This document shows, one piece after another, positions 1 through 64,000 of a stretch of 64,000 bases of DNA. Every line of letters starts with the position of its first letter. Within the stretch, counting starts at the first letter, position 1. Origin of the DNA: Acidobacteriota bacterium (GTDB taxonomy: Bacteria > Acidobacteriota > Thermoanaerobaculia > Multivoradales > UBA5704); assembly GCA_040349255.1 (NCBI GenBank), contig JBEQUE010000231.1:34641-98640 (forward strand). Direction: 5' to 3'. A program made the position numbers and the translations under genes. The notes under the pieces were generated by a model. The model was not told the origin of the DNA. It saw only the letters and a list, made by a program, of their open reading frames with translations, and did not search any database.

Positions 1-1
1 G

Positions 2-481
2 GAGACGGCGGCGGGCATCCCGGTGGCCGTTTTGAATCTCGAAGGCCGGGTGTTCATGAACAACCTGGACGACCCTTTCGAGAAGGCCGACCGTCTGCTC
101 GACTCGCTCGACCCGAAGATCAAGGTGATCCTGGTGGACTTCCACGCCGAGGCCACGAGCGAGAAGCAGGCGCTGGGTTTCTATCTCGACGGTCGGGTGA
201 GCGCCGTGCTCGGCACTCACACCCACGTGCCCACGGCTGACGAGCGCATCCTGCCGCAGGGCACCGCCTTCCAGACCGACGCCGGCATGACGGGCCCGTA
301 TGAGTCGATCATCGGCGTGCGGATCGACAAGGTCGTGAAGCGCTTCCGCCTCCAGACCCCCGCCCCCTTCGAGGTCGCCAAGCGCGACGTCCGCCTGGCC
401 GGCACGGTCATCGACATCGACGAGACCACGGGCAGGGCGCGGTCGATCGAGCGGTTGCTGGTCCCGGACGAAACGGCCTGA
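2..481 (+). CDS. ymdB: YmdB/TIGR00282-family metallophosphoesterase, 5'-truncated by the window edge
   Basis: Motifs VDFHAEATSEK, GTHTHV and TDAGMTGP; the frame is open from base 2. Confidence 0.9.
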   Translation, partial: ETAAGIPVAVLNLEGRVFMNNLDDPFEKADRLLDSLDPKIKVILVDFHAEATSEKQALGFYLDGRVSAVLGTHTHVPTADERILPQGTAFQTDAGMTGPYESIIGVRIDKVVKRFRLQTPAPFEVAKRDVRLAGTVIDIDETTGRARSIERLLVPDETA

Positions 482-500
482 GCCGAATCGACAATAGAGT

Positions 501-2582
501 TTGATGATGTACCCCACGAGGCTCCATTCGAGCGTCCTGCTCCTGGTGTCGGTCCTGGGCACCGCGGCTGCCAGCCATGGCGCGACCCTGGCCGAGCGCG
601 CTGCGGCGATCGACGCGCCGGTCCGCGGCGGCGAGGTCCGGCTCGCCGAGCCGCTCCGAGTCGGCCGCGCCGAGATCGTGCCCGGGGAGGGCACTCCGGT
701 GCGGGCCCTGTTCGCCGCCGGAGTCCCCTGCGGTCTCGTCCTCGACGGTCCAGCGCGGCTGCGCTATCGGGTCGAGGACCGGTTCAGCGTCCCGGTGGCC
801 GAGCGCAACGTGCACCGGTTCTGGGAGCTGAAGGCGAAATCCTCCGACGAGGGGCTCGTGATCTCCGCGGAGCTCTCCGGAGCGGTCCTCTGGGGCTGGG
901 GACTGAGCGAGGCGGCGGGTGGGACGGCAGCCTCCGGTCCGGGTCTGCCGGGCTGGGCCGCGGACCTCCTCGCCGGACGCCGCTTCAGGCCGCCCTCGCA
1001 CGACCTGCTGGAGTCCGAGGCGAACGGCGTCGCCGGCGTGCGCTATGCGCTCCTGGGCGGGGACATCGAGCTGCTCCTCGGCGTCGATCCACGCCTCGGC
1101 GAGGAGAGGCTCTACCGGCTGGCGAAGGCGACCGATCCGGGGCAGAGCTTCCGCCAGGGGATCCGGGCGACGGAGCTGGTGGCGCAGCCGATCGGGCGCG
1201 CCTGGTGGGAACGGCCGGCCGCCGACCTGATCGCCGAGCACGAGCGCATCGCGGTCGAGAACCCGCGCGGCGAGATGGTCCGGATCGTCAGCCGGTCCCG
1301 CTTGCGCGCCCGCCGGGCGGGCCTCTCTCTCTGGCGGGCGGACCTCCTCGACCGCGTCTACGACGACGACGGACGGCGCTATCCGGTCACGGTCCACAGC
1401 GTCCGGGTCGATGGCCAGGCCGCCGAGTTCCTCCATCAGGACGACGACCTGCTGGTCGCGTTCGGCCGCGGGCTGGCCGACAGGGAGACGGTCGAGGTCG
1501 AGGTCGCCTACGAAGGCGCCATGGCCCAACGGATTTCCGGCAACTCGTTCTGGGTGCTCGGGACCGAGCCCTGGTATCCGCGCCAGGGTCTCGAAGGCGA
1601 GCTGGCGACGATCGAGATCTCCGTCGACGTGCCGGACGGCCTGACTCCGGTCGCGTCGGGGGCCGAGGTCTCCCGCACCGTGGAGGGAGGCCGCAGCAAG
1701 CTCTCGACCCGGCTCGACCAGCCGATGCAGGCCGCCGTGGTGACGGCCGGCAAGTACCGCATCCTGGACAGGAAGCAGGATGGGGTGACCTGCCGGGCTG
1801 CGACCTACGCCTTCCTCAAGGAGGACGCCGCGCGCGACACGATCGAACGGTTCTTCCTCGGCCGCGGCTTCCTCGAGAAGCTCTTCGCCGAGCCCTATCC
1901 CTTCCGTGACTTCACCATCGTCGAGATCGAAGCTTGGGGCTTCGGCCAGGCGCCGCCGGGCGTCCTGTTCTACACCAAGGAGTTCTACACCGCGCCGGTG
2001 GATCGGAAGACGCGCTGGTACTTCCAGGACCTCAACGCGCGCTACTACCACGAGATCGCCCACGGCTGGTGGGGGCACGTGGCCAAGATGAGCTCTCCGG
2101 ACGAGGCCTGGCTGATCGAGGCGCTGTCCGACTACAGCGGCGCGCTGTCCGTCTGGTATCTCTTCGGCAAGGAGCGCGGGGACTACGAGCTCAACCAGAT
2201 CGTCAAGGACTGGGTCAAGGCGACCGGCGAGATCCGTCCCGGCGGGAGCCTCTATCTCACCAACCACCTCGCGCTGCATGACGAGCGGGACGAGGATGAC
2301 TTCCAGCGCCTGCGCTATGCCAAGGGACCGCTGGTGATCCACGCCCTGCGGCTGGAGCTTCAGCGCCAGAAGGGGAGCGCAGCCGAAGGCGACCGCGCCT
2401 TCACGATGCTCCTGCGCAATTATCTCAAGAACAACCGCTTCGCCCATGGCACGACCCGCGGCTTCGTCGAGGAGCTCGACAAGCTGACGGGCGGCGACTG
2501 GCAGCCCTGGTTCGAGCGCTACGTCTACGGGACCGAGATCCCGCCGCTGCCCAGACCGGAGGCGAAATCCGGACAATCGTAG
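501..2582 (+). CDS. Secreted M1-family (gluzincin) metallopeptidase
   Basis: HEIAH followed 18 residues later by E (WLIEAL), then YAKG; N-terminal signal-like stretch. The start could be 501, 504 or 507. Confidence 0.8.
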   Translation: MMMYPTRLHSSVLLLVSVLGTAAASHGATLAERAAAIDAPVRGGEVRLAEPLRVGRAEIVPGEGTPVRALFAAGVPCGLVLDGPARLRYRVEDRFSVPVAERNVHRFWELKAKSSDEGLVISAELSGAVLWGWGLSEAAGGTAASGPGLPGWAADLLAGRRFRPPSHDLLESEANGVAGVRYALLGGDIELLLGVDPRLGEERLYRLAKATDPGQSFRQGIRATELVAQPIGRAWWERPAADLIAEHERIAVENPRGEMVRIVSRSRLRARRAGLSLWRADLLDRVYDDDGRRYPVTVHSVRVDGQAAEFLHQDDDLLVAFGRGLADRETVEVEVAYEGAMAQRISGNSFWVLGTEPWYPRQGLEGELATIEISVDVPDGLTPVASGAEVSRTVEGGRSKLSTRLDQPMQAAVVTAGKYRILDRKQDGVTCRAATYAFLKEDAARDTIERFFLGRGFLEKLFAEPYPFRDFTIVEIEAWGFGQAPPGVLFYTKEFYTAPVDRKTRWYFQDLNARYYHEIAHGWWGHVAKMSSPDEAWLIEALSDYSGALSVWYLFGKERGDYELNQIVKDWVKATGEIRPGGSLYLTNHLALHDERDEDDFQRLRYAKGPLVIHALRLELQRQKGSAAEGDRAFTMLLRNYLKNNRFAHGTTRGFVEELDKLTGGDWQPWFERYVYGTEIPPLPRPEAKSGQS

Positions 2583-2596
2583 CCTGACAGGCTGGA

Positions 2597-3094
2597 TTAT
2601 CCAGCTTCCTCGCCGGCCTGCGCCAAAACCTCGCGGTAGAGGCGATCTCCAAGAAAGAAGCCGGCTTGCCGGCGAAGTGCGTTGAGACGGGATCGAACCT
2701 CCTCAATCTTCTGGAGCCTCTTGGCCTGAAGCAGGATGCCCAGGACGCCCAAAGGTTGAAGACCGAGTCGGCTCGCGGCGTGGCGACCTTCCTGCTCATC
2801 GAGCAAAACCAGGCCGGCCTTCAGCTCCAGGGCAAGGGCGAGGGTTTCTGCTTCGCCGCGATCGAGGTCACGTCGGAGGATCGTGACGAAATTCCGGTTC
2901 TCCACGCCATGGCGCTCGATCCAGGAAGCGCTTTCCACCTCCTGGCTTCCAGGGTGTCGCCGTCCGCCCTGGTTGAGCTCGGCCCAGACACCCTGTGCAA
3001 TGTGGATACGGCCGAACAGCTCCCGGAGGAGGTCAAAATGGCCGATAGCGGCAAGACTGGTTATAGGAGAGGTGTTGCTGACGACGATCGTCAT
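2597..3094 (-). CDS. DUF3368-type PIN-domain toxin
   Basis: MTIVVSNTSPI...LDRGEAETLALA...LLDEQEGR; the ATG at 3094 overlaps the upstream stop (ATGA). Confidence 0.85.
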   Translation of the reverse strand: MTIVVSNTSPITSLAAIGHFDLLRELFGRIHIAQGVWAELNQGGRRHPGSQEVESASWIERHGVENRNFVTILRRDLDRGEAETLALALELKAGLVLLDEQEGRHAASRLGLQPLGVLGILLQAKRLQKIEEVRSRLNALRRQAGFFLGDRLYREVLAQAGEEAG

Positions 3095-3348
3095 GATCCG
3101 CTCAGGAGGCGGAGAGTCTCGAGATCCTGTTGCAGATCCTTCGTCTCGAAGTGGGGCTCGATGCGCCGGAGCCCGAGGAGCTGACGGAACTCCCAGAGGG
3201 AAAGACCTGCAAGCTCGTGAGCCTTGCCCAGTGAAAGGCGACCCTGCGCATAGAGGTGGGCGGCCAGCTCGACACGTACCTGGTCGACCGTCATGCGAGC
3301 TGAGTCGAGGACGTCTTGGGGTATCTCGAGATAGGCCGGGACAGACAT
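3091..3348 (-). CDS. UPF0175-family antitoxin
   Basis: ELAAHLYAQGRLSLGKAHELAGLSLWEF; GGAGGT RBS; translationally coupled to the DUF3368 gene. Confidence 0.85.
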   Translation of the reverse strand: MSVPAYLEIPQDVLDSARMTVDQVRVELAAHLYAQGRLSLGKAHELAGLSLWEFRQLLGLRRIEPHFETKDLQQDLETLRLLSGS

Positions 3349-3366
3349 GGAACCACCTCCGATCCT

Positions 3367-4977
3367 TTACATGGTAGGTGTGGATGGCTTTCCCAGCAAG
3401 ATATACCCCTCCAGAACGTCCTGGTCCTGCGCGACCGGCACGAGCGCGAGCGGCGCCTTGAGCTTCTTCAGGTCGTCGCGCTGGGCCAGGATCCAGACCC
3501 GGCCGGGCCGGCGGGCGTACTCCTGGAGCTTCTCCTCGCTGTCGAGCTCGACGGTGTAGCGCCGGGTGTAGAAGAGGAAGGTCGAATCGATCCGGGGATA
3601 GGTGCCATAGGTATCCCCGGGCTGCAGTCGGGCGAGCAGCTCCTTCGACATCCCGCGGGCCGACTTGACCACGTCGAAGCGCGGAACCACGGTCAGGAAG
3701 GCCAGGAGCGCCACGGTTCCCATGCCGGCCGCGATTCCCGCGGCGACTTTCGGGATCCGGCCCTTGCCCGCCTGCCACGCGGCGCAGAGCGCTCCCGCCA
3801 GCAGCGGCAGGAAACACAGCGTCACGTGCCAGACGAAGCGGTCGCCTCCGAGAGGCGCCGCTTCCTCCCGGCCTCTCCCCACCACCGGCAGCGCGACCAC
3901 GATCACGAGCGCGAGCAGCGCGATCAGCCAGACCGGCCAGTCCACCCAGCGCCGGCCCCGCGGCCAGTCGACGGCGACGCGGTCCAGGAAGGCGCCGACG
4001 AGCAGCGCCATGGCCGGGTACATCGTCAGGATGTAGACCGAGCGCTTCGCCGGGGAGATGCTGAAGAAGACCACCGTCACCGCCATCCAGGCGAGCGCGA
4101 AGAGGAAGCCCTTCCGGTCCTTCCCCTCCATGCGCTTCCAGCCGAGGACGATCGCTCCAGGCAGGAAGAAGGACCACGGGAAGAACTCGGCCGGGATGAT
4201 CGTCAGGTAGTAGTACCAGGGCTGGAAGTGGTGCCACGGGTCCGCGTAGCGGGTGACGTTCTGGCGGAAGACGATCTGGTCCAGGTACTCCCGGCCGCCC
4301 GAAAGACCGGCCGGAACCAGCCAGGCGAGCACCACTGCGGCCCAGATCAGGAAGCCGAGGCCGACCCGCAGGCGCCGGGCTTCCTCCCTGTCGCGCGTGT
4401 AGGCGAGAAAGGCCAGGATCGCGAGGAGCGGCGGCAGGAATCCGGCCGGACCCTTGGCCAGCGTGGCGAGACCCGTGGACACGAAGAACAGCGGGTAGAG
4501 ACCGGGCTTGCCTTCGGTATAACCACGCACCCAGAACCACATCCCGAGCGTCACCAGGAACGTCAGGAGCATGTCGATCTGGCCGAAGCGGCCCTGCCAC
4601 AGCACCTTGAAGCAGGTGGCGGCGGCCAGCGTCGCGAGCCAGCCGGCGCGCCGGTTGAACAGGCGCTCGCCGAGCCGGAAGACCAGGATCAGCATGCCGA
4701 TCGCCGCCAGGGCCGACGGGATGCGGGCCGAGACCTCGTCGACCCCGCCGGTCAGCCAGGACGAGGCGATGATCAGCCAGAAGAGGAGCGGCGGCTTCTG
4801 GGTGTAGACCTCGCCGTTGAGCCGCGGCACGGACCAGCTCCCGGAGAGCTGCATCTCGCGGGCGACCTCGGCGTAGCGCGCCTCGTCCGGATTCCACAGG
4901 TCGCGCCAGCCCAGGCCGGGCAGGAAGAGCAGCGCTCCCAGCAGGGCGAGGAGCGCCAGATCGCGGCGGGTGGTCAC
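3367..4977 (-). CDS. ArnT-like GT83/GT39 polyprenyl-phosphate-sugar transferase
   Basis: LWNPDEARYAEVAREM, YTQKPPLLFW and LATLAKGP motifs; multi-TM; GTG start at 4977 overlaps the upstream TGA. Confidence 0.85.
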   Translation of the reverse strand: MTTRRDLALLALLGALLFLPGLGWRDLWNPDEARYAEVAREMQLSGSWSVPRLNGEVYTQKPPLLFWLIIASSWLTGGVDEVSARIPSALAAIGMLILVFRLGERLFNRRAGWLATLAAATCFKVLWQGRFGQIDMLLTFLVTLGMWFWVRGYTEGKPGLYPLFFVSTGLATLAKGPAGFLPPLLAILAFLAYTRDREEARRLRVGLGFLIWAAVVLAWLVPAGLSGGREYLDQIVFRQNVTRYADPWHHFQPWYYYLTIIPAEFFPWSFFLPGAIVLGWKRMEGKDRKGFLFALAWMAVTVVFFSISPAKRSVYILTMYPAMALLVGAFLDRVAVDWPRGRRWVDWPVWLIALLALVIVVALPVVGRGREEAAPLGGDRFVWHVTLCFLPLLAGALCAAWQAGKGRIPKVAAGIAAGMGTVALLAFLTVVPRFDVVKSARGMSKELLARLQPGDTYGTYPRIDSTFLFYTRRYTVELDSEEKLQEYARRPGRVWILAQRDDLKKLKAPLALVPVAQDQDVLEGYILLGKPSTPTM

Positions 4978-5282
4978 GGCTGGGGCTGGTCGGTGTCCAC
5001 CGGAGCGACCGGCGCGCTCTGCGCGGCCGGCCGGTAGATGAACCAGAGGTTGCGGGTGTAGATGAAGATGCCGGTGGCCTGTCCGACGATGAAGACCGGG
5101 TCGTTGCGGTGGATCGCGTAGGCGAGCAGCACCAGGCCGCCGCCGATGCTCAGGAACCAGAACGACCGCGGGATTACGCTTTCCTTCTTTCGTTCGGAGG
5201 CGAGCCACTGGACGAAGAAACGTCCGAAGAAGAGGGCCTGTCCGAAGAACCCGATGGCGAGCCAGACGGGGTTGTGTTCCAA
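4974..5282 (-). CDS. Lipid A biosynthesis N-terminal (LAB_N) small membrane protein
   Basis: GFFGQALFFGRFFVQWLASERKKESVIP..FW...DPVFIVGQ; TTG start after GAGGAG. Confidence 0.85.
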   Translation of the reverse strand: MEHNPVWLAIGFFGQALFFGRFFVQWLASERKKESVIPRSFWFLSIGGGLVLLAYAIHRNDPVFIVGQATGIFIYTRNLWFIYRPAAQSAPVAPVDTDQPQP

Positions 5283-6010
5283 ACGTCGACCTCCTCGGCC
5301 AGCCGGCGGTCCACCCAGCGCGTCTGCATCCAGCGCACGCCGAAGAGGTCCGCCAGGGCCCGGAAGATGCGGTTGCGGATGTTGTATTTGGGCTGCCCGT
5401 GTAGCCGCGGCCGGTGGTTCACCGGGACTTCGGTCACCCGCGCGCCTTCCATGCGGAGAAGGGTCGGCAGGAAGCGGTGCATCCCGTTGAACACCGGGAT
5501 CCGCCGCAGATATTCGATGCGCATCGCCCGCAGCGTGCAGCCGACGTCGGTCACCGACTCGTGGGTCACCCGGTTGCGGATGCCGTTGGCGATCTTCGAC
5601 GAGACCCGGCGCACCCAGGTGTCCCGCCGCCTGGCGCGCACGCCGCTCACCACGTCGAAGCCGTCCATCCGCTCCAGGAGGCGCGGGATGTCGGCCGGAT
5701 CGTTCTGAAGGTCCGCGTCGAGCGTCACCACGATGCCGCCGCGGGCGAAGCGCGCTCCCGCGTCGAGCGCCGCCGACTGGCCGCTGTTGCGGCGCTGGCG
5801 CACGACCCGGACGCGCGGATCCTCGCGCGCGAGCCGGGCCATGACCGCCGGGCTCGTGTCGGTGCTGCCGTCGTCCACCAGGACGACCTCGTAGGGCCGG
5901 TTGACGGTTTCCAGGGCCGCGCGGATCTCCTCCGCGAGGACCGGCAGGTTCTCTTCCTCGTTGTAGACCGGGATCACGATCGAGATCTCCGGCTCGTCGG
6001 ACGCGCGCAT
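5174..6010 (-). CDS. GT2 polyprenyl-phosphate glycosyltransferase (ArnC/GtrB-like)
   Basis: SIVIPVYNEE, VDDGSTD, TLDADLQNDP and HRFLP motifs; start set at ATG 6010. Confidence 0.9.
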   Translation of the reverse strand: MRASDEPEISIVIPVYNEEENLPVLAEEIRAALETVNRPYEVVLVDDGSTDTSPAVMARLAREDPRVRVVRQRRNSGQSAALDAGARFARGGIVVTLDADLQNDPADIPRLLERMDGFDVVSGVRARRRDTWVRRVSSKIANGIRNRVTHESVTDVGCTLRAMRIEYLRRIPVFNGMHRFLPTLLRMEGARVTEVPVNHRPRLHGQPKYNIRNRIFRALADLFGVRWMQTRWVDRRLAEEVDVWNTTPSGSPSGSSDRPSSSDVSSSSGSPPNERRKA

Positions 6011-6124
6011 GCGGGGTATCTTAATCGACTTGATCGGCCGGCCATCGACCGGCGGCATTCGGCGCGGATAAGATACTGCCGAACGAAGTGACGGGTGGTC
6101 TTCCGCCGTTCTTCCGACTCTCAC

Positions 6125-7735
6125 ATGGACATCGCGCAACCCTACGAGGCCCGTCGGCCCGACGGCGCCGCGCTCTGGATGCCTCCGCGGCCGGTCCTCC
6201 TGACGGCCGCCTGGATGCTGCTGGTCGCGGCGGCCGTCTCCCTGCGCCCGATCCTGCCGGTGGACGAGACCCGCTACGTCTCCGTCGCCTGGGAGATGTG
6301 GGTGCGCGGCGACTTCCTGGTGCCGTACCTGAACGGCCTCCCCTACAGCGACAAGCCGCCGCTCCTGTTCTGGCTCTTCCACCTGGGCTGGTGGTTCTTC
6401 GGGGTCAACGACTGGTGGCCGCGCGTGGTCCCGGCCCTGTTCGGCCTCGCCAACCTCGCCCTCACCGCGCGCCTGGCCCGGCGCCTCTGGCCGGACCGGC
6501 CGGAAGTGGCGCGCAACGCTCCCGCCATCCTCCTCGGTCTCCTGCTCTGGACGGTCTTCACCACGATGGTGATGTTCGACATGCTGGTCGCCTTCTGCGT
6601 GCTGCTCGCCCTTCTCGGCCTGGAGGAAGCGCGTCGGCGTGGAGGCGTCCGGCCCTGGCTGCAGGTGGGCGGCGCCCTCGGCCTGGGCATCCTCGCCAAG
6701 GGGCCGGTCGTCTTCCTCCTGCCTCTCCTGGTGGCCGTGCTCGCGCCCTGGTGGAGCGGCCGGAATCTGCGGCTGAGTTGGTGGGGCGGCTTGCTCGGCG
6801 CCGTGGCGCTAGCCGCGGCGATCGGTCTCGCCTGGGCCCTGCCGGCCGCGGCCAGCGGAGGCCCCGCCTACTCGGACGCGATCCTGGTCGCGCAGACCAA
6901 GGAGCGCGTGGTTCACGCCTACGTCCACAACCGGCCCTGGTGGTGGTACCTGGCCCTGCTGCCGGGCCTGCTCTATCCGTACTCGGCGTGGCCTCCGCTG
7001 TGGAAGGCCGCATTCCGGTGCCAGGCCATGGACCGCGGGATGCGCTTCTGCCTGGCCTGGCTGGTCCCGGGGTTGCTCGCCTTCTCGCTGATCAGCAGCA
7101 AGCAGCCGCACTACATGCTTCCGCTGATGCCGGCCTTCGCGCTGCTCGCCTCCCGTCTGCTCTCGGAACCGGGGGTGACCGTCCGGCGCCGGCACATGCT
7201 GCCGGTCCTGGGCAGCGCCGGCCTGCTGGGGATCGTCCTGGCGGTGGCCCCTCTCCTGAAAGGCCGGAAGATCCCAGCCTGGGCGGCGCAGCTCTCTCCG
7301 GGCACGGGCGTGGCGCTGTTCGTCCTCGCGGTCCTGGCCTGGATCTTCTTCGATCGGATGTTCGCGCGCCGGGTGGCGGGGCCGACCCTGGTCGCGGTCG
7401 CCTTGGTGATCGGCCTCGATCTGGGGTTCTCCGAGGTGGCGCGGACGGCCTACGGCCTGGAGCCGGTGGCGCGCTATCTCAAGAGCGCCGAGGACCAGGG
7501 CCGGCCCATCGCCTGGGTGGGGGATTACCACGGTCAGCTCCATTTCCTCGGCCGCCTCGAGCGCCCGTTCCAGGAGATCCCGACCGGCGCGGAGTCGCTC
7601 TGGATCCGCCAGCACCCGCGCGGCAAGGTCGTCCAGGACCTGCAGTACATCCCTCCGGACGTCGAGCGGGCCGAGTTCACCCAGCCGTATCGCGGGGATA
7701 CGCTGGCGGTGTGGGGACGGGACGGGGTCCCCTGA
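6125..7735 (+). CDS. Second ArnT-like transferase
   Basis: DETRYVSVAWEM, YSDKPPLLFW and GILAKGP motifs; multi-TM; start uncertain (6125 or 6179). Confidence 0.85.
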   Translation: MDIAQPYEARRPDGAALWMPPRPVLLTAAWMLLVAAAVSLRPILPVDETRYVSVAWEMWVRGDFLVPYLNGLPYSDKPPLLFWLFHLGWWFFGVNDWWPRVVPALFGLANLALTARLARRLWPDRPEVARNAPAILLGLLLWTVFTTMVMFDMLVAFCVLLALLGLEEARRRGGVRPWLQVGGALGLGILAKGPVVFLLPLLVAVLAPWWSGRNLRLSWWGGLLGAVALAAAIGLAWALPAAASGGPAYSDAILVAQTKERVVHAYVHNRPWWWYLALLPGLLYPYSAWPPLWKAAFRCQAMDRGMRFCLAWLVPGLLAFSLISSKQPHYMLPLMPAFALLASRLLSEPGVTVRRRHMLPVLGSAGLLGIVLAVAPLLKGRKIPAWAAQLSPGTGVALFVLAVLAWIFFDRMFARRVAGPTLVAVALVIGLDLGFSEVARTAYGLEPVARYLKSAEDQGRPIAWVGDYHGQLHFLGRLERPFQEIPTGAESLWIRQHPRGKVVQDLQYIPPDVERAEFTQPYRGDTLAVWGRDGVP

Positions 7736-7772
7736 CTGATCCGGGACCGGGAGCCGCGACGTACGTGACCTC

Positions 7773-8297
7773 ATGAGGAATCCGATCTGGCAGGGGCTCC
7801 TGCTGCTCCTTCTGGCGGGTGGACCCATGGCGGCCCAACTGTGGCCACCGGGACCGCCCGTGACCGTCGCGGCGAACGCCGGCACCTTCGAGGTCCTGGA
7901 CAGCGTGAGCGCCTACGAGATGGGCTGGGAGCTGCGCTACGCGCCGCGGCGGTTCCGGTTCCTGCCGCGCTGGGCCCCGGACCTGATGCCCACGGCCGGA
8001 GTGATGGCGACCACCCGCGGTGTGATCTACCCCTACGCCGGGTTCCGTTTCGAAATCCCGCTCGGCGACCGCTGGGTGCTCAGCCCCGGGACTGCGGCGG
8101 GCCTCTACTACCGCGACCATGGCAAGAACCTCGGCGGGGGGCTGGAGTTCCGTTCCCACATCGAGCTCTCCTTCCGGCTCCCCTGGCAGGACCGGATCGG
8201 CATCTCCTTCTACCACCTGTCGAACGCCAATCTGTTCGACTTCAACCCCGGCACGGAATCGGCCGTGGTCACGTATACGGCGAAGCTGCGGCGTTGA
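7773..8297 (+). CDS. PagL-like lipid A deacylase / acyloxyacyl hydrolase beta-barrel
   Basis: Signal peptide; EFRSHIEL and FYHLSNA...NPGTES, matching the His-x-Ser catalytic region of PagL-like barrels. Confidence 0.75.
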   Translation: MRNPIWQGLLLLLLAGGPMAAQLWPPGPPVTVAANAGTFEVLDSVSAYEMGWELRYAPRRFRFLPRWAPDLMPTAGVMATTRGVIYPYAGFRFEIPLGDRWVLSPGTAAGLYYRDHGKNLGGGLEFRSHIELSFRLPWQDRIGISFYHLSNANLFDFNPGTESAVVTYTAKLRR

Positions 8298-8811
8298 CGC
8301 CCAACTGGGCCTGGTGGTGCTGGATGTGCCGGGCGCAGAAGAGAACGGCCTTCGGGAGCGAGGCGGGGCCGAAGTAGGCATGGGTGATCCGGGCGGGCGG
8401 CTTCCGCGCGCGGGCGTTGCGGACCGCGGTCTCGAACTCCTGGGCCCGTTGCCGGAACAGCGCCGCTCCGCTCGCCGGGTCGGGAGGGGCTTCGGTGGGC
8501 CGGATCTCGGGAGGCGCCGGGACCCGGCGCGGGAAGGCGCCGCCGCGCAGCAGCCGGGGCATGAGCGTGAGCCGCAGGAAGAGCCGCTTCCAGGCGGGGA
8601 GACGGATCCGCATGCCTGCGCCGCCGCCGACCTCGGCGATCAGCACATCATAGGTGCGGATCAGGTGGCCGGTGACCAGGGCCGGCGACCACTTGCCCTC
8701 CGCACGGGGAACATGCCACGCCGAGGGCTCGACCGCCTCGGCTGCGGCCGCGAACGAGGCAACGGCGGAGCCGTGGACGGCGAAGGCTTCGGACCAGGGA
8801 TCGGAGCGCAT
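8269..8811 (-). CDS. DinB-family protein
   Basis: GKWSPALVTGHL and ARHIQHH metal-binding histidines. Confidence 0.75.
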   Translation of the reverse strand: MRSDPWSEAFAVHGSAVASFAAAAEAVEPSAWHVPRAEGKWSPALVTGHLIRTYDVLIAEVGGGAGMRIRLPAWKRLFLRLTLMPRLLRGGAFPRRVPAPPEIRPTEAPPDPASGAALFRQRAQEFETAVRNARARKPPARITHAYFGPASLPKAVLFCARHIQHHQAQLGVNAAASPYT

Positions 8812-8843
8812 CGGGTCCTATCGAGGGATGAGAAAGAGGATGG

Positions 8844-9062
8844 CTATCCCCGTTCTCGGGACTCGCGGATGGCCTCCAGGATGTCCTGCATCGTTGCCTG
8901 TGTCCTGACGGGCGCCACGTCGAAGGGCGAGGAGCTCTGCGGCCGAAGGGCGACGCTGAACTGCTCGCCATTCCGACGCCGGATGATTACCTCTTCCCGC
9001 CGGGCCTCCTCCAGCAGAGTGGCGAGGTGCTCTCGGGCCAGGGTGTATGTATATACCTTCAT
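8844..9062 (-). CDS. Phd/YefM-type antitoxin with no intact toxin next to it
   Basis: MKVYTYTLAREHLATLLEEARREEVIIRRRNG, a Phd-like N-terminus. Confidence 0.75.
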   Translation of the reverse strand: MKVYTYTLAREHLATLLEEARREEVIIRRRNGEQFSVALRPQSSSPFDVAPVRTQATMQDILEAIRESRERG

Positions 9063-9065
9063 GGT

Positions 9066-9167
9066 TCACACCAGCAGTTGAATGTTGAGCTGCTCTGCGA
9101 CTTCCCTCATCGGCTCATTCTAGGCGAGCTGGAGGCGTTCTTGTCGCCTTAGAGCGCCTATATCAAA
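9066..9167 (-). pseudogene. Probable C-terminal remnant of a PIN toxin
   Basis: Manual translation gives FDIGALRRQERLQLA*NEPMREVAEQLNIQLLV*, with an in-frame TAG at 9120-9122. It ends 4 nt before the antitoxin ATG, and the tail resembles PIN toxin C-termini. Confidence 0.4.
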
Positions 9168-9458
9168 ACGGCCCAACGGGCCTGTCGTTACGGGTGTTTG
9201 CGACGCGGTCAAGTCGCGTCCTGGCCCTGGCCGGATGCTGGTGATTGTCTGTAGTTGGTGGACCACAAGTGGACCATTCTCGCCTTCGAGGGAGAGACCC
9301 TATGAGCCCCTTCTCGCGGCGAGGATCATCAACTCAGCGAGGTTCGCCCGGCCGGCGTCCAAGAGATCGCACGCCCACTGTGCCTTGACCCATTCCTCAT
9401 GTCGCCTCAAACTGGGCGTATTGCGAGCTTCGGCCGAGATGTGCGGCCGATCGGACAA

Positions 9459-9691
9459 TCAGCGCTGCCGTCGTGCCGCCTCAACCGCGGCTCGTCCGAG
9501 CTCCGCCGGAGTGGCTTTGAACGCCGCCTCCAATCCTTTCCTGGCCGCCGATGTTTGCAGGCGCTCGAGCAGACCCTCGAACTTGGTGCTTAGCGCCTCG
9601 AGGGTCTCGGAACGCGCGCTGCTCAAGGACTCGAGCTCTTCGTAGGAAAGAGCACTGCTTTCGGCGCGTCGTGCCGGGTGATCGCGACGGC
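9459..9691 (-). pseudogene. Frameshifted Phd-type antitoxin remnant (type usually paired with a zeta/AAA toxin)
   Basis: AVAITRHDAPKAVL, a one-base frameshift near 9650, then LSYEELESLSSARSETLEALSTKFEGLLERLQTSAARKGLEAAFKATPAELGRAAVEAARRQR*. Not present in the ORF track. Confidence 0.65.
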
Positions 9692-9774
9692 GTCGGACGC
9701 GGCGCGGCAGCCGGACTGCCGACGTCTTGTAGTCAAGATTGCGGGCTCGTCGCTTCCCTACGACGGCGAGTGGC

Positions 9775-10707
9775 TCAGTGCGGTTCGTCCAGGACCGCGG
9801 CGACTGAAGTGGCGACGATGGCCTTCTCCAGCCAGCGTTCCAGCCGCTCCGGATCCTTCTGGGCCAGGATGCGCTCGCGGACGGCGTCGGGTACTTCGAT
9901 GCCGCGAACCCGAAGGACGGTCAGCACATTGAGCGCCGTCGCCTCGGTCCGTCCTTTGCTGAGCCCTTCGGTAAGCCCCTTGGTGAGCCCTTCGGTAAGC
10001 CCCTCGGTGAGCCCCTCGGCATGTCCTTGCGCGACGTACTTTTTCGCGAAATCGCTCTGGTATTCGTAGCCCTTCATCATCGTCTCCAACGCGCGGCGGG
10101 CCGCGTCGTTCAGGGAATTGTACACGAGGTCGTAGTAGAACCTGGCCCGGTCATCATCGAGTCCCTGGATTGCGGGCAGCACCGCGGCGGCGATCGTCGC
10201 TCCTTGCTCGGACTCGCCGTGCGCCAGCGCGGAGAGAACGCCAAGCTCGGGCCGGCGGGACGCTTCCTCGGTGTCTGTCACGAGCGGAATTGCGGTGCGG
10301 CGAAGAACAGGTGGGCGCAGCACGAAGCCGGGGATTCCGGTCTCGATCGGTTCCGCGCACCACCCGGCGACGATCGGGTTGGGCGCGACAACGAGGAGAG
10401 CCGCCGGGCAGTTGTGGATGGCGCGGGAAACCGTCACGTAAGCAGGCCAGCTCAGACGCTTTCTGGGGTCCGTCGCCAGTTGGACCTCGACGATGATCAC
10501 CCGAACGGAGACTTCCCCATCAAGGAGCACGACGACGGCGTCAGCGCGATATTCGGCGGGCTGGATTTCGGTCAGGTCGGACGAGGCAAGGCGGGCTTCA
10601 GTGTAGGCCGGGAGCGAGACGCCGAGCACCTCGACCAGGATCTCGGCGGCGAGCGAGGGGCGGTTCTTGAAGAGATCCACAAGAATCTCGTGGGCCATGG
10701 AGGGCAT
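9775..10707 (-). CDS. Rpn-like PD-(D/E)XK nuclease/transposase-like protein
   Basis: EYRADAV...IVEVQL nuclease-like core; YQSDFAKKY followed by (EGLT)n tail; start MPSMAHE supported by a -10-like hexamer 7 nt upstream. Confidence 0.65.
   Translation of the reverse strand: MPSMAHEILVDLFKNRPSLAAEILVEVLGVSLPAYTEARLASSDLTEIQPAEYRADAVVVLLDGEVSVRVIIVEVQLATDPRKRLSWPAYVTVSRAIHNCPAALLVVAPNPIVAGWCAEPIETGIPGFVLRPPVLRRTAIPLVTDTEEASRRPELGVLSALAHGESEQGATIAAAVLPAIQGLDDDRARFYYDLVYNSLNDAARRALETMMKGYEYQSDFAKKYVAQGHAEGLTEGLTEGLTKGLTEGLSKGRTEATALNVLTVLRVRGIEVPDAVRERILAQKDPERLERWLEKAIVATSVAAVLDEPH
9960..10019 (-). repeat. Five 12-bp coding tandem repeats (EGLT/KGLT)
   Basis: Units tgagcccttcgg, taagccccttgg, tgagcccttcgg, taagcccctcgg, tgagcccctcgg. 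Confidence 0.9.
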
Positions 10708-10798
10708 GGAGGCCATTGTCGCATGAAAACATGCCCGATAGCACGTCGAAGAGATCCGGATGACGGCGAGGAGAGACACCCCGAAGCTCGCGCCAGGT

Positions 10799-11043
10799 AA
10801 AAAGCGGCGTGTTTCAACGCGGTAGAGCCAAAGGCACCGGGCTCTGCCTCCCTCCAGGGGTTGGCGTCTGTCATTCGAGGAGGGAGGCCGAGGGGAATCT
10901 TCAGGAGGGCATCCACGCGCCCTCCCATCCGGCCTTCCCCCGGAGCCGCCCGTGCCTGAACGGCAGACACGGATTCCCGGAAGGCCGGAACCCCCAGATT
11001 GGCGGATGGCGGCGGCCTTGGACTCGGCGGCCGGCCATCCTCA
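10799..11043 (-). ncRNA. Candidate structured non-coding RNA (~245 nt), family unknown
   Basis: Six consecutive stems, including two 10-bp perfect stems (ccggccttcc/ggaaggccgg and gcctccctcc/ggagggaggc); 5' boxA-like element; 3' small hairpin plus U5. Confidence 0.45.
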
Positions 11044-11060
11044 TTGAGTTGTCAAGGAAC
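11044..11060 (-). promoter_or_regulatory. boxA-like antitermination element 2
   Basis: GTTCCTTGACAACTCAA closely resembles rRNA-leader boxA sequences. No -10 lies at 17 bp, so it is not a promoter. Confidence 0.5.
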
Positions 11061-11069
11061 CACGCCATC

Positions 11070-11104
11070 AGAACAACAGGGGCCCGCCGGGATGGCGGAC
11101 CCCT
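11070..11104 (-). terminator. Intrinsic terminator after the 119-aa gene
   Basis: AGGGGTCCGCC-ATCCC-GGCGGGCCCCT (11 bp, one G-U) followed by GTTGTTCT. Confidence 0.65.
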
Positions 11105-11115
11105 GGGTGAGACAC

Positions 11116-11475
11116 CTACTCCGGCTGCGGCAGCGGGCTGTCGTCCGTGCTGCGCGTCCGGGTGTGCAGCGGCTGGAGGCCGAACTCGGCGACCTTCTGG
11201 CTGCGGTTGCCGTAGTGCTCGCGCACCGAGGTGCGCAGCACCGTGGCGAGCTTGCGGCCCTGGGCCAGCAGGAAGTAGACCCGCTCGGTGGCCTGCTGCC
11301 GGCTCGCGGTCAGCGCGGCCTGCTCGGCCGTGAAGGCCCGGATCTGGTCCAGGAGGGTCTGGAGCCTCTGGCGGGGGAGGTCCAGTTGCGCGAGCTCGCC
11401 GCTGTTCTCCTCCAGGGCGGTCAACAGCTCCTCCCATCCGTTGACGGTCGCGCCGTACGACTTCGAGTTGGGCAT
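11116..11475 (-). CDS. Hypothetical alpha-helical protein, 119 aa
   Basis: Strong RBS AAAGGAGAAGGAC-ATG; dedicated promoter and terminator; helical sequence ending EFGLQP. Confidence 0.8.
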   Translation of the reverse strand: MPNSKSYGATVNGWEELLTALEENSGELAQLDLPRQRLQTLLDQIRAFTAEQAALTASRQQATERVYFLLAQGRKLATVLRTSVREHYGNRSQKVAEFGLQPLHTRTRSTDDSPLPQPE

Positions 11476-11509
11476 GTCCTTCTCCTTTCCTGGGGTTCCC
11501 GACCCCGAT

Positions 11510-11523
11510 TGACGGCGCCGTCA
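11510..11523. promoter_or_regulatory. Perfect 14-bp palindrome in the 5' leader
   Basis: TGACGGCGCCGTCA, 35 nt upstream of the ATG at 11475. Confidence 0.45.
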
Positions 11524-11578
11524 TCGGCGCCGGTTCCTATCAGCCGGAGGCTCGCGGGTTCCACCCATTCCCAGGAGA

Positions 11579-11591
11579 AGTTTTCAAAGAT
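11579..11591 (-). promoter_or_regulatory. boxA-like element 1
   Basis: ATCTTTGAAAACT, about 22 nt downstream of the predicted TSS. Confidence 0.5.
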
Positions 11592-11608
11592 GACCGGCTT
11601 CGCCCACT

Positions 11609-11649
11609 GACGGATCGGTAGTCTAGATCCGTCTCATTGTGGATGTCAA
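11609..11649 (-). promoter_or_regulatory. Sigma70-type promoter with overlapping inverted repeat
   Basis: TTGACA (11644-11649)-N18-TAGACT (11620-11625); the IR GACGGATC-N9-GATCCGTC (11609-11633) straddles the -10. Confidence 0.7.
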
Positions 11650-11733
11650 GACGTCTAAGCGCATTTTCCTTGGACTCGACAGCAACGCCTTCCGAGGGCC
11701 GAAAAGCTGGAAATCCCCGCCGTTCCTCGTTTT

Positions 11734-12056
11734 CAGCCTCTCGGCAAGTTCGACGGGCCTCTCCGCGGGCTTCCCGGGACTCCCGTTGGCCTTGACGAGG
11801 CTCTCGTCGAGCTTCCCGAGCCTCTCATCCAGCTCGACGAGCCTCCCGGCGGCCTCCCGGGCCTTCCATCCAGCTCGACGAGCCTCTCCGCGACCTCCGC
11901 GCGGCTCTTGTCGAGGTCGTCGAGCCTCTCATCCAGGCGGACGAGCCTCTCATCGAGGTGGACGAGCCTCTCGTCCAGATGGATGAGCCCCTCGTCGACC
12001 TCCCGAGCCTCCCGTCCAGCTTGCCGAGCCTCTCGTCGAGCTCGTCCGGAGCCTCG
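11734..12056. repeat. Degenerate 21-bp-period tandem array (~15 units)
   Basis: The gagcctctc-like core recurs at 11734, 11755, 11776, 11797, 11818, 11839, 11859, 11880, 11901, 11922, 11943, 11964, 11985, 12005 and 12026. Confidence 0.9.
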
Positions 12057-12067
12057 TCAGGCTCGCT

Positions 12068-12108
12068 CCCTCTCTCCCGGCCCGGGAGAGAGGGCTGGGG
12101 AGAGAGGG
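12068..12108. repeat. BoxC/REP-like purine-pyrimidine palindromic element
   Basis: ccctctctcccgg-c-ccgggagagaggg hairpin plus ctggggagagaggg tail. Confidence 0.6.
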
Positions 12109-12142
12109 AACGGGATCAAATCCCTGTGCTATCCTCCCGGCC

Positions 12143-12418
12143 ATGGCTGTCGATCCGGAGCTGCTCGAGATCCTTGTCTGTCCCAAGTCCAGGGGTGAGC
12201 TGGAGCTGATCGACCTCCCGCAGGAGGTCCGCTCGGCGCTGGCCGAGAAATACCGGGAGCACTTCCGCGACGAGGAGCCGGTCGTGGAGCAGGGGCTCTA
12301 CTGCGCGGCCTCCGGCCTCGTCTATCCGGTCGTCGCGGACATCCCGATCATGCTGATCGAGGACGCCCTGCCGGCCTCCGCCGTGGGACGACCGGGCGAG
12401 CCCGTCCCGGCCCCCTAG
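12143..12418 (+). CDS. Trm112-family protein with internal insertion
   Basis: LLEILVCPKSRGEL...GLYCAASGLVYPVVADIPIMLIEDA. Confidence 0.8.
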   Translation: MAVDPELLEILVCPKSRGELELIDLPQEVRSALAEKYREHFRDEEPVVEQGLYCAASGLVYPVVADIPIMLIEDALPASAVGRPGEPVPAP

Positions 12419-13671
12419 TGTCCACCGCCCCGCAGGCTCCCCAGGATCCTTCCGTCCCCCCGCTCTCCCGGATCCGGCGGGCGGGCTCCTGGCTGTTCTC
12501 CGGCCATCTCCTCGCCGTCTTCAGCATCGCGGCCTCGAACATCCTCCTCGGCCTGACCGTCCTCACCCTCCCCTGGAGCCTGCGCGGCCGGCGGGAGGAC
12601 TGGAGCCGCGCGGCGCCGCTCCTGCTGTGGACCGGCGTCTACGCTCTCTGGCTGGTGGGCTCGATCTGCGCCTCGTTCGACCCGCCGACCAGCCTCGGCG
12701 GGCTGCGCGAGCTGTTCACGCTCTCCGCCCTCCTCATGGCGCCCGGCCTGGTGCGCGGCGAGGCCGAGGTCCGCCGCCTGATCGACGGTCTCGTCGCGGC
12801 CGCCGCCCTGCTCGCCTGCGCCGGCCTCTCCCAGTACCTGGTCGGCTATGGCGACATCGACCGGCGTATCCGCGGACCCTTCTCTCACTACATGACGTTC
12901 TCCGGCTTCCTCCTGATCTGCGACATGCTGCTCCTGTCCCACCTCCTGATTTCCGGCCGCGGTGGGGGCCGCTGGGGCTGGCGCTGGGTGGCCCTGGTGC
13001 CGATCAACGTTGCCCTCCTCGCCAGCTACACCCGCAGCGCCTGGGTGGGTCTGGTGGTGGCGGTGACCGTGCTCGTCCTCATCCGCGCGCCCAGGCTCCT
13101 GCTCGCCTACTTCCCGCTCGGCGTGCTCATCGTCCTCCTCGCCCCGGTGCCGATCGTGCGGCGGATGCTCTCGATCACAGACCTGCAGGACCCGTCGAAC
13201 TACGACCGCATCTGCATGCTGGAGGCCGGGCTGACCATGGTGAAGGAACGCCCGCTTTTCGGCCTCGGCCCGGAGATGGTCGAGCGCCGGTACCCGATCT
13301 ACCGCTCGCCCAGCGCGCCGCGCTTCGAGGTCCCCCACCTCCACAACAGCTTCCTGCAGCTCGCGGCCGAGCGCGGCGTCCCGACCCTGCTCGCCTATCT
13401 CGCGATGAACGCCGCCTGCCTGCGCGCCATGCTCCGGCGCTACCGCAGGGAGGGCGGACGGCGGGGGCCGCGGGCCGATCTCTATCTCGGCGGGCTGCTC
13501 GCGCTCCTCGCCTTCAACGTGGCCGGCCTGTTCGAGAACAACTGGGGCGATACGGAGGTCCAGCGCCCGGCCCTGTTCCTGTTCGTGCTGCCGTTCTGTC
13601 TGGCGGCCGGGTCCGAGGAAGACGCCGGCGAGCCGGATGATATGCTCCCGGACCGGCCGGAGGCCGTTTGA
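12418..13671 (+). CDS. O-antigen ligase (Wzy_C) family membrane protein
   Basis: Multi-TM; SYTRSAW, RPLFGLGP and HLHNSFLQLAAERG motifs. Confidence 0.8.
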   Translation: MSTAPQAPQDPSVPPLSRIRRAGSWLFSGHLLAVFSIAASNILLGLTVLTLPWSLRGRREDWSRAAPLLLWTGVYALWLVGSICASFDPPTSLGGLRELFTLSALLMAPGLVRGEAEVRRLIDGLVAAAALLACAGLSQYLVGYGDIDRRIRGPFSHYMTFSGFLLICDMLLLSHLLISGRGGGRWGWRWVALVPINVALLASYTRSAWVGLVVAVTVLVLIRAPRLLLAYFPLGVLIVLLAPVPIVRRMLSITDLQDPSNYDRICMLEAGLTMVKERPLFGLGPEMVERRYPIYRSPSAPRFEVPHLHNSFLQLAAERGVPTLLAYLAMNAACLRAMLRRYRREGGRRGPRADLYLGGLLALLAFNVAGLFENNWGDTEVQRPALFLFVLPFCLAAGSEEDAGEPDDMLPDRPEAV

Positions 13672-13720
13672 CGGCACGTGCCTTGCACGCGCCGGGGGGA
13701 CAGAACAGGGACTTGCCGCC

Positions 13721-14452
13721 TTGCGCCTCGATCATCTCCTGGTTCAGAGAGGGCTGTTTCCGACGCGGGAGCAGGCCCGGCGCGCCGTCATGGCCGGCAT
13801 CGTCGAGCTCGACGGCCACCGGGCGGACAAGCCCGGCACGCCCGTCGGAGAGGACGCCCGCGTCTCCGTCCTCGGCCCGAAGGAGCCCTTCGTCTCCCGC
13901 GCCGGCCGCAAGCTGGCCGACGCCCTCGACCATTTCCAGGTCGATCCGGCCGGCCTCGTCTGCCTCGACGTGGGCGCCTCGACCGGCGGCTTCACCGACT
14001 GCCTGCTCCAGCGCGGCGCCGTCCGGGTCTACGCCCTCGACGTCGGCTACGGCCAGCTCGACCACAAGCTGCGCTACGACGACCGGGTGGTGGTCATGGA
14101 ACGGGTCAACGCCCGCAATCTCGGCCCCGGGGACCTGCCGGAGCCGGCGGGCCTGATCACGATCGACGTCTCCTTCATCTCGCTTTCCAAGGTGATGCCG
14201 GCGCTCGTCCCGCACCTGGCTGCGGGCGGGCGGGTGCTCGCGCTGATCAAGCCGCAGTTCGAGGCCGGCAAGGGCGCGGTCGGCAAGGGCGGCATCCTGC
14301 GCGACGAGGAGCTGCGCCTCAAGGTGATCGACGAGTGCTCCGCGGAGCTCGCCGGCCCGGGGCTGGAGCTGCTCGGCGTCCACGACTCGGCCGTGACCGG
14401 CATGGGCGGCAACCGCGAGGCGTTCGCCCTGCTCCGGAAGGAGTCTGTGTGA
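13721..14452 (+). CDS. tlyA: TlyA-family rRNA 2'-O-methyltransferase
   Basis: S4 domain (RLDHLLV); FVSRAGRKL, LDVGASTGGFTDCLLQRGA and LIKPQFE motifs; start approximate (TTG 13721). Confidence 0.92.
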   Translation: MRLDHLLVQRGLFPTREQARRAVMAGIVELDGHRADKPGTPVGEDARVSVLGPKEPFVSRAGRKLADALDHFQVDPAGLVCLDVGASTGGFTDCLLQRGAVRVYALDVGYGQLDHKLRYDDRVVVMERVNARNLGPGDLPEPAGLITIDVSFISLSKVMPALVPHLAAGGRVLALIKPQFEAGKGAVGKGGILRDEELRLKVIDECSAELAGPGLELLGVHDSAVTGMGGNREAFALLRKESV

Positions 14453-15366
14453 GCCGCCGCCGGAAGCTCCAGCGCATCGGGGTGGTGGCCAAGGCGGCGA
14501 GCCGGGAGGCCGTCCATACCGCGCACGAGCTGGCCGAGTGGCTCCGCCGCCGCGGCCTGGAGGTGGCGCTCGACGAGGCCATCCTGCGGGCCGCGGGGGT
14601 CGCCCAGGACCCGCCGTTCCGGCCGGGGGAGACCTACGACCTCGTGGTGGTCCTGGGCGGCGACGGCACCCTCCTCTCCGTGGCCCGCACCCTGGCCGGC
14701 CGCGTGCCGATCCTCGGCGTCAACCTCGGCAATCTCGGGTTCCTCACCGAGATCAGCCGCGGCGAGCTCTACCCGGCCCTGGTGCAGGTCTTCTCCGGCC
14801 GCTTCCGCACCGAGACGCGGTCGCTGTTCGACATCGACCTGAAGCGCGCCGGCGGCGAGGCCGGCGGCGGCGGCCTCCGATACCGGGTGCTCAACGACGC
14901 CGTGATCACCAAGAGCGCGCTGGCCCGGATCATCGAGCTCACCCTGCGCGTGGACGGCCACCTGGTAGCCCGCTTCCGCGCCGACGGCCTGATCATCTCG
15001 ACCCCGACCGGCTCGACGGCCTACAACCTGTCGGCCGGCGGCCCGATCCTCAGCCCGCAGCTCGGCGTCGCCGTCCTGACTCCGATCTGCCCGCACGCCC
15101 TGTCGCTGCGGCCGATCGTGGTGCCCGACTCCGGCGCCATCGAGGTGACCCTGGAGACGCCGCGCGAGGAGGTCTATCTCACGCTCGACGGCCAGGAGGG
15201 GACCTCGCTCGGCCAGGGCGATACGGTGTCGATCACCCGCAGCAAGGTCGCGGTCAAGCTGATCAAGGTGTCGGAGCGGACGTTCTACGACAACCTGCGC
15301 GGCAAGCTGCGCTGGGGCGGCCTCCACAACGGCGACGCTCCTGGAGACGGAGGCCGGGGTGAGTGA
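14449..15366 (+). CDS. nadK: NAD(+) kinase
   Basis: GGDGTLL, GVNLGNLGFL, VLNDAVI and TPTGSTAYNLSAGGP motifs; GTG start overlaps the tlyA TGA. Confidence 0.93.
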   Translation: MSRRRKLQRIGVVAKAASREAVHTAHELAEWLRRRGLEVALDEAILRAAGVAQDPPFRPGETYDLVVVLGGDGTLLSVARTLAGRVPILGVNLGNLGFLTEISRGELYPALVQVFSGRFRTETRSLFDIDLKRAGGEAGGGGLRYRVLNDAVITKSALARIIELTLRVDGHLVARFRADGLIISTPTGSTAYNLSAGGPILSPQLGVAVLTPICPHALSLRPIVVPDSGAIEVTLETPREEVYLTLDGQEGTSLGQGDTVSITRSKVAVKLIKVSERTFYDNLRGKLRWGGLHNGDAPGDGGRGE

Positions 15367-18300
15367 GCCGGACGAGCCGGAGGCTCCGGAGCGGCGCAAG
15401 GACGGGGACCGCCGGAGGCGGTCTGAAAAGCGCGGGCCCGATCAGGAGCGCCGCCGGGAGGAGCGCCGCCGGCCCGGCCGGGTGCGGCGCTGGGTGGTCC
15501 GGCCGGCGGTCTGGGGCCTCCTCTTCCTGGTCCTCCTGGCCGCCGCGGCCTGGGTCTTCCTGGAGAGCGCCTACGCCCACCGGCGCGCCGTCAGCCTGGT
15601 CATCGCCCGCGCCCAGGAGCTGCTCAACCGGAAGATCGAGGTCGGCTCGGTCGACTACAACTTCGCCCTCCTCGCCTTCGAGCTGCACGACGTGGTGGTC
15701 CACGGGCCGCGGCCGGGCGACCCGGCGTTCGCCACGGTGCCGCTGGTACGGGTGGAGTTCTCCTGGCGCGACCTCCGCCAGCGCATCCTCCGCCTGGAGC
15801 AGATCGAGATCGTCCGCCCGCGGGTCTACCTGCGGTTCAACCCGGACGGCACGAACAACCTGCCGGAGCTGCGCACGCGCAAGGGGGCGAAGCGGCGCTT
15901 CGAGGTCCAGATCGGCCGCATCCTGGTCCAGGACGGCGTGCTCGACCTGGACGAGCACCGCCTGCCCCTGAATCTCGACGCCAAGGCCGTCTGGGGCCGG
16001 GCGACCGGGTCGGCCGAGCGCGGCGGCGAGGGGCCGGGCCGCATCGACGCCATGGTCACCGCCCAGGAGGTGGTCACCACGCTGCCGCACGCGAAGCCCT
16101 ACAAGTACACCGCTTCGGCCAAGGGGAGCTTCGTGCCGGGCCGCATCCAGTTCACGGCGCTGCGCATCGCCGGCCCCGATCTCAAGGCGCAGGCCACCGG
16201 CTCCTACGAGTGGAAGGGCAAGGATCGTCGGCTCGGCCTGGAGGTCACCGCCAACGGCTGGGCCCAGCTCGCCAACCGCCTGGGCTACGCCGAGCTGCCG
16301 CTCCAGGGTCCGGTCGATTTCCGCGGCCGGATCGACCGCGCCGGCGAGACCCTGAGCTACTCGGGCACCGTGCGCTCGCCCCGCTTCACGGCTCTCGGCC
16401 GCGTCTTCCAGGACATCGAGGCCGGGCTCGTGGGCGGCCGCGACGGCCTGGAGCTGGACGTCGAGCGCTCCGTCTACGCCGGCGGCACGGTCGAAGGGCT
16501 GATCTCGGTCGATTACGGGAACAAGGCCGACACGAAGGGCGAGGGCCGGCCCGTGGACCTCGATCTGTCGCTCGGGAAGCTCGACTTCCGGAAGGTGATC
16601 GCCGATCAGTTCGGCGAGGGCCTGCCGGTGGTGAGCGACCTGTCCGGGAGGGTCAGCGGCGACCTGGTCTACCACTTCGAGGCGGGCGATCCGATCGCCG
16701 GCAGCGGCTACGCCGAGGTCCACCTGGACGCGGTCCACCGGCTGAACCGGCTGCCGATCTCGGGCGACGCCTCGGTGGCCATCGAGCACGGCGTGCTGGC
16801 GAGCGACAACATCCGCCTGACCGCCCCGGCCCAGAGCGTGCGGGGCACCAACTTCCTGTTCGACATGGAGCGCGGCGCCGGGCACTTCGACTTCCAGCTC
16901 GCCTCGCGCGACGTGGGGCCGCTCGCGCCGCTCCTGCGCGGCGAGGTCAAACCCGGCGAGGAGCCGGCTTTCTGGGTGCCCGACCAGGGGTGGGGCGAGG
17001 CGGCCGGGACGGTCGCGATCGAGAACAAGCGCTTCGACGCCTCGATCCGGCTCAACCTCAACGAGGTGGCGAGCCCGGTGGTCACGGCGGACAACGTCCA
17101 TGGGACCCTCCGCTATGTCTCGGCGAGGCCCGCCGCGGTCGAGGACCTGCGGCTCGAGGCCACGGCCGACGACGGCGCGCTGATCATCACCGGCCGCGTG
17201 CCTCTCGAAGAGGAGGGCCGGCCGGCGCCCGGACCGCTGGCGCTGTCGGTGGACGCCCACCAGTGGCCGTCGCCGGGCATCGTCGCCTTCCTGGCCCCCG
17301 CGCTCAAGGACGCCGGGATCGACGGCAGGGTCTCCGGCCGTCTCGATCTCAGCGGCACGCCGGACAACCTGACCGGCCGTACTGACATCGAGATGATGGA
17401 TCTCCGGATCGCCGGGGTCGACCTCGGCCGGCTGCAGTCCGGCATCTCCTTCCAGGGCAGCCGAGTGATGATCGACCACGCGGTCGGGCAGACGCCGGCC
17501 GGCACCGTGCTCGTCTCGGGCAGCTTCGACACCGAGTCGAAGGCGCTCGACCTGACGGTCGACGCGCCGGAGCTCTCGCTGGCCGCGCAGCCGTTCCGCG
17601 ATCTCCTGGGTGATCTCGATGTCACGGGACAGGCCGCGGTGGCGGCGACGATCGGCGGCACGCTCGACAAGCCCTCCGGCACCGCCAGCGTGCGCGGCAC
17701 CCGGCTCGCGGTGGCCGGCCGTCCGCTCGGCCAGGCCGGGGAGGCCCAGGCCGGCGCGGCCTGGGACGGCGAGACCCTCACCGCCTCCGGCTCGTTGCTC
17801 GGCCTGGCCACCTTCGAGGGCGGCGGCCGGCTCACTACGGAGAACGCCGACCTGAAGTTCGACCTGCGAAGCGACAGCCTGGGTGAGCTGGCCGGGATCG
17901 CCGCGCCGCAGCCGCTGCCCGGGCTCACCGGGTCGCTCTCCGGCTCCGTCGGCCTGGTCTCCGACTTCGGCGCCGGGACCTGGCGCGCCGAGCTGGCGCT
18001 GTCCGACCTCCGCGCCCAGTACCAGGGCCATTCCATCGCCAACCGCGAGCCCGTCGTCGTCGAGCTGACGCCGGGCCGCGTGGAGCTGCGCTCGCTCTAC
18101 CTCGGCGAGCCCGGCACCGAAAACGAGCTCTTCGCCACGGGGACCATCGGGCTGGGCGCTAAACCGGGCGATACTTCGCCGCTCGACCTGCGCGTGCAGA
18201 GCACCCTCTCCGCGGCCTGGGCCGAGCTCGCGCTGCCGCCCGGCTTCGACGTCGACGGCTCGGTGGACGTGCTCGCGGTGGTGCGCGGCACGGTCTCCGA

Positions 18301-19495
18301 CCCGCGCGTCGACGGCCAGGGGGTGATCCGCGGCGCCCGGTTCCTGGTGCCCGAGCTCTCCAACGCCTTCGAGAACGTGCAGGGCGTGGTCCTCTTCAAC
18401 CGGGATGCCGTGGTGCTCGACAACCTGCGCGCCGACCTGGGGGAGGGCACGGTGCGCGCCACTGGCAGCATCGACCTGCCGGGGCCGGACCGGCCCGACG
18501 TCACCTACCGACTCCAGGTGGCGGCCGAGGGCGTGAGCCTGCGCTACCCCGAGCCCTTCATCCTGCGCGGCGACGCCGACCTCTCGCTGGTCGCCAGCAG
18601 CCAGTCGCGGCAGATCCGCGGCGAGGTGCGGCTCGACCGGGCCTACTTCCTCCAGGACATCCAGACCGAGACCCTCCAGATCCTCCTCCAGGCCCTGCAG
18701 CGCGAGCGCCTGGAGGTGGCCGAGACCGACGAGCTCCTCGCCAACACCCAGCTCAGCGTCCGCATCCTCGGCCCGAACGCCCTGCGGGTGCGCAACAACG
18801 TGGCCGACCTGCGCGGCAAGATCGATCTCGACCTGCGGGGCACCCTGGCGGCGCCGGTCGTCTTCGGCACGGTCGAGGCCTTCCCCGGCGGCAAGCTGGT
18901 CTACTCCGACAACGACTACGAGGTCGAGCGCTTCCTGCTCACCTTCAACAACCTGAACCGGATCGACCCGACCATCGATCTGGTGGCGCGGACCGAGGTG
19001 CGGAACTACGACATCACGCTCAACCTCTCCGGCACGCTCGACCGGCTGAACACCCAGTTCACGTCCGACGAGGGGCTGGCCGACCTGGAGGTCCTCGCCC
19101 TGCTCTTCGGCGGCGAGGAGCTGAGCTCGCAGCAGGTTCTGCCGCGGGCGCCCGGCGAGCGGTCGCAGGAGCAGGACGTGGGCGCCCAGAGCTTCCTCGC
19201 CGGCCAGGCCGCCTCCCTGGTCAGCAAGCGGGTCAACACCCTGTTCGGGTTCGACCGCTTCCGCATCGACCCGCAGACCAACGAGACCGGCGGCTCCCTG
19301 GGCGGCGTCCGGCTCACCGCCGGCAAGAGGATCTCGCGCGACGTCTTCGTGACCTACTCCACGAACCCGGCGTCGTCCGAGGAGTACATCCTGCGCATCG
19401 AGTGGCAGGTGGCGCGCAACGTCGTCCTGGTCTTCACGCGCAACGGCAAGGACGACACCTACGCCGTGGACGCCGAGTGGGAGAAACGGTATTGA
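15359..19495 (+). CDS. tamB: TamB/AsmA-family translocation and assembly module protein
   Basis: 1378 aa; single N-terminal TM after a basic tail; repetitive beta structure; DUF490-like C-terminus (GKRISRDVFVTYS). Confidence 0.8.
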   Translation: MSEPDEPEAPERRKDGDRRRRSEKRGPDQERRREERRRPGRVRRWVVRPAVWGLLFLVLLAAAAWVFLESAYAHRRAVSLVIARAQELLNRKIEVGSVDYNFALLAFELHDVVVHGPRPGDPAFATVPLVRVEFSWRDLRQRILRLEQIEIVRPRVYLRFNPDGTNNLPELRTRKGAKRRFEVQIGRILVQDGVLDLDEHRLPLNLDAKAVWGRATGSAERGGEGPGRIDAMVTAQEVVTTLPHAKPYKYTASAKGSFVPGRIQFTALRIAGPDLKAQATGSYEWKGKDRRLGLEVTANGWAQLANRLGYAELPLQGPVDFRGRIDRAGETLSYSGTVRSPRFTALGRVFQDIEAGLVGGRDGLELDVERSVYAGGTVEGLISVDYGNKADTKGEGRPVDLDLSLGKLDFRKVIADQFGEGLPVVSDLSGRVSGDLVYHFEAGDPIAGSGYAEVHLDAVHRLNRLPISGDASVAIEHGVLASDNIRLTAPAQSVRGTNFLFDMERGAGHFDFQLASRDVGPLAPLLRGEVKPGEEPAFWVPDQGWGEAAGTVAIENKRFDASIRLNLNEVASPVVTADNVHGTLRYVSARPAAVEDLRLEATADDGALIITGRVPLEEEGRPAPGPLALSVDAHQWPSPGIVAFLAPALKDAGIDGRVSGRLDLSGTPDNLTGRTDIEMMDLRIAGVDLGRLQSGISFQGSRVMIDHAVGQTPAGTVLVSGSFDTESKALDLTVDAPELSLAAQPFRDLLGDLDVTGQAAVAATIGGTLDKPSGTASVRGTRLAVAGRPLGQAGEAQAGAAWDGETLTASGSLLGLATFEGGGRLTTENADLKFDLRSDSLGELAGIAAPQPLPGLTGSLSGSVGLVSDFGAGTWRAELALSDLRAQYQGHSIANREPVVVELTPGRVELRSLYLGEPGTENELFATGTIGLGAKPGDTSPLDLRVQSTLSAAWAELALPPGFDVDGSVDVLAVVRGTVSDPRVDGQGVIRGARFLVPELSNAFENVQGVVLFNRDAVVLDNLRADLGEGTVRATGSIDLPGPDRPDVTYRLQVAAEGVSLRYPEPFILRGDADLSLVASSQSRQIRGEVRLDRAYFLQDIQTETLQILLQALQRERLEVAETDELLANTQLSVRILGPNALRVRNNVADLRGKIDLDLRGTLAAPVVFGTVEAFPGGKLVYSDNDYEVERFLLTFNNLNRIDPTIDLVARTEVRNYDITLNLSGTLDRLNTQFTSDEGLADLEVLALLFGGEELSSQQVLPRAPGERSQEQDVGAQSFLAGQAASLVSKRVNTLFGFDRFRIDPQTNETGGSLGGVRLTAGKRISRDVFVTYSTNPASSEEYILRIEWQVARNVVLVFTRNGKDDTYAVDAEWEKRY

Positions 19496-22353
19496 GGCCT
19501 GCGGCGCTCATCCTCCTGGCGGCCCTGGCGGCGCTGCCCCTCCAGGCCCAGGAACCACCTGCGGCTCCCGAGGAGATTCTGCCGATCGGGCCGACCGTCA
19601 ACGCGATCGAGATCCGCAGCGAGGTCCGGCCGGACGACTCCGAGGAGCTGGAGCGCCTGCTCAGCTTCCAGGTCGGCGAGCCGCTCACCGACGAGGCGGT
19701 CGAGAGCACCCTGCGCAACCTCCAGGCGAGCGGCTACGCCTCCTCGGTCGAGGTCTACGTCCGGCCCGACGACCGGCCGGGCCAGGTCGGCAACGGGATC
19801 GTCGTCCTCGTCGTGCTGCGGCCGGTGGTGCGCGTGCGCGAGGTCCGGATCGAGGGCGACCTCGGGCTCGACCGCGCCGAGCTGCGCCGCGTCCTGCCCC
19901 AGAACGAGGCCGAGCCGCTGAGCGAGGAGAGCGTCATCAACGGCGTCTACCGGCTGCTCGACCTTTACTCCGACCGCGGCTGGCTCGGCGCCACCGTCCG
20001 CGTCCGGGTCGACACCGATCCGCAGAGCGACCTCGCCACGGTGGTCTACGACGTGCGCAGCGGCGTCCGTTCCAGGGTCGGGGAGGTGCGGTTCGACGGC
20101 GGCCTCGGACCGTTCAAGCCGGCGGACCTCGTCCGGCAGCTCGACCAGAGGCCCGGCGAGGCCTTCTCCCGGCCCGGCGCCCGCGACGACGCCGAGGACC
20201 TGGAGCGCTGGCTGGTGCGCCAGGACTACCGGACGGCCCGCGTCGGAGCCCCGGGCGAGCTGGCCGATCCGGAGACCCACACGGTCGGCCTCGTCTTCCC
20301 GGTGACCGTGGGGCCCAAGGTGGTCGTGGAGGTCCGGGGAGACGACATCGACCGGCTGCGCCGGAAGGAGCTGCTGCCGTTCCTGGGACCGGAGGGCTAC
20401 GATGAGGCCCTGGTCATCCAGGCCGTCGAACGCATCAAGCGCGCCTGGCAGGAGGACGGCCACTACCGGGTCCAGGTGAGCTACGACGAGCAGCGCACGG
20501 ACGACCTCCTGCGCGTGGTCCTGCGCATCGTGCCGGGCCCCGAGTACATCCTCCGGAGCGTCAGCTTCGCCGGCAACCAGACCTTTCCCGACGAGAAGCT
20601 CGACGAGCTGGTGAAGACCGCGCCGCGGAGCCTGCTCGCCCTCGGCAGCGGCCGGCTGGTGGACGAGGACCTCGACGGCGACGTCAAGAACCTGCGCCGC
20701 TTCTACCAGCTCCAGGGCTTCAGCCAGGTCGAGGTCGGCCCGCCGCAGGTCGAGGAGGTGGGCGGCGACCTCGAGCTGACCCTCCCGATCCGGGAAGGGC
20801 CGCGCATGCGGGTGGTGAACCTGAAGCTCCAGGGCCTCGACGACCTGGACGGCGACGCGGTGCGCGCGGCCCTCCAGCTCCAGGAGGGCGGGCCTTTCCA
20901 TCCCTATCTCCTGGAGCAGAGCCTGGAGAACCTGCGCGCCACCTTCCGCGACCAGGGCTACTCCGCGGCCCAGGTCTCGGCCGAGCAGGACTGGAACCCG
21001 GACCACACCCTGGTCGACGTGACCGTCGAGGCGCTGGCCGGCACGCAGACCGTGCTCGACCGGGTGATCGTGCGCGGCAATCGGAGGACGCTGAGCGACG
21101 TCATCCGGCGCACCATGGGAGCCGATCCGGGCGAGCCGATCAGCGAGCGCCGCGCGCTGGAGATCGAGCGCGACCTCTACCGCCTGGGGATCTTCTCCAG
21201 CGTGGACGTGGAGCTGACGCGGGCGGGCCTGGAGGAGTCGACCCGCGACCTGATCGTGCGGGTGGAGGAGGGCCGGCCGCGGCGGGTGAGCTACGGCCTG
21301 GGCTTCGAGTACTCCTCCGACGAGGCGCAGGGCCGCAAGTGGGTGCCGCGGGGAAGCCTGAGCTTCAGCCACAACAACGTGGCCGGCCGGGCCTACAGCC
21401 TGCGCAGCGACCTGCGGCTCAGCACCCAGGACCAGATCGTCCGCCTGCGCTTCGACCAGCCCTACACCGCGCACTGGGCGCTGCCGGTGACCTACTCTCT
21501 CTTCTACTTCAACGAGGACAAGGAGAGCTGGGACGTGAGCCGCTGGGGAGGCCGGATCGAGACCGCGAAGATCTACCCGGACCGCCGCGTCGGCCTCGCC
21601 CTCGACTACCGGATCGTGGACACCGATTTCGATCCGGACTTCCCGGAGCGCGGAGTGGACCGCGAGGACCGCCCGTACAAGCTGCTGGACCTGGTGCCGA
21701 GCTTCCTCTGGGACCGGCGCAACGACCCGGTGGTGGCGACGCGCGGCTGGTCCTCGCTCGCCCAGCTCCAGTACTCGATCCCGGCCCTCGGCACCGACGG
21801 CGATTTCCTGAAGCTCTTCCTCCAGCAGACCCAGTACTTCGACCTGAGGACCTACGGCACCGTGGCCATGAGCCTCCGGGCCGGCGGCATCGAGCCCTTC
21901 AGCCACCTGATCCGGGACGACCCCGAGCTGCCGGAGGCCCTGCCGAATTCGGACATCTTCATCGACGAGCGCTTCTTCGCGGGCGGCGCCACGACCCACC
22001 GCGCCTACGGCCGCGACGACCTCGGCCTCCGCGGCGAGACCCTGATCCCCAACCTGAACGACCCGGACACCTTCGCCTCGGTCGGCGGCAACGGCCTCCT
22101 GCTCTACAACCTGGAGTACCGGTTCCCGATCTTCGGCTCGCAGACCTTCGGCGGCACCGTGTTCTACGACGCCGGCAACGTCTGGGCCGACTGGCGCGAC
22201 ATCGATCCGGGCAAGGCGAAACAGGGGGCCGGCGTCGGCCTGCGCTACCTCTCGCCCATCGGCCCCCTGCGGGTGGACATCGGCTGGAAGCTCGACCGCG
22301 AACGGGGGGAGGACCCCTACGCGGTGACCGTGTCGTTCGGCAACCCGTTCTAG
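19492..22353 (+). CDS. Omp85-family (TamA/BamA-like) outer membrane protein with multiple POTRA domains
   Basis: Signal peptide; POTRA repeats; FAGGATTHRAY lid-loop; GLRYLSPIGPLRVD; terminal F; TTG start at 19492. Confidence 0.85.
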   Translation: MRPAALILLAALAALPLQAQEPPAAPEEILPIGPTVNAIEIRSEVRPDDSEELERLLSFQVGEPLTDEAVESTLRNLQASGYASSVEVYVRPDDRPGQVGNGIVVLVVLRPVVRVREVRIEGDLGLDRAELRRVLPQNEAEPLSEESVINGVYRLLDLYSDRGWLGATVRVRVDTDPQSDLATVVYDVRSGVRSRVGEVRFDGGLGPFKPADLVRQLDQRPGEAFSRPGARDDAEDLERWLVRQDYRTARVGAPGELADPETHTVGLVFPVTVGPKVVVEVRGDDIDRLRRKELLPFLGPEGYDEALVIQAVERIKRAWQEDGHYRVQVSYDEQRTDDLLRVVLRIVPGPEYILRSVSFAGNQTFPDEKLDELVKTAPRSLLALGSGRLVDEDLDGDVKNLRRFYQLQGFSQVEVGPPQVEEVGGDLELTLPIREGPRMRVVNLKLQGLDDLDGDAVRAALQLQEGGPFHPYLLEQSLENLRATFRDQGYSAAQVSAEQDWNPDHTLVDVTVEALAGTQTVLDRVIVRGNRRTLSDVIRRTMGADPGEPISERRALEIERDLYRLGIFSSVDVELTRAGLEESTRDLIVRVEEGRPRRVSYGLGFEYSSDEAQGRKWVPRGSLSFSHNNVAGRAYSLRSDLRLSTQDQIVRLRFDQPYTAHWALPVTYSLFYFNEDKESWDVSRWGGRIETAKIYPDRRVGLALDYRIVDTDFDPDFPERGVDREDRPYKLLDLVPSFLWDRRNDPVVATRGWSSLAQLQYSIPALGTDGDFLKLFLQQTQYFDLRTYGTVAMSLRAGGIEPFSHLIRDDPELPEALPNSDIFIDERFFAGGATTHRAYGRDDLGLRGETLIPNLNDPDTFASVGGNGLLLYNLEYRFPIFGSQTFGGTVFYDAGNVWADWRDIDPGKAKQGAGVGLRYLSPIGPLRVDIGWKLDRERGEDPYAVTVSFGNPF

Positions 22354-22809
22354 TCAGGAGTACGGGCACGAGTTCGGGACATAGGAGCAGTTGGCGCCGT
22401 AGTCGTCGATGAAAAACACGTCCGTGCTCGTCGAGGTCGTCGAGTCGCAGTGCGTGGTGGTCGTGACGGCGGTGACCTTCACCACCATGACCGTTTCCAG
22501 GCAGAGATAATTGTAGTGGCAGCTTCCGCCGCCGGTGTAGGAAGGCCCCTCCCAGTCCTGATACGAAAAGCTCGTCGACTCGCTGTAGGGCTCGACACAG
22601 ATCATGGGGCAGAAACCGACGCACTGGTTGTAGTCGTTCTGGCAGCGGTCGCAGTCGCCGTAATTCGCGCACCCCAGATCGTTGCTCATACAACTGCTGA
22701 GGTTGTCGGAACACTGCTGAAGACATTCGGGATCGAACTGCATTCCGGCGAAGAGCCGGGGAGCGAGGAGAAAAGCGCCGCAGAGAACCAACAGCGGGAT
22801 TCGCTTCAT
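22354..22809 (-). CDS. Small secreted cysteine-rich protein (151 aa)
   Basis: AAGGAG RBS; signal peptide [21 protein letters not shown]; 14 Cys in the mature part. Confidence 0.75.
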
Positions 22810-22925
22810 TGTGATCTCCTTGTGCGGAGCGCCGACCGGGGATGTCCGGGCGGCTCCTGTAGGTAAAGGTGCGGCGGGCGGGATCCGCGAGCCGGGCTCT
22901 CCCGGCGACGGCTCCGCGGTCCACG

Positions 22926-22955
22926 TTGACCCGGCGGGGGTCGAATGACTACACT
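22926..22955 (+). promoter_or_regulatory. Sigma70-type promoter for ribBA
   Basis: TTGACC-N18-TACACT. Confidence 0.5.
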
Positions 22956-23035
22956 CCGGCGGGAGCGCTTGCGTCCCAAGGCATTCTGTCCACCGAGCCG
23001 CCAGGCCGGCTCTGCGAGAAGGTTTTCCAGTCATC

Positions 23036-24250
23036 ATGCAAACCCAGAACGTCTTCGCCCCCATCGAGGAGGCGATCGAGCAATTCCGCCAGGGCCGGAT
23101 GGTCATCATCGTCGACGACGAGGACCGCGAGAACGAGGGCGACCTGGCCATCGCCGCCGAGAAGGTCACCCCGGCGGCGGTCAACTTCATGGCCCGGTTC
23201 GGGCGCGGCCTGATCTGCCTCGCCATGACCGAGGAGCGCTGCCGGCAGCTCGAGCTGCCGCTGATGGTCGAGGACAACACCTCGCCCTTCGGCACCGCCT
23301 TCACGGTCTCGATCGAGGCCCGCGGCAAGATCACCACCGGCATCTCCGCCGCCGACCGCGCCGCCACGATCCTGACCGCCATCGATCCCGCCACCCGGCC
23401 CGAGGACCTCCTGCGGCCCGGCCATGTCTTCCCGCTCCGCGCCAGGAAGGGCGGCGTGCTCAAGCGCTGCGGCCAGACCGAGGCCTCCGTGGACCTCGCC
23501 GCGCTCGCCGGGCTGCGGCCCGCGGGCGTCATCTGCGAGATCATGAACGACGACGGCACCATGGCCCGGGTGCCCGACCTGACCAAGTTCGCCCGCGAGC
23601 ACGGCCTCCTGATGATCACGGTCTCCGACCTGATCGGCTACCGGCTCCAGCACGAGACCCTGGTGCGCAAGGTGGCCTCGCCGCGCCTGCCCACGAGCTT
23701 CGGCGAGTTCCAGATCCACGCCTACTTCTCGGACGTCACCGGCGACGAGAACGTGGCGCTGGTCATGGGCGACATCGATCCCGAGATCCCGACGCTCGTC
23801 CGCGTTCACAGCCAGTGCCTGACCGGCGACGTGTTCGGGTCGGCCCGCTGCGACTGCGGCGTCCAGCTCGAGCGCGCCCTGGAGAAGATCGCGGAGGAGG
23901 GCAAGGGCGTCCTCCTCTACCTGCTCCAGGAGGGCCGCGGCATCGGCCTGATGAACAAGCTCCGCGCCTATGAGCTGCAGGACCAGGGGCACGACACCGT
24001 CGAGGCCAACGAGCGCCTCGGCTTCCGGCCCGACCACCGGGACTACGGCGTCGGCGCGCAGATCCTGCGCGACCTCGGCGTCCGCCAGATGCGCCTGATG
24101 ACGAACAACCCCCACAAGTACATCGCGCTGAACGGCTACGGCCTGGAGATCGTCGAGCGCGTGCCGCTGGAGATTCCGCCCACCGAGAGCAGCCGCGACT
24201 ATCTGCGGACCAAGCGCGACAAGCTCGGTCACATCCTCAAGCTGGTGTGA
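23036..24250 (+). CDS. ribBA: Bifunctional DHBP synthase / GTP cyclohydrolase II
   Basis: [39 protein letters not shown] and QEGRGIGL motifs. Confidence 0.97.
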
Positions 24251-24269
24251 GGCTGATCCCGATACGGCC

Positions 24270-25511
24270 TTGAAGATCCTCCTCGTCACCTCGCGCTACC
24301 CCTGGCCTCCGCGGCGCGGCGACCAGATGCGCGCGATCCAGATGCTCGACTTCCTGACCGCCGGGCACGAGGTGACGCTCCTCACGCCGGCGCCGGGACC
24401 CGGGCAGCCGCCTCCGCCGGGCGACACGGCGTACCGCGTCGAGCTCTATCGGCCGCAGCGGGGCCTCGCCTCGGTCTACGGCATGGGCCGGGTGGTCCTC
24501 CGGAACCTGCCGCTCCAGAGCGGCCTCTTCTACCAGCCCGACCTGGGCCGCAAGCTGCGCGAGCTGGCGCCGCAGCACGACCTCGGCATCCTGCAGCTCG
24601 TGCGCCTCGCCGTGCACCTGGAGGACTTCGGCGCCACGCCGCTCCTCGTGGACCTGATCGACAGCCTGTCGCTCAACTTCTCCCTTCGCGCCGAGGTGGA
24701 CCGGGTCTGGCTGCGGCCCCTGCTCAAGACAGAGGCGCGGCTGCTGGCCCTGGGCGAGCGCCGGCTGGCCGAGCGCGCGGCCGGGGTGATCGTGGTCTGC
24801 GAGCGCGACCGCCAGGCGCTGGTCAACCGGCTCACGCCGGAGCTGGCGGCGAGGGTCTCGGTGGTCCGCCTCGCGGTGCGCGAGCGCAAGGTCGAGCCGC
24901 CGGAGGAGCGCGAGAAGCTCTGGCGCGAGGGGGACAAGGGTCCGGTCCTGGTGATGACCGGCAACCTCGGCTACTTCGTGAACGTGGACGCGGTGACCTG
25001 GTGGCTGCGCGAGGTCTGGCCCTCGCTGCGCCGGGTGCGTCCGGACATCCGGGTGGTGGTGGCGGGGGAGCGGCCGGCGGCGGCCGTACGCCGGGAGATC
25101 GCGCGCGCCGGAGTGAAGCTGATCGAGTCGCCCCGGGACATGCGCTCGATCATCGCCCAGGCGACCCTCTCGCTGGCGCCGATGCGCTGCGGCTCGGGCG
25201 TGCCGATCAAGGTGCTGGAGGCTTGGTCGGTGGGCGTGCCGGTCGTGGCGACTCCCTGGGCCGTGGCCGGCACCTCGGGCCGACAGGGCGAGGACTTCCG
25301 GCTGGTCGGAACGCATCCGATCGAGTGGGTGCACGCCATCGAGGAGCTGCTGGGCGACCCGGTGGCCCGCCAGCGCCTCGCGGAGAGCGGCCGTCGCCGG
25401 TTGGAGGCCGACTATTCGCGCGAGACGGTGCGCCGGCAGCTCCTGACGGCCGTCGAATCGATCGTCCCCGCTCCCGCGAAGGTCGTAGAGACGGCCCAGT
25501 CCGTCCTCTGA
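24270..25511 (+). CDS. GT4 glycosyltransferase
   Basis: SRYPWPPRRGD N-terminus and GSGVPIKVLEAW; paralogous to the 39268 gene. Confidence 0.85.
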   Translation: MKILLVTSRYPWPPRRGDQMRAIQMLDFLTAGHEVTLLTPAPGPGQPPPPGDTAYRVELYRPQRGLASVYGMGRVVLRNLPLQSGLFYQPDLGRKLRELAPQHDLGILQLVRLAVHLEDFGATPLLVDLIDSLSLNFSLRAEVDRVWLRPLLKTEARLLALGERRLAERAAGVIVVCERDRQALVNRLTPELAARVSVVRLAVRERKVEPPEEREKLWREGDKGPVLVMTGNLGYFVNVDAVTWWLREVWPSLRRVRPDIRVVVAGERPAAAVRREIARAGVKLIESPRDMRSIIAQATLSLAPMRCGSGVPIKVLEAWSVGVPVVATPWAVAGTSGRQGEDFRLVGTHPIEWVHAIEELLGDPVARQRLAESGRRRLEADYSRETVRRQLLTAVESIVPAPAKVVETAQSVL

Positions 25512-25636
25512 AACCTCGCCGAGTTCCGAAACCCCGGGCCGTCTCCCGCCTCAGTCACCTCGGACTTCCCTTCTTGCTTTTTACCGCAAAGTGCTTTACC
25601 GTCGCTTTGGATGACCTCCGCGAAAGGAGCCGAGCC

Positions 25637-25915
25637 GTGCTGAAGCGTCCCAGCGCGTTCCTCCCCGTCCTGATGTCCCTCGGTGCCCTGGCCGTCGTGC
25701 TGGCCTATCTCGCCTTGAACGGACCCGCCCCGCAGGCGGACGAGGGCGCGGCGGCCCACCTCTGGCAGCTCCTGATGGCTGCGCAGGCCCCGATCGTCCT
25801 GTTCTTCGCGGTCAAATGGCTGCCGCGGTCGCCGAGACAGGCCATGTCCATCCTGGGCCTGCAGGTCGCCGCCGCCCTGGTCGCGATGGCGCCGGTGTTC
25901 CTGCTCCACTGGTAG
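25637..25915 (+). CDS. Small hypothetical membrane protein (92 aa)
   Basis: AAAGGAG RBS then GTG; three hydrophobic segments; DEGAAAHLWQLLM. Confidence 0.7.
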   Translation: MLKRPSAFLPVLMSLGALAVVLAYLALNGPAPQADEGAAAHLWQLLMAAQAPIVLFFAVKWLPRSPRQAMSILGLQVAAALVAMAPVFLLHW

Positions 25916-25928
25916 GGCGGCCCCGGCC

Positions 25929-26414
25929 TCATTTGGGCGGAGACGGCGGCGGAGGAAGCGGAGTCCTCGAATAAAGCCCGATCGGGTGGCCGGCCGGATC
26001 GGCGACCAGGGCGATCGCCCCGATGCCGTCCGGCAGATTGAAGGGGAATCCCGGCACGACGGTTCCCCCGAGCTCACTCGTCTTCCTGCAACTTGCCTGG
26101 ATATCCGTCACCTGAACATAGACCACGCCGTTGAACGGACTGATCTTGCCTTCCGCACCACGCAGAGTCCCGATGGAGGTGCCGCCCGACACGATCTCGA
26201 CCGCCTGATCCGTGCCCTGCACCGGAGCGAACTGCCAGCCGAAGAGCTGGCCGTAAAACTCCTTGGACCGCGCCAGGTCGGTCGTCGTGATGTCGAACCA
26301 GGCGATGCGCCCCGGTCCAACATCCGCAGGGGGAGTCTTGTGGGTCTCTGCCCGGAGCTGTCCGGCTGCGAGGGTCATGGTCATCGCCATCATCGCCAAG
26401 ATCGCGTTCCGCAT
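25929..26414 (-). CDS. VOC/glyoxalase-family protein with signal-like N-terminus
   Basis: IAWFDITTTDLARSKEFYGQLFGW...ADPAGHPIGL. Confidence 0.85.
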   Translation of the reverse strand: MRNAILAMMAMTMTLAAGQLRAETHKTPPADVGPGRIAWFDITTTDLARSKEFYGQLFGWQFAPVQGTDQAVEIVSGGTSIGTLRGAEGKISPFNGVVYVQVTDIQASCRKTSELGGTVVPGFPFNLPDGIGAIALVADPAGHPIGLYSRTPLPPPPSPPK

Positions 26415-26581
26415 CGCTGCTCTCCCGTTGGTTAGTGAGGATCGGGAGCAAGCTACCACGTAGCCTCAAGCCGGACAACCGAGGATCTGAATTTACACCT
26501 TGAAGAGAGGAGTCTTTTGAATGTAGTGTCAGTCGTCTGCTCTCCAGACAACTCCGTTCGAGGCTACAATGCCATTTCGTA

Positions 26582-26610
26582 TTGACGACGTATATACCCT
26601 ATTGTACTCT
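26582..26610 (+). promoter_or_regulatory. BrnTA promoter, probably leaderless
   Basis: TTGACG-N17-TACTCT, 5 nt before the ATG; GTATATAC palindrome in the spacer. Confidence 0.65.
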
Positions 26611-26615
26611 CTCCC

Positions 26616-26921
26616 ATGGATGTCGTCCATCGACTGAACGACATCGCATTCGTATGGGACGCCGAAAAGGCAAGAGCCAATCTCCGGAAGCATGGGGTAG
26701 CTCTGGAAGTGGCCTGCGAGGTCTTTTTCGACCCGTTTGTCTGCCTCCTCCGGGCGGACGTCATCGGTGGCGAGGAGCGCGAACTGGTGGTTGGGATGAC
26801 TCGGGGGTGGCAGACCTTGGCCGTGGTCTACACATTCCGTACGGACCGCATCCGTCTCATCTCCTCCAGGCCAGCTACCTCGCAAGAGAGAAGAGCTTAT
26901 GAAGATGGATCAACTCCGTGA
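26616..26921 (+). CDS. BrnT (DUF497) family toxin
   Basis: FVWDAEKARANLRKHGV...EER...RIRLISSRPAT..ER. Confidence 0.9.
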   Translation: MDVVHRLNDIAFVWDAEKARANLRKHGVALEVACEVFFDPFVCLLRADVIGGEERELVVGMTRGWQTLAVVYTFRTDRIRLISSRPATSQERRAYEDGSTP

Positions 26922-27186
26922 GCGACTCCGTAAGGACCGTCCGATGACCACGATCAGCATCCGGATGCCGGAGGATGTTGTAGAGGAACTGAAGCGAATC
27001 GCGCCCCTCCTCGGCTTTTCGGGGTATCAGCCCCTGATCCGGACCTACATCGGGCAGGGCATGCGGCAGGATGTAGAAAAACTCTCCCGGATTCCTGGGA
27101 TCGAGCGGATCATCGAGAGTCTGCGCCGACAGGGAGTGGCGGAGGAGGTGATCAACTCCGCCGTCGCCGAGTTGCACTCGGCCTGA
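26899..27186 (+). CDS. BrnA/CopG-like antitoxin
   Basis: MTTISIRMPEDVVEELK RHH-like segment; overlaps the toxin 3' end. Confidence 0.8.
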   Translation: MKMDQLRERLRKDRPMTTISIRMPEDVVEELKRIAPLLGFSGYQPLIRTYIGQGMRQDVEKLSRIPGIERIIESLRRQGVAEEVINSAVAELHSA

Positions 27187-27188
27187 TC

Positions 27189-27806
27189 TTAGCCCCTCCG
27201 GGCCCTCTCCGCCCGCCGCCGCGACTTCTCGATCGTTCCGCAGGTCTCCATCTCGCACCACCGGCGCAGTCCGTTCCGGCTGCGGTCCACGTACATCCAG
27301 CCGCAATCCAGCGCACCACAGACGCGGATGCGCCGGGCCTCCTCCGACTTCAGCAGGTTTGCCGCCGACCAGACGACCGGCCAGAGGACCGATTCCAGGA
27401 TCTCCTCCACGCCGTGCCACTCCCATTCAGCCACGGCCTGTCCCTTGCGCAAGGGAGAGACGCGCAGGTGCCGCAGGGCTTCGCTGAGCAACTCGTTGAG
27501 CTCGTCCCAGGCCGGGTCCGATCTCTTGCCGCGGGCGACCGACATATAGAGCCGCTGCAGGACATCCCGCAGACGTAAGGCAGCTTCGTAGGCCTTCTGC
27601 GCTTCGGCCGGCTTTGCCGTGGCCGTCCGCCTCAAGGCCTGGGCGTTGGCCTTGGAGATCACGCCGGCGCCCTCGGCCCAGCGGGTCAGGCGGACGTAAT
27701 CGGTGAGGCGCTCCTTGATCGGCCCCTGGGTGGTCCAGTCGACCGTGTTCACGAGGTCCAGGCTGGGGTCGCCTCCGACGTACTTGAGCGGCAGCTCGTC
27801 TTCCAC
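27189..27806 (-). CDS. ABATE/CGNR zinc-finger domain protein
   Basis: LDLVNT; C-terminal CGALDCGW.YVDRSRNGLRRWCEMETCG. Confidence 0.88.
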   Translation of the reverse strand: MEDELPLKYVGGDPSLDLVNTVDWTTQGPIKERLTDYVRLTRWAEGAGVISKANAQALRRTATAKPAEAQKAYEAALRLRDVLQRLYMSVARGKRSDPAWDELNELLSEALRHLRVSPLRKGQAVAEWEWHGVEEILESVLWPVVWSAANLLKSEEARRIRVCGALDCGWMYVDRSRNGLRRWCEMETCGTIEKSRRRAERARRG

Positions 27807-27835
27807 CTCTCCATTCTAGCACCAGTATTCGGGGC

Positions 27836-27872
27836 TTGACAGGTGCAGGCAGGAGGCATAGCCTGCACCTGT
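27836..27872 (+). promoter_or_regulatory. Promoter overlaid by a perfect 12-bp inverted repeat (candidate operator)
   Basis: TTGACA-N17-TAGCCT; arms ACAGGTGCAGGC (27839-27850) and GCCTGCACCTGT (27861-27872). Confidence 0.7.
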
Positions 27873-27905
27873 AAGAGCGCCGATACTGGTGCAGGAGGGC
27901 GGATC

Positions 27906-28211
27906 ATGATTGCGCGCACATGGCGGGGAGCGACGAGGGCGGAGGACGCGGACGTCTACCTCGAATATCTGGAGAAGACCGGGTTTTCCGAATACCGCGC
28001 GACGCCGGGAAACCGCGGCGTGCTGGGCCTCCGGCGCGTGGCCGACGGCCGGGCGGAGTTCCTGCTCGTGACGCTCTGGGAGTCCGAGGAGGCGATCCGG
28101 AAGTTCGCGGGCGAGGACATCGAACGCGCCGTGTTCTATCCGGAGGATGACCGCTTCCTGATCGAGAAGGGCGAGCGCGTCGAGCACTTCGAGGTCGTGG
28201 CATGGCCGTGA
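27906..28211 (+). CDS. Antibiotic biosynthesis monooxygenase (ABM)-like protein
   Basis: MIARTWRG...EFLLVTLWESEEAIRKFAG...AVFYPED. Confidence 0.8.
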   Translation: MIARTWRGATRAEDADVYLEYLEKTGFSEYRATPGNRGVLGLRRVADGRAEFLLVTLWESEEAIRKFAGEDIERAVFYPEDDRFLIEKGERVEHFEVVAWP

Positions 28212-29077
28212 GCCGCGTCCGGCTCGTCGCGGCGTTCGCGGCGATCTACGTGTTCTGGGGCGGGACGTTCCTCGCCATCCGCTATGCCGTCGCGGACGTG
28301 CCGCCCCTGCTCATGATGGCGATCCGCTGCAGCGGTGGCGCGGTCATCCTCTTCGGCTGGCTTGCGGTGCGCGGACAGCTCGAGAGGGCGACGCTCGCGC
28401 AGTGGAAGGTGGCCGGGATGGCCGGAACGCTGCTGTTCCTGGGTTGCCATGGCATCCTCGCCTGGGCCGAGCAGAGCGTCAGCTCGGGCCGGGCGGCGCT
28501 CCTGATGACCTCCATCTCCGTTTTCCTGGTCCTGCTGAGCGCCGCCCGCGAGCGGCGGCTCCCCTCGCGGCGCGTGCTCCTCGGGATCGGCCTGGGGGTG
28601 GCGGGGATCGCCGTGCTGACCTACGGAAAGCAGGGCTCGGCTCCGCTCGGCGCTCAACTGCTCCTCGTCCTGAGCGACCTCTTCTGGGCCGCGGGCTCGC
28701 TGATCGGGCGGCACGGCGCGCGTCCGAAGTCGGCGATCCAGTCGACGGCGATGCAACTCGCCTGCGGCGCGGCGGTGCTGCTCGCGGCGAGCCTCGTCGC
28801 CGGAGAGCCGGCCGGCTGGTCTCCGGACCAGGTGACGCTGCGCGGCTGGCTTTCGATCGCGTTTCTGATCGTCTGCGGCACCGTCCTCGCCTTCGCGGCG
28901 TACACCTGGCTGCTCCAGGTCAGCACGCCGGCCGCGGTCGGCACCTACTCGTTCGTCAACCCGTTGATCGCGCTCGGCCTGGCCTGGGCCGTGGGAGACG
29001 AGCCGGCGGACGTCCGCGTGCTCTTCGCGGCGGCGCTCGTGCTCGGCGCGATCTTCCTGAGTGGAGAGAAAGAATGA
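28202..29077 (+). CDS. EamA/DMT-family transporter
   Basis: IYVFWGGTF and YSFVNPLIA motifs; about 10 TM segments. Confidence 0.88.
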   Translation: MAVSRVRLVAAFAAIYVFWGGTFLAIRYAVADVPPLLMMAIRCSGGAVILFGWLAVRGQLERATLAQWKVAGMAGTLLFLGCHGILAWAEQSVSSGRAALLMTSISVFLVLLSAARERRLPSRRVLLGIGLGVAGIAVLTYGKQGSAPLGAQLLLVLSDLFWAAGSLIGRHGARPKSAIQSTAMQLACGAAVLLAASLVAGEPAGWSPDQVTLRGWLSIAFLIVCGTVLAFAAYTWLLQVSTPAAVGTYSFVNPLIALGLAWAVGDEPADVRVLFAAALVLGAIFLSGEKE

Positions 29078-30471
29078 ACACGACGGTACCCGCGGATCTC
29101 GCCGATCTCGAAACGTTTTTCACCACGAATGCCGATCGCTTCCGCTCCGAGCTGTTCGAGCTGCTGCGGATCCCCAGCGTGAGCACCCGCGCCGAGCATC
29201 GGCCGGATATGCAGCGGGCCGCGGATTGGGTGGCGGCCTCCTTGCGCTCGGCCGGCCTCGGCGCCGAGGTCCATCCGACCGACGGCCACCCGATCGTCCT
29301 CGGCGAATGGCGCGGGGCTCCCGCGGGCTCTCCGACGGTTCTGATCTATGGTCATTACGACGTCCAACCGGCCGATCCTTTCGATCTCTGGACCTCTCCG
29401 CCGTTTGAGCCCGCGGTGCGCGACGGCCGCCTGTACGCCCGCGGCGCCACGGACGACAAGGGCCAGCTCTTCCTCCACATCAAGGCCCTGGAGGCGCATC
29501 TCCGGAGCCGCGGCGCGCTGCCGGTCAACGTGGTGGTCCTGGTCGAAGGCGAGGAGGAGGGTGGCGGCGAGAACCTGGCGCCGTTCATCGAGCGCAACGC
29601 GGACCGGCTGCGCTGCGATGCCGTGGTGATCTCCGACTCCGCGATGTTCGCGCCCGGGCTTCCGTCCATCCTCTGCGCGCTGCGCGGCATGGCCTATTTC
29701 CAGATCGACGTGCGCGGCCCGGAAGGCGACCTCCACTCCGGCAGCTACGGCGGCGCGGTGGTGAACCCGGCCATGGCGCTCGCCCGGATCCTCGCCACCC
29801 TCCATGACGACCAGGGCCGCGTCGCGGTCCCGGGCTTCTACGACCGGGTGCGCGAGTGGCCCGCCGAGCTTCGCCGGCAGGTGGAGGGGCTGCCGTTCGA
29901 GGATGCCGGGTTCCGCGAGGAGGCGCGGGTGACGGCCCTGGGCGGCGAGGCGGGGTTCTCGACCCTGGAGCGGCTCTGGATGCGGCCGACCTGCGAGGTG
30001 AACGGGCTCTTGAGCGGTTACACGGGCGAGGGGACCAAGACGGTGCTGCCGGCGAAGGCCATGGCGAAGGTGAGCTGCCGGTTGGTGCCCGACCAGGATC
30101 CGTTCGAGATCGAGCGCCGGTTCCGGGCTCACGTCGAAAGCGTGACTCCGCCCGGGGTGGCCGTGGAGGTGGCGCTGCTCCACGGCTCTCCCGCCTGGCG
30201 AGCCGACCTCGATCACCCGATCTTCGACGCCGCGAACCGGGCGCTCGAGGCGACCTTCGGCCGGGCCGCGGTGGTCACCGGCGACGGAGGCTCGCTGCCG
30301 GTGGTGAGCGACTTCGAGCGCATCCTGAAGGCGCCGGTGCTCCTGATGGGCTTCGGTCTGCCGGGAGAGAACGCCCACGCGCCGGACGAATGGCTCAGCC
30401 TGGAGAGCTTCGACAAGGGGCTCCGGACGCTGGCCATGCTCTGGGAGGAATTCGGGCGCCAATCTTGCTAG
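29074..30471 (+). CDS. M20-family dipeptidase
   Basis: YGHYDVQP, RGATDDKGQ, EGEEE and ENAHAPDE motifs. Confidence 0.92.
   Translation: MNTTVPADLADLETFFTTNADRFRSELFELLRIPSVSTRAEHRPDMQRAADWVAASLRSAGLGAEVHPTDGHPIVLGEWRGAPAGSPTVLIYGHYDVQPADPFDLWTSPPFEPAVRDGRLYARGATDDKGQLFLHIKALEAHLRSRGALPVNVVVLVEGEEEGGGENLAPFIERNADRLRCDAVVISDSAMFAPGLPSILCALRGMAYFQIDVRGPEGDLHSGSYGGAVVNPAMALARILATLHDDQGRVAVPGFYDRVREWPAELRRQVEGLPFEDAGFREEARVTALGGEAGFSTLERLWMRPTCEVNGLLSGYTGEGTKTVLPAKAMAKVSCRLVPDQDPFEIERRFRAHVESVTPPGVAVEVALLHGSPAWRADLDHPIFDAANRALEATFGRAAVVTGDGGSLPVVSDFERILKAPVLLMGFGLPGENAHAPDEWLSLESFDKGLRTLAMLWEEFGRQSC
30454..30469 (+). promoter_or_regulatory. Sigma54-type (-24/-12) promoter upstream of asnB-1
   Basis: GGGCGC-CAATC-TTGCT (GG-N10-GC) inside the 3' end of the peptidase gene. 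Confidence 0.5.
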
Positions 30472-30522
30472 CCGTCTCCGCAGGGCTGAAGTCCGCCCAA
30501 ACCGCAAGGAGAAACAACTGGC

Positions 30523-32382
30523 ATGTGCGGCATCGCGGGGATCTACCGTTTCCGGTCGGCGCGCCCGGTGGAGCCGGAGGAGGTCCGGACCATGGGCGCC
30601 TGCCTGGCCCACCGGGGGCCGGACGACGAGGGCTACCTCACCGACGGGCCGCTCGGGCTCGCCCACAAGCGGCTGACCATCCTCGACACCTCCTCGCGCG
30701 GGCGCCAGCCCCTGTTCAGCGAGGACGGGCAGTCGTGCATCGTCTTCAACGGCGAGGTCTACAACTTCGTCGAGCTGCGCGCCGAGCTGGAGGCCCGGGG
30801 CGAGACGTTCCGGACGACCACAGACACGGAGGTCATCCTCCGGCTCTGGGAGCGGACCGGCGAGGCTTGCCTCGACCGGCTGAACGGCATGTTCGCGTTC
30901 GCCATCTGGGACAGGCGCCGCCAGGCGCTGTTCATCGCCCGCGACCGCCTCGGCATCAAGCCGCTCTACTGGACGCTGGACGCGGACGGCCTGCGCTTCG
31001 CCTCCGAGATCAAGGCGCTCCTCGCCACTTCCGACCGCAGGCCGGGCGTCAACCTCGACATGCTCGACGCCTACATGAGCGTCGGCTACGTGCCGACCGA
31101 GCGCACGCTGTTCCAGGGCGTCGAGAAGCTCCAGCCCGGCTGGTGCATGACGGTCGACCGGGACGGTCCGCGCCTGCGCCAGTACTGGGACCTGCGGCCC
31201 GAGCCCGAGGACCTCTCCGAGGAGGAGTGCGTCCGGGAGACGCTCGAGCTGCTGCGCGACTCGGTCCGCATCCAGCTCAGGAGCGACGTGCCGCTCGGCG
31301 TCTTCCTCTCGGGCGGCGTCGATTCGAGCGCCGTGGTGGCCCTGATGCACGAGATGGGCGTGCGCGACATCCGCACCTTCACGGTGGCCTACGACTTCGG
31401 GCCGGAGTACGACGAGACGCGCTACGCCCGGAAGGTGGCGGAGCAGTTCAACACGCGGCACCGCGAGGTGTTCGTCACGCCGCGGGAGTTCCAGGAGTTC
31501 ATCCCGTCGCTCGTCTGGCACATGGACGAGCCGGTGACCGAGTCGGCGGCGATCTCGCTCTACTTCGTGTCGAAGATGGCGCGCGAGGACGTGACCGTCG
31601 TGCTCTCCGGCGAGGGCTCGGACGAGGTATTCGGCGGCTATCCGATCTACAGCTACATGCGGACGCTGGAGCGCTACCGCAGGCTGCCGGCGGCGCTGCG
31701 CCGGAACCTGATCAATCCCGCGCTCGACCGGCTCGGTGGCAAGTGGAACAAGTACACGCGGCTCTCCGACCTGCCCCTCCATGAGCGCTACCTGGGCGTT
31801 TCGTTCTACGAGACGCCCGTCAAGGAGGCGCTCTACCGGCCGGAGATCCGAAACCTTTTCAACGGCCACGGCATGCCGGGCTTGATTCAGCCTTTTTACG
31901 AAAAAGCGAAGGGGCTCGACGCGCTCCACCAGATGATGTATCTGGACGTGAAGAGCTGGCTGCCGGACGACCTCCTGATCAAGGCCGACAAGATGACGAT
32001 GGCGAGCTCGGTCGAGCTGCGCGTGCCGTTCCTGGACCACCGGGTGGTCGAGCTGGGGGGCCGTATCCCGTCGCGCCACCGGATCCGGGGCTGGACCACG
32101 AAATACATTCTCAAAAAAGCCATGGAGCCCTATCTGCCGCGCGAAATCCTGCATCGTGGCAAGATGGGTTTTCCCACGCCGCTGGCCCACATGTTCCAGG
32201 GCGAGATGCGCCCGTATGTGGCCGAGGTACTCGGCAGCGACCGCTCGCTCGGCCGCGGCTATTTCAAGCCGGAGTCCGTGCGCGGCCTGGTCGACGAGCA
32301 CATGGACGGCCGGCGGGACCACCACCGGGTGCTCTGGCAGCTCCTCGTGCTGGAGGAGTGGCACCGGTCGTTTGTGGACTGA
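30523..32382 (+). CDS. asnB: Asparagine synthase-like amidotransferase 1
   Basis: N-terminal MCGIAG; HRGPD, RDRLGIKPL, LSGGVDSS and SGEGSDE motifs. Confidence 0.9.
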   Translation: MCGIAGIYRFRSARPVEPEEVRTMGACLAHRGPDDEGYLTDGPLGLAHKRLTILDTSSRGRQPLFSEDGQSCIVFNGEVYNFVELRAELEARGETFRTTTDTEVILRLWERTGEACLDRLNGMFAFAIWDRRRQALFIARDRLGIKPLYWTLDADGLRFASEIKALLATSDRRPGVNLDMLDAYMSVGYVPTERTLFQGVEKLQPGWCMTVDRDGPRLRQYWDLRPEPEDLSEEECVRETLELLRDSVRIQLRSDVPLGVFLSGGVDSSAVVALMHEMGVRDIRTFTVAYDFGPEYDETRYARKVAEQFNTRHREVFVTPREFQEFIPSLVWHMDEPVTESAAISLYFVSKMAREDVTVVLSGEGSDEVFGGYPIYSYMRTLERYRRLPAALRRNLINPALDRLGGKWNKYTRLSDLPLHERYLGVSFYETPVKEALYRPEIRNLFNGHGMPGLIQPFYEKAKGLDALHQMMYLDVKSWLPDDLLIKADKMTMASSVELRVPFLDHRVVELGGRIPSRHRIRGWTTKYILKKAMEPYLPREILHRGKMGFPTPLAHMFQGEMRPYVAEVLGSDRSLGRGYFKPESVRGLVDEHMDGRRDHHRVLWQLLVLEEWHRSFVD

Positions 32383-32428
32383 GCGGGAGGCCGGGAGCGG
32401 CCCTTACGGGCGCCGCTCCCTTGGAGCA

Positions 32429-33568
32429 TCAAGCGCTGGCCGGGTGCTGCGCGAACGCCGCCGAGTGTGCGGCCGTCCGGGTGACGGACTCGGCGGCGAG
32501 CTCGGGTGTGACCGCCTTCCGCCCCAGCACCGCCAGCATGTGCCGGGCTTCATTGGCCAGAGTCACATCCCTGAGGTCCTCGAAACCTTCGCTGCGGAAC
32601 AGCTCCATGATTTCCGGGACGGTGTGGCGGTACTGATATTTCGGGCTGTAGTTGTCGAACATCTGCACCGCGCGCTCCCGGGCCGTGGCCTGCGGCGGCG
32701 CGGGCTCGCCGCGGAGACGGTGCATCAGGCGCGACATCGCGGCGTGGGCCGGCGACGCGAGGTAGCACAGGCGGTAGAGCAGGCCCATGGGCATGCGGGT
32801 GGTTACCGCGCGCAGGCTGACGTTGATCAGATGGATCCAGGCGGGGCGCATGCGATAAAGCTGGATGTAGAGCTTGCCGCCCGGTTTCACCGCCTTGCTG
32901 ATCGATCGGAACGCGCGATAGGTGCTCGGCGTGTGATGCAGAACGCCCGAGGAGTGCACCATGTCGAAGCTGCGCGCCAGGAGCGGCAGCTCCAGGACGT
33001 TGCCTTGTAAATAGTGGACGCGATGAGCGACGGAAGTCCCGCTTTCGAACAACCGCCGCCTTGCGCCCTCGACGCTGCGGCTGAAATCCATGGCCACGAC
33101 CTCGCAGCCGTACTCCGCGAACGAGCGCGTCAGCTCGCCGTTGCCGCAGCCGCCGTCGAGCACCGTGGCGCCGGCCAGCTCCTCCGGCGTGGTGTCCAGG
33201 TTGTAGAGGAACTCGCGCTTTCTCAGATCGTGGTCGTCCTTGAACCAGGTGGCGTCACCCTCCTGGAACATCTGCCACTGGAGACGGAAGCTGCGGGGGC
33301 TGCGGCGGTCGGCGACCGGCGAGGCCGGTACCGCGACCGGCGCCTTCCCGCCGCCCAGGCCGTGGCGATCATAGAACTCCGCATACTCCTCCCGCGCCGT
33401 GCGGATCATCCTCGGGATGCCGTCCACGACGGGAAAGTCCAGGCCGCAGGTACAGGCGATCAGGCCTTCCAGGATCTCTTTTTCGACCGGCTCCTCCTGG
33501 AACACTTGAAGCGTGGGCCGCTCTCCACAATTGGGGCAGACGATCCAGTCGAGCAGGCGCTTTTTCAT
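32429..33568 (-). CDS. Class I SAM methyltransferase with N-terminal Trm112-like Zn-ribbon
   Basis: IVCPNC...ACTCGLDFPVVDGIPRM; VLDGGCGNG; start ATG 33568. Confidence 0.85.
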   Translation of the reverse strand: MKKRLLDWIVCPNCGERPTLQVFQEEPVEKEILEGLIACTCGLDFPVVDGIPRMIRTAREEYAEFYDRHGLGGGKAPVAVPASPVADRRSPRSFRLQWQMFQEGDATWFKDDHDLRKREFLYNLDTTPEELAGATVLDGGCGNGELTRSFAEYGCEVVAMDFSRSVEGARRRLFESGTSVAHRVHYLQGNVLELPLLARSFDMVHSSGVLHHTPSTYRAFRSISKAVKPGGKLYIQLYRMRPAWIHLINVSLRAVTTRMPMGLLYRLCYLASPAHAAMSRLMHRLRGEPAPPQATARERAVQMFDNYSPKYQYRHTVPEIMELFRSEGFEDLRDVTLANEARHMLAVLGRKAVTPELAAESVTRTAAHSAAFAQHPASA

Positions 33569-33581
33569 GCGCCGACGCTGA

Positions 33582-33597
33582 TGCAACGACCGGGCCA
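33582..33597 (-). promoter_or_regulatory. Sigma54-type promoter for the methyltransferase
   Basis: TGGCCC-GGTCG-TTGCA. Confidence 0.65.
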
Positions 33598-33611
33598 GAG
33601 TCGTCCCGTCC

Positions 33612-33627
33612 CGGAACGCTTCTTGCA
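33612..33627 (+). promoter_or_regulatory. Sigma54-type promoter for wza
   Basis: CGGAACG-CTTC-TTGCA. Confidence 0.65.
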
Positions 33628-33633
33628 CCTCGT

Positions 33634-33664
33634 GGCATCGGTTGGTCCGAACGCAACCGATGCC
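33634..33664 (+). other. Perfect 11-bp hairpin at the wza transcript 5' end
   Basis: GGCATCGGTTG-N9-CAACCGATGCC. Confidence 0.6.
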
Positions 33665-33679
33665 CCTGGGGAGAAGGCA

Positions 33680-34267
33680 ATGAAGCTTCCGGTCTGGAAA
33701 TGGGTCGTGATCATGGCGCTCGTCGCGAGCGTCAGCCCCTCGTTCGCGCAGGTCGTCCGCAGCGAGGAGGATCCGCCGGACGCATACGCCATCGGCGTCG
33801 GCGACGTGATCGACATCTCGGTCTGGAAGAACGCGGAGCTGAGCGTCACCGTGCCGGTGCGGCCCGACGGCCGGGTCTCGGTCCCTCTCCTCGGAGACGT
33901 CCAGGCGGCCGGCATGACCCCGCGCGCGCTCACCGAGGACCTCGGCCGCAGGTTCCGGGAGTTCGTCACCGCCCCGAGCGTGTCGGTGGTGATCAAGGAG
34001 ATCCACTCCCGCAAGGTGTTCGTGACCGGCGAGGTGGCCACGCCGGGAGCCTACGACCTCCAGCCGCGGACCAAGCTGATGCAGGTCCTCGCCATGGCCG
34101 GAGGGTTGACCCCCTACGCCAGGCGCAAGGTGGTCGTGCTGCGCGACGCCCGGGACGAGGCGAAGAGCGATACGCGCTTCGAGTACGACCTCGACGCCAT
34201 CGTCTCCGGCAAGAAGCCGGAGTTCAACATCGTCCTCGAGCCCGGCGACACCCTGATCTTTCCCTGA
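33680..34267 (+). CDS. Polysaccharide export protein (Wza/Poly_export-SLBB)
   Basis: YAIGVGDVIDISVWK, VRPDGRVSVPLLGDV and VFVTGEV..PG motifs; signal peptide. Confidence 0.9.
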   Translation: MKLPVWKWVVIMALVASVSPSFAQVVRSEEDPPDAYAIGVGDVIDISVWKNAELSVTVPVRPDGRVSVPLLGDVQAAGMTPRALTEDLGRRFREFVTAPSVSVVIKEIHSRKVFVTGEVATPGAYDLQPRTKLMQVLAMAGGLTPYARRKVVVLRDARDEAKSDTRFEYDLDAIVSGKKPEFNIVLEPGDTLIFP

Positions 34268-34287
34268 GGGCTCCAGCGCGCATTTAC

Positions 34288-34303
34288 TGGCACTTGTCTT
34301 GCA
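34288..34303 (+). promoter_or_regulatory. Sigma54 promoter of the main EPS operon
   Basis: TGGCAC-TTGTC-TTGCA, a full match to the -24/-12 consensus. Confidence 0.85.
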
Positions 34304-34409
34304 TTTGGGGCGGGTGATTGTTGTTTCGAATCTCTGATTTTTGGCGGTGCTGTTGAATGTCGGAGTTGCTTCCAGCCAGCTTGTGTCTACACCGAGGAGA
34401 GGAGAAGCG

Positions 34410-35696
34410 ATGACGGATCGTTCACAGCCCCGCCGGGCCGCGCTCGTCTGCGTGGCGCTCGGGCTGTCCGCGTCTCCTCTCCTGGCCGGTGAATTCCGGG
34501 TCGTCCTGGGCGCGCAGACCGGAGTGCGCAGTGACGGCAACTACGATCAGGTCGAGAACCTGGAGCGTTCGCGGGCCCAGGAGGGCGAGGTGCTGGCGCG
34601 CAGCGCGTTCGACCTCCGGCTCTCCTACGAGTTGCCGCGGATGCGGCTCGCCCTGGATTACAGCCCGTCCTACGAGTGGGTGCTCGACGACGCGGACGTC
34701 AACGGCACGACCCACCGGCTGGAGCTGGGGCTCTCGGGCAACCTGACCCGCCGCCTGAAGGCGACCGTGCGGGAGCGGCTCGCGTCGAGCTCCACTCTCG
34801 ATCTCTACTCCCCCTTCACCGAGGCCGAGACGATCGCGGTCACCCGGCGCGGCGACCAGCTCAGCCACGCGCTCGACGTGGCGCTCGACCAGGAGCTCAC
34901 CCGGCGGACCGCGTTCCTCCTGGGCGTTTCGCACACCCTGCGGACGTTCGAGGAGGAGGACCTGGCCGACAGCGAGACGCTGAGCGCCCGGATCGGCGTC
35001 GGCTTCCGGGTCGCTCCGGAACGGAAGGTGGAGGTGCTGGCCACGGACGGGACCTACGACTTCGGCGACGGAAGCACCGAGCTTCGCCAGCTCGGGCGCA
35101 ACGGCGAGGCGGACGTGAGGACGCTGAGCCTCGGCTGGTCGCAGAAGTTCCTCCGGGATGGGAGCTTCCGCGTCGAGGCCGGCGCGTACTCGGTGGACTC
35201 GACCCGCGTCGGCGGGCTCGCGGAGCGGCGGGTGGAGGAGAGCGACGCCGGCTGGCGCGGCAGCCTGGGCCTCTCCCGCCAGCTCGAATCGTTCGGCTGG
35301 AGCCTCGGCTACCGGCACGACATCTCCGCCGGCGCCGGCTTCGGCCGCGCCGTGCGGGTGGACAACGCGTTCGCCGGCGTCTCGACCCGCGCCGGCCGCA
35401 GCCTGACCCTGGGGCTGGACGCCAACGCCTCGCGCCACGAGGACCTCTCGGAGGAGTCGGCGCGCCTGGTGGAGACGGCGGCCGGCACGGCCCGGTTCCA
35501 GTGGAGCTTCAGCCGCGCGGCGGCTCTGAACGGCGGTATCTCCTACATCCGGCAGGACTCGCAGGTCGAGCCCTTCGAAGATCTTTCCTACTCGCGCTAC
35601 TTCCTCGGCCTGGCACTGCAGCTCTATCGCTCCGGCGAGGAGCCGCGAAGTCCGGCCGATGCAGGAGGGACCGATGACGAACCTGACGCTCAGTGA
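34410..35696 (+). CDS. EPS-associated outer-membrane beta-barrel protein
   Basis: Signal peptide; alternating beta-strand pattern; position between wza and the chain-length gene. Confidence 0.65.
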   Translation: MTDRSQPRRAALVCVALGLSASPLLAGEFRVVLGAQTGVRSDGNYDQVENLERSRAQEGEVLARSAFDLRLSYELPRMRLALDYSPSYEWVLDDADVNGTTHRLELGLSGNLTRRLKATVRERLASSSTLDLYSPFTEAETIAVTRRGDQLSHALDVALDQELTRRTAFLLGVSHTLRTFEEEDLADSETLSARIGVGFRVAPERKVEVLATDGTYDFGDGSTELRQLGRNGEADVRTLSLGWSQKFLRDGSFRVEAGAYSVDSTRVGGLAERRVEESDAGWRGSLGLSRQLESFGWSLGYRHDISAGAGFGRAVRVDNAFAGVSTRAGRSLTLGLDANASRHEDLSEESARLVETAAGTARFQWSFSRAAALNGGISYIRQDSQVEPFEDLSYSRYFLGLALQLYRSGEEPRSPADAGGTDDEPDAQ

Positions 35697-37122
35697 CCTG
35701 GCGAAGTCCGTCCTGCGGCGGCCGGCCTGGCTCGCGGTGCCGATCGCGCTCGGGCTCGCTTTGGCCTGGGGCGCCGTCCAGGTGCTGACGCCCGTCTATC
35801 GCGCCAGCACGCTCGTGATGGTCGAGAAGCAGAAGGTGCCCGCCGACTACGTGAAGCCGACCGTGACCATGGGCATGGAGGAGCGGCTGAGCACGATCGA
35901 GCAGCAGATCACGAACCGCTCGAACCTGGAGCGGATCGTCCAGGAGATGAACCTCTATCCCCTGCTGCGCGCTCAGGAGCCGCCCGAGAAGGTCGTCGAG
36001 GTGGCGCGCCGCAACCTGACGGTGGCGAAGAAGGGCGACAGCGTGTTCACGATCTATTTCAAGGACCCGGACCCGGTCAAGGCCGCCGGCACGGCGAACC
36101 GGGTGGCCGAGCTGTTCATCCAGGAGAACCTCAAGCTCCGGGAAGACCAGGCGCAGGGAACCTCCACCTTCCTGGAGTCCGAGCTCGCGCAGACCAAGGC
36201 CCAGCTCGAGCAGCAGGAGGCCCGGATCGCGGCCTTCAAGCAGCTCCACATGGGGGAGCTGCCCGAGCAGCGCGACACCAACCTCCAGGCGGCCGGCCAG
36301 CTCCAGGACAAGCTGGCGATCAACATGGAGGCGCTCGACAAGGCGGAGACGCGGAAGATCTTCCTCCAGCGCCAGATCTCCGAGCTCAGCCAGATGACGG
36401 CGCCCACTCCTGCCGCGCCCTCGGCCCCGGCGGGCCCGAGCCGCCTGGAGCAGCTCCAGGCCCAGCTCGTCGAGCTGCGCTCGCGCTATACCGACCGCCA
36501 CCCGGACGTCGTCCGCCTGGAGTCGGAGATCGAGCAGCTCAAAAAGATCGAGAACGGCCAGATCCAGGTGACCAGCGTGCCGCCTGCTCCTGCAGCTCCG
36601 AAGATCGATCCGGCTCTCCGCGCGCAGCTCGACGCCGTGGACGTGGAGATCCGCGGTCTACAGGGCGAGCGCGCGCGGATCCTCTCGGACAGCGCGCAGT
36701 ACCAGGCCCGCCTGGAGAGCGTGCCGCGCGTCGAGCAGGAGCTGCTGTCGCTGACCCGCGACTACGACAACATCCAGAAGTCCTACGACTCGCTGCTCGC
36801 CAAGCGGATCGACGCGAGCCTGGCCCAGAACCTGGAGAAGAGCCGCCAGAGCGAGCAGTTCACGATCCTCGAGAAGGCGATCCCGCCGGCCGACCCCTAC
36901 TGGCCGAACCCGGTCCTGCTGCTCGCCATCGGCCTCGCGGGCGGCGCGCTGGCGGGCGTGATCGCGGCCTTCCTGCGCGACCGGACGGATTCGACCTTCT
37001 CGGAGAGCGACGCGCTCCAGCACGCCTTCCCGGGCGTCGCGGTGCTCGCCGCGATCCCGCAACTGAGCCCGACCGGCGAGAGCGACCGCGCCGCGGCCTA
37101 CGGCCGTTTCAGGAGGAATTGA
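35674..37122 (+). CDS. Wzz/GumC-type polysaccharide co-polymerase
   Basis: Two TMs flanking a long coiled coil; PVYRAST and YTDRHPDV motifs; AGGAGG RBS. Confidence 0.88.
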   Translation: MTNLTLSDLAKSVLRRPAWLAVPIALGLALAWGAVQVLTPVYRASTLVMVEKQKVPADYVKPTVTMGMEERLSTIEQQITNRSNLERIVQEMNLYPLLRAQEPPEKVVEVARRNLTVAKKGDSVFTIYFKDPDPVKAAGTANRVAELFIQENLKLREDQAQGTSTFLESELAQTKAQLEQQEARIAAFKQLHMGELPEQRDTNLQAAGQLQDKLAINMEALDKAETRKIFLQRQISELSQMTAPTPAAPSAPAGPSRLEQLQAQLVELRSRYTDRHPDVVRLESEIEQLKKIENGQIQVTSVPPAPAAPKIDPALRAQLDAVDVEIRGLQGERARILSDSAQYQARLESVPRVEQELLSLTRDYDNIQKSYDSLLAKRIDASLAQNLEKSRQSEQFTILEKAIPPADPYWPNPVLLLAIGLAGGALAGVIAAFLRDRTDSTFSESDALQHAFPGVAVLAAIPQLSPTGESDRAAAYGRFRRN

Positions 37123-37126
37123 CGCC

Positions 37127-37864
37127 ATGGATCTGCCGCTGCGCAGCGACCGCCTCGCGAGGCCCGAACGGGAGCCCATCGCGCGGGCTCCCGTGCGCCT
37201 GAAGCGCGACGCCCCGCTGTTCCTCCACCTCGATCCGCCGTCGTTCGCGGCCGAGCAGTACCGCACGCTCGCGGTGCACGTCGAGGAACGGCTCAACCCG
37301 ATCGGCACCTGGGGCTATGTGCTCGCCGTCACCAGCCCGGAGGAGAACGCCGGCAAGACGCTGACCAGCCTGAACCTGGCGCTCACCCTCACGCGCGGCG
37401 AGGAGCGCAAGGTGCTGCTCATCGAGGCGGACCTCTGGCGGCCCCAGCTCCACACCTACCTGGAAGGCGAGCCGGAAGGGGTCCAGGGCCTGCGCCAGGT
37501 GCTGGAGCGCGAGGCTTCGCTCCACGACATGGCGGTGCCGGTGGCCGGGACGAGCCTCCACCTGCTGTTCTCCGGCTCGCGCGACACCGCGGGCGACCTG
37601 ATCTCGGGCCGCCGCATGTCCGAGGTGCTGACCGAGGCGCGCTCGGCCTACGAGATCGTGGTCATCGACTCGCCGCCCATGGCCTTCCTGGCCAGCGCCC
37701 GCTCGCTCGCCGCCCGTTCGGACGGCGCGGTGGTGGTCGTGCGCGCCGGCCAGACGCCGCGCCGGGCGGTCGAGAAGACGCTCTCGACGCTCGGCCCGGA
37801 GAAGACGATCGGCCTCGTGCTGAACGGCGTCCGTTCGAAGAGAGGCTACCGGCAGTACTACTGA
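37127..37864 (+). CDS. CpsD/CapB-family BY-kinase
   Basis: AEQYRTL; Walker A (ENAGKT), A' (EADLWRP) and B (VIDSPP); C-terminal Tyr cluster YRQYY. Confidence 0.88.
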   Translation: MDLPLRSDRLARPEREPIARAPVRLKRDAPLFLHLDPPSFAAEQYRTLAVHVEERLNPIGTWGYVLAVTSPEENAGKTLTSLNLALTLTRGEERKVLLIEADLWRPQLHTYLEGEPEGVQGLRQVLEREASLHDMAVPVAGTSLHLLFSGSRDTAGDLISGRRMSEVLTEARSAYEIVVIDSPPMAFLASARSLAARSDGAVVVVRAGQTPRRAVEKTLSTLGPEKTIGLVLNGVRSKRGYRQYY

Positions 37865-37879
37865 GATGCGCCGACGATC

Positions 37880-39271
37880 ATGATCCGCCTCTTCAGCCGC
37901 TACTGGTCGGTCCCCGCCGCGCTCTCGCTGAGCCTGGAAGGGATCCTCCTCTACCTGGCCGTGCCGTTCGCGAATGTCCTCCGGCTGGGCGTCGGTCCGG
38001 GCGCGCCGCCGCCCCGGCCGGTGGTGGTGATGGAGGCGGTGGCGTTCATGGTCGTCGGGCTGCTGAGCCTCTACATCAACGGCCTCTACGACTTCGGCGA
38101 GCGGCGCACGGTGCGGCAGATCACCATCGCCCTGCTGCGCGCGTTCACGCTCGGCGCGCTGGCGCTCGCCGCGGTCTACTTCCTGCTCCCGACGTTCGTC
38201 CTGGGCCGCGGCGTGTTCGCGCTCGCCTTCGTCTTCGCGGTGGCGGCGGTCATCGCCTGGCGCGTGATCCTGCGCTGGATGCTCAACACCGAGAAGTTCG
38301 CCGAGCGGGTGCTCATCGTGGGCACGGACGAGAAGGCGATCGACATCGCGCGCGAGACGCTCAGCCGCAAGCACCTGGGCTTCCGCGTGGTCGGCTTCCT
38401 CGACGACGATCCGCGGATCCAGGGCGTGAGCCTGATCAACCCGCGGGTGATCGGCACCACCGGCCAGGCCTGCCAGCTCGCGCGGCAGCACGGCGTGACC
38501 CGGGTCGTGGTGGCGGCCCTGGACTACCGCGGCCGGGTGAGCATGGACTCGCTCCTGGAGTGCAAGACCTCGGGCATCCGCGTGCAGGAAGGGTCGAGCT
38601 ACTACGAGCAGCTCACCGGCAAGATCATGGTCGAGGGGCTGCGCAAGTCGTGGCTGATCTTCTCGGACGGCTTCGTGGTCTCGCGCGGCGTGCTGTTCAC
38701 CAAGCGCCTGCTGGACATCGTCGCGGCCTCGATCGGGCTGGTGCTCGGCCTGCCGCTCATGGCGCTCGTGGCGCTCGCGGTGAGGCTCGACTCGCCGGGC
38801 CCGGTGCTCTTCCGCCAGGAGCGCGTCGGCCGCGGCCACCGGCCGTTCACGCTCGCCAAGTTCCGCTCCATGCGCACCGACGCGGAGAAGGACGGCCCGC
38901 AATGGGCCAGCGAGGAGGACCCGCGGATCACCCGGGTCGGCCGTTTCATCCGCAAGACGCGCCTCGACGAGCTGCCGCAGCTCTGGAACGTGCTCGCCGG
39001 CGACATGAGCCTGGTCGGCCCGCGGCCCGAGCGCGAGCTCTTCGTGCAGCAGCTCCTGGAGACCAGCGCGTTCTACGAGCAGCGCCTGGTGGTCCGGCCC
39101 GGCCTGACCGGATGGGCGCAGATCAAGGCGCCCTACGCCTCGTCGTTCGAGGAGTCGATCGAGAAGCTCAAGTACGACCTCTATTACATCAAGAACATGT
39201 CGCTGTTCCTGGACATCTCGATCCTGCTCTCCACGGCGCGGATCGTTCTCCTGGGAAGAGGTGCAAGATGA
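37880..39271 (+). CDS. Priming sugar-phosphate transferase (TIGR03013-like)
   Basis: KRLLDI, KFRSM, RLDELPQLWNVLAGDMSLVGPRPER and PGLTGWAQ motifs. Confidence 0.93.
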   Translation: MIRLFSRYWSVPAALSLSLEGILLYLAVPFANVLRLGVGPGAPPPRPVVVMEAVAFMVVGLLSLYINGLYDFGERRTVRQITIALLRAFTLGALALAAVYFLLPTFVLGRGVFALAFVFAVAAVIAWRVILRWMLNTEKFAERVLIVGTDEKAIDIARETLSRKHLGFRVVGFLDDDPRIQGVSLINPRVIGTTGQACQLARQHGVTRVVVAALDYRGRVSMDSLLECKTSGIRVQEGSSYYEQLTGKIMVEGLRKSWLIFSDGFVVSRGVLFTKRLLDIVAASIGLVLGLPLMALVALAVRLDSPGPVLFRQERVGRGHRPFTLAKFRSMRTDAEKDGPQWASEEDPRITRVGRFIRKTRLDELPQLWNVLAGDMSLVGPRPERELFVQQLLETSAFYEQRLVVRPGLTGWAQIKAPYASSFEESIEKLKYDLYYIKNMSLFLDISILLSTARIVLLGRGAR

Positions 39272-40578
39272 CCGTCCTGTCCGCAGAGCCCCTCGCCGAC
39301 CTCCGGTTTCACGGCCAGACGCGGCTGACGTCTCCCATGGCGCCGCCGAGGCCGAAGATGAAGATCCTCTTTCTCTGCCATCGCGTGCCGTACCCGCCGG
39401 ACAAGGGCGACAAGATCCGGGCCTTCCACGAGATCCAGGCCCTGGGCCGGCGGCACCGCGTGCACCTCCTGACGCTGGCCGACGAGGAGCTTCCCGATCT
39501 CCGGCGCCTGGAAGAGGTGTGCGAGCGGGTGGAGGTCTTTCCTCTCCGGCGTTCGGCGGCCTACGCCCGCGCCGCCCTCGGGCTGGTCCGGCCGCAGCCG
39601 CTGACGCTCTCGTTCTTCGACTCGGTCGAGCTGCGCAACCGGGCCGAGGAGCTGGCGCGGAGCGAGCGCTTCGACCTTGTGGTGGCCTACAGCTCCGCGA
39701 TGGCGCCGTACGCCGAGCCGTTCCGCGGCGTACCGGCTGTGCTCGACATGGTGGACGTGGACTCGGCCAAGTGGTCGCAGTACTCGCGCTTCGCGTCGTT
39801 CGCGCTGCGGCCGGTCTACGCGCTGGAGTCGCGGCGGCTGCAGGCCTACGAGGCGTCGCTCGCGGACCGCTTCGAGCGCATCGTGCTCGCCACCGGCAAC
39901 GAGACCCGGCTGCTCAAGGGCTTCGCGCCGGAGGCCAGGGCGGCGACGATCCCGAACGGCGTCGATCTCGACTTCTTCCAGCCCATGGACCTGCCGAAGA
40001 CGCCGCACCCGGCGCTCGTCTTCACCGGCCAGATGGACTACTTCGCCAACATCGACGGGGTGGTCCACTTCTCGCGCAACGTGCTGCCGCGCCTGCGCCG
40101 GCGCTTCCCGGACCTGGAGCTCCTGGTCGTGGGCCGCTCGCCGGCGCCGGCAGTGCGCGCGCTGAGCGAGGTCCCCGGCGTCTACGTGACCGGCGCGGTG
40201 GGCGACGTGCGGCCGTTCCTGGAGCGCGCCTGGGCCTTCGTGGCGCCGCTGCGGATCGCGCAGGGAGTGCAGAACAAGGTGCTGGAGGCGATGGCCATGA
40301 ACCTGCCGGTGGTCTGTACGGACAGGGTCCTCGCGGGCCTCTCCGAAGGCGGTTTCCGGCACGGCAGGGACCTGCTTGCCGCGGCCGACGACGAGGGCCT
40401 GGAGGCCTGCGTGGCGAGCGTGCTGGAGGACGCCGGGATGCGCGCCGGCCTCGCCGACTGCGCGCGGCAGCGGCTCTCGGCCGCCTACGGGTGGGCGTCG
40501 AACATGGACCGTTTCGAGGAGCTGCTCGCCTCCGCCGCACGCCGTCCGATGGGCCGGGGAACCGCTTTCCATGCGTGA
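39268..40578 (+). CDS. GT4 sugar transferase (TIGR03087-like)
   Basis: CHRVPYPPDKGDKIR and AQGVQNKVLEAMA; start 39268 or 39358. Confidence 0.88.
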   Translation: MTVLSAEPLADLRFHGQTRLTSPMAPPRPKMKILFLCHRVPYPPDKGDKIRAFHEIQALGRRHRVHLLTLADEELPDLRRLEEVCERVEVFPLRRSAAYARAALGLVRPQPLTLSFFDSVELRNRAEELARSERFDLVVAYSSAMAPYAEPFRGVPAVLDMVDVDSAKWSQYSRFASFALRPVYALESRRLQAYEASLADRFERIVLATGNETRLLKGFAPEARAATIPNGVDLDFFQPMDLPKTPHPALVFTGQMDYFANIDGVVHFSRNVLPRLRRRFPDLELLVVGRSPAPAVRALSEVPGVYVTGAVGDVRPFLERAWAFVAPLRIAQGVQNKVLEAMAMNLPVVCTDRVLAGLSEGGFRHGRDLLAAADDEGLEACVASVLEDAGMRAGLADCARQRLSAAYGWASNMDRFEELLASAARRPMGRGTAFHA

Positions 40579-41872
40579 CCTGGTGGTGCTGGCGGTCGTC
40601 TTCGCCTCGCTGCCGGTCATCCTGTTCCGGCCGTTCTACGGGCTGGTGACGTACTCCTGGCTGGCCTACATGCGGCCGCAGGACATGACCTGGGGGATGA
40701 GCCGCACGCTGCCGCTCTCGCAGTGGGTGGCGCTCGCCATGCTGCTCGGCCTCGTGGTCAGCCTCGGGCGCGAGCGCCTGGCCACCCTCAAGCTCCAGAC
40801 GGTGCTGATGATCCTGCTCGCGCTCTGGATCAGCGTCACGGTCCTCACCGCCGCGCTGCCCGAGATGTCGAAGGACGTCTACGGGCACTACTGGAAAGGC
40901 ATCCTGATCGCCGTCCTCACCACGGGGCTGGTGCGCGACCGCGAGCGCTTCCGGACCCTGGTGATCGTCATCGCCTTCTCGCTCGGCTTCCTGGGCGCCA
41001 AGCGCGGCCTGGTCGGCCTGCTGCACGGCGGCGCGCAGTACAACGACGGTCCGGGCGGCTTCATGAAGGACAACAACAGCTTCGCCCTGATGCTCAACAT
41101 GGCCCTGCCGCTCCTGGTGGGTATCGCGGTCACCGATCCGCGGCGCTGGGTGCGGATCACGGCCGGCGCGATGGCGGCGCTCACCGTGCCGACGATCCTC
41201 TTCACGTTCTCGCGCGGCGGCCTGCTCACCCTCGGCCTCGTCGGCGGCCTGCTGGTCTGGCGCTCGCGGCACCGCTGGCTCCTGGCCGGCGCGATGGCCC
41301 TCGCGCTCACCGGCTTCGCGGCTCTCCTGTCCGGCGCGATGACCGAGAAGTATCTGCAGCGGGCCGGGACGATCGGCGAATACCAGCAGGACGCCTCGGC
41401 CCTGGGCCGGATCAACGCCTGGAAGACCTCCTGGTACGTCTTCCTCGACTACCCGGTGCTCGGCGTGGGGCCGAACAACCTGGCCGCGGTGTTCGAGCGC
41501 TACTCGCCGGAGCCCGGCCGCTTCCATGTGGCGCACAACGCCTACTTCCAGCTCCTGGCCGAGAGCGGCCTGCCGGCGCTGCTGCTCTTCCTCGGCGCCA
41601 TCGGCGCCGCGCTCTGGCGCCTGCAGCGCCTGCGAGGCCGGACGGAGGCACCGTGGATCGAGACCCAGGCGCGCATGCTCCAGATCTCGATCCTGGGTTA
41701 TCTCGTCGGCAGCCTGTTCCTCAACATGGCCTACAACGAGGTGATCTATCACCTCGTCGGACTGACCGTCTGCCTGGAGGTGGTGGCCGAGGCGGTGGTC
41801 CCGGAGACGAAGTCCGTCGAAGAGGTCCCCTGGTGGAAGCGGCCGACGGCTCCTGTCATGGGGAGGGCCTAG
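40571..41872 (+). CDS. O-glycosylation ligase / Wzy polymerase (TIGR03097-like)
   Basis: Multi-TM; DNNSFA, TFSRGG and HVAHNAYFQLLAESG motifs. Confidence 0.82.
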   Translation: MRDLVVLAVVFASLPVILFRPFYGLVTYSWLAYMRPQDMTWGMSRTLPLSQWVALAMLLGLVVSLGRERLATLKLQTVLMILLALWISVTVLTAALPEMSKDVYGHYWKGILIAVLTTGLVRDRERFRTLVIVIAFSLGFLGAKRGLVGLLHGGAQYNDGPGGFMKDNNSFALMLNMALPLLVGIAVTDPRRWVRITAGAMAALTVPTILFTFSRGGLLTLGLVGGLLVWRSRHRWLLAGAMALALTGFAALLSGAMTEKYLQRAGTIGEYQQDASALGRINAWKTSWYVFLDYPVLGVGPNNLAAVFERYSPEPGRFHVAHNAYFQLLAESGLPALLLFLGAIGAALWRLQRLRGRTEAPWIETQARMLQISILGYLVGSLFLNMAYNEVIYHLVGLTVCLEVVAEAVVPETKSVEEVPWWKRPTAPVMGRA

Positions 41873-41874
41873 CC

Positions 41875-43797
41875 ATGTGCGGGATCGCGGGTCTCTTCCT
41901 CTATTCCGAAGGCGGGTTCGCCCGCCGCGAGACGCTGGAGCAGCTCATCCGGCCGCTCCGCCACCGCGGGCCGGACGACGAGGGCTATCTCCTGTCGGGT
42001 CCGCTCGGCCTGGCGCACGCGCGGCTGAGCATTCTCGACCTCGACGGCGGCCACCAGCCGATCTTCAACGAGGACCGCTCGCTCGCGGTGGTCTGCAACG
42101 GCGAGATCTACAACCACCGCGAGCTGCGCCGCGGCCTGGAGAGGCGAGGCCACCACTTCGCCACCGGTTCGGACACCGAGGTGATCGTCCATCTCTACGA
42201 GGAGCTGGGCGCCGGCTGCGTCGAAAAGCTCGCCGGCATGTTCGCGCTCGCCGTGGCCGACTTCCGGCAGCGGAAGCTGCTCCTGGCGCGCGATCGCGTG
42301 GGAAAGAAACCGCTCTACCTGGCCGACGACGGCCGCCGCCTCGGCTTCGCCTCGGAGCTCAAGTCGCTCGCCAACGCCGGGCTCGCAGGGCCGGAGATCG
42401 ATCCCGAGGCGCTCGACCTCTATCTTTCGTTCGGCTACGTGCCCACGCCCTGGACGATCTTCCGCGGCGCCCGCAAGCTGCCGGCCGGCCATCTCGCCAT
42501 GGTCACCGAGGCCGGCCTGCGCGTCGAGCGCTACTGGGATGTCGAGATGCGGCCGGTCGAGGTGGACGAGGAGCGGCTCGTCGAGGACCTGGAGGCGCTG
42601 CTGTCCGACGCCGTGCAGGCGCGGCTGGAGAGCGACGTCCCGCTCGGCGCGTTCCTCTCGGGAGGCCTCGACTCGGGCACGATCGTCTCGTTCATGGCCT
42701 CCGCCATGGACCGGCCGGTGATGACGCACACCGTGGGATTTTCCGACCGCGGGACCGACGAGCGCGAGGACGCCGCGGCCGTGGCGCGTGCGCTCGGCAC
42801 GGACCACAGGGCCACCGAGGTGCGGCCCGATCTCGCCGACGTGCTGCCGCGCATCGCCTGGCACCTGGACGAGCCGTTCGCCGACCCGTCTTCCGTGCCC
42901 ACCTGGTATGTCTCGCGCGAGACCCGGCGGCGCGTGACCGTGGCCCTCTCCGGCGACGGCGGCGACGAGCTGTTCGCGGGCTATGGAAACCGATATGGAC
43001 GATCGCTGATCGAGGATCGGGTGCGCGGTCTGATCCCGGGGCCGGTGCGCAGGGGGCTCCTGCCTCCGCTCGCCCGGACCTGGCCGCGCTCGGCCCGCCT
43101 GCCGCGTCCTCTGCGGATCGGCGGGTTCCTCGGCAACGTTTCCGTGGACCGCGACCGGGCCTATTTCCACGACCGCTCGCACATCCCGCCGCATCTCCAG
43201 GAGCGGCTTTTCGGAGAGGGTCTGCGCGAGCGCCGCCGGCGTTTCGACCCGTTCGTGGCGCTGGAGCCGCACCTCGCCCGCGCGCCGCAGGAGCCGCTGG
43301 CCCGCGCGCTCTATCTCGATCTCAAGACCTGGCTCGCCGACGACGGCCTGGTCAAGGTGGACCGGATGAGCATGGCGCACGCGCTGGAGGTGCGCTGCCC
43401 GCTGCTCGACCACCGCGTGGTGGAGCTGGCCGCCCGCGTGCCGTCGCGGCTCAAGATGGACGGCGGGCGCACCAAGATCCTGCTACGCCGCGTGGCGGAG
43501 CGGCGGCTGCCGAGGGAGATCCTCTCCAGGCCGAAGCGCGGCTTTGCGCCGCCGGTGTCGCGCTGGCTGCGCGAGGACCTGCGCGAGCTGTCGCACGACC
43601 TGCTGCTCGGGCCGGACGCGCTGGCCGGCGGCCTGTTCGAGCGCCGCGAGGTGGCGTCTCTGCTCGGCGATCACGAAGCGGGCCGGCTCGACGCCGGCTG
43701 GGCGATCTGGACGCTGCTGATGCTGGAGGTCTGGGGACGCGAGGTGAACCGGAGCGCCGGCGAGGAGTTGGAGGTGGCGAGTGCCGTCGGCGTCTGA
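41875..43797 (+). CDS. asnB: Asparagine synthase-like amidotransferase 2
   Basis: MCGIAG, HRGPD, LSGGLDSG and SGDGGDE motifs. Confidence 0.9.
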   Translation: MCGIAGLFLYSEGGFARRETLEQLIRPLRHRGPDDEGYLLSGPLGLAHARLSILDLDGGHQPIFNEDRSLAVVCNGEIYNHRELRRGLERRGHHFATGSDTEVIVHLYEELGAGCVEKLAGMFALAVADFRQRKLLLARDRVGKKPLYLADDGRRLGFASELKSLANAGLAGPEIDPEALDLYLSFGYVPTPWTIFRGARKLPAGHLAMVTEAGLRVERYWDVEMRPVEVDEERLVEDLEALLSDAVQARLESDVPLGAFLSGGLDSGTIVSFMASAMDRPVMTHTVGFSDRGTDEREDAAAVARALGTDHRATEVRPDLADVLPRIAWHLDEPFADPSSVPTWYVSRETRRRVTVALSGDGGDELFAGYGNRYGRSLIEDRVRGLIPGPVRRGLLPPLARTWPRSARLPRPLRIGGFLGNVSVDRDRAYFHDRSHIPPHLQERLFGEGLRERRRRFDPFVALEPHLARAPQEPLARALYLDLKTWLADDGLVKVDRMSMAHALEVRCPLLDHRVVELAARVPSRLKMDGGRTKILLRRVAERRLPREILSRPKRGFAPPVSRWLREDLRELSHDLLLGPDALAGGLFERREVASLLGDHEAGRLDAGWAIWTLLMLEVWGREVNRSAGEELEVASAVGV

Positions 43798-46198
43798 CGG
43801 GCGGCCGGTCCGCCTTCTGATTTTCTCGACGGTGTTCCCGAACGCCGCCCAGCCGCACCACGGGATCTTCGTGCGCGAGCGGATGCGCGGCCTGCCGGAG
43901 GACGTCGAGGTCCGCGTCGTGGCGCCCGCGCCATGGTTCCCGTTCGTCTCCGGCCTGCGTCCGGGCTTCCGCCCTGACGTCCCGAAGGAGGAGGTTCAGG
44001 ACGGCATCCGCGTCCTTCATCCCCGCTTCCTTTCCATTCCCGGCTTCGGCAAGAGCCTGGACGGTCTCTTTCTCTTCCTGGGCTCGCTGCCGGCGCTGAT
44101 CCGCCTGCGCCGGGATTTCCGGTTCGATGCGATCGACGCGCATTTCGTCTACCCGGAGGGGCTGGCAGCGGTCCTGCTCGGAAAGGTTTTCAAGAGGCCG
44201 GTACTGATCACGCTGCGCGGCATGCTGCCGCTCCTGGCGCCTTACCGACTGCGCCGGCCGCAGCTCCGTTTCGCCCTGCGCGGCGCGGCGCGGATCGTCG
44301 CGGTCTCCGGCTCGCTCAAGGAGGACGCGGTGCGGCTCGGCGTGGATCCCGGCCGTGTGCGGGTGATCGAGAACGGGATCGATCCCGAGCTGTTCCGCCC
44401 GCTCGATCGCAACGAGGCGCGCCGCTCGCTGGGCCTGCCGGAGGACGGTCCGCTCCTGGTCTCGGTCGGTACGCTCTCGCCGAGAAAGGGTTTCCATCTG
44501 GTGATGGAGGCCATGGCCAAGCTCCGTCCGGACGTGCGTTTCGCGGTCGTCGGCGGCGACGGCGCGGAAGGAGCCATGGAGGCGGAGCTGCGTGCGCTCG
44601 CGGCCCGGCTCGGTCTTCAGGACCGCGTGAACTTCGCGGGGCCGCGGGGCCGCGGCGAGCTGGCCGCCTGGTACAGCGCCGCCGACGTCTTCGTGCTGGC
44701 GAGCGGCCACGAAGGCTGCCCGAACGTGGTTCTTGAGGCCCTGGCCTGCGGCACGCCGGTGGTGGCGACGCCGGTCGGCAACGTGGCCGAGCTGGTGACG
44801 CCGGACGTGGGCATCGTGGCCGAACGAAAGGTTTCCGAGTTGGCGGGAGCGATCGGGCAGGCGCTCTCCCGCGGCTGGAATCGCGAGGCGATCCGGGCGC
44901 GCATCGAGCCGCGGACCTGGAAGGCTGTGGGGCGGGAGGTGATGGAGGAGGTCCGGGCGGTGAGGGGCTCGAGGATCCTCTACCACCACCGCACCCGCGC
45001 CGGCGACGCCCAGGGCATCCACATCGCGGAGATGCAGCGCGCCTTCCGCGACCGCGGCCACGAGGTGACCGAGGTGGCGCTGGTCGAGGCCGGCGCCGAG
45101 GCGCGGGCGGACGAGAAGGGCGGCTCCGCGCGCGGGCTGGCCGGCTTCGCGTCGCGCCTGGCCGGGGCGTTGCCGCTGCCCGCGAAGGAGATCCTGGAGC
45201 TCGGCTACAACCTCGTGGCCTATCGCCGGCTGTCCAAGGCCATCCGCCGGCTCCGTCCCGACTTCCTCTACGAGCGTTACTCCGCCAACACCTTCGCCGG
45301 CCTCGCCGCGGCGCGCCGCCACGGCGTGCCGTTCGTGCTGGAGGTCAACTCGCCGCTCGCGCTCGAAAAGACCGAGCACGACGGACTTTTTTTCAAGCGC
45401 CTCACCCGGTTCGTGGAGCGCCGGCTGTGCAGCGGAGCCGACGTCACGATCGCGGTGACGCGCGTTCTGGCCGGCATCCTGGAGGACGAAGGGGTGCCGC
45501 CGGGCAAGGTCGTGGTCATGCCGAACGGCGTGCGCCGCGAGTTCGGGGCCGGCGCGGACCGGGAGGGATTCCGCCGCAGGCTGGGCATTCCGCCGGACGC
45601 CGTGGTCGCCGGCTTCGTCGGCTGGTTCCGCGCCTGGCACGGCCTGGAGCGCCTGCTGGAAGCCGCGGCCAGCCCCGAGTGGCGAGCAGCCAGCGTCCAT
45701 CTCGTCCTCGCCGGAGACGGCCCGGCCATGCCGACCTTGCGGACGATGCGTGCCGAGCTGGGACTGGAGGACCGGGTCCACCTCTGCGGCGCGGTGCCGC
45801 GGGGCGAGGTGGAGTCGGCGCTGGCGGCGTTCGACGTCGCGGTCCAGCCGGCGGTCACGTCGTACGCGTGTCCGATGAAGGTCATCGAATACATGGCGGC
45901 CGGCCTGGCGATCGTCGCTCCCGGCTCGGACAACGTGCGCGAGCTGCTCGACGATGGAGAGACCGCCCTGCTCTGCCCGGGCGGGGCCAATCCGTCCCGG
46001 GAGGATCTGAGAGACGGCGTGCTCCGGCTGGCCCGCGATCCGGAGCTGCGCCGGCGACTCGGCGCGGCGGCCCGGCGGGCGCTCCTGGAGCGCGGCTATC
46101 TGTGGGAGGAGAACGCGCGCCGCGTCGAGGAGCTGGTGGCACGGATCAAGCAAAGACAGGGGGCCGTGGTCCCTCTTGGAGAGGTGGAATCTTGCTGA
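43781..46198 (+). CDS. Fused tandem GT4-GT4 glycosyltransferase (805 aa)
   Basis: Two complete GT4 units (EGCPNVVLEALA; ACPMKVIEYMAAG) in one frame; internal GGAGGAGG plus GTG at 44960. Confidence 0.8.
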   Translation: MPSASDGRPVRLLIFSTVFPNAAQPHHGIFVRERMRGLPEDVEVRVVAPAPWFPFVSGLRPGFRPDVPKEEVQDGIRVLHPRFLSIPGFGKSLDGLFLFLGSLPALIRLRRDFRFDAIDAHFVYPEGLAAVLLGKVFKRPVLITLRGMLPLLAPYRLRRPQLRFALRGAARIVAVSGSLKEDAVRLGVDPGRVRVIENGIDPELFRPLDRNEARRSLGLPEDGPLLVSVGTLSPRKGFHLVMEAMAKLRPDVRFAVVGGDGAEGAMEAELRALAARLGLQDRVNFAGPRGRGELAAWYSAADVFVLASGHEGCPNVVLEALACGTPVVATPVGNVAELVTPDVGIVAERKVSELAGAIGQALSRGWNREAIRARIEPRTWKAVGREVMEEVRAVRGSRILYHHRTRAGDAQGIHIAEMQRAFRDRGHEVTEVALVEAGAEARADEKGGSARGLAGFASRLAGALPLPAKEILELGYNLVAYRRLSKAIRRLRPDFLYERYSANTFAGLAAARRHGVPFVLEVNSPLALEKTEHDGLFFKRLTRFVERRLCSGADVTIAVTRVLAGILEDEGVPPGKVVVMPNGVRREFGAGADREGFRRRLGIPPDAVVAGFVGWFRAWHGLERLLEAAASPEWRAASVHLVLAGDGPAMPTLRTMRAELGLEDRVHLCGAVPRGEVESALAAFDVAVQPAVTSYACPMKVIEYMAAGLAIVAPGSDNVRELLDDGETALLCPGGANPSREDLRDGVLRLARDPELRRRLGAAARRALLERGYLWEENARRVEELVARIKQRQGAVVPLGEVESC

Positions 46199-47022
46199 AC
46201 GCGTTTTCGGTCGACGTCGAGGATTACTTCCAGGTAGGCGCTTTCGAGCAGGCCTGTCCGCGCGACCGCTGGAGCCAGTACGAGCCCCGGGTGGAGCGCA
46301 ACACGCGCCGGCTCCTCGATCTGTGCGCGAAGCATGGAGTGAAAGGAACCTTTTTCACGCTCGGCTGGGTCGCCGAGCGCTGGCCCGGGCTGGTGCGGGA
46401 CATCCGCGCGGCCGGCCACGAGCTGGGCACCCACGGCCAGGACCATCGCCGGGTCACCACCCTGACGCCGGCGGAGTTCCGCGAGGACATCCGCCGCTCT
46501 AAAAACACCATCGAGGACGCCTCCGGCGCCGAGGTCATCGGCTACCGCGCGCCGAGCTACTCGATCGTGCGCGAGACCCTGTGGGCCATGGACATCCTGC
46601 TCGAAGAGGGCTTTCGCTACGATTCGAGCGTCTTCCCGATCCATCACGACCACTACGGCATCCCGGACTTCCCGCGCTTCCCGCGGCCGGTGCAGGGCTC
46701 GAACGGCTCGGCGCTCCAGGAGTTCCCGATCTCCACGGTGCGCTTCGCGGGCCTGAACCTGCCGTTCGTCGGAGGCGGCTACCTGCGGCACTTCCCTCTG
46801 TCGTTCATCCGCTGGGGCATGAAGCGCCTGAACGCTTTCGAACGGCGGCCGGCGATCGTCTACATCCATCCCTGGGAGATCGATCCGGAGCAGCCGCGGC
46901 AGCCGGTGCGCTGGCTCACCCGCATCCGCCACTATCGCAACCTGGAGCGGACCGAGGACCGGCTGAAGAGGCTGTTCTCCGAGTACGCCTTCACCTCGTG
47001 CCGCGAGGTCCTGGGCCTGTGA
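46192..47022 (+). CDS. Polysaccharide deacetylase with DUF3473 (TIGR03006-like)
   Basis: FSVDVEDYFQV, HELGTHGQDH, GYRAPSYS and YIHPWEID motifs; TTG start. Confidence 0.9.
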   Translation: MLNAFSVDVEDYFQVGAFEQACPRDRWSQYEPRVERNTRRLLDLCAKHGVKGTFFTLGWVAERWPGLVRDIRAAGHELGTHGQDHRRVTTLTPAEFREDIRRSKNTIEDASGAEVIGYRAPSYSIVRETLWAMDILLEEGFRYDSSVFPIHHDHYGIPDFPRFPRPVQGSNGSALQEFPISTVRFAGLNLPFVGGGYLRHFPLSFIRWGMKRLNAFERRPAIVYIHPWEIDPEQPRQPVRWLTRIRHYRNLERTEDRLKRLFSEYAFTSCREVLGL

Positions 47023-48095
47023 GCGCGGAGCCCCTGGTCCGGACCGTCCTGGCCGCGCCGCGGCCGCTCGTGGTGGAGACCCTGGAACCGGCCTTCGAGG
47101 CGAAGTGGGACCGGTACGTCCGCCAGACCCCCGGCTCCACCTTCTTCCACCAGCTCGGCTGGCGCTGGCTGGTCGAGCGGGTCTTCGGGCACCGCGCCCA
47201 CTACCTCCTGGCCCGACAGGGCGAGGAGATCGCCGGCGTGCTGCCGATGTTCGAGCTGAAAAGCCGGCTCTTCGGCCACTCGCTGGTCTCGATCCCGTTC
47301 GCGATCGGCGGCGGCATTGTCGCCGACGACGAGGACGCCGAGCGGCTCCTGCTCGACGAAGCGCGCAGGCTCGCCGAGGAGCGCGGCGTCGACTACCTGG
47401 AGCTGCGGTCGGAAAAGCCTGTTGCGGACGACCTGCCGACCAAGGACCTCTACGTCACCTTCCGCGCCGATCTGGCGGAAGGCGAGGACGCGCTCCTCCG
47501 GCGGATGGACCGCAAACGCCGGCAGATGATGACCTATGTTTCGAAAGCCGGCTTCGAGCACCGGACCGCGGGCATCGAGGAGCTGCCGCTGTTCTACGAC
47601 CTCTTCTGCCAGAGCATGCGGCACCACGGCACGCCGGTCTATCCGCGCCTCTTCCTGCGCGAGATCCTGGACCGCCATCCCGCCGATACAAACCTTTTCT
47701 TCGTTCATCACGAAGGCCGGCCCGTGGCGGGCGTGCTCAACCTGATGTGGCAGGGCGTGATCATGCCGTTCTACGCCGGCGCGGACCGCAGCGTCCGGCC
47801 GCGCGGCGTGGACGACTACCTCTACCTTTCGATCCTGCGCTGGGGCCGGGAGCACGGCTTCCACACCTTCGACTTCGGCCGCAGCAAGCGCGGCACGGGC
47901 GCGCACGCGTTCAAGGCCCGCTGGGGCATGGAAGAGATCCCGCTCGCCTACCAGTACCACCTGGTCAAGGCGCGCGAGCTGCCGAACGTCAGCCCGGCGA
48001 ATCCGAAATACCAGGCCCTGATCCGGGTGTGGCAGAAGCTGCCGCTGCCAGTCACCCGCCTCGTCGGCCCCAGGATCATCGGGCGGATCCCATGA
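47019..48095 (+). CDS. FemAB-like GNAT protein (TIGR03019-like)
   Basis: STFFHQLGW, SLVSIPFA..GG and FDFGRSKRGTG motifs. Confidence 0.85.
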   Translation: MSAEPLVRTVLAAPRPLVVETLEPAFEAKWDRYVRQTPGSTFFHQLGWRWLVERVFGHRAHYLLARQGEEIAGVLPMFELKSRLFGHSLVSIPFAIGGGIVADDEDAERLLLDEARRLAEERGVDYLELRSEKPVADDLPTKDLYVTFRADLAEGEDALLRRMDRKRRQMMTYVSKAGFEHRTAGIEELPLFYDLFCQSMRHHGTPVYPRLFLREILDRHPADTNLFFVHHEGRPVAGVLNLMWQGVIMPFYAGADRSVRPRGVDDYLYLSILRWGREHGFHTFDFGRSKRGTGAHAFKARWGMEEIPLAYQYHLVKARELPNVSPANPKYQALIRVWQKLPLPVTRLVGPRIIGRIP

Positions 48096-49060
48096 ACCTT
48101 TCCATCGTGATCCCCCTCTACAACGAGGAGGAGAGCGTGGACGCCCTCCATGCCGAGGTCACGGCCGCGGCCGGGCGCCTGGACCGCGAGTACGAGCTGA
48201 TCCTGGTGGACGACGGGAGCCGCGATCGCACGGCCGAAAAGCTGCGCGCGATCTGCGCCCGCGATCCGCGCGTGAAGGTCGTCCGCTTCCGGCGCAACTA
48301 CGGGCAGAGCGCGGCGCTCCAGGCCGGGTTTGATCAGGCGCGCGGGCAGGTCGTGATCACGCTCGACGGCGACCTCCAGAACGATCCGAACGATTTCGGC
48401 CTGCTGCTGCGGCACATCGACGAAGGGTACGACGTCGTGTGCGGCTGGCGCCGGAACCGGCAGGACAGGATGATCAGCCGCCGGCTGCCGTCGATGGCCG
48501 CGAACTGGCTGATCGGCCGGCTGACCGGAACGCCGATCCATGACAACGGCTGCACGCTCAAGGCGTACCGGCTCGAAGTGGTGCGCAAGGCGAGCCTCTA
48601 CGCCGAGATGCACCGCTTTCTCGCGCCCATGATGTCGCTGTGCGGCTCGCGCACCCGGGAGGTCGTGGTCCACCACCGGGCGCGGCGGTTCGGCGTCAGC
48701 AAGTATGGCCTCTCGCGCATCTGGAAGGTTTTCCTCGACCTGCTCACGATCAAGATGCTGCTCGGCTTCACCACGCGGCCGGCGAGATGGTTCGCGCTTC
48801 TGAGCCTTCCTTTTCTTGCGGGCACGCTGCTCGCATTCGCCACCAGCGTGTACATCCATTTCGCCTGGACGCCCCGGAACGGGTATCCGCTGGTCTTTCC
48901 CTCGGCGACCCTCCTCTTCGCCTTCGCCTTCGCGCACCTGATCGTGCTCGGTTTCCTGGCCGAGCTGATCGTCAAGGTGGGCGATTTCAAGGAGTCCGAG
49001 GCCGTTCTCGCCACGGTCGAAACCGGAGGTCCTCATGCGGATCGCCAGACTGCGCGGTGA
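48092..49060 (+). CDS. GT2 polyprenyl-phosphate glycosyltransferase
   Basis: IVIPLYNEE, VDDGSRD, TLDGDLQNDP and HRF motifs; two C-terminal TMs. Confidence 0.9.
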   Translation: MNLSIVIPLYNEEESVDALHAEVTAAAGRLDREYELILVDDGSRDRTAEKLRAICARDPRVKVVRFRRNYGQSAALQAGFDQARGQVVITLDGDLQNDPNDFGLLLRHIDEGYDVVCGWRRNRQDRMISRRLPSMAANWLIGRLTGTPIHDNGCTLKAYRLEVVRKASLYAEMHRFLAPMMSLCGSRTREVVVHHRARRFGVSKYGLSRIWKVFLDLLTIKMLLGFTTRPARWFALLSLPFLAGTLLAFATSVYIHFAWTPRNGYPLVFPSATLLFAFAFAHLIVLGFLAELIVKVGDFKESEAVLATVETGGPHADRQTAR

Positions 49061-50075
49061 GCCCGAGGTCTCCGTCGTGATTCCCGTCGTGGAGCGGTAC
49101 GGCGATCTGCGCCAGCTTTACGAAGAGTTCGCGGCCGAGCTCGAGAGGCTGGGCAGGCCGGCCGAGTTCCTGTTCGTCGTGGACGACAGCCAGCGCGGGG
49201 CGCTTCCGGTGCTCCGAGCGCTGCAGGAGGAGTCCGCGGGCGAGATCCTGATCGTGACGATGGGCGGAGCGTTCGGCGAGTCGGCGGCCCTCACCCTGGG
49301 GATGGAGAAGGCGCGCGGCGAGACGATCCTCACGCTCGCCTCGTACTTCCAGGTCGATCCGCGCGGCCTGGCCGGCGCCTTCGACGCGCTCGAACGGCTC
49401 GACGGCGGCGCGGACCTCGTGGTCGGCCGGCGGCATCCGCGCATCGACTCGACGTTCAACCGCCTCCAGTCGCGGCTCTTCCATTCGGTCGTGAGCCGCC
49501 TGACCGGCACCCGCTTCCACGACATCAGTTGCGGCTTCAAGCTGATGCGGCGGCGGGTGGCGCGCGAGCTCAATCTCTACGGCGGCCTGCACCGTTTCGT
49601 TCCGCTTCTCGCGCTGAGCCGCGGCTTCACGGTCAAGGAAATTCCGCTCCGGCAGCGCGACGAGGACCGGGGCACCCGGTATCACGGCACCGGCGCCTAC
49701 CTGGGACGGATGCTCGACATCCTCACCGTTTTCTTCCTGACCCGCTTCACGCGCACGCCGCTGCGCTTCTTCGGCCTGCTGGGAACGGCGCTGTTCTTCC
49801 TCGGTTTCGGGATCGATCTGATCGCGGTGGTCCAGCGCGCGGTGGCCGATCAGGGGCTGGCGGACCGGCCGATCCTGCTCCTCGGAGTCCTGCTGATGGT
49901 GCTCGGCGTGCAGACGCTCTCGCTCGGCCTGATCGGCGAGATCATCATCTTCACGCACGCCCGCAACATCCGGGAGTACCGGGTCGCCGAGGTCATCCGC
50001 GGCGCCGGCGGACACCGACCGCGAGAGGTGCCGCAGCCGGAAGCGGAAAGCAAGAAGGCCGCGACGGCGTCCTGA
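49035..50075 (+). CDS. GT2 paralog with degenerate catalytic motifs
   Basis: Same architecture as the neighbouring GT2, but the DxD position reads ASY (TLASYFQVDP). Confidence 0.8.
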   Translation: MRIARLRGEPEVSVVIPVVERYGDLRQLYEEFAAELERLGRPAEFLFVVDDSQRGALPVLRALQEESAGEILIVTMGGAFGESAALTLGMEKARGETILTLASYFQVDPRGLAGAFDALERLDGGADLVVGRRHPRIDSTFNRLQSRLFHSVVSRLTGTRFHDISCGFKLMRRRVARELNLYGGLHRFVPLLALSRGFTVKEIPLRQRDEDRGTRYHGTGAYLGRMLDILTVFFLTRFTRTPLRFFGLLGTALFFLGFGIDLIAVVQRAVADQGLADRPILLLGVLLMVLGVQTLSLGLIGEIIIFTHARNIREYRVAEVIRGAGGHRPREVPQPEAESKKAATAS

Positions 50076-50090
50076 GAGGAATCGATCACG

Positions 50091-52058
<1,968 letters not shown>

Positions 52059-52069
52059 GCGGGAGCGGT

Positions 52070-52951
52070 ATGAAGCGCGCGAAGACGATCCTGCGGGTGG
52101 CCGTTTCCGCCGCGCTCGTCGCCTGGGTGCTGCACCGCGCTCCGCTCGGCGAGGTGAAGGACGCCTTCCGCTCCGCGGACCTCCGTTTCGTCCTGCTCGC
52201 CCTGGCCCTCGTCCCGCTCGGCTATTGGGCGAGCGTCTCGCGCTGGAAGCTGCTGATCCGCAGCCAGGGCGGCGACGCGCCGTTCGGTTTCCTCGTCCGC
52301 TCGTTCCTGGTCGGGGTGTTCTTCAACAACCTCCTGCCTTCGACGATCGGCGGCGACGCGGTGCGGGCGATCGACACCGCGCGCTCGGGAGTGGGGCGGG
52401 CAACGGCGGTGGCGGTCGTCGTCGTGGACCGCTTCGTGGGCCTCCTGGCCCTGATGCTCTTCGCGAGCGTCGGCCTCCTGTTCTCCGGCCGCCTGACCGA
52501 CCGCGTGCCCGCTCTCTACGGCTGGTTGGCGGGCGGCGCGGCTGTCCTCGTCGTCATAGCCGCGATCCTCTTCCTGCCCTCGCGGCTCAGCCTTTCCTTC
52601 CAGGGCAAGGGGCTCCTGCTGGCGAAGGCATTCGCGTACTCGCTGGCGCTCCAGACGCTCGTCGTCCTGAACGGCTGGCTGCTGGCGAAGGCGCTCCACG
52701 TGCCGATCGCGCTGCCGGACTTCTTCGTGATCGTCCCGCTCGCCGTCTTCGTCATGATGGTGCCGATCTCGATCAACGCCATCGGAGTCCGAGAGAACGT
52801 GTGGGCCTTCTTCTTCGCGGCCTTCGGAGTGGCAGCCTCGAAGGCGGTCGCGCTGGCCTGGCTCGACTACGGTCTCGTTCTCCTGCAGGCCTTGGTTGGA
52901 GGGGTCTGCTATCTGTTGCCCGAAGAGCGCGCGCTGGGGGTGACGCCATGA
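52070..52951 (+). CDS. UPF0104 / lysylphosphatidylglycerol-synthase-TM (flippase-like) membrane protein
   Basis: FFNNLLPSTIGGDAVR and PISINAIGVRE motifs. Confidence 0.8.
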   Translation: MKRAKTILRVAVSAALVAWVLHRAPLGEVKDAFRSADLRFVLLALALVPLGYWASVSRWKLLIRSQGGDAPFGFLVRSFLVGVFFNNLLPSTIGGDAVRAIDTARSGVGRATAVAVVVVDRFVGLLALMLFASVGLLFSGRLTDRVPALYGWLAGGAAVLVVIAAILFLPSRLSLSFQGKGLLLAKAFAYSLALQTLVVLNGWLLAKALHVPIALPDFFVIVPLAVFVMMVPISINAIGVRENVWAFFFAAFGVAASKAVALAWLDYGLVLLQALVGGVCYLLPEERALGVTP

Positions 52952-54156
52952 AGATCCTCCTCCTCGCGCCGCACCCGTTCTTCCAGCAACGCGGCACGCC
53001 GATCGCGGAGCGCAGGCTCCTGGAGGTGCTGGCCGGCCACGGGCACGAGATCGACGTCCTCACCTTTCCGGAAGGCGAGGACGTCCGGATCCCCGGCTGC
53101 CGGCTCTACCGCATCCCGGCGCTCCCGTTCACGCAAGGCGTCCGGCCGGGCTTCTCGCTCAGGAAGCTGGCGAGCGACGCGGTGCTCCTCCTGGCCTGCC
53201 TGCGCCGGGTGCGCGGCGGCCGGTACGACCTGATTCACGCGGTCGAGGAGTCGGCCTTCATCGCGCTCGCCGCGCGCTGGCTCTTCGGCGTGCCGTACGT
53301 CTACGACATGGACTCCGGGCTGGCCCGGCAGATGATCGACAGGTTCCCGTTCCTGCGCCGCGCGCGCCGCCTCCTGGAAGGATTCGAAAAGGCCGCCGTG
53401 CGCGGCAGCGTCGGGACCCTGGCGGTCTGCTGTTCGCTGGAGGACCAGGCCCGCGCCTGGCATCCGGACGGTCTCGTGGCCTGCGTCGAGGACGCCAGCC
53501 TGCTGACCGGCCAGGAAGCCGAGGCCGACGATCTGCCGGACGGAGACGGCCCGATCGCCATGTACGTCGGCAACCTCGAGCGCTACCAGGGCATCGACCT
53601 CCTCCTGGAGGCGTTCCGCCACACCGTGGCCGAGCTGCCCGGGGCGAGGCTGGTGGTGATCGGAGGAGACGGCGAATCGATCGCCCGCTACCGGCGCCGC
53701 TGCGAGGAGAGGAAGATGACCGGGAGCGTTTTTTTCCTGGGGCCGCGGCCGGTCGAGCGCCTGGGTGCTTACTTGAAGGGCGCCACGGTGCTGGTATCGC
53801 CGCGAATTCAAGGCGAAAATACGCCCATGAAGGTCTACTCCTACCTGGACTCGGGCCGGCCGGTGCTCGCCACGCGGCTGCCCACCCACACCCAGGTGCT
53901 GACCGACGACGTCGCCCGGCTGGCCGAGCCCGAGCCGGAGCCGCTGGGGCGGGCGCTGGCCGGGCTGCTGCGCGACCGCGGGCTGCGGGAGAGGCTGGCC
54001 GCGGCGGCGCGCGACCTCGCGCAGAGGGAGCTCACGCCGCAGGCCTTCGAGAGGAAGCTGCTTCGTTTCTACGATGCGATCGGGGAGAGGATCCGAGAGG
54101 AGAGACGGGATGGACAGACCGCGGGATTCCAGGCTGGACATCAAGGCCATCGCTGA
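52948..54156 (+). CDS. GT4 glycosyltransferase
   Basis: APHPFFQQRGTPI, YVGNLERYQGIDLL and NTPMKVYSYL motifs. Confidence 0.88.
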   Translation: MKILLLAPHPFFQQRGTPIAERRLLEVLAGHGHEIDVLTFPEGEDVRIPGCRLYRIPALPFTQGVRPGFSLRKLASDAVLLLACLRRVRGGRYDLIHAVEESAFIALAARWLFGVPYVYDMDSGLARQMIDRFPFLRRARRLLEGFEKAAVRGSVGTLAVCCSLEDQARAWHPDGLVACVEDASLLTGQEAEADDLPDGDGPIAMYVGNLERYQGIDLLLEAFRHTVAELPGARLVVIGGDGESIARYRRRCEERKMTGSVFFLGPRPVERLGAYLKGATVLVSPRIQGENTPMKVYSYLDSGRPVLATRLPTHTQVLTDDVARLAEPEPEPLGRALAGLLRDRGLRERLAAAARDLAQRELTPQAFERKLLRFYDAIGERIREERRDGQTAGFQAGHQGHR

Positions 54157-56011
54157 CGCGATCGGCGCGGGGCGCGCGAACCCGGGCGCGGCGCTCGCTG
54201 CGCTCGCAGGGATGGACCCGGAAAAGCTCTGCGCCAACGACTACAGCCTGCTCTCCCGGGCGCTGCAGGCGCGGCCCGGCGAGCCGGATGTGAAAGTGGC
54301 CTGCCTCGGCAACTTCACGCTCGACCTGCTGCCGCGCTACATCGACGTGAGCTGCGCCCGGGAAGGCCTGCGGTCATCCTGCTACGTCGGGAAATTCGGC
54401 CAGTACGTCCAGGAAGTGCTCGACGACGCCTCGCCGCTCGTCGAATTCCAGCCGGACTTCGTCGTCCTGGCCCTCTCGCTGCGCCTGCTCCAGCCGGACC
54501 GCATGGCCGCCTTGAGCTCGCTGTCCGCCGAAGAGCGCCGGGCCTTCCGGGAAGAAGTCGTCGCGCACCTGGAATCCTGGGCGGAGAGCGCCGTGAGGCG
54601 GCTGCCGGCGACCGTGCTGATCGGCAACTTCCCGGCGCCCGCCTGGCCGCTCGCCGGCGTGGCCGACGCGAAGGACGACTACGGCGAGGCCGAGCTCTAC
54701 CTGGAGCTGAACCTGGAGCTGCTGCGGCGCTTCAAGGGCAACCCGCGCGTGCGGCTGTTCGACCTGGAGCGCCTCGCCTCGCGCTACGGCAAGGACCGCA
54801 TCCTCGATCCCAAGATGTACTACCTGGCCAAGATGGAGTGGAGCCCGGGCTTCCTGCCGCTGGTGGCGGGCGAGCTGGTGCGCCACGTGAAGGCCGTGCG
54901 CGGGCTCGGCAGGAAGTGCCTGGTCCTCGACCTCGACGGCACGCTCTGGGGCGGCGTCTGCGGCGAGGAAGGTCCGGACGGCGTCAAGTGCGGCCCCGGG
55001 GACCCGGAGTCGGAGGCCTTCCTGGAATTCCAGCACCGGCTCAAGGCGCTCCGCGACCGCGGCATCCTGCTCGCGATCTGCAGCAAGAACAACCGGGCGG
55101 ACGTGGCGGAGGTCTTCGAGAGCCGCCCGGAGATGCCGCTGCGGCTGACCGACTTCGCGGCCGAGGAGATCGGCTGGGAGCCCAAGCACGAGGGGCTGCG
55201 CAAGATCGCGGCGGCGCTCAACCTCGGCGCCGACAGCCTGGTCTTCCTGGACGACAACCCGGCCGAGGTGAGCCTGGTGCAGCAGATGATGCCCGAGGTC
55301 AAGGCCGTGCTCCTGCCGCCGGACCCGGCCGACTTCGCGGCCCTGCTGGAGCGCATGGACGACTTCGAGAAGCCCCGCATCCTGGAGGAGGATCGCCGCA
55401 AGACCGACCACTACCGGGAGAACCGGCAGCGCCAGGAGCTGCAGGCGGCCACGGGCGACCTTCTCCAATACCTCGCGAGCCTGCGCACCGAGCTGGAGAT
55501 CCGGCTGGCGCGCCAGGAAGACCTGGAGCGGGTCCACCAGCTCTTCACGAAAACCAATCAATTCAACCTGACCACGGAGCGCTACTCGCAGGCCGAGGTC
55601 GAGCGCTTCGCCACCTCGCCGGCCTGCGAGCTGTGGGTGGCGCGGGCGCGGGACCGCTTCGGGGACCTGGGCACGATCGGCGTGGTGCTGCTCAAGAAAG
55701 TCGGGCGGATGGCGACGATCGACAGCTTCCTGATGAGCTGCCGCGCGATGGGCCGCGGGATCGAGACCGCGATCCTGAACCACATCAAGCACCGGCTGAT
55801 GGAGGACAGGAGCGGCCTGGAGCTGCGCGGGCGCTACCTGCCGACGCCGAAGAACACTCCGGTGGAAACGTTCTACGAGCAGCAGGGCTTCCGGCTCCTC
55901 GAAAGCTCGCCGTCCGGAGAGAAGCTCTACGGGCTGAGGCGGGACGAGGTGCGGCTCGGGCGCTGCGACTGGATCCGGGTGGTGCACGATGAGCTGGTCG
56001 GAAGTCGATAG
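54110..56011 (+). CDS. FkbH-like HAD-IIIC glyceryl transferase/phosphatase
   Basis: LVLDLDGTLWGG, CSKNN, FLDDNP, KTNQFNLTT and FLMSCRAMGR motifs. Confidence 0.9.
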   Translation: MDRPRDSRLDIKAIADAIGAGRANPGAALAALAGMDPEKLCANDYSLLSRALQARPGEPDVKVACLGNFTLDLLPRYIDVSCAREGLRSSCYVGKFGQYVQEVLDDASPLVEFQPDFVVLALSLRLLQPDRMAALSSLSAEERRAFREEVVAHLESWAESAVRRLPATVLIGNFPAPAWPLAGVADAKDDYGEAELYLELNLELLRRFKGNPRVRLFDLERLASRYGKDRILDPKMYYLAKMEWSPGFLPLVAGELVRHVKAVRGLGRKCLVLDLDGTLWGGVCGEEGPDGVKCGPGDPESEAFLEFQHRLKALRDRGILLAICSKNNRADVAEVFESRPEMPLRLTDFAAEEIGWEPKHEGLRKIAAALNLGADSLVFLDDNPAEVSLVQQMMPEVKAVLLPPDPADFAALLERMDDFEKPRILEEDRRKTDHYRENRQRQELQAATGDLLQYLASLRTELEIRLARQEDLERVHQLFTKTNQFNLTTERYSQAEVERFATSPACELWVARARDRFGDLGTIGVVLLKKVGRMATIDSFLMSCRAMGRGIETAILNHIKHRLMEDRSGLELRGRYLPTPKNTPVETFYEQQGFRLLESSPSGEKLYGLRRDEVRLGRCDWIRVVHDELVGSR

Positions 56012-56237
56012 CCGGGTGAGAGACGTGATGGCCGCGGTGCTCGACGTCCCGGCCGGCGGGATCGGGAACGGCTTTCGAAAGGACGACGCGCCGGCCTGGG
56101 ACTCGATGAACCACCTGAGGCTGGTCTCGGCGCTCGAAGAGGCCTTCGGGATCAAATTCACGATGAAAGAGGTGGGGGAGATGGAGAGCTTCGACGACGT
56201 CCGCCGCAAGGTCGCGGAGCACCTCCAGGCGGCATGA
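55989..56237 (+). CDS. Acyl carrier protein
   Basis: WDSMNHLRLVSALEEAFGI (phosphopantetheine Ser). Confidence 0.9.
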   Translation: MSWSEVDSRVRDVMAAVLDVPAGGIGNGFRKDDAPAWDSMNHLRLVSALEEAFGIKFTMKEVGEMESFDDVRRKVAEHLQAA

Positions 56238-56764
56238 AGCCGGGGACCCTCCTCCGGCGCTTCCTGACGCCCGGCTTCGTAGTGACCCTCCGGGGTTATT
56301 TGAAGTACGGTTGCCTGATCAGCCCGAAGGCGGAGGTGGAGATCACCGCGCACCTGTCGATCGGCCGCGACACGGTGATCGGCTCCTTCACGAAGATCAA
56401 GGCCACGGACGGGCCGCTGACCATCGGCCGGCACGTGGAGATCGCGACCGGCTGCGTGATCACCTCGCACGCCTCGGGCGTCGCGATCGGGAACGACTGC
56501 CTGATCGGCCCGAACGTCTCGATCCTCGGCAACAACTATCGTTATGACCGCCTGGACATCCCGATCCGCCTCCAGGAGAAGGTCTCGCCGAAGGGCATCC
56601 GGATCGGCGACGACGTCTGGATCGGAGCCGGCTGCGTGCTGCTCGACGGAGCCGACGTCGGCCCGGGCTCGATCCTGACGCCGAATTCCGTGGTCTCGTC
56701 CCGGATCGCGGAGAACTCGATCGTGCAGGGTAATCCGGGCAAGGTGATCTTCACGCGGCGGTAG
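56234..56764 (+). CDS. Hexapeptide-repeat (LbH) acyltransferase
   Basis: IGNDCLIGPNV and IRIGDDVWIGAG motifs. Confidence 0.88.
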   Translation: MKPGTLLRRFLTPGFVVTLRGYLKYGCLISPKAEVEITAHLSIGRDTVIGSFTKIKATDGPLTIGRHVEIATGCVITSHASGVAIGNDCLIGPNVSILGNNYRYDRLDIPIRLQEKVSPKGIRIGDDVWIGAGCVLLDGADVGPGSILTPNSVVSSRIAENSIVQGNPGKVIFTRR

Positions 56765-56775
56765 CCTCGAATTCA

Positions 56776-56804
56776 TTGCAGTAACTTGCCATTTCGGGTA
56801 AGTT
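56776..56804 (+). promoter_or_regulatory. abiE promoter with inverted repeat (candidate AbiEi operator)
   Basis: TTGCAG-N17-TAAGTT; arms AACTTGCC (56783-56790) and GGTAAGTT (56797-56804); 6 nt to the ATG. Confidence 0.6.
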
Positions 56805-56810
56805 GTCGCC

Positions 56811-57452
56811 ATGGTTTTCGGGGAGCTGCTGGAGATCGTCGGGGAAGAGCCGGTCTTCGAGACCGGGCTCCTGCTGGCCGGCGCGGTCGATCCCCAGGAT
56901 GTCCGGCGCCAGCTTTCCCGGTGGACCGGCGCCGGGCGCCTCTACCAGCTCCGCCGCGGCCTCTATGCCCTGGCTCCGCCGTTCCGGAAGGGGAAGCCCC
57001 ACCCCTTCCTGGTGGCGAACCGCCTGGTCCTCGGCTCCTATGTGAGCCTGCAATCGGCCCTGGCCTACTACGGGCTGATTCCGGAGGCCGTGCCGGTGAC
57101 CACCAGCGTCACCCCCGATCGACCGGGTCGGTGGGACACGCCGCTCGGAACCTATGAGTTCCGTCATCTGCAGGCCGACCTCCTGACCGGCTACCGATGG
57201 CTGGAGATGACGGACGGGCAGTTCGCGTACGTGGCGAGCCCCGGGAAGGCCCTGCTCGACCTGATCCATCTGGAGCCGGAGGCGGACTCGTCCCGATACC
57301 TGGAAGGGCTGCGCCTTCAGCACCTGGAGATGCTCGACAGGGACGAGCTTCGGCACATGGCCGCGCTCGCGGGGAAGCCCAAGCTGAAACGGGCCGCAGA
57401 GCGGATCGTCGAGCTCGCGGAGCGGGAGTCCGAGGAGTACGAGACCCTGTGA
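56811..57452 (+). CDS. AbiEi-like type IV antitoxin / regulator
   Basis: wHTH-like LYQLRRGLY; SYVSLQSALAYYGLIPE; ASPGKALLD. Confidence 0.85.
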   Translation: MVFGELLEIVGEEPVFETGLLLAGAVDPQDVRRQLSRWTGAGRLYQLRRGLYALAPPFRKGKPHPFLVANRLVLGSYVSLQSALAYYGLIPEAVPVTTSVTPDRPGRWDTPLGTYEFRHLQADLLTGYRWLEMTDGQFAYVASPGKALLDLIHLEPEADSSRYLEGLRLQHLEMLDRDELRHMAALAGKPKLKRAAERIVELAERESEEYETL

Positions 57453-58255
57453 AGGAGAGATTGAAGGAACTCGTCCGCGCCAGCCCGGATGCGACGGAAG
57501 CCCGCAACCGGATCCGCGAATATCTCCAGGCGGAGATCCTGGCCTCGCTCCAACGCTCGGGCGCGATGGTTCCGCTCGCCTTCCAGGGCGGGACGGCCTT
57601 GCGCTTCCTGTATTCGATCCGGCGGTTCTCCGAGGATCTCGACTTTGCCCTGGAGAGGCCCGAGGGCGGATACGACTTCCGGAAACTCGTGAAGGCCGCT
57701 CAAGCCGACCTGGCCCGGAAGGGGCACGCAGTCGAGGCGCGGGTCGGCGATCAGAGGACCGTCCACAACGCGTTTCTACGGTTCCCGGGCCTCCTGTCCG
57801 AGCTGGGCCTGTCGCCGCACGCCAACGAGATCTTCTCGATCAAGCTGGAGGTGGACACCCGTCCGCCTGCCGGAGCGGGCCTCCTGACGACGCTCGTCCG
57901 CAGACATCAGACCCTGCGTCTTCAACACCACGATCCGGCTTCCCTGCTGGCGGGAAAGCTCCACGCCATCCTGCAGCGCCCCTATCCGAAAGGGAGGGAC
58001 ATCTACGACCTGATCTGGTACCTGAGCGATCCGGGCTGGCCCTCGCCGAACCTCATCCTGCTCAACAACGCCCTGGCGCAGACCGGCTGGAACCGCGGGA
58101 TTCTTGCCCCGGACGACTGGCGAAGCGCGGTGAGCGATCGTCTCAAGGACCTGGACTGGCCGAGGATCGTGGCCGACGTCCGGCCTTTTCTGGAATCTCC
58201 CGCCGATACTGCTCTTTTGAGTCGCGAAAGCCTCGACCTTCTGCTGAAGCGCTGA
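57449..58255 (+). CDS. AbiEii/AbiGii nucleotidyltransferase toxin
   Basis: FQGGTALR...RRFSEDLDF, KLHA and GRDIYD motifs; GTG start overlaps the upstream TGA. Confidence 0.9.
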   Translation: MKERLKELVRASPDATEARNRIREYLQAEILASLQRSGAMVPLAFQGGTALRFLYSIRRFSEDLDFALERPEGGYDFRKLVKAAQADLARKGHAVEARVGDQRTVHNAFLRFPGLLSELGLSPHANEIFSIKLEVDTRPPAGAGLLTTLVRRHQTLRLQHHDPASLLAGKLHAILQRPYPKGRDIYDLIWYLSDPGWPSPNLILLNNALAQTGWNRGILAPDDWRSAVSDRLKDLDWPRIVADVRPFLESPADTALLSRESLDLLLKR

Positions 58256-58316
58256 GCCTCGCGCACATCCAGGCACAAGGCAGGTCTCCCGTTCCGGGCC
58301 ATGCGATAATCCGCCG

Positions 58317-58817
58317 ATGGCTCTGGCTGGCTCCACGACGCAGACCCGCGAGCAGGTCTTCCCCGTGCTTCTTCGCGCCTGTGAAGAGGTCTACGGCGGG
58401 CGGCTGATCGCGGTGGTGATCTTCGGCTCGAGCGGCCGCGGAACGGCCAGGCCCGATTCCGACGTCGACCTTCTCCTCATCGCCAGCTCTCTGCCCCACG
58501 GACGCATGCACCGGGTCGAGGAGTTCGAGGAGGTCGAGAGGCGCCTTGGCGAGCTTCTACCGCCGGAGCTTGGATCCGTTCCTCCTCTTTCACCCGTCCT
58601 TAAGACGCCTGAGGAGGTCGGCCATGGTAGCCCCCTCTTCCTGGATATGACCGAAGATGCCCGGATTCTTTTCGATCGGGAGTGTTTCTTCTCCCGGGAG
58701 CTCGACAGGCTCCGGACGCGCCTTGCGGAGCTCGGCGCTCGACGGATCTGGCTCGGCAACGCCTGGTATTGGGACCTCAAGCCCGACTACCGTCCCGGCG
58801 AGGTCTTCGAGCTGTGA
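58317..58817 (+). CDS. Minimal nucleotidyltransferase (MNT)
   Basis: FGSSGRGTARPDSDVDL. Confidence 0.88.
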   Translation: MALAGSTTQTREQVFPVLLRACEEVYGGRLIAVVIFGSSGRGTARPDSDVDLLLIASSLPHGRMHRVEEFEEVERRLGELLPPELGSVPPLSPVLKTPEEVGHGSPLFLDMTEDARILFDRECFFSRELDRLRTRLAELGARRIWLGNAWYWDLKPDYRPGEVFEL

Positions 58818-59236
58818 CCAACCTCTCGCTGGCGCAGAGCTATCTTCTCAAGGCGAGATCACGCCTGAAGATTCTCCAGGTTCTGCTCGACGAAGAAGCG
58901 TTCTCCGATGTAGTCCGGGAGGCCCAGGAGATCGTAGAGCTTTCTCTCAAGGGCATGCTGCGGCAGGTGGGAGTCGAACCTCCCAAGTGGCATGACGTAG
59001 GCGGCTTTCTGTTGGAGTTCGATGACCGCTTCCCGGCCGTGACACGAGACCGGCTGGAGCAACTGGCCCAGATCTCCGCCCGTCTGCGCAAGGAGCGCGA
59101 GTTCTCGTTCTATGGCGATATCGACTTCATCCCGACTGAGCAATATTCGCGCGAGGACGCTCATCGGGCGATTGCCGAGGCTCAGATGACCGTTGAGGCG
59201 GCCGCCGGGATCATCCCTGCGCTCTCAGCCGAGTAG
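58814..59236 (+). CDS. HEPN-domain protein
   Basis: AQEIVELSLKG, PPKWHDV and REFSFYGD; coupled to the MNT gene. Confidence 0.85.
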   Translation: MTNLSLAQSYLLKARSRLKILQVLLDEEAFSDVVREAQEIVELSLKGMLRQVGVEPPKWHDVGGFLLEFDDRFPAVTRDRLEQLAQISARLRKEREFSFYGDIDFIPTEQYSREDAHRAIAEAQMTVEAAAGIIPALSAE

Positions 59237-59280
59237 GGACTGGAGCAGATCAGCGTCTCGTGCGACGGATCGGACAGGGA

Positions 59281-59746
59281 TCGTCGCGATCCCCGTTGCT
59301 TGCGTCGCGAACAGAGCTCGCTTCGCGACTTGTCCAGGATGATCCGTCGCGAAGATGGTCCATTCGGGGTCCATCTCCAGAGGGAAGCTCTCCCCCTCGA
59401 TTGAAACGTCGCGATCTCGCGCTTTCCTGGCTTCGCCAGGGATATTGCGTCGCGAAGTTGTCTTGTAGCGTCGCGAAGTGGCGCTTTGTCGTCGCGAAGT
59501 CTGGATAGGTCGTCGCGATCTTGGCTTGATCCGTTGCGATCTGTTGACGCTTCGCGACGAATAGATTTGAGTTGTCGAGATTTATGGGTATCATGTCGAC
59601 GAACGAGCAGGGATCGCGACGTTCCCTGTCGGATGGATCTGTATGGTGGCGTTTGGCGTCGCGAATCAGAGTGGATTCAAGACGGAATCGGATTCGACTG
59701 GAGTAAGATAGTCGCGAAGCGTCGCGAAGTAGGGTGGGTTCGCGAC
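59281..59746. repeat. Array of 15 TCGCGA palindromes, partly at 21-bp spacing
   Basis: Exact TCGCGA at 59284, 59305, 59323, 59347, 59409, 59450, 59471, 59492, 59513, 59552, 59614, 59659, 59712, 59722 and 59740; variant TTGCGA at 59534. Confidence 0.9.
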
Positions 59747-59760
59747 GGAGGAGGGATCCA

Positions 59761-60249
59761 TTGAGCGCGAAGCTTTCGGTCGAAGAGATCCTGACGCACC
59801 TGGAGAGGCAGATGGCCTTCCACAAGCAGAAGGAAGAGCACCACGCCGCGCAGGAGGTGTTCCATCGCGAGCAGAAGGCGCTCCATGCGACGGAGCACGA
59901 GGCCATTGTCCGGCATTATGAGGCGTTCAAGGCCACGTCCGGCACGGCGGTCGAGATCGCGGTGCGCACCGGCATGTCCGGGAAGGCGTCGGTCCGGGAC
60001 CTGCCGCCGGGCCAGCCGGTGGTGCGGAGCCGCCTCGTGGCCCTGCTGATCGAGGAGATCCCGGCCGGCCAGCTCTTCCAGGCCTCCACCCTGACGGCCG
60101 AGATGAACCGCCGCTTCCGGGAGGCCCTGCGCAAGCCCGCCGACACCCTCCTCGTCTCCGCCGCCCTCCGGCGCCTGGCCGCCAACGGCGTCATCCGCCT
60201 CGTCGAGAAGGGCAGCGCGCACCGGGAGGCGCGCTACACCAGGGCGTGA
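59761..60249 (+). CDS. Hypothetical protein: His-rich coiled coil plus probable winged-helix C-terminus
   Basis: GGAGGAGG RBS then TTG; high-GC coding style; VSAALRRLAANGVIRLVEKG resembles a wHTH recognition helix and wing. Confidence 0.7.
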   Translation: MSAKLSVEEILTHLERQMAFHKQKEEHHAAQEVFHREQKALHATEHEAIVRHYEAFKATSGTAVEIAVRTGMSGKASVRDLPPGQPVVRSRLVALLIEEIPAGQLFQASTLTAEMNRRFREALRKPADTLLVSAALRRLAANGVIRLVEKGSAHREARYTRA

Positions 60250-60253
60250 CCCG

Positions 60254-61846
60254 CTATCCAGTTGCGTGGATGGGCAGCTTGGCCCGGCGGTTGATCTCCT
60301 CGTCGCTGGGGCTGAGCGCGAGGCTCTGCGGCAGCGGCACGAGGTCGCAGCCGAACCGGTCGCGCCGCAGGTGGGCGTAATCCGCGGCCTTGTCGAGGAG
60401 GACCCGGCCGGTGCCGCCGCTCATCGGGTGCTCGCCCTGCGCCACGGAGGCCCGCTGCAGCGACGCATACCCGATGACCGAGAGCAGCGCGGCGGAGGTG
60501 CGGAAGTCCCAGCGGCCGAAGGTCCAGCGCAGGATCTTTGCGGCCATGTCGCGGCCGGAGTAGAACCCGCGGTAGCAGCGCAGGAGCAGCTCTCTCCACT
60601 GGTCCGGCTCGAGCCGGGGGTGGTTCCAGGTCACGCAGGTGCCGTCGAACCGGTCGAGATTGCGCTCGAAGATCAGGCCCTGCTCCAGGAAATCCTGGTA
60701 CTGGTCGGTGCCGGGGATCGGGGTCAGGATGTAGAACGACGCCACGTCCGGCGCCAGCTCGCGCAGTTGGCGCAGATGATCGAGCACCCCGTCCTCGGTG
60801 TCCTGGGGAAAGCCGAGGATGTTCGAGAAGTGGGTCGTGATGCGGTGCTTCCGGCAGAGCTCGACGATGCGGCCGTAGGTCTCGGGATGGTTCTGGAACT
60901 TGTGCGCGTCGCGCAGCACCTCGCGCCGGAACGACTCGACCCCGACGAACATCTGGAAGCAGCCGGCGCGCGCGAGGAGCTCGACGAGATCCTCCTGGCG
61001 CGCGATCTGGGTGTCGCACTGGACGAACAGCGGCAGCCGGATGCGCTCGTCGATCATGGCTTCGAGGAGCTGGCGTACCTCGGGATACTTGTTGAAGTTG
61101 TCGGCCGTGAACATGATGATGCGCACGCCCGCGGCCTTGGCGGCCTTGAGGCTCGCGATCGTGGTGGCGACCGGCTGGCTCCGCACCTGCCGGCCGGCGA
61201 TCTTGATGACCGAGCAGAAGTTGCAGGTGTAGGGGCAGCCGCGAGCCGGATAGACGCCGAGCATCCGCACGGAGTACCGCCTTAGGTCACGCGCTGACGG
61301 AGGCTTGAGCGGCGGCGGATCGAGATGCGCCTGCCATCGGGCGTCCTGGCCGTAGACCGGCCGGAGCTCGCCCGCGAGCGCATCGCGCAGGATGGCTGGC
61401 CAGACGCTCTCGGCCTCGGACAGCGAGAAGCTCACGCCGCGTCCGTGAAGCTCCGAGGTGTCGCAGGTCATCGGGTGGGGCCCGCCGATCACGGCGTTCT
61501 CGACGCCGCGGGAGCGCGCGAAGGCAGCCAGGTCGAGAGCGCGCTGGAACTGGTGGCTCTGGACCCCGGCGAGCGCGAGGAGCGTGCGGCGGTGCGGATC
61601 GCGGGCGAGGAGGTCCAGATAGTCGAGGTCGGCGTGGACGTACTCGTCCACCGTGACCACCTCGCACCGCGCGCCGTCCACCGTTTCCGGCGTGAGGCTC
61701 GCCAGGTAGGACACCGTGGAGTTCGGCATGAAGCCGCGCCGGAAGCGCTGGACGTGGCCGTCGGCGTCGTACTTGCCCGGCTTGAGGACGACGACGCGCA
61801 GGGAGGAGGATCCCGAGACGGTGAGGCCAGCTCCGGAAGCGTTCAT
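60254..61846 (-). CDS. Radical SAM protein with B12-binding-like N-terminal region
   Basis: RGCPYTCNFC (CxxxCxxC), VIGGPH, FTADNF and FVGVES; AAAGGAGG RBS. Confidence 0.85.
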   Translation of the reverse strand: MNASGAGLTVSGSSSLRVVVLKPGKYDADGHVQRFRRGFMPNSTVSYLASLTPETVDGARCEVVTVDEYVHADLDYLDLLARDPHRRTLLALAGVQSHQFQRALDLAAFARSRGVENAVIGGPHPMTCDTSELHGRGVSFSLSEAESVWPAILRDALAGELRPVYGQDARWQAHLDPPPLKPPSARDLRRYSVRMLGVYPARGCPYTCNFCSVIKIAGRQVRSQPVATTIASLKAAKAAGVRIIMFTADNFNKYPEVRQLLEAMIDERIRLPLFVQCDTQIARQEDLVELLARAGCFQMFVGVESFRREVLRDAHKFQNHPETYGRIVELCRKHRITTHFSNILGFPQDTEDGVLDHLRQLRELAPDVASFYILTPIPGTDQYQDFLEQGLIFERNLDRFDGTCVTWNHPRLEPDQWRELLLRCYRGFYSGRDMAAKILRWTFGRWDFRTSAALLSVIGYASLQRASVAQGEHPMSGGTGRVLLDKAADYAHLRRDRFGCDLVPLPQSLALSPSDEEINRRAKLPIHATG

Positions 61847-61915
61847 CCAGCGCCTCCTTTCTTTTTGCGACTGCTACATCTTACATCACCTCGAGGTCCG
61901 CGGTCCCCTGGCGGG

Positions 61916-62665
61916 CTACGGCGCCGGCTCCAGGCTGATCGTGTAGGAGCCCGACGCGTTGCGGGGACCTTCGACGCGGACGAAGTACCTTCCTGCGGAG
62001 AGGGCCTCCGAGATCGCGAATCCTCCGGCGCCCGGATCGTCCGCGGCGAGGAGCGTTCCCGCCGCGTCGAAGAGCTTTCCGGACAGCGTGACGCCGCCGG
62101 AGCCCTGGATGTCCACGGATCCTCCTGAGGCCAGGGAGAACGCGAAGACGTCCCGGTCGCCGGGGGTCAGCGCGCCCGGCAGGCTTGCGCCGGAGGCGAG
62201 CTCCGTGGCGCAGGCGAAGCTGTCGCCATGGTCGTCGGCGTGCGGACTGAGATGGCAGAGGTCGGTCATCCGAAGATGGACGGTCAAGGAACCGGAGCCT
62301 TCCGACGGAGCCAGGCGCAGGCAATAGACCGCCGACGGGACCACCGGAGTGTGGATCGCGGCTCCGGGCTCGGCAGGAGCGCTGTTCACCATCTGAAGTC
62401 CCGAGTTGCCCGCGGTCTGGAGCGAGACCTCGGCTTCCATGCCCTCGACGTCGAGGGTGAGCAGTCCGGCCCGCTGGGCGCGGATCTTGAGGATGTCGCT
62501 GTCCCATTCGGGGACCGTGCCCGAGGCCGTCACCGAGGAGGAGGGCGACAGCTCGAGCACATCATCGGGCGACTGAAGAGCTGTCTCACAGGGATCCTGC
62601 GCGTAGATCGAAGAGGAGGTGAGCAGTCCTGCAACCAGAGCGATGGACAGGCGCTTCGTGGGCAT
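61916..62665 (-). CDS. Secreted protein with two PPC (pre-peptidase C-terminal)-like domains and no catalytic domain
   Basis: Signal peptide; DDHGDSFACAT.L, GDRDVFAF and GRYFVRV...GSYTISL. Confidence 0.65.
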   Translation of the reverse strand: MPTKRLSIALVAGLLTSSSIYAQDPCETALQSPDDVLELSPSSSVTASGTVPEWDSDILKIRAQRAGLLTLDVEGMEAEVSLQTAGNSGLQMVNSAPAEPGAAIHTPVVPSAVYCLRLAPSEGSGSLTVHLRMTDLCHLSPHADDHGDSFACATELASGASLPGALTPGDRDVFAFSLASGGSVDIQGSGGVTLSGKLFDAAGTLLAADDPGAGGFAISEALSAGRYFVRVEGPRNASGSYTISLEPAP

Positions 62666-62868
62666 GGGACCTCCCTTGCGGACCTTCCAGGGACCGCGGT
62701 CAGTTGGTTTGGGGTTGCTTTCGGACCTGAGAAGACACGCCAGGTGCGAAAGTGTTTAGACCGCGGCGTCTCCTGGAGGTGGATCGCGGAAAGGATGGTC
62801 CTTTTGGACCGCGGCTCTCGCGTTCTCTCGTAGGGGCAGTGCCTGCTCCCTGTTGAGAGAGGTGACAA

Positions 62869-63879
62869 ATGCGCGTCGTGAAGGATCAGAGCGAAGGGCC
62901 GGAGGAGATGTCCTGGGCGTTCAAGGGATCTTCAGAGATGGTCAGGAATCTCCTCAAGGAGGCGTTCCAGGCGGCCAAGGGCGGAGACAAGCCCATCCTG
63001 ATCACCGGGCCGGTGGGATCGGGCAAGAGCCATCTCGCCCGCTACATCCACCATCACTCGCCGCGGTCCCAGGGTCCTCTGGTGTTCGTGGATTGCGGCG
63101 GCCTGCCGGACCTGGACAACACCCTTTTCGGCCATCGGGCCGGATCGTTTACCGGAGCCGTCCGCGACCTCGGAGGGCGTCTGAAGGCGGCGGACACCGG
63201 CGTCCTCGTGCTCGACGACTTCGATCGCCTCAATCTTCATCACCAGGGCCAGTTGCACCGGGTCCTGGTGGATGGCGGGTACTATCAGGTCGGCGCGGAC
63301 CGCGAGTCCCGGGTCAGCGTGCGATTCATCGCCACCACGAACCGGGATCCGAAAAGGGAGATCGAAGCGGGACGCCTCAAGGAGGACTTCGTCTCCCGCC
63401 TGAGCTATTTCGAGCTGCACGTCCCGTCCCTCCACCATCGCCCCGGCGACCTTCCCGAGCTTTGCGAGGAGCTGCTGCAACGCAACCTCGAAGATCTCCG
63501 CGCCAAGGGATTCCGGAGCGATGCGCCGCTCGTCTTCGACGAGGACTGCTGGCCCGCTCTTCAGGCGCGGACCTTCGACGACAACGTGCGCGGCCTCGAC
63601 AAGCTGATCGTGCGTCTGATCGCGCATGTCGACGAGCGGCCGGTGATCACGCCGGAGGACATCGAGGCGGTCTCGCCGGCCGTCCGCCAATCCCAGGGAT
63701 ACTGGTTCGATCAACCGGCGCCGCTGCGCCTGGTGAGGGAGGAAGCGGAGAAGCGCTACATCCTGGATGTCTGCCGCCTGACGGACTGGAACCTCCGCCG
63801 GGCGTCCCGGATCCTGGGGATCAGCCCGAAGTCTCTCTATCAGAAGCTGCGGCAGTACGGGATCGCCCGCCCGGTCTGA
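62869..63879 (+). CDS. Divergent sigma54-interaction (bEBP-like) AAA+ protein with Fis-type HTH and no sensory domain
   Basis: ITGPVGSGKS, LFGHRAGSFTGA, IATTNRD and C-terminal ASRILGISPKSLYQKL. Confidence 0.85.
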   Translation: MRVVKDQSEGPEEMSWAFKGSSEMVRNLLKEAFQAAKGGDKPILITGPVGSGKSHLARYIHHHSPRSQGPLVFVDCGGLPDLDNTLFGHRAGSFTGAVRDLGGRLKAADTGVLVLDDFDRLNLHHQGQLHRVLVDGGYYQVGADRESRVSVRFIATTNRDPKREIEAGRLKEDFVSRLSYFELHVPSLHHRPGDLPELCEELLQRNLEDLRAKGFRSDAPLVFDEDCWPALQARTFDDNVRGLDKLIVRLIAHVDERPVITPEDIEAVSPAVRQSQGYWFDQPAPLRLVREEAEKRYILDVCRLTDWNLRRASRILGISPKSLYQKLRQYGIARPV

Positions 63880-63880
63880 A

Positions 63881-63927
63881 GCGTTACCCGGAGGAAACAC
63901 CCGGCGCGCGGAGGTAACGCGCGCCGG
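63881..63927. other. Overlapping inverted repeats downstream of the activator gene
   Basis: GCGTTACC-N24-GGTAACGC and CCGGCGCGC-N9-GCGCGCCGG. Confidence 0.4.
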
Positions 63928-64000
63928 CCCGCCCGGCGCTCTTCCCGTTTCATCCAAGTGCAGGAAAAACAAAGGTTTGGCGCTCCCGGCGCGGCCCGGC

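Follow-up and report, generated by a model that had tools for sequence, protein, structure and literature searches.

The locus analysed here raises the question of why an Acidobacteriota chromosome should carry a regularly spaced array of TCGCGA hexamers directly upstream of the gene for a 162-aa protein. It lies in a stretch of 64,000 nucleotides (the window), and the initial annotation had read it either as a DNA-binding protein that regulates itself and has a phased array of binding sites, or as a sink for a TCGCGA-specific restriction/methylation enzyme. Our analysis confirms the sequence features described initially and establishes the anatomy of the locus, its statistical reality, the fold of the protein (as a model) and, throughout the family, an association of gene and array in which the motifs are specific to each paralog. 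We consider it likely that the phased array is coated by the product of the adjacent gene, a sequence-specific winged-helix protein that regulates its own expression. Binding, cooperativity and autorepression are inferred, and for no member of the family do data on binding, expression or phenotype exist.

Sites, promoter and start codon at the locus

The window contains 38 copies of TCGCGA, 15 of which fall within 59284-59745 (462 bp; binomial P = 1e-22 for at least 15 of 38 in 462/64000 of the window). This bears out the earlier count of 15 exact copies in about 460 bp of lower-GC DNA, the GC content being 0.52 in the array as against 0.65-0.75 in the flanks. Window-wide, the hexamer is under-represented (38 observed versus 58.5 +/- 6.9 in shuffles). 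The exact 21-bp run described initially is found at 59450, 59471, 59492 and 59513, a fifth copy at 59534 being degenerate (TTGCGA), and the phasing proved to be stronger than first described. The array site is asymmetric and reads CGTCGCGAAG; GT[CT]GCGA is present 12 times in forward and 4 times in reverse orientation. The forward copies, at 59283-59721, all fall on a single lattice, the best period being 10.45 bp when periods of 8-40 bp are scanned (Rayleigh R = 0.95, reached by 0 of 2000 random position sets), and the sites therefore lie on one helical face. The word GTCGCGAA occurs 12 times in the 64 kb, 11 of them in the array; the single outside copy compares with 5.1 +/- 2.4 expected window-wide. 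The elements of the locus, in order, are as follows.

59269-59293, no strand: left arm (25 nt) of an inverted repeat bracketing array and promoter, 92% complementary to 59610-59634; the extended palindrome GGGATCGTCGCGATCCC and the first forward site (59283) lie within it, and orthologs L106 and L107 have a counterpart
59283-59540, forward strand: phased direct-repeat lattice, GT[CT]GCGA starting at 59283, 59304, 59346, 59408, 59449, 59470, 59491, 59512 and 59533
59304-59329, no strand: inverted pair GTCGCGAA-N10-TTCGCGAC, its 26-bp layout recurring at 59533-59558 (degenerate) and 59721-59746
59533-59558, no strand: second inverted pair, GTTGCGAT-N10-TTCGCGAC, immediately 5' of the -35 element
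59567-59594, forward strand: TTGAGT-16-TATCAT, the sole sigma-70-like consensus promoter found (1 site, 0.1 expected)
59610-59634, no strand: right arm of the bracketing inverted repeat, reading cagggaTCGCGAcgttccctg and including a reverse site, in the predicted 5' leader; kept in L106, L107 and L109
59658-59665, forward strand: lone forward site GTCGCGAA in the leader, on the 10.45-bp lattice
59703-59708, forward strand: TAAGAT, which resembles a -10 box but lacks any recognisable -35 element; the promoter scan did not call it
59711-59746, no strand: putative proximal operator cluster, with forward sites at 59711 and 59721 (10 bp apart) and a reverse TTCGCGAC at 59739-59746 adjoining the ribosome-binding site
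59747-59755, forward strand: ribosome-binding site GGAGGAGGG, kept in orthologs
59761-60249, forward strand: gene for the 162-aa protein (TTG start), with N-terminal helix, disordered linker and C-terminal winged helix

Successive lattice steps measure 21, 42, 62, 41, 21, 21, 21 and 21 bp, the last five forward sites being exactly 21 bp apart, and the vacant lattice positions look like decayed units. The inverted pair at 59304-59329 is a candidate dimer operator. The promoter consensus TTGAGT-16-TATCAT is placed between the phased run and the gene and is accompanied by one-mismatch copies of the site, GTCGAGA in its spacer (59574-59580) and GTCGACGAA directly 3' of the -10 box (59595-59603). 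Corresponding -10 boxes read TATGAT in L106 and L107 and TACATT in L108. The initial annotation had placed two copies of GTCGCGAAG between a TAAGAT box and the ribosome-binding site. The copies are indeed present at 59711 and 59721, directly 3' of TAAGAT, but the promoter assignment is weakened by the absence of a -35 element. TAAGAT may be a second promoter, and TAAGAT in L107 and TAAACT in L108 occur at comparable distances, but the upstream TTGAGT/TATCAT is the more likely promoter. When the family loci were scanned strictly for sigma-70 promoters, one was found between array and gene in the window, L001, L006 and L065 alone, and the promoter position is therefore not established family-wide. 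The gene starts with TTG at 59761, downstream of GGAGGAGGG, a start supported by the ATG that orthologs have at the same position.

The 162-aa protein and its fold

The AlphaFold2 model of the protein (mean pLDDT 81) consists of a helix (residues 4-70), a disordered segment (71-88) and a winged helix (89-161). The initial prediction of eight His residues in an N-terminal helix followed by a wHTH-like C-terminus agrees with this model and, as regards the winged helix, with Foldseek; the eight His lie within residues 13-52. Four of them, H21, H28, H35 and H42, form a ladder with E25 and E32 in between, His occupying heptad position a in four consecutive heptads with hydrophobic layers on either side. 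Across 94 sequences H28 and H35 are 100% conserved, and E25, E32, R36, E37, Q38 and R39 are conserved in at least 90%. We infer that this invariant polar His/Gln/Glu stripe acts as a switch that controls self-association in response to metal, ligand or pH, the oligomeric state and metal binding being unmodelled. As part of a 67-residue helix, the stripe is an unusual candidate sensor.

The protein gave nothing above threshold in Pfam, NCBIfam, PHROGs or a PDB-sequence profile search; its weak sub-threshold matches were DUF3253, Ribosomal_S25, MCM4_WHD and MarR_2, and 27 family members likewise showed sub-threshold generic winged-helix matches only. Exact-sequence look-up of the window protein and of P0230 returned no match. 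Foldseek searches against the PDB retrieved DNA- or nucleic-acid-binding winged helices only (Zur/Fur DNA-binding domains, PadR, RTP and eS25). Since these are generic winged helices, matched at E of 2e-3 or weaker and with TubR absent from the top 50, no family could be assigned from structure. In proteins of the Fur/Zur family the winged helix is N-terminal, and the dimerisation domain, which has His/Cys metal sites, is C-terminal. Membership of this family was considered and rejected: the alignment is confined to the winged helix (about 75-80 columns, E = 2.4e-3), the domains come in the opposite order and no Fur model of Pfam matches.

Linkage of gene and array across the family

The family comprises 429 clusters at 50% identity and was found only in Acidobacteriota, on chromosomal contigs, with 2-4 paralogs per genome in a profile scan of genome contigs that was based on a 19-sequence alignment. 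Self-identity of at least 50% is present in the upstream regions of 58 of 95 loci, and the best lag is always 20 bp (41 loci) or 21 bp (17 loci); flanks, unlike these upstream regions, peak at lags that are multiples of 3. Phased arrays (at least 5 phased steps of 20 or 21 bp) are present in 64 of 88 upstream regions and in 0 of 267 control blocks, and at least 12 same-strand sites in 54 of 88 and 0 of 267, respectively. The largest arrays have up to ~25 same-strand copies, and about a quarter to a third of the family loci have a weak array or none. The core word varies between subfamilies and between paralogs of one genome, with at least 8-10 distinct words, all of which align to the frame YGnCGCRWnGTC. 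The linkage of 64/88 against 0/267, together with this variation of the core word, supports the initial proposal that a DNA-binding protein regulates its own gene and has a phased array of binding sites, binding itself being inferred.

The same comparison bears on the readings in which the repeats are not a protein-binding array at all, namely a TCGCGA restriction-methylation sink or avoidance island, or the trace of a minus-strand heptad ORF at 59250-59906. TCGCGA is palindromic and depleted window-wide (38 versus 58.5 +/- 6.9), as a sink would have it, and the ORF is 218 aa long and spans the array. However, relatives have the same architecture with words such as CACCGCAAC, GAGCCGCAGA and GACGCGTAG, and the functional word is asymmetric in the window as well. 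The sink is not supported because these words are non-palindromic, and a restriction-modification target island, for which one fixed and usually palindromic word would be shared, was rejected, the word varying among homologous loci and being non-palindromic in most. The ORF, which had been named at the outset as the explanation that would refute a binding array, has no family match and is not retained in orthologs, and the 20-bp period of most arrays is impossible as a codon repeat; the coding-repeat reading was accordingly rejected. We give next to no credence to either form of this explanation.

Comparison with close relatives argues in turn for a binding array. Orthologs at 85-88% identity have 6, 9 and 14 sites versus 15 in the window, and the site positions have turned over while the core word and CGTCGCGAAGT are kept, which indicates selection on the sites and not on the surrounding sequence. 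The forward CGTCGCGAAGT, about 40 bp 5' of the start codon, is retained in L106, L107 and L108, and the reverse half is degenerate there. Reverse-oriented copies gather at the promoter and ribosome-binding site: 70 of 163 reverse sites fall in the last 200 bp, versus 175 of 950 forward sites (57 loci).

In some relatives the array extends to 25-60 bp from the start codon, so the promoter there must be inside or upstream of the array, part of which may be transcribed. One alternative reading is that the protein binds the repeats or leader hairpins in the transcript, which would serve translational autoregulation or be a protein sponge. The reach of the array towards the start codon fits such a scheme, as does the site adjoining the ribosome-binding site in the window. 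The predicted leader can fold into hairpins at the GTCGCGAAG...TTCGCGAC pair and at the cagggaUCGCGAcguucccug element (fold z-score -2.2), and eS25 is among the Foldseek matches. However, the phased run lies upstream of the sole promoter consensus site in the window, and the period of 10.45 bp is the helical repeat of B-DNA, a property of duplex DNA. The hairpin close to the ribosome-binding site is not conserved, since the reverse half of that pair is degenerate in orthologs, and no Rfam match at gathering thresholds was found in the whole window. We therefore allow very little room for RNA as the ligand.

The initial annotation had further proposed to test whether homologs carry arrays with co-varying core motifs. 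Its main inference passes this test, in that arrays are present in 64/88 and their words do differ, but covariation does not go beyond co-inheritance. In the predicted recognition helix, residue 134 is Asp where base n3 is C (10/10) and Ala where n3 is T (4/4), the Asp134-to-C association lying largely within one clade. Motif distance correlates with domain distance to the same degree whether the N-terminal or the C-terminal domain is taken (rho 0.38 in each case, partial 0.17 in each case), and the covariation is therefore no more than is expected from co-inheritance of adjacent DNA.

No conserved neighbour emerged from an all-against-all ORF comparison of 44 loci, the recurrent ORF clusters being alternative frames of the gene or array, and the Pfam content of the flanks in 6 loci included no motor gene (ParM, TubZ, ParA). 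Relatives of the family are absent from collections of plasmids (72,556 plasmids), phages and viral contigs.

Known systems, possible functions and significance

The literature searched offers no description of such arrays or of the protein family, in line with the earlier impression that no known system matches, and we found no described counterpart for the module of gene and array. As we read it, the module is akin to plasmid centromere and iteron modules, but without a motor or replicon. In ParR-parC (R1, pSK41) and TubR-tubC (pBtoxis), the binding protein coats phased repeats upstream of or overlapping its own promoter, cooperatively and with autoregulation. The likeness to such partition centromeres is in the phased short repeats upstream and the further sites over the promoter and leader of the binding-protein gene. 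The module differs in having no adjacent NTPase motor or conserved gene, in being chromosomal with 2-4 orthogonal copies per genome and missing from plasmid and phage collections, in its protein (a new family with a His-ladder helix) and in its arrays of up to ~25 units versus 4-10 in plasmid systems.

A centromere-like site with its binding protein, of the ParR/parC or TubR/tubC type and served by an unlinked motor or anchor that positions chromosomal loci, would account for the plasmid-centromere layout, in which phased repeats lie upstream of and include the promoter of the binding-protein gene. Repeats of 20 bp are known in pSK41 parC and a winged helix in TubR, and both are precedents for what is seen here; the 2-4 orthogonal modules per chromosome also fit. 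However, no ParA-, ParM-, TubZ-like or other conserved gene is adjacent in ~100 loci, no family members were found on plasmids or phages, and the protein is not ribbon-helix-helix and has no specific TubR match in Foldseek. We regard this reading as quite improbable.

Iteron plasmids (RepA of pPS10, pi of R6K, RepE of F) share with the module direct repeats of ~20 bp set two turns apart and inverted copies at the promoter, which in those plasmids serve autorepression of the initiator gene, and an iteron-type origin with its initiator, derived from an integrated plasmid or serving as a secondary origin, could thus be imagined: the 20-21 bp direct repeats with inverted copies at the gene promoter mirror the iteron/rep-operator plan, and the lowest-GC stretch adjoins the repeats. 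That AT-richer stretch is, however, the promoter. Iteron initiators have two winged helices (about 230-350 aa), in contrast to one in 162 aa here, and the module has no Rep Pfam match or other Rep family match, no DnaA box (up to 1 mismatch, within 56 kb) and no replicon context. It occurs in 2-4 copies per chromosome in ordinary chromosomal surroundings, with no relatives among 72,556 plasmids. A replication origin was rejected on the lack of a Rep match, DnaA box and plasmid relatives, and is hardly credible. Of the initial suggestions that the array is iteron-, centromere- or decoy-like, the iteron and the classical centromere thus fail their defining tests, and which type applies remains unresolved.

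Other DNA-coating proteins offer partial likenesses. H-NS, MvaT, Lsr2 and Rok have the same plan of N-terminal coiled-coil helix, linker and C-terminal DNA-binding domain (for the module from AlphaFold2, oligomerisation not being modelled), and the DNA-binding domain of Rok is a winged helix. However, they have no sequence similarity to the 162-aa protein and bind degenerate AT-rich DNA genome-wide, whereas the candidate site of the module is a specific, GC-rich 12-mer that in the 64-kb window is restricted to the linked array (binding inferred). Winged-helix or MerR-like proteins that assemble head-to-tail on direct repeats (OmpR/PhoB boxes, the excisionases RdfS, Xis and Cox, and BldC) resemble the module as we infer it to work, combining an asymmetric site per winged helix or HTH, tandem same-strand copies phased with the helical turn, and cooperative filaments. 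The module differs from them in lacking a receiver domain, recombinase or att context, and in having 12-25 sites versus 2-6, in a dedicated array beside its own gene. More generally, wHTH proteins frequently oligomerise on DNA (PMC11963761).

The nearest functional picture is that of synthetic lacO/tetO arrays, with tens of identical tandem operators, one cognate repressor and orthogonal pairs per cell; those arrays are man-made, whereas the module would be natural and evolving, with the repressor gene beside its array. Artificial lacO/tetO arrays block replication forks, and by this precedent the coated array might be a polar barrier to replication forks or transcription, comparable to RTP/Ter, Tus/Ter or a roadblock of arrayed repressors. 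Almost all of the sites, which are asymmetric, share one strand, and RTP is among the Foldseek matches (1f4k, E = 1.5e-2). That match is, however, marginal and generic for winged helices, there is no orientation bias relative to local GC skew (26 positive versus 27 negative in 53 loci, a weak test), and several modules are dispersed around the chromosome and not gathered at one terminus. Membership of the RTP/Ter system was rejected on the same evidence, and a barrier function seems very unlikely.

A decoy or titration array, with the true targets being single operators elsewhere and the array buffering free protein so as to set a threshold or delay, is unlikely but retains some support. There are far more sites than autoregulation requires, and the conserved polar His/Glu stripe points to a regulator that senses a signal. 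Titration of bacterial regulators by decoy sites is documented (PMC8599769, PMC7826281) and provides a precedent. On the other hand, copies of GTCGCGAA outside the array are not above chance in the other 63.5 kb of the window (whole genomes are not covered), no conserved neighbour or target gene was present among the loci compared, and a passive sink would not need its sites phased on one face with a spacing of exactly 20 or 21 bp. A dispersed regulon remains possible, because the search for extra sites was limited to the 64-kb window and flanks of up to 12 kb.

The autoregulated coating protein that we favour would work as follows. Its C-terminal winged helix may recognise the asymmetric site of ~12 bp (frame YGnCGCRWnGTC, here CGTCGCGAAG), and its long N-terminal helix would mediate self-association. 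Same-strand sites two helical turns apart would expose every site on one face of the DNA, which makes cooperative coating possible, and the protein could then cover the lattice cooperatively as a one-sided nucleoprotein filament. Copies in both orientations over the promoter, leader and DNA close to the ribosome-binding site are predicted to repress the gene itself, so that expression would be tuned to array occupancy. In what is the most speculative part of our proposal, the functional product would be the array in its coated state, serving either to mark or tether a chromosomal locus or to store protein in large amounts. We favour this over a classical regulon because of the 2-4 orthogonal modules per chromosome, the lack of a conserved neighbour and the absence of extra sites in the flanks. 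It is possible, though doubtful as yet, that these loci form a new class of natural chromosomal operator arrays in Thermoanaerobaculia and Holophagae, with 2-4 orthogonal pairs of His-ladder protein and array (12-25 sites) per chromosome, in which the coated array is a nucleoprotein landmark, switched by metal, ligand or pH, whose role is to tether, insulate or organise specific loci independently of known partition, replication and nucleoid-protein systems.

The family has no Pfam, NCBIfam or PDB relative, and defining it would lead to the annotation of several hundred protein clusters. If the protein does coat its array, the module would be a natural counterpart of the hand-built lacO/tetO arrays, and its mutually distinct protein-site pairs could be used to tag DNA orthogonally, to block passage along it or to buffer protein. 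As a stand-alone unit that retains tens of sites, inferred to be bound, on one face of the helix despite sequence turnover, the module would then represent an undescribed layer of chromosome biology or regulation in the Acidobacteriota, an abundant and poorly cultured soil phylum.

Phased sites, predicted promoter and leader of the array

The window contains 38 copies of TCGCGA as compared to 58.5 +/- 6.9 in dinucleotide-preserving shuffles (100 of 100 shuffles had at least 38), a depletion that may stem from selection against off-target sites or from the usual avoidance of palindromes. Fifteen of these copies fall within 59284-59745 (binomial P = 1e-22), confirming the cluster described in the initial annotation, and 23 lie outside the array. 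GC content of the array is 0.52 as compared to 0.65-0.75 in its surroundings. Sequence reading and repeat analysis gave an array word which is asymmetric and longer than TCGCGA, namely CGTCGCGAAG.

Features of the array and leader
59283, 59304, 59346, 59408, 59449, 59470, plus strand: first six of the 12 forward GT[CT]GCGA copies, in the same direction as the gene
59491, 59512, 59533, 59658, 59711, 59721, plus strand: last six forward copies
59323, 59552, 59614, 59740, minus strand: the four reverse copies
59304, 59533 (degenerate), 59721: three copies of the inverted pair GTCGCGAA-N10-TTCGCGAC, from repeat analysis
59269-59293 and 59610-59634: 25-nt inverted repeat arms, 92% complementary and 316 nt apart, flanking the phased run and the promoter
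59747-59755: ribosome-binding site GGAGGAGGG, followed by the TTG start at 59761

Successive forward copies are separated by 21, 42, 62, 41, 21, 21, 21, 21, 125, 53 and 10 bp. Among periods of 8–40 bp, 10.45 bp fitted best (Rayleigh R = 0.95, matched by 0 of 2000 random position sets), and therefore all forward sites across 440 bp lie on one face of B-DNA. The 21-bp run noted previously is thus the best-kept portion of a bigger lattice with decayed positions. Each 25-nt arm holds a GGGA-TCG(TC)GCGA-TCCC palindrome, equivalents of which are kept in the orthologs. The arms could be partners in a DNA loop or a symmetric site of high affinity; given this conservation, a transposable-element relic seems less likely. 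A decoy array that titrates the protein stays open as a possibility, although only one extra GTCGCGAA occurs in the remaining 63.5 kb (window only, not whole genomes).

The sole sigma-70-like consensus in 59200-60400, TTGAGT-16-TATCAT (59567-59594), is located directly 3' of the phased run. Site copies with a single mismatch are present inside the promoter spacer (GTCGAGA, 59574) and immediately 3' of the -10 (GTCGACGAA, 59595). The TAAGAT box proposed earlier as a -10 element is indeed present at 59703-59708 but lacks a -35 element. The predicted leader of ~165 nt contains five further site copies, the last three of which (59711, 59721 and the reverse copy at 59739) adjoin the ribosome-binding site. 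The TTG start is confirmed because ATG occupies the same codon in the relatives L108 and L109. Several results speak against action of the repeats or leader at the RNA level: leader folding is only slightly favoured over shuffles (z = -2.2), the hairpin adjoining the ribosome-binding site lacks conservation, and a period of 10.45 bp belongs to duplex DNA. In some relatives, however, the array extends to the start codon, so partial transcription of arrays is possible.

In the orthologous loci L106, L107 and L108 (85–88% protein identity), synteny with the window is retained, with AbiEi/AbiEii upstream and radical SAM and sigma-54 activator genes downstream. Their arrays contain 6, 9 and 14 TCGCGA at differing positions, while the core word, the ribosome-binding site, a cagggaTCGCGAcgttccctg element and the CGTCGCGAAGT located ~40 bp upstream of the start codon are kept. 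Thus sites are maintained while the surrounding DNA changes. Directly upstream of the array in the window are AbiEi/AbiEii (56811-58255) and a nucleotidyltransferase/HEPN pair (58317-59236), both of toxin-antitoxin type; a HAD hydrolase replaces the latter pair in L106 and L107, so this flank is variable.

The 162-aa protein and its family

The 162-aa product has no match in Pfam, NCBIfam, PHROGs or PDB sequences, and scanning of 27 family members gave only generic winged-helix matches, all sub-threshold. An AlphaFold2 model built from a 27-sequence alignment (mean pLDDT 81) consists of a helix (residues 4–70), a disordered stretch (71–88) and a winged helix (89–161), in agreement with the C-terminal domain anticipated in the initial annotation. 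Foldseek against the PDB returned winged-helix domains only (Zur/Fur DNA-binding domains, PadR, eS25, RTP and Z-alpha; E 2e-3 or weaker). Among 94 family sequences H28 and H35 never vary; conservation is at least 90% for E25, E32, R36, E37, Q38 and R39 and ~80% for H21 and H42. Along the heptads, position a runs V-L-H-H-H-H-V-F-A and position d V-Q-Q-Q-Q-E-H-A-L, and E25 and E32 fall at e; the N-terminal helix carries a polar His/Gln/Glu stripe over four heptads, capped by hydrophobic layers. By inference only, this stripe is a surface for self-association that responds to metal, ligand or pH.

A word-indexed search identified 51 related proteins, and when 1.84 billion representatives were searched in full with an HMM, 429 clusters were obtained at E < 1e-3, nearly all of 160–175 aa and of the same architecture. 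All 60 of 60 loci in species-representative genomes belong to Acidobacteriota (Thermoanaerobaculia, Thermoanaerobaculaceae, Holophagales). Several genomes contain two to four paralogs; among them, OY969112.1, a 7.05-Mb chromosome, has three, and DASVAS and CAWJGT have four apiece. Relatives were absent from the 72,556 plasmids, 50,697 phage records and IMG/VR contigs searched. An iteron origin was rejected on the basis of the single winged helix, the lack of a DnaA box, the several copies per chromosome and the absence of plasmid relatives.

Arrays and array words across the family

Self-identity of at least 50% in the 1.2 kb upstream was found at 58 of 95 family loci. The best of 22 lags tested was 20 bp in 41 of these and 21 bp in 17, never any other, and the two period classes track protein subfamilies; in the flanks of family loci, self-identity peaks at multiples of three. 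Several 20-bp arrays have a 40-bp super-period with alternating spacers (e.g. L044/L053, L003), a possible sign that each binding unit has two sites. A motif-discovery pipeline was applied identically to upstream regions (n = 88) and control blocks from the same loci (n = 267). At least 12 same-strand sites were present in 54 upstream regions and no control block, and at least five steps of 20, 21 or 40–42 bp in 64 upstream regions and no control block, so that homologs do carry phased arrays. The best-kept have 18–25 units (e.g. L002, L003, L006, L022, L050). A coding repeat was also rejected: the minus-strand heptad ORF (59250-59906), which would have explained the periodicity, has no family match and is lost in orthologs, and a 20-bp period cannot be codon-based.

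Forward sites are most frequent 200–500 bp upstream of the gene, while the final 200 bp holds 70 of 163 reverse sites as compared to 175 of 950 forward sites. The general layout is therefore a direct array followed by sites of mixed orientation at the promoter and leader and, last, the gene. Orientation relative to local GC skew is 26:27, which speaks, as a weak test, against the array forming a polar fork barrier.

Array words are locus-specific (e.g. GTCGCGAA, GCCGCGAA, CACCGCAAC, GAGCCGCAGA, TGGCGCAAT, GACGCGTAG, TGATGCATC) and differ between paralogs of the same genome, and all fit the single frame YGnCGCRWnGTC. Being non-palindromic and locus-specific, they exclude the restriction/methylation sink suggested initially. 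Word class tracks recognition-helix class:

Recognition helices and array words
ASTALRR: GTCGCG
ASDVLRR: CCGCAAC
VSVVLRR: GAGCCGCAG
ASVALRR with NETF: TGAnGCATC

Residue 134 is Asp wherever base n3 is C (10/10) and Ala where it is T (4/4); Thr occurs with T, G or A. The pairing is chemically sensible but not independent of phylogeny: motif distance correlates equally with the DNA-binding domain and the N-terminal helix (rho 0.38 for both). Direct binding is therefore only inferred; the grounds are adjacency of gene and array, the fold, words specific to each paralog and the retention of sites.

Other phased arrays were observed. A second, unrelated one in the window (11750-12044, ~14 units of 21 bp; minus-strand core GACGAG-AGG-CTCGTC, no intact frame across it) lies upstream of a 119-aa gene (11116-11475, minus strand) with a near-consensus promoter, TTGACA-18-TAGACT (~11620-11649, minus strand), and a strong ribosome-binding site. 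Its product has no Pfam family and 79 homologs. An 86% ortholog locus (L110) has ~18 units with the core unchanged; in a 63% homolog (L111) the promoter and a ~130-nt conserved leader remain but there is no array. At family locus L055, 3 kb downstream of the family member, ~14 near-identical 21-bp units (8880-9190; CCGGCGAGCCRTCCGCCGGAG, 93% self-identity) precede a TAGAAT -10 box and a 69-aa ORF (9335-9544; signal peptide, Cys-rich mature part). At L046 a 21-bp periodic array (887-1285; ATGCCGGC..CGCCCTCGG units) lies 1.3 kb upstream of a family gene without a clear array immediately upstream. Phased 21-bp arrays ahead of small genes may occur more widely in these genomes. The window has one tRNA gene, tRNA-Pro (CGG), at 45757-45849.

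Relation to known systems

Nearest in working are a plasmid centromere with its binding protein and an iteron/Rep pair, which share phased repeats, inverted promoter copies and autoregulation; H-NS/Rok-type proteins are alike in domain plan. The module fails the defining membership tests of all three and a full-text literature search found no description of such a module, in line with the initial impression that no known system matches. No conserved neighbour of the family gene was found, the flanks being ordinary chromosomal genes. No motor gene is linked to the family loci, which speaks against a classical partition centromere, but an unlinked partner cannot be excluded.

No particular purpose of the array can be put forward with more than low confidence. 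That the array is coated and serves a function of a new kind is a tentative suggestion, though its chance is substantial. Binding of the array by the protein, together with autoregulation, is likely, direct binding being inferred. We classify the module as a stand-alone chromosomal operator array with a putative cognate autoregulated binder.
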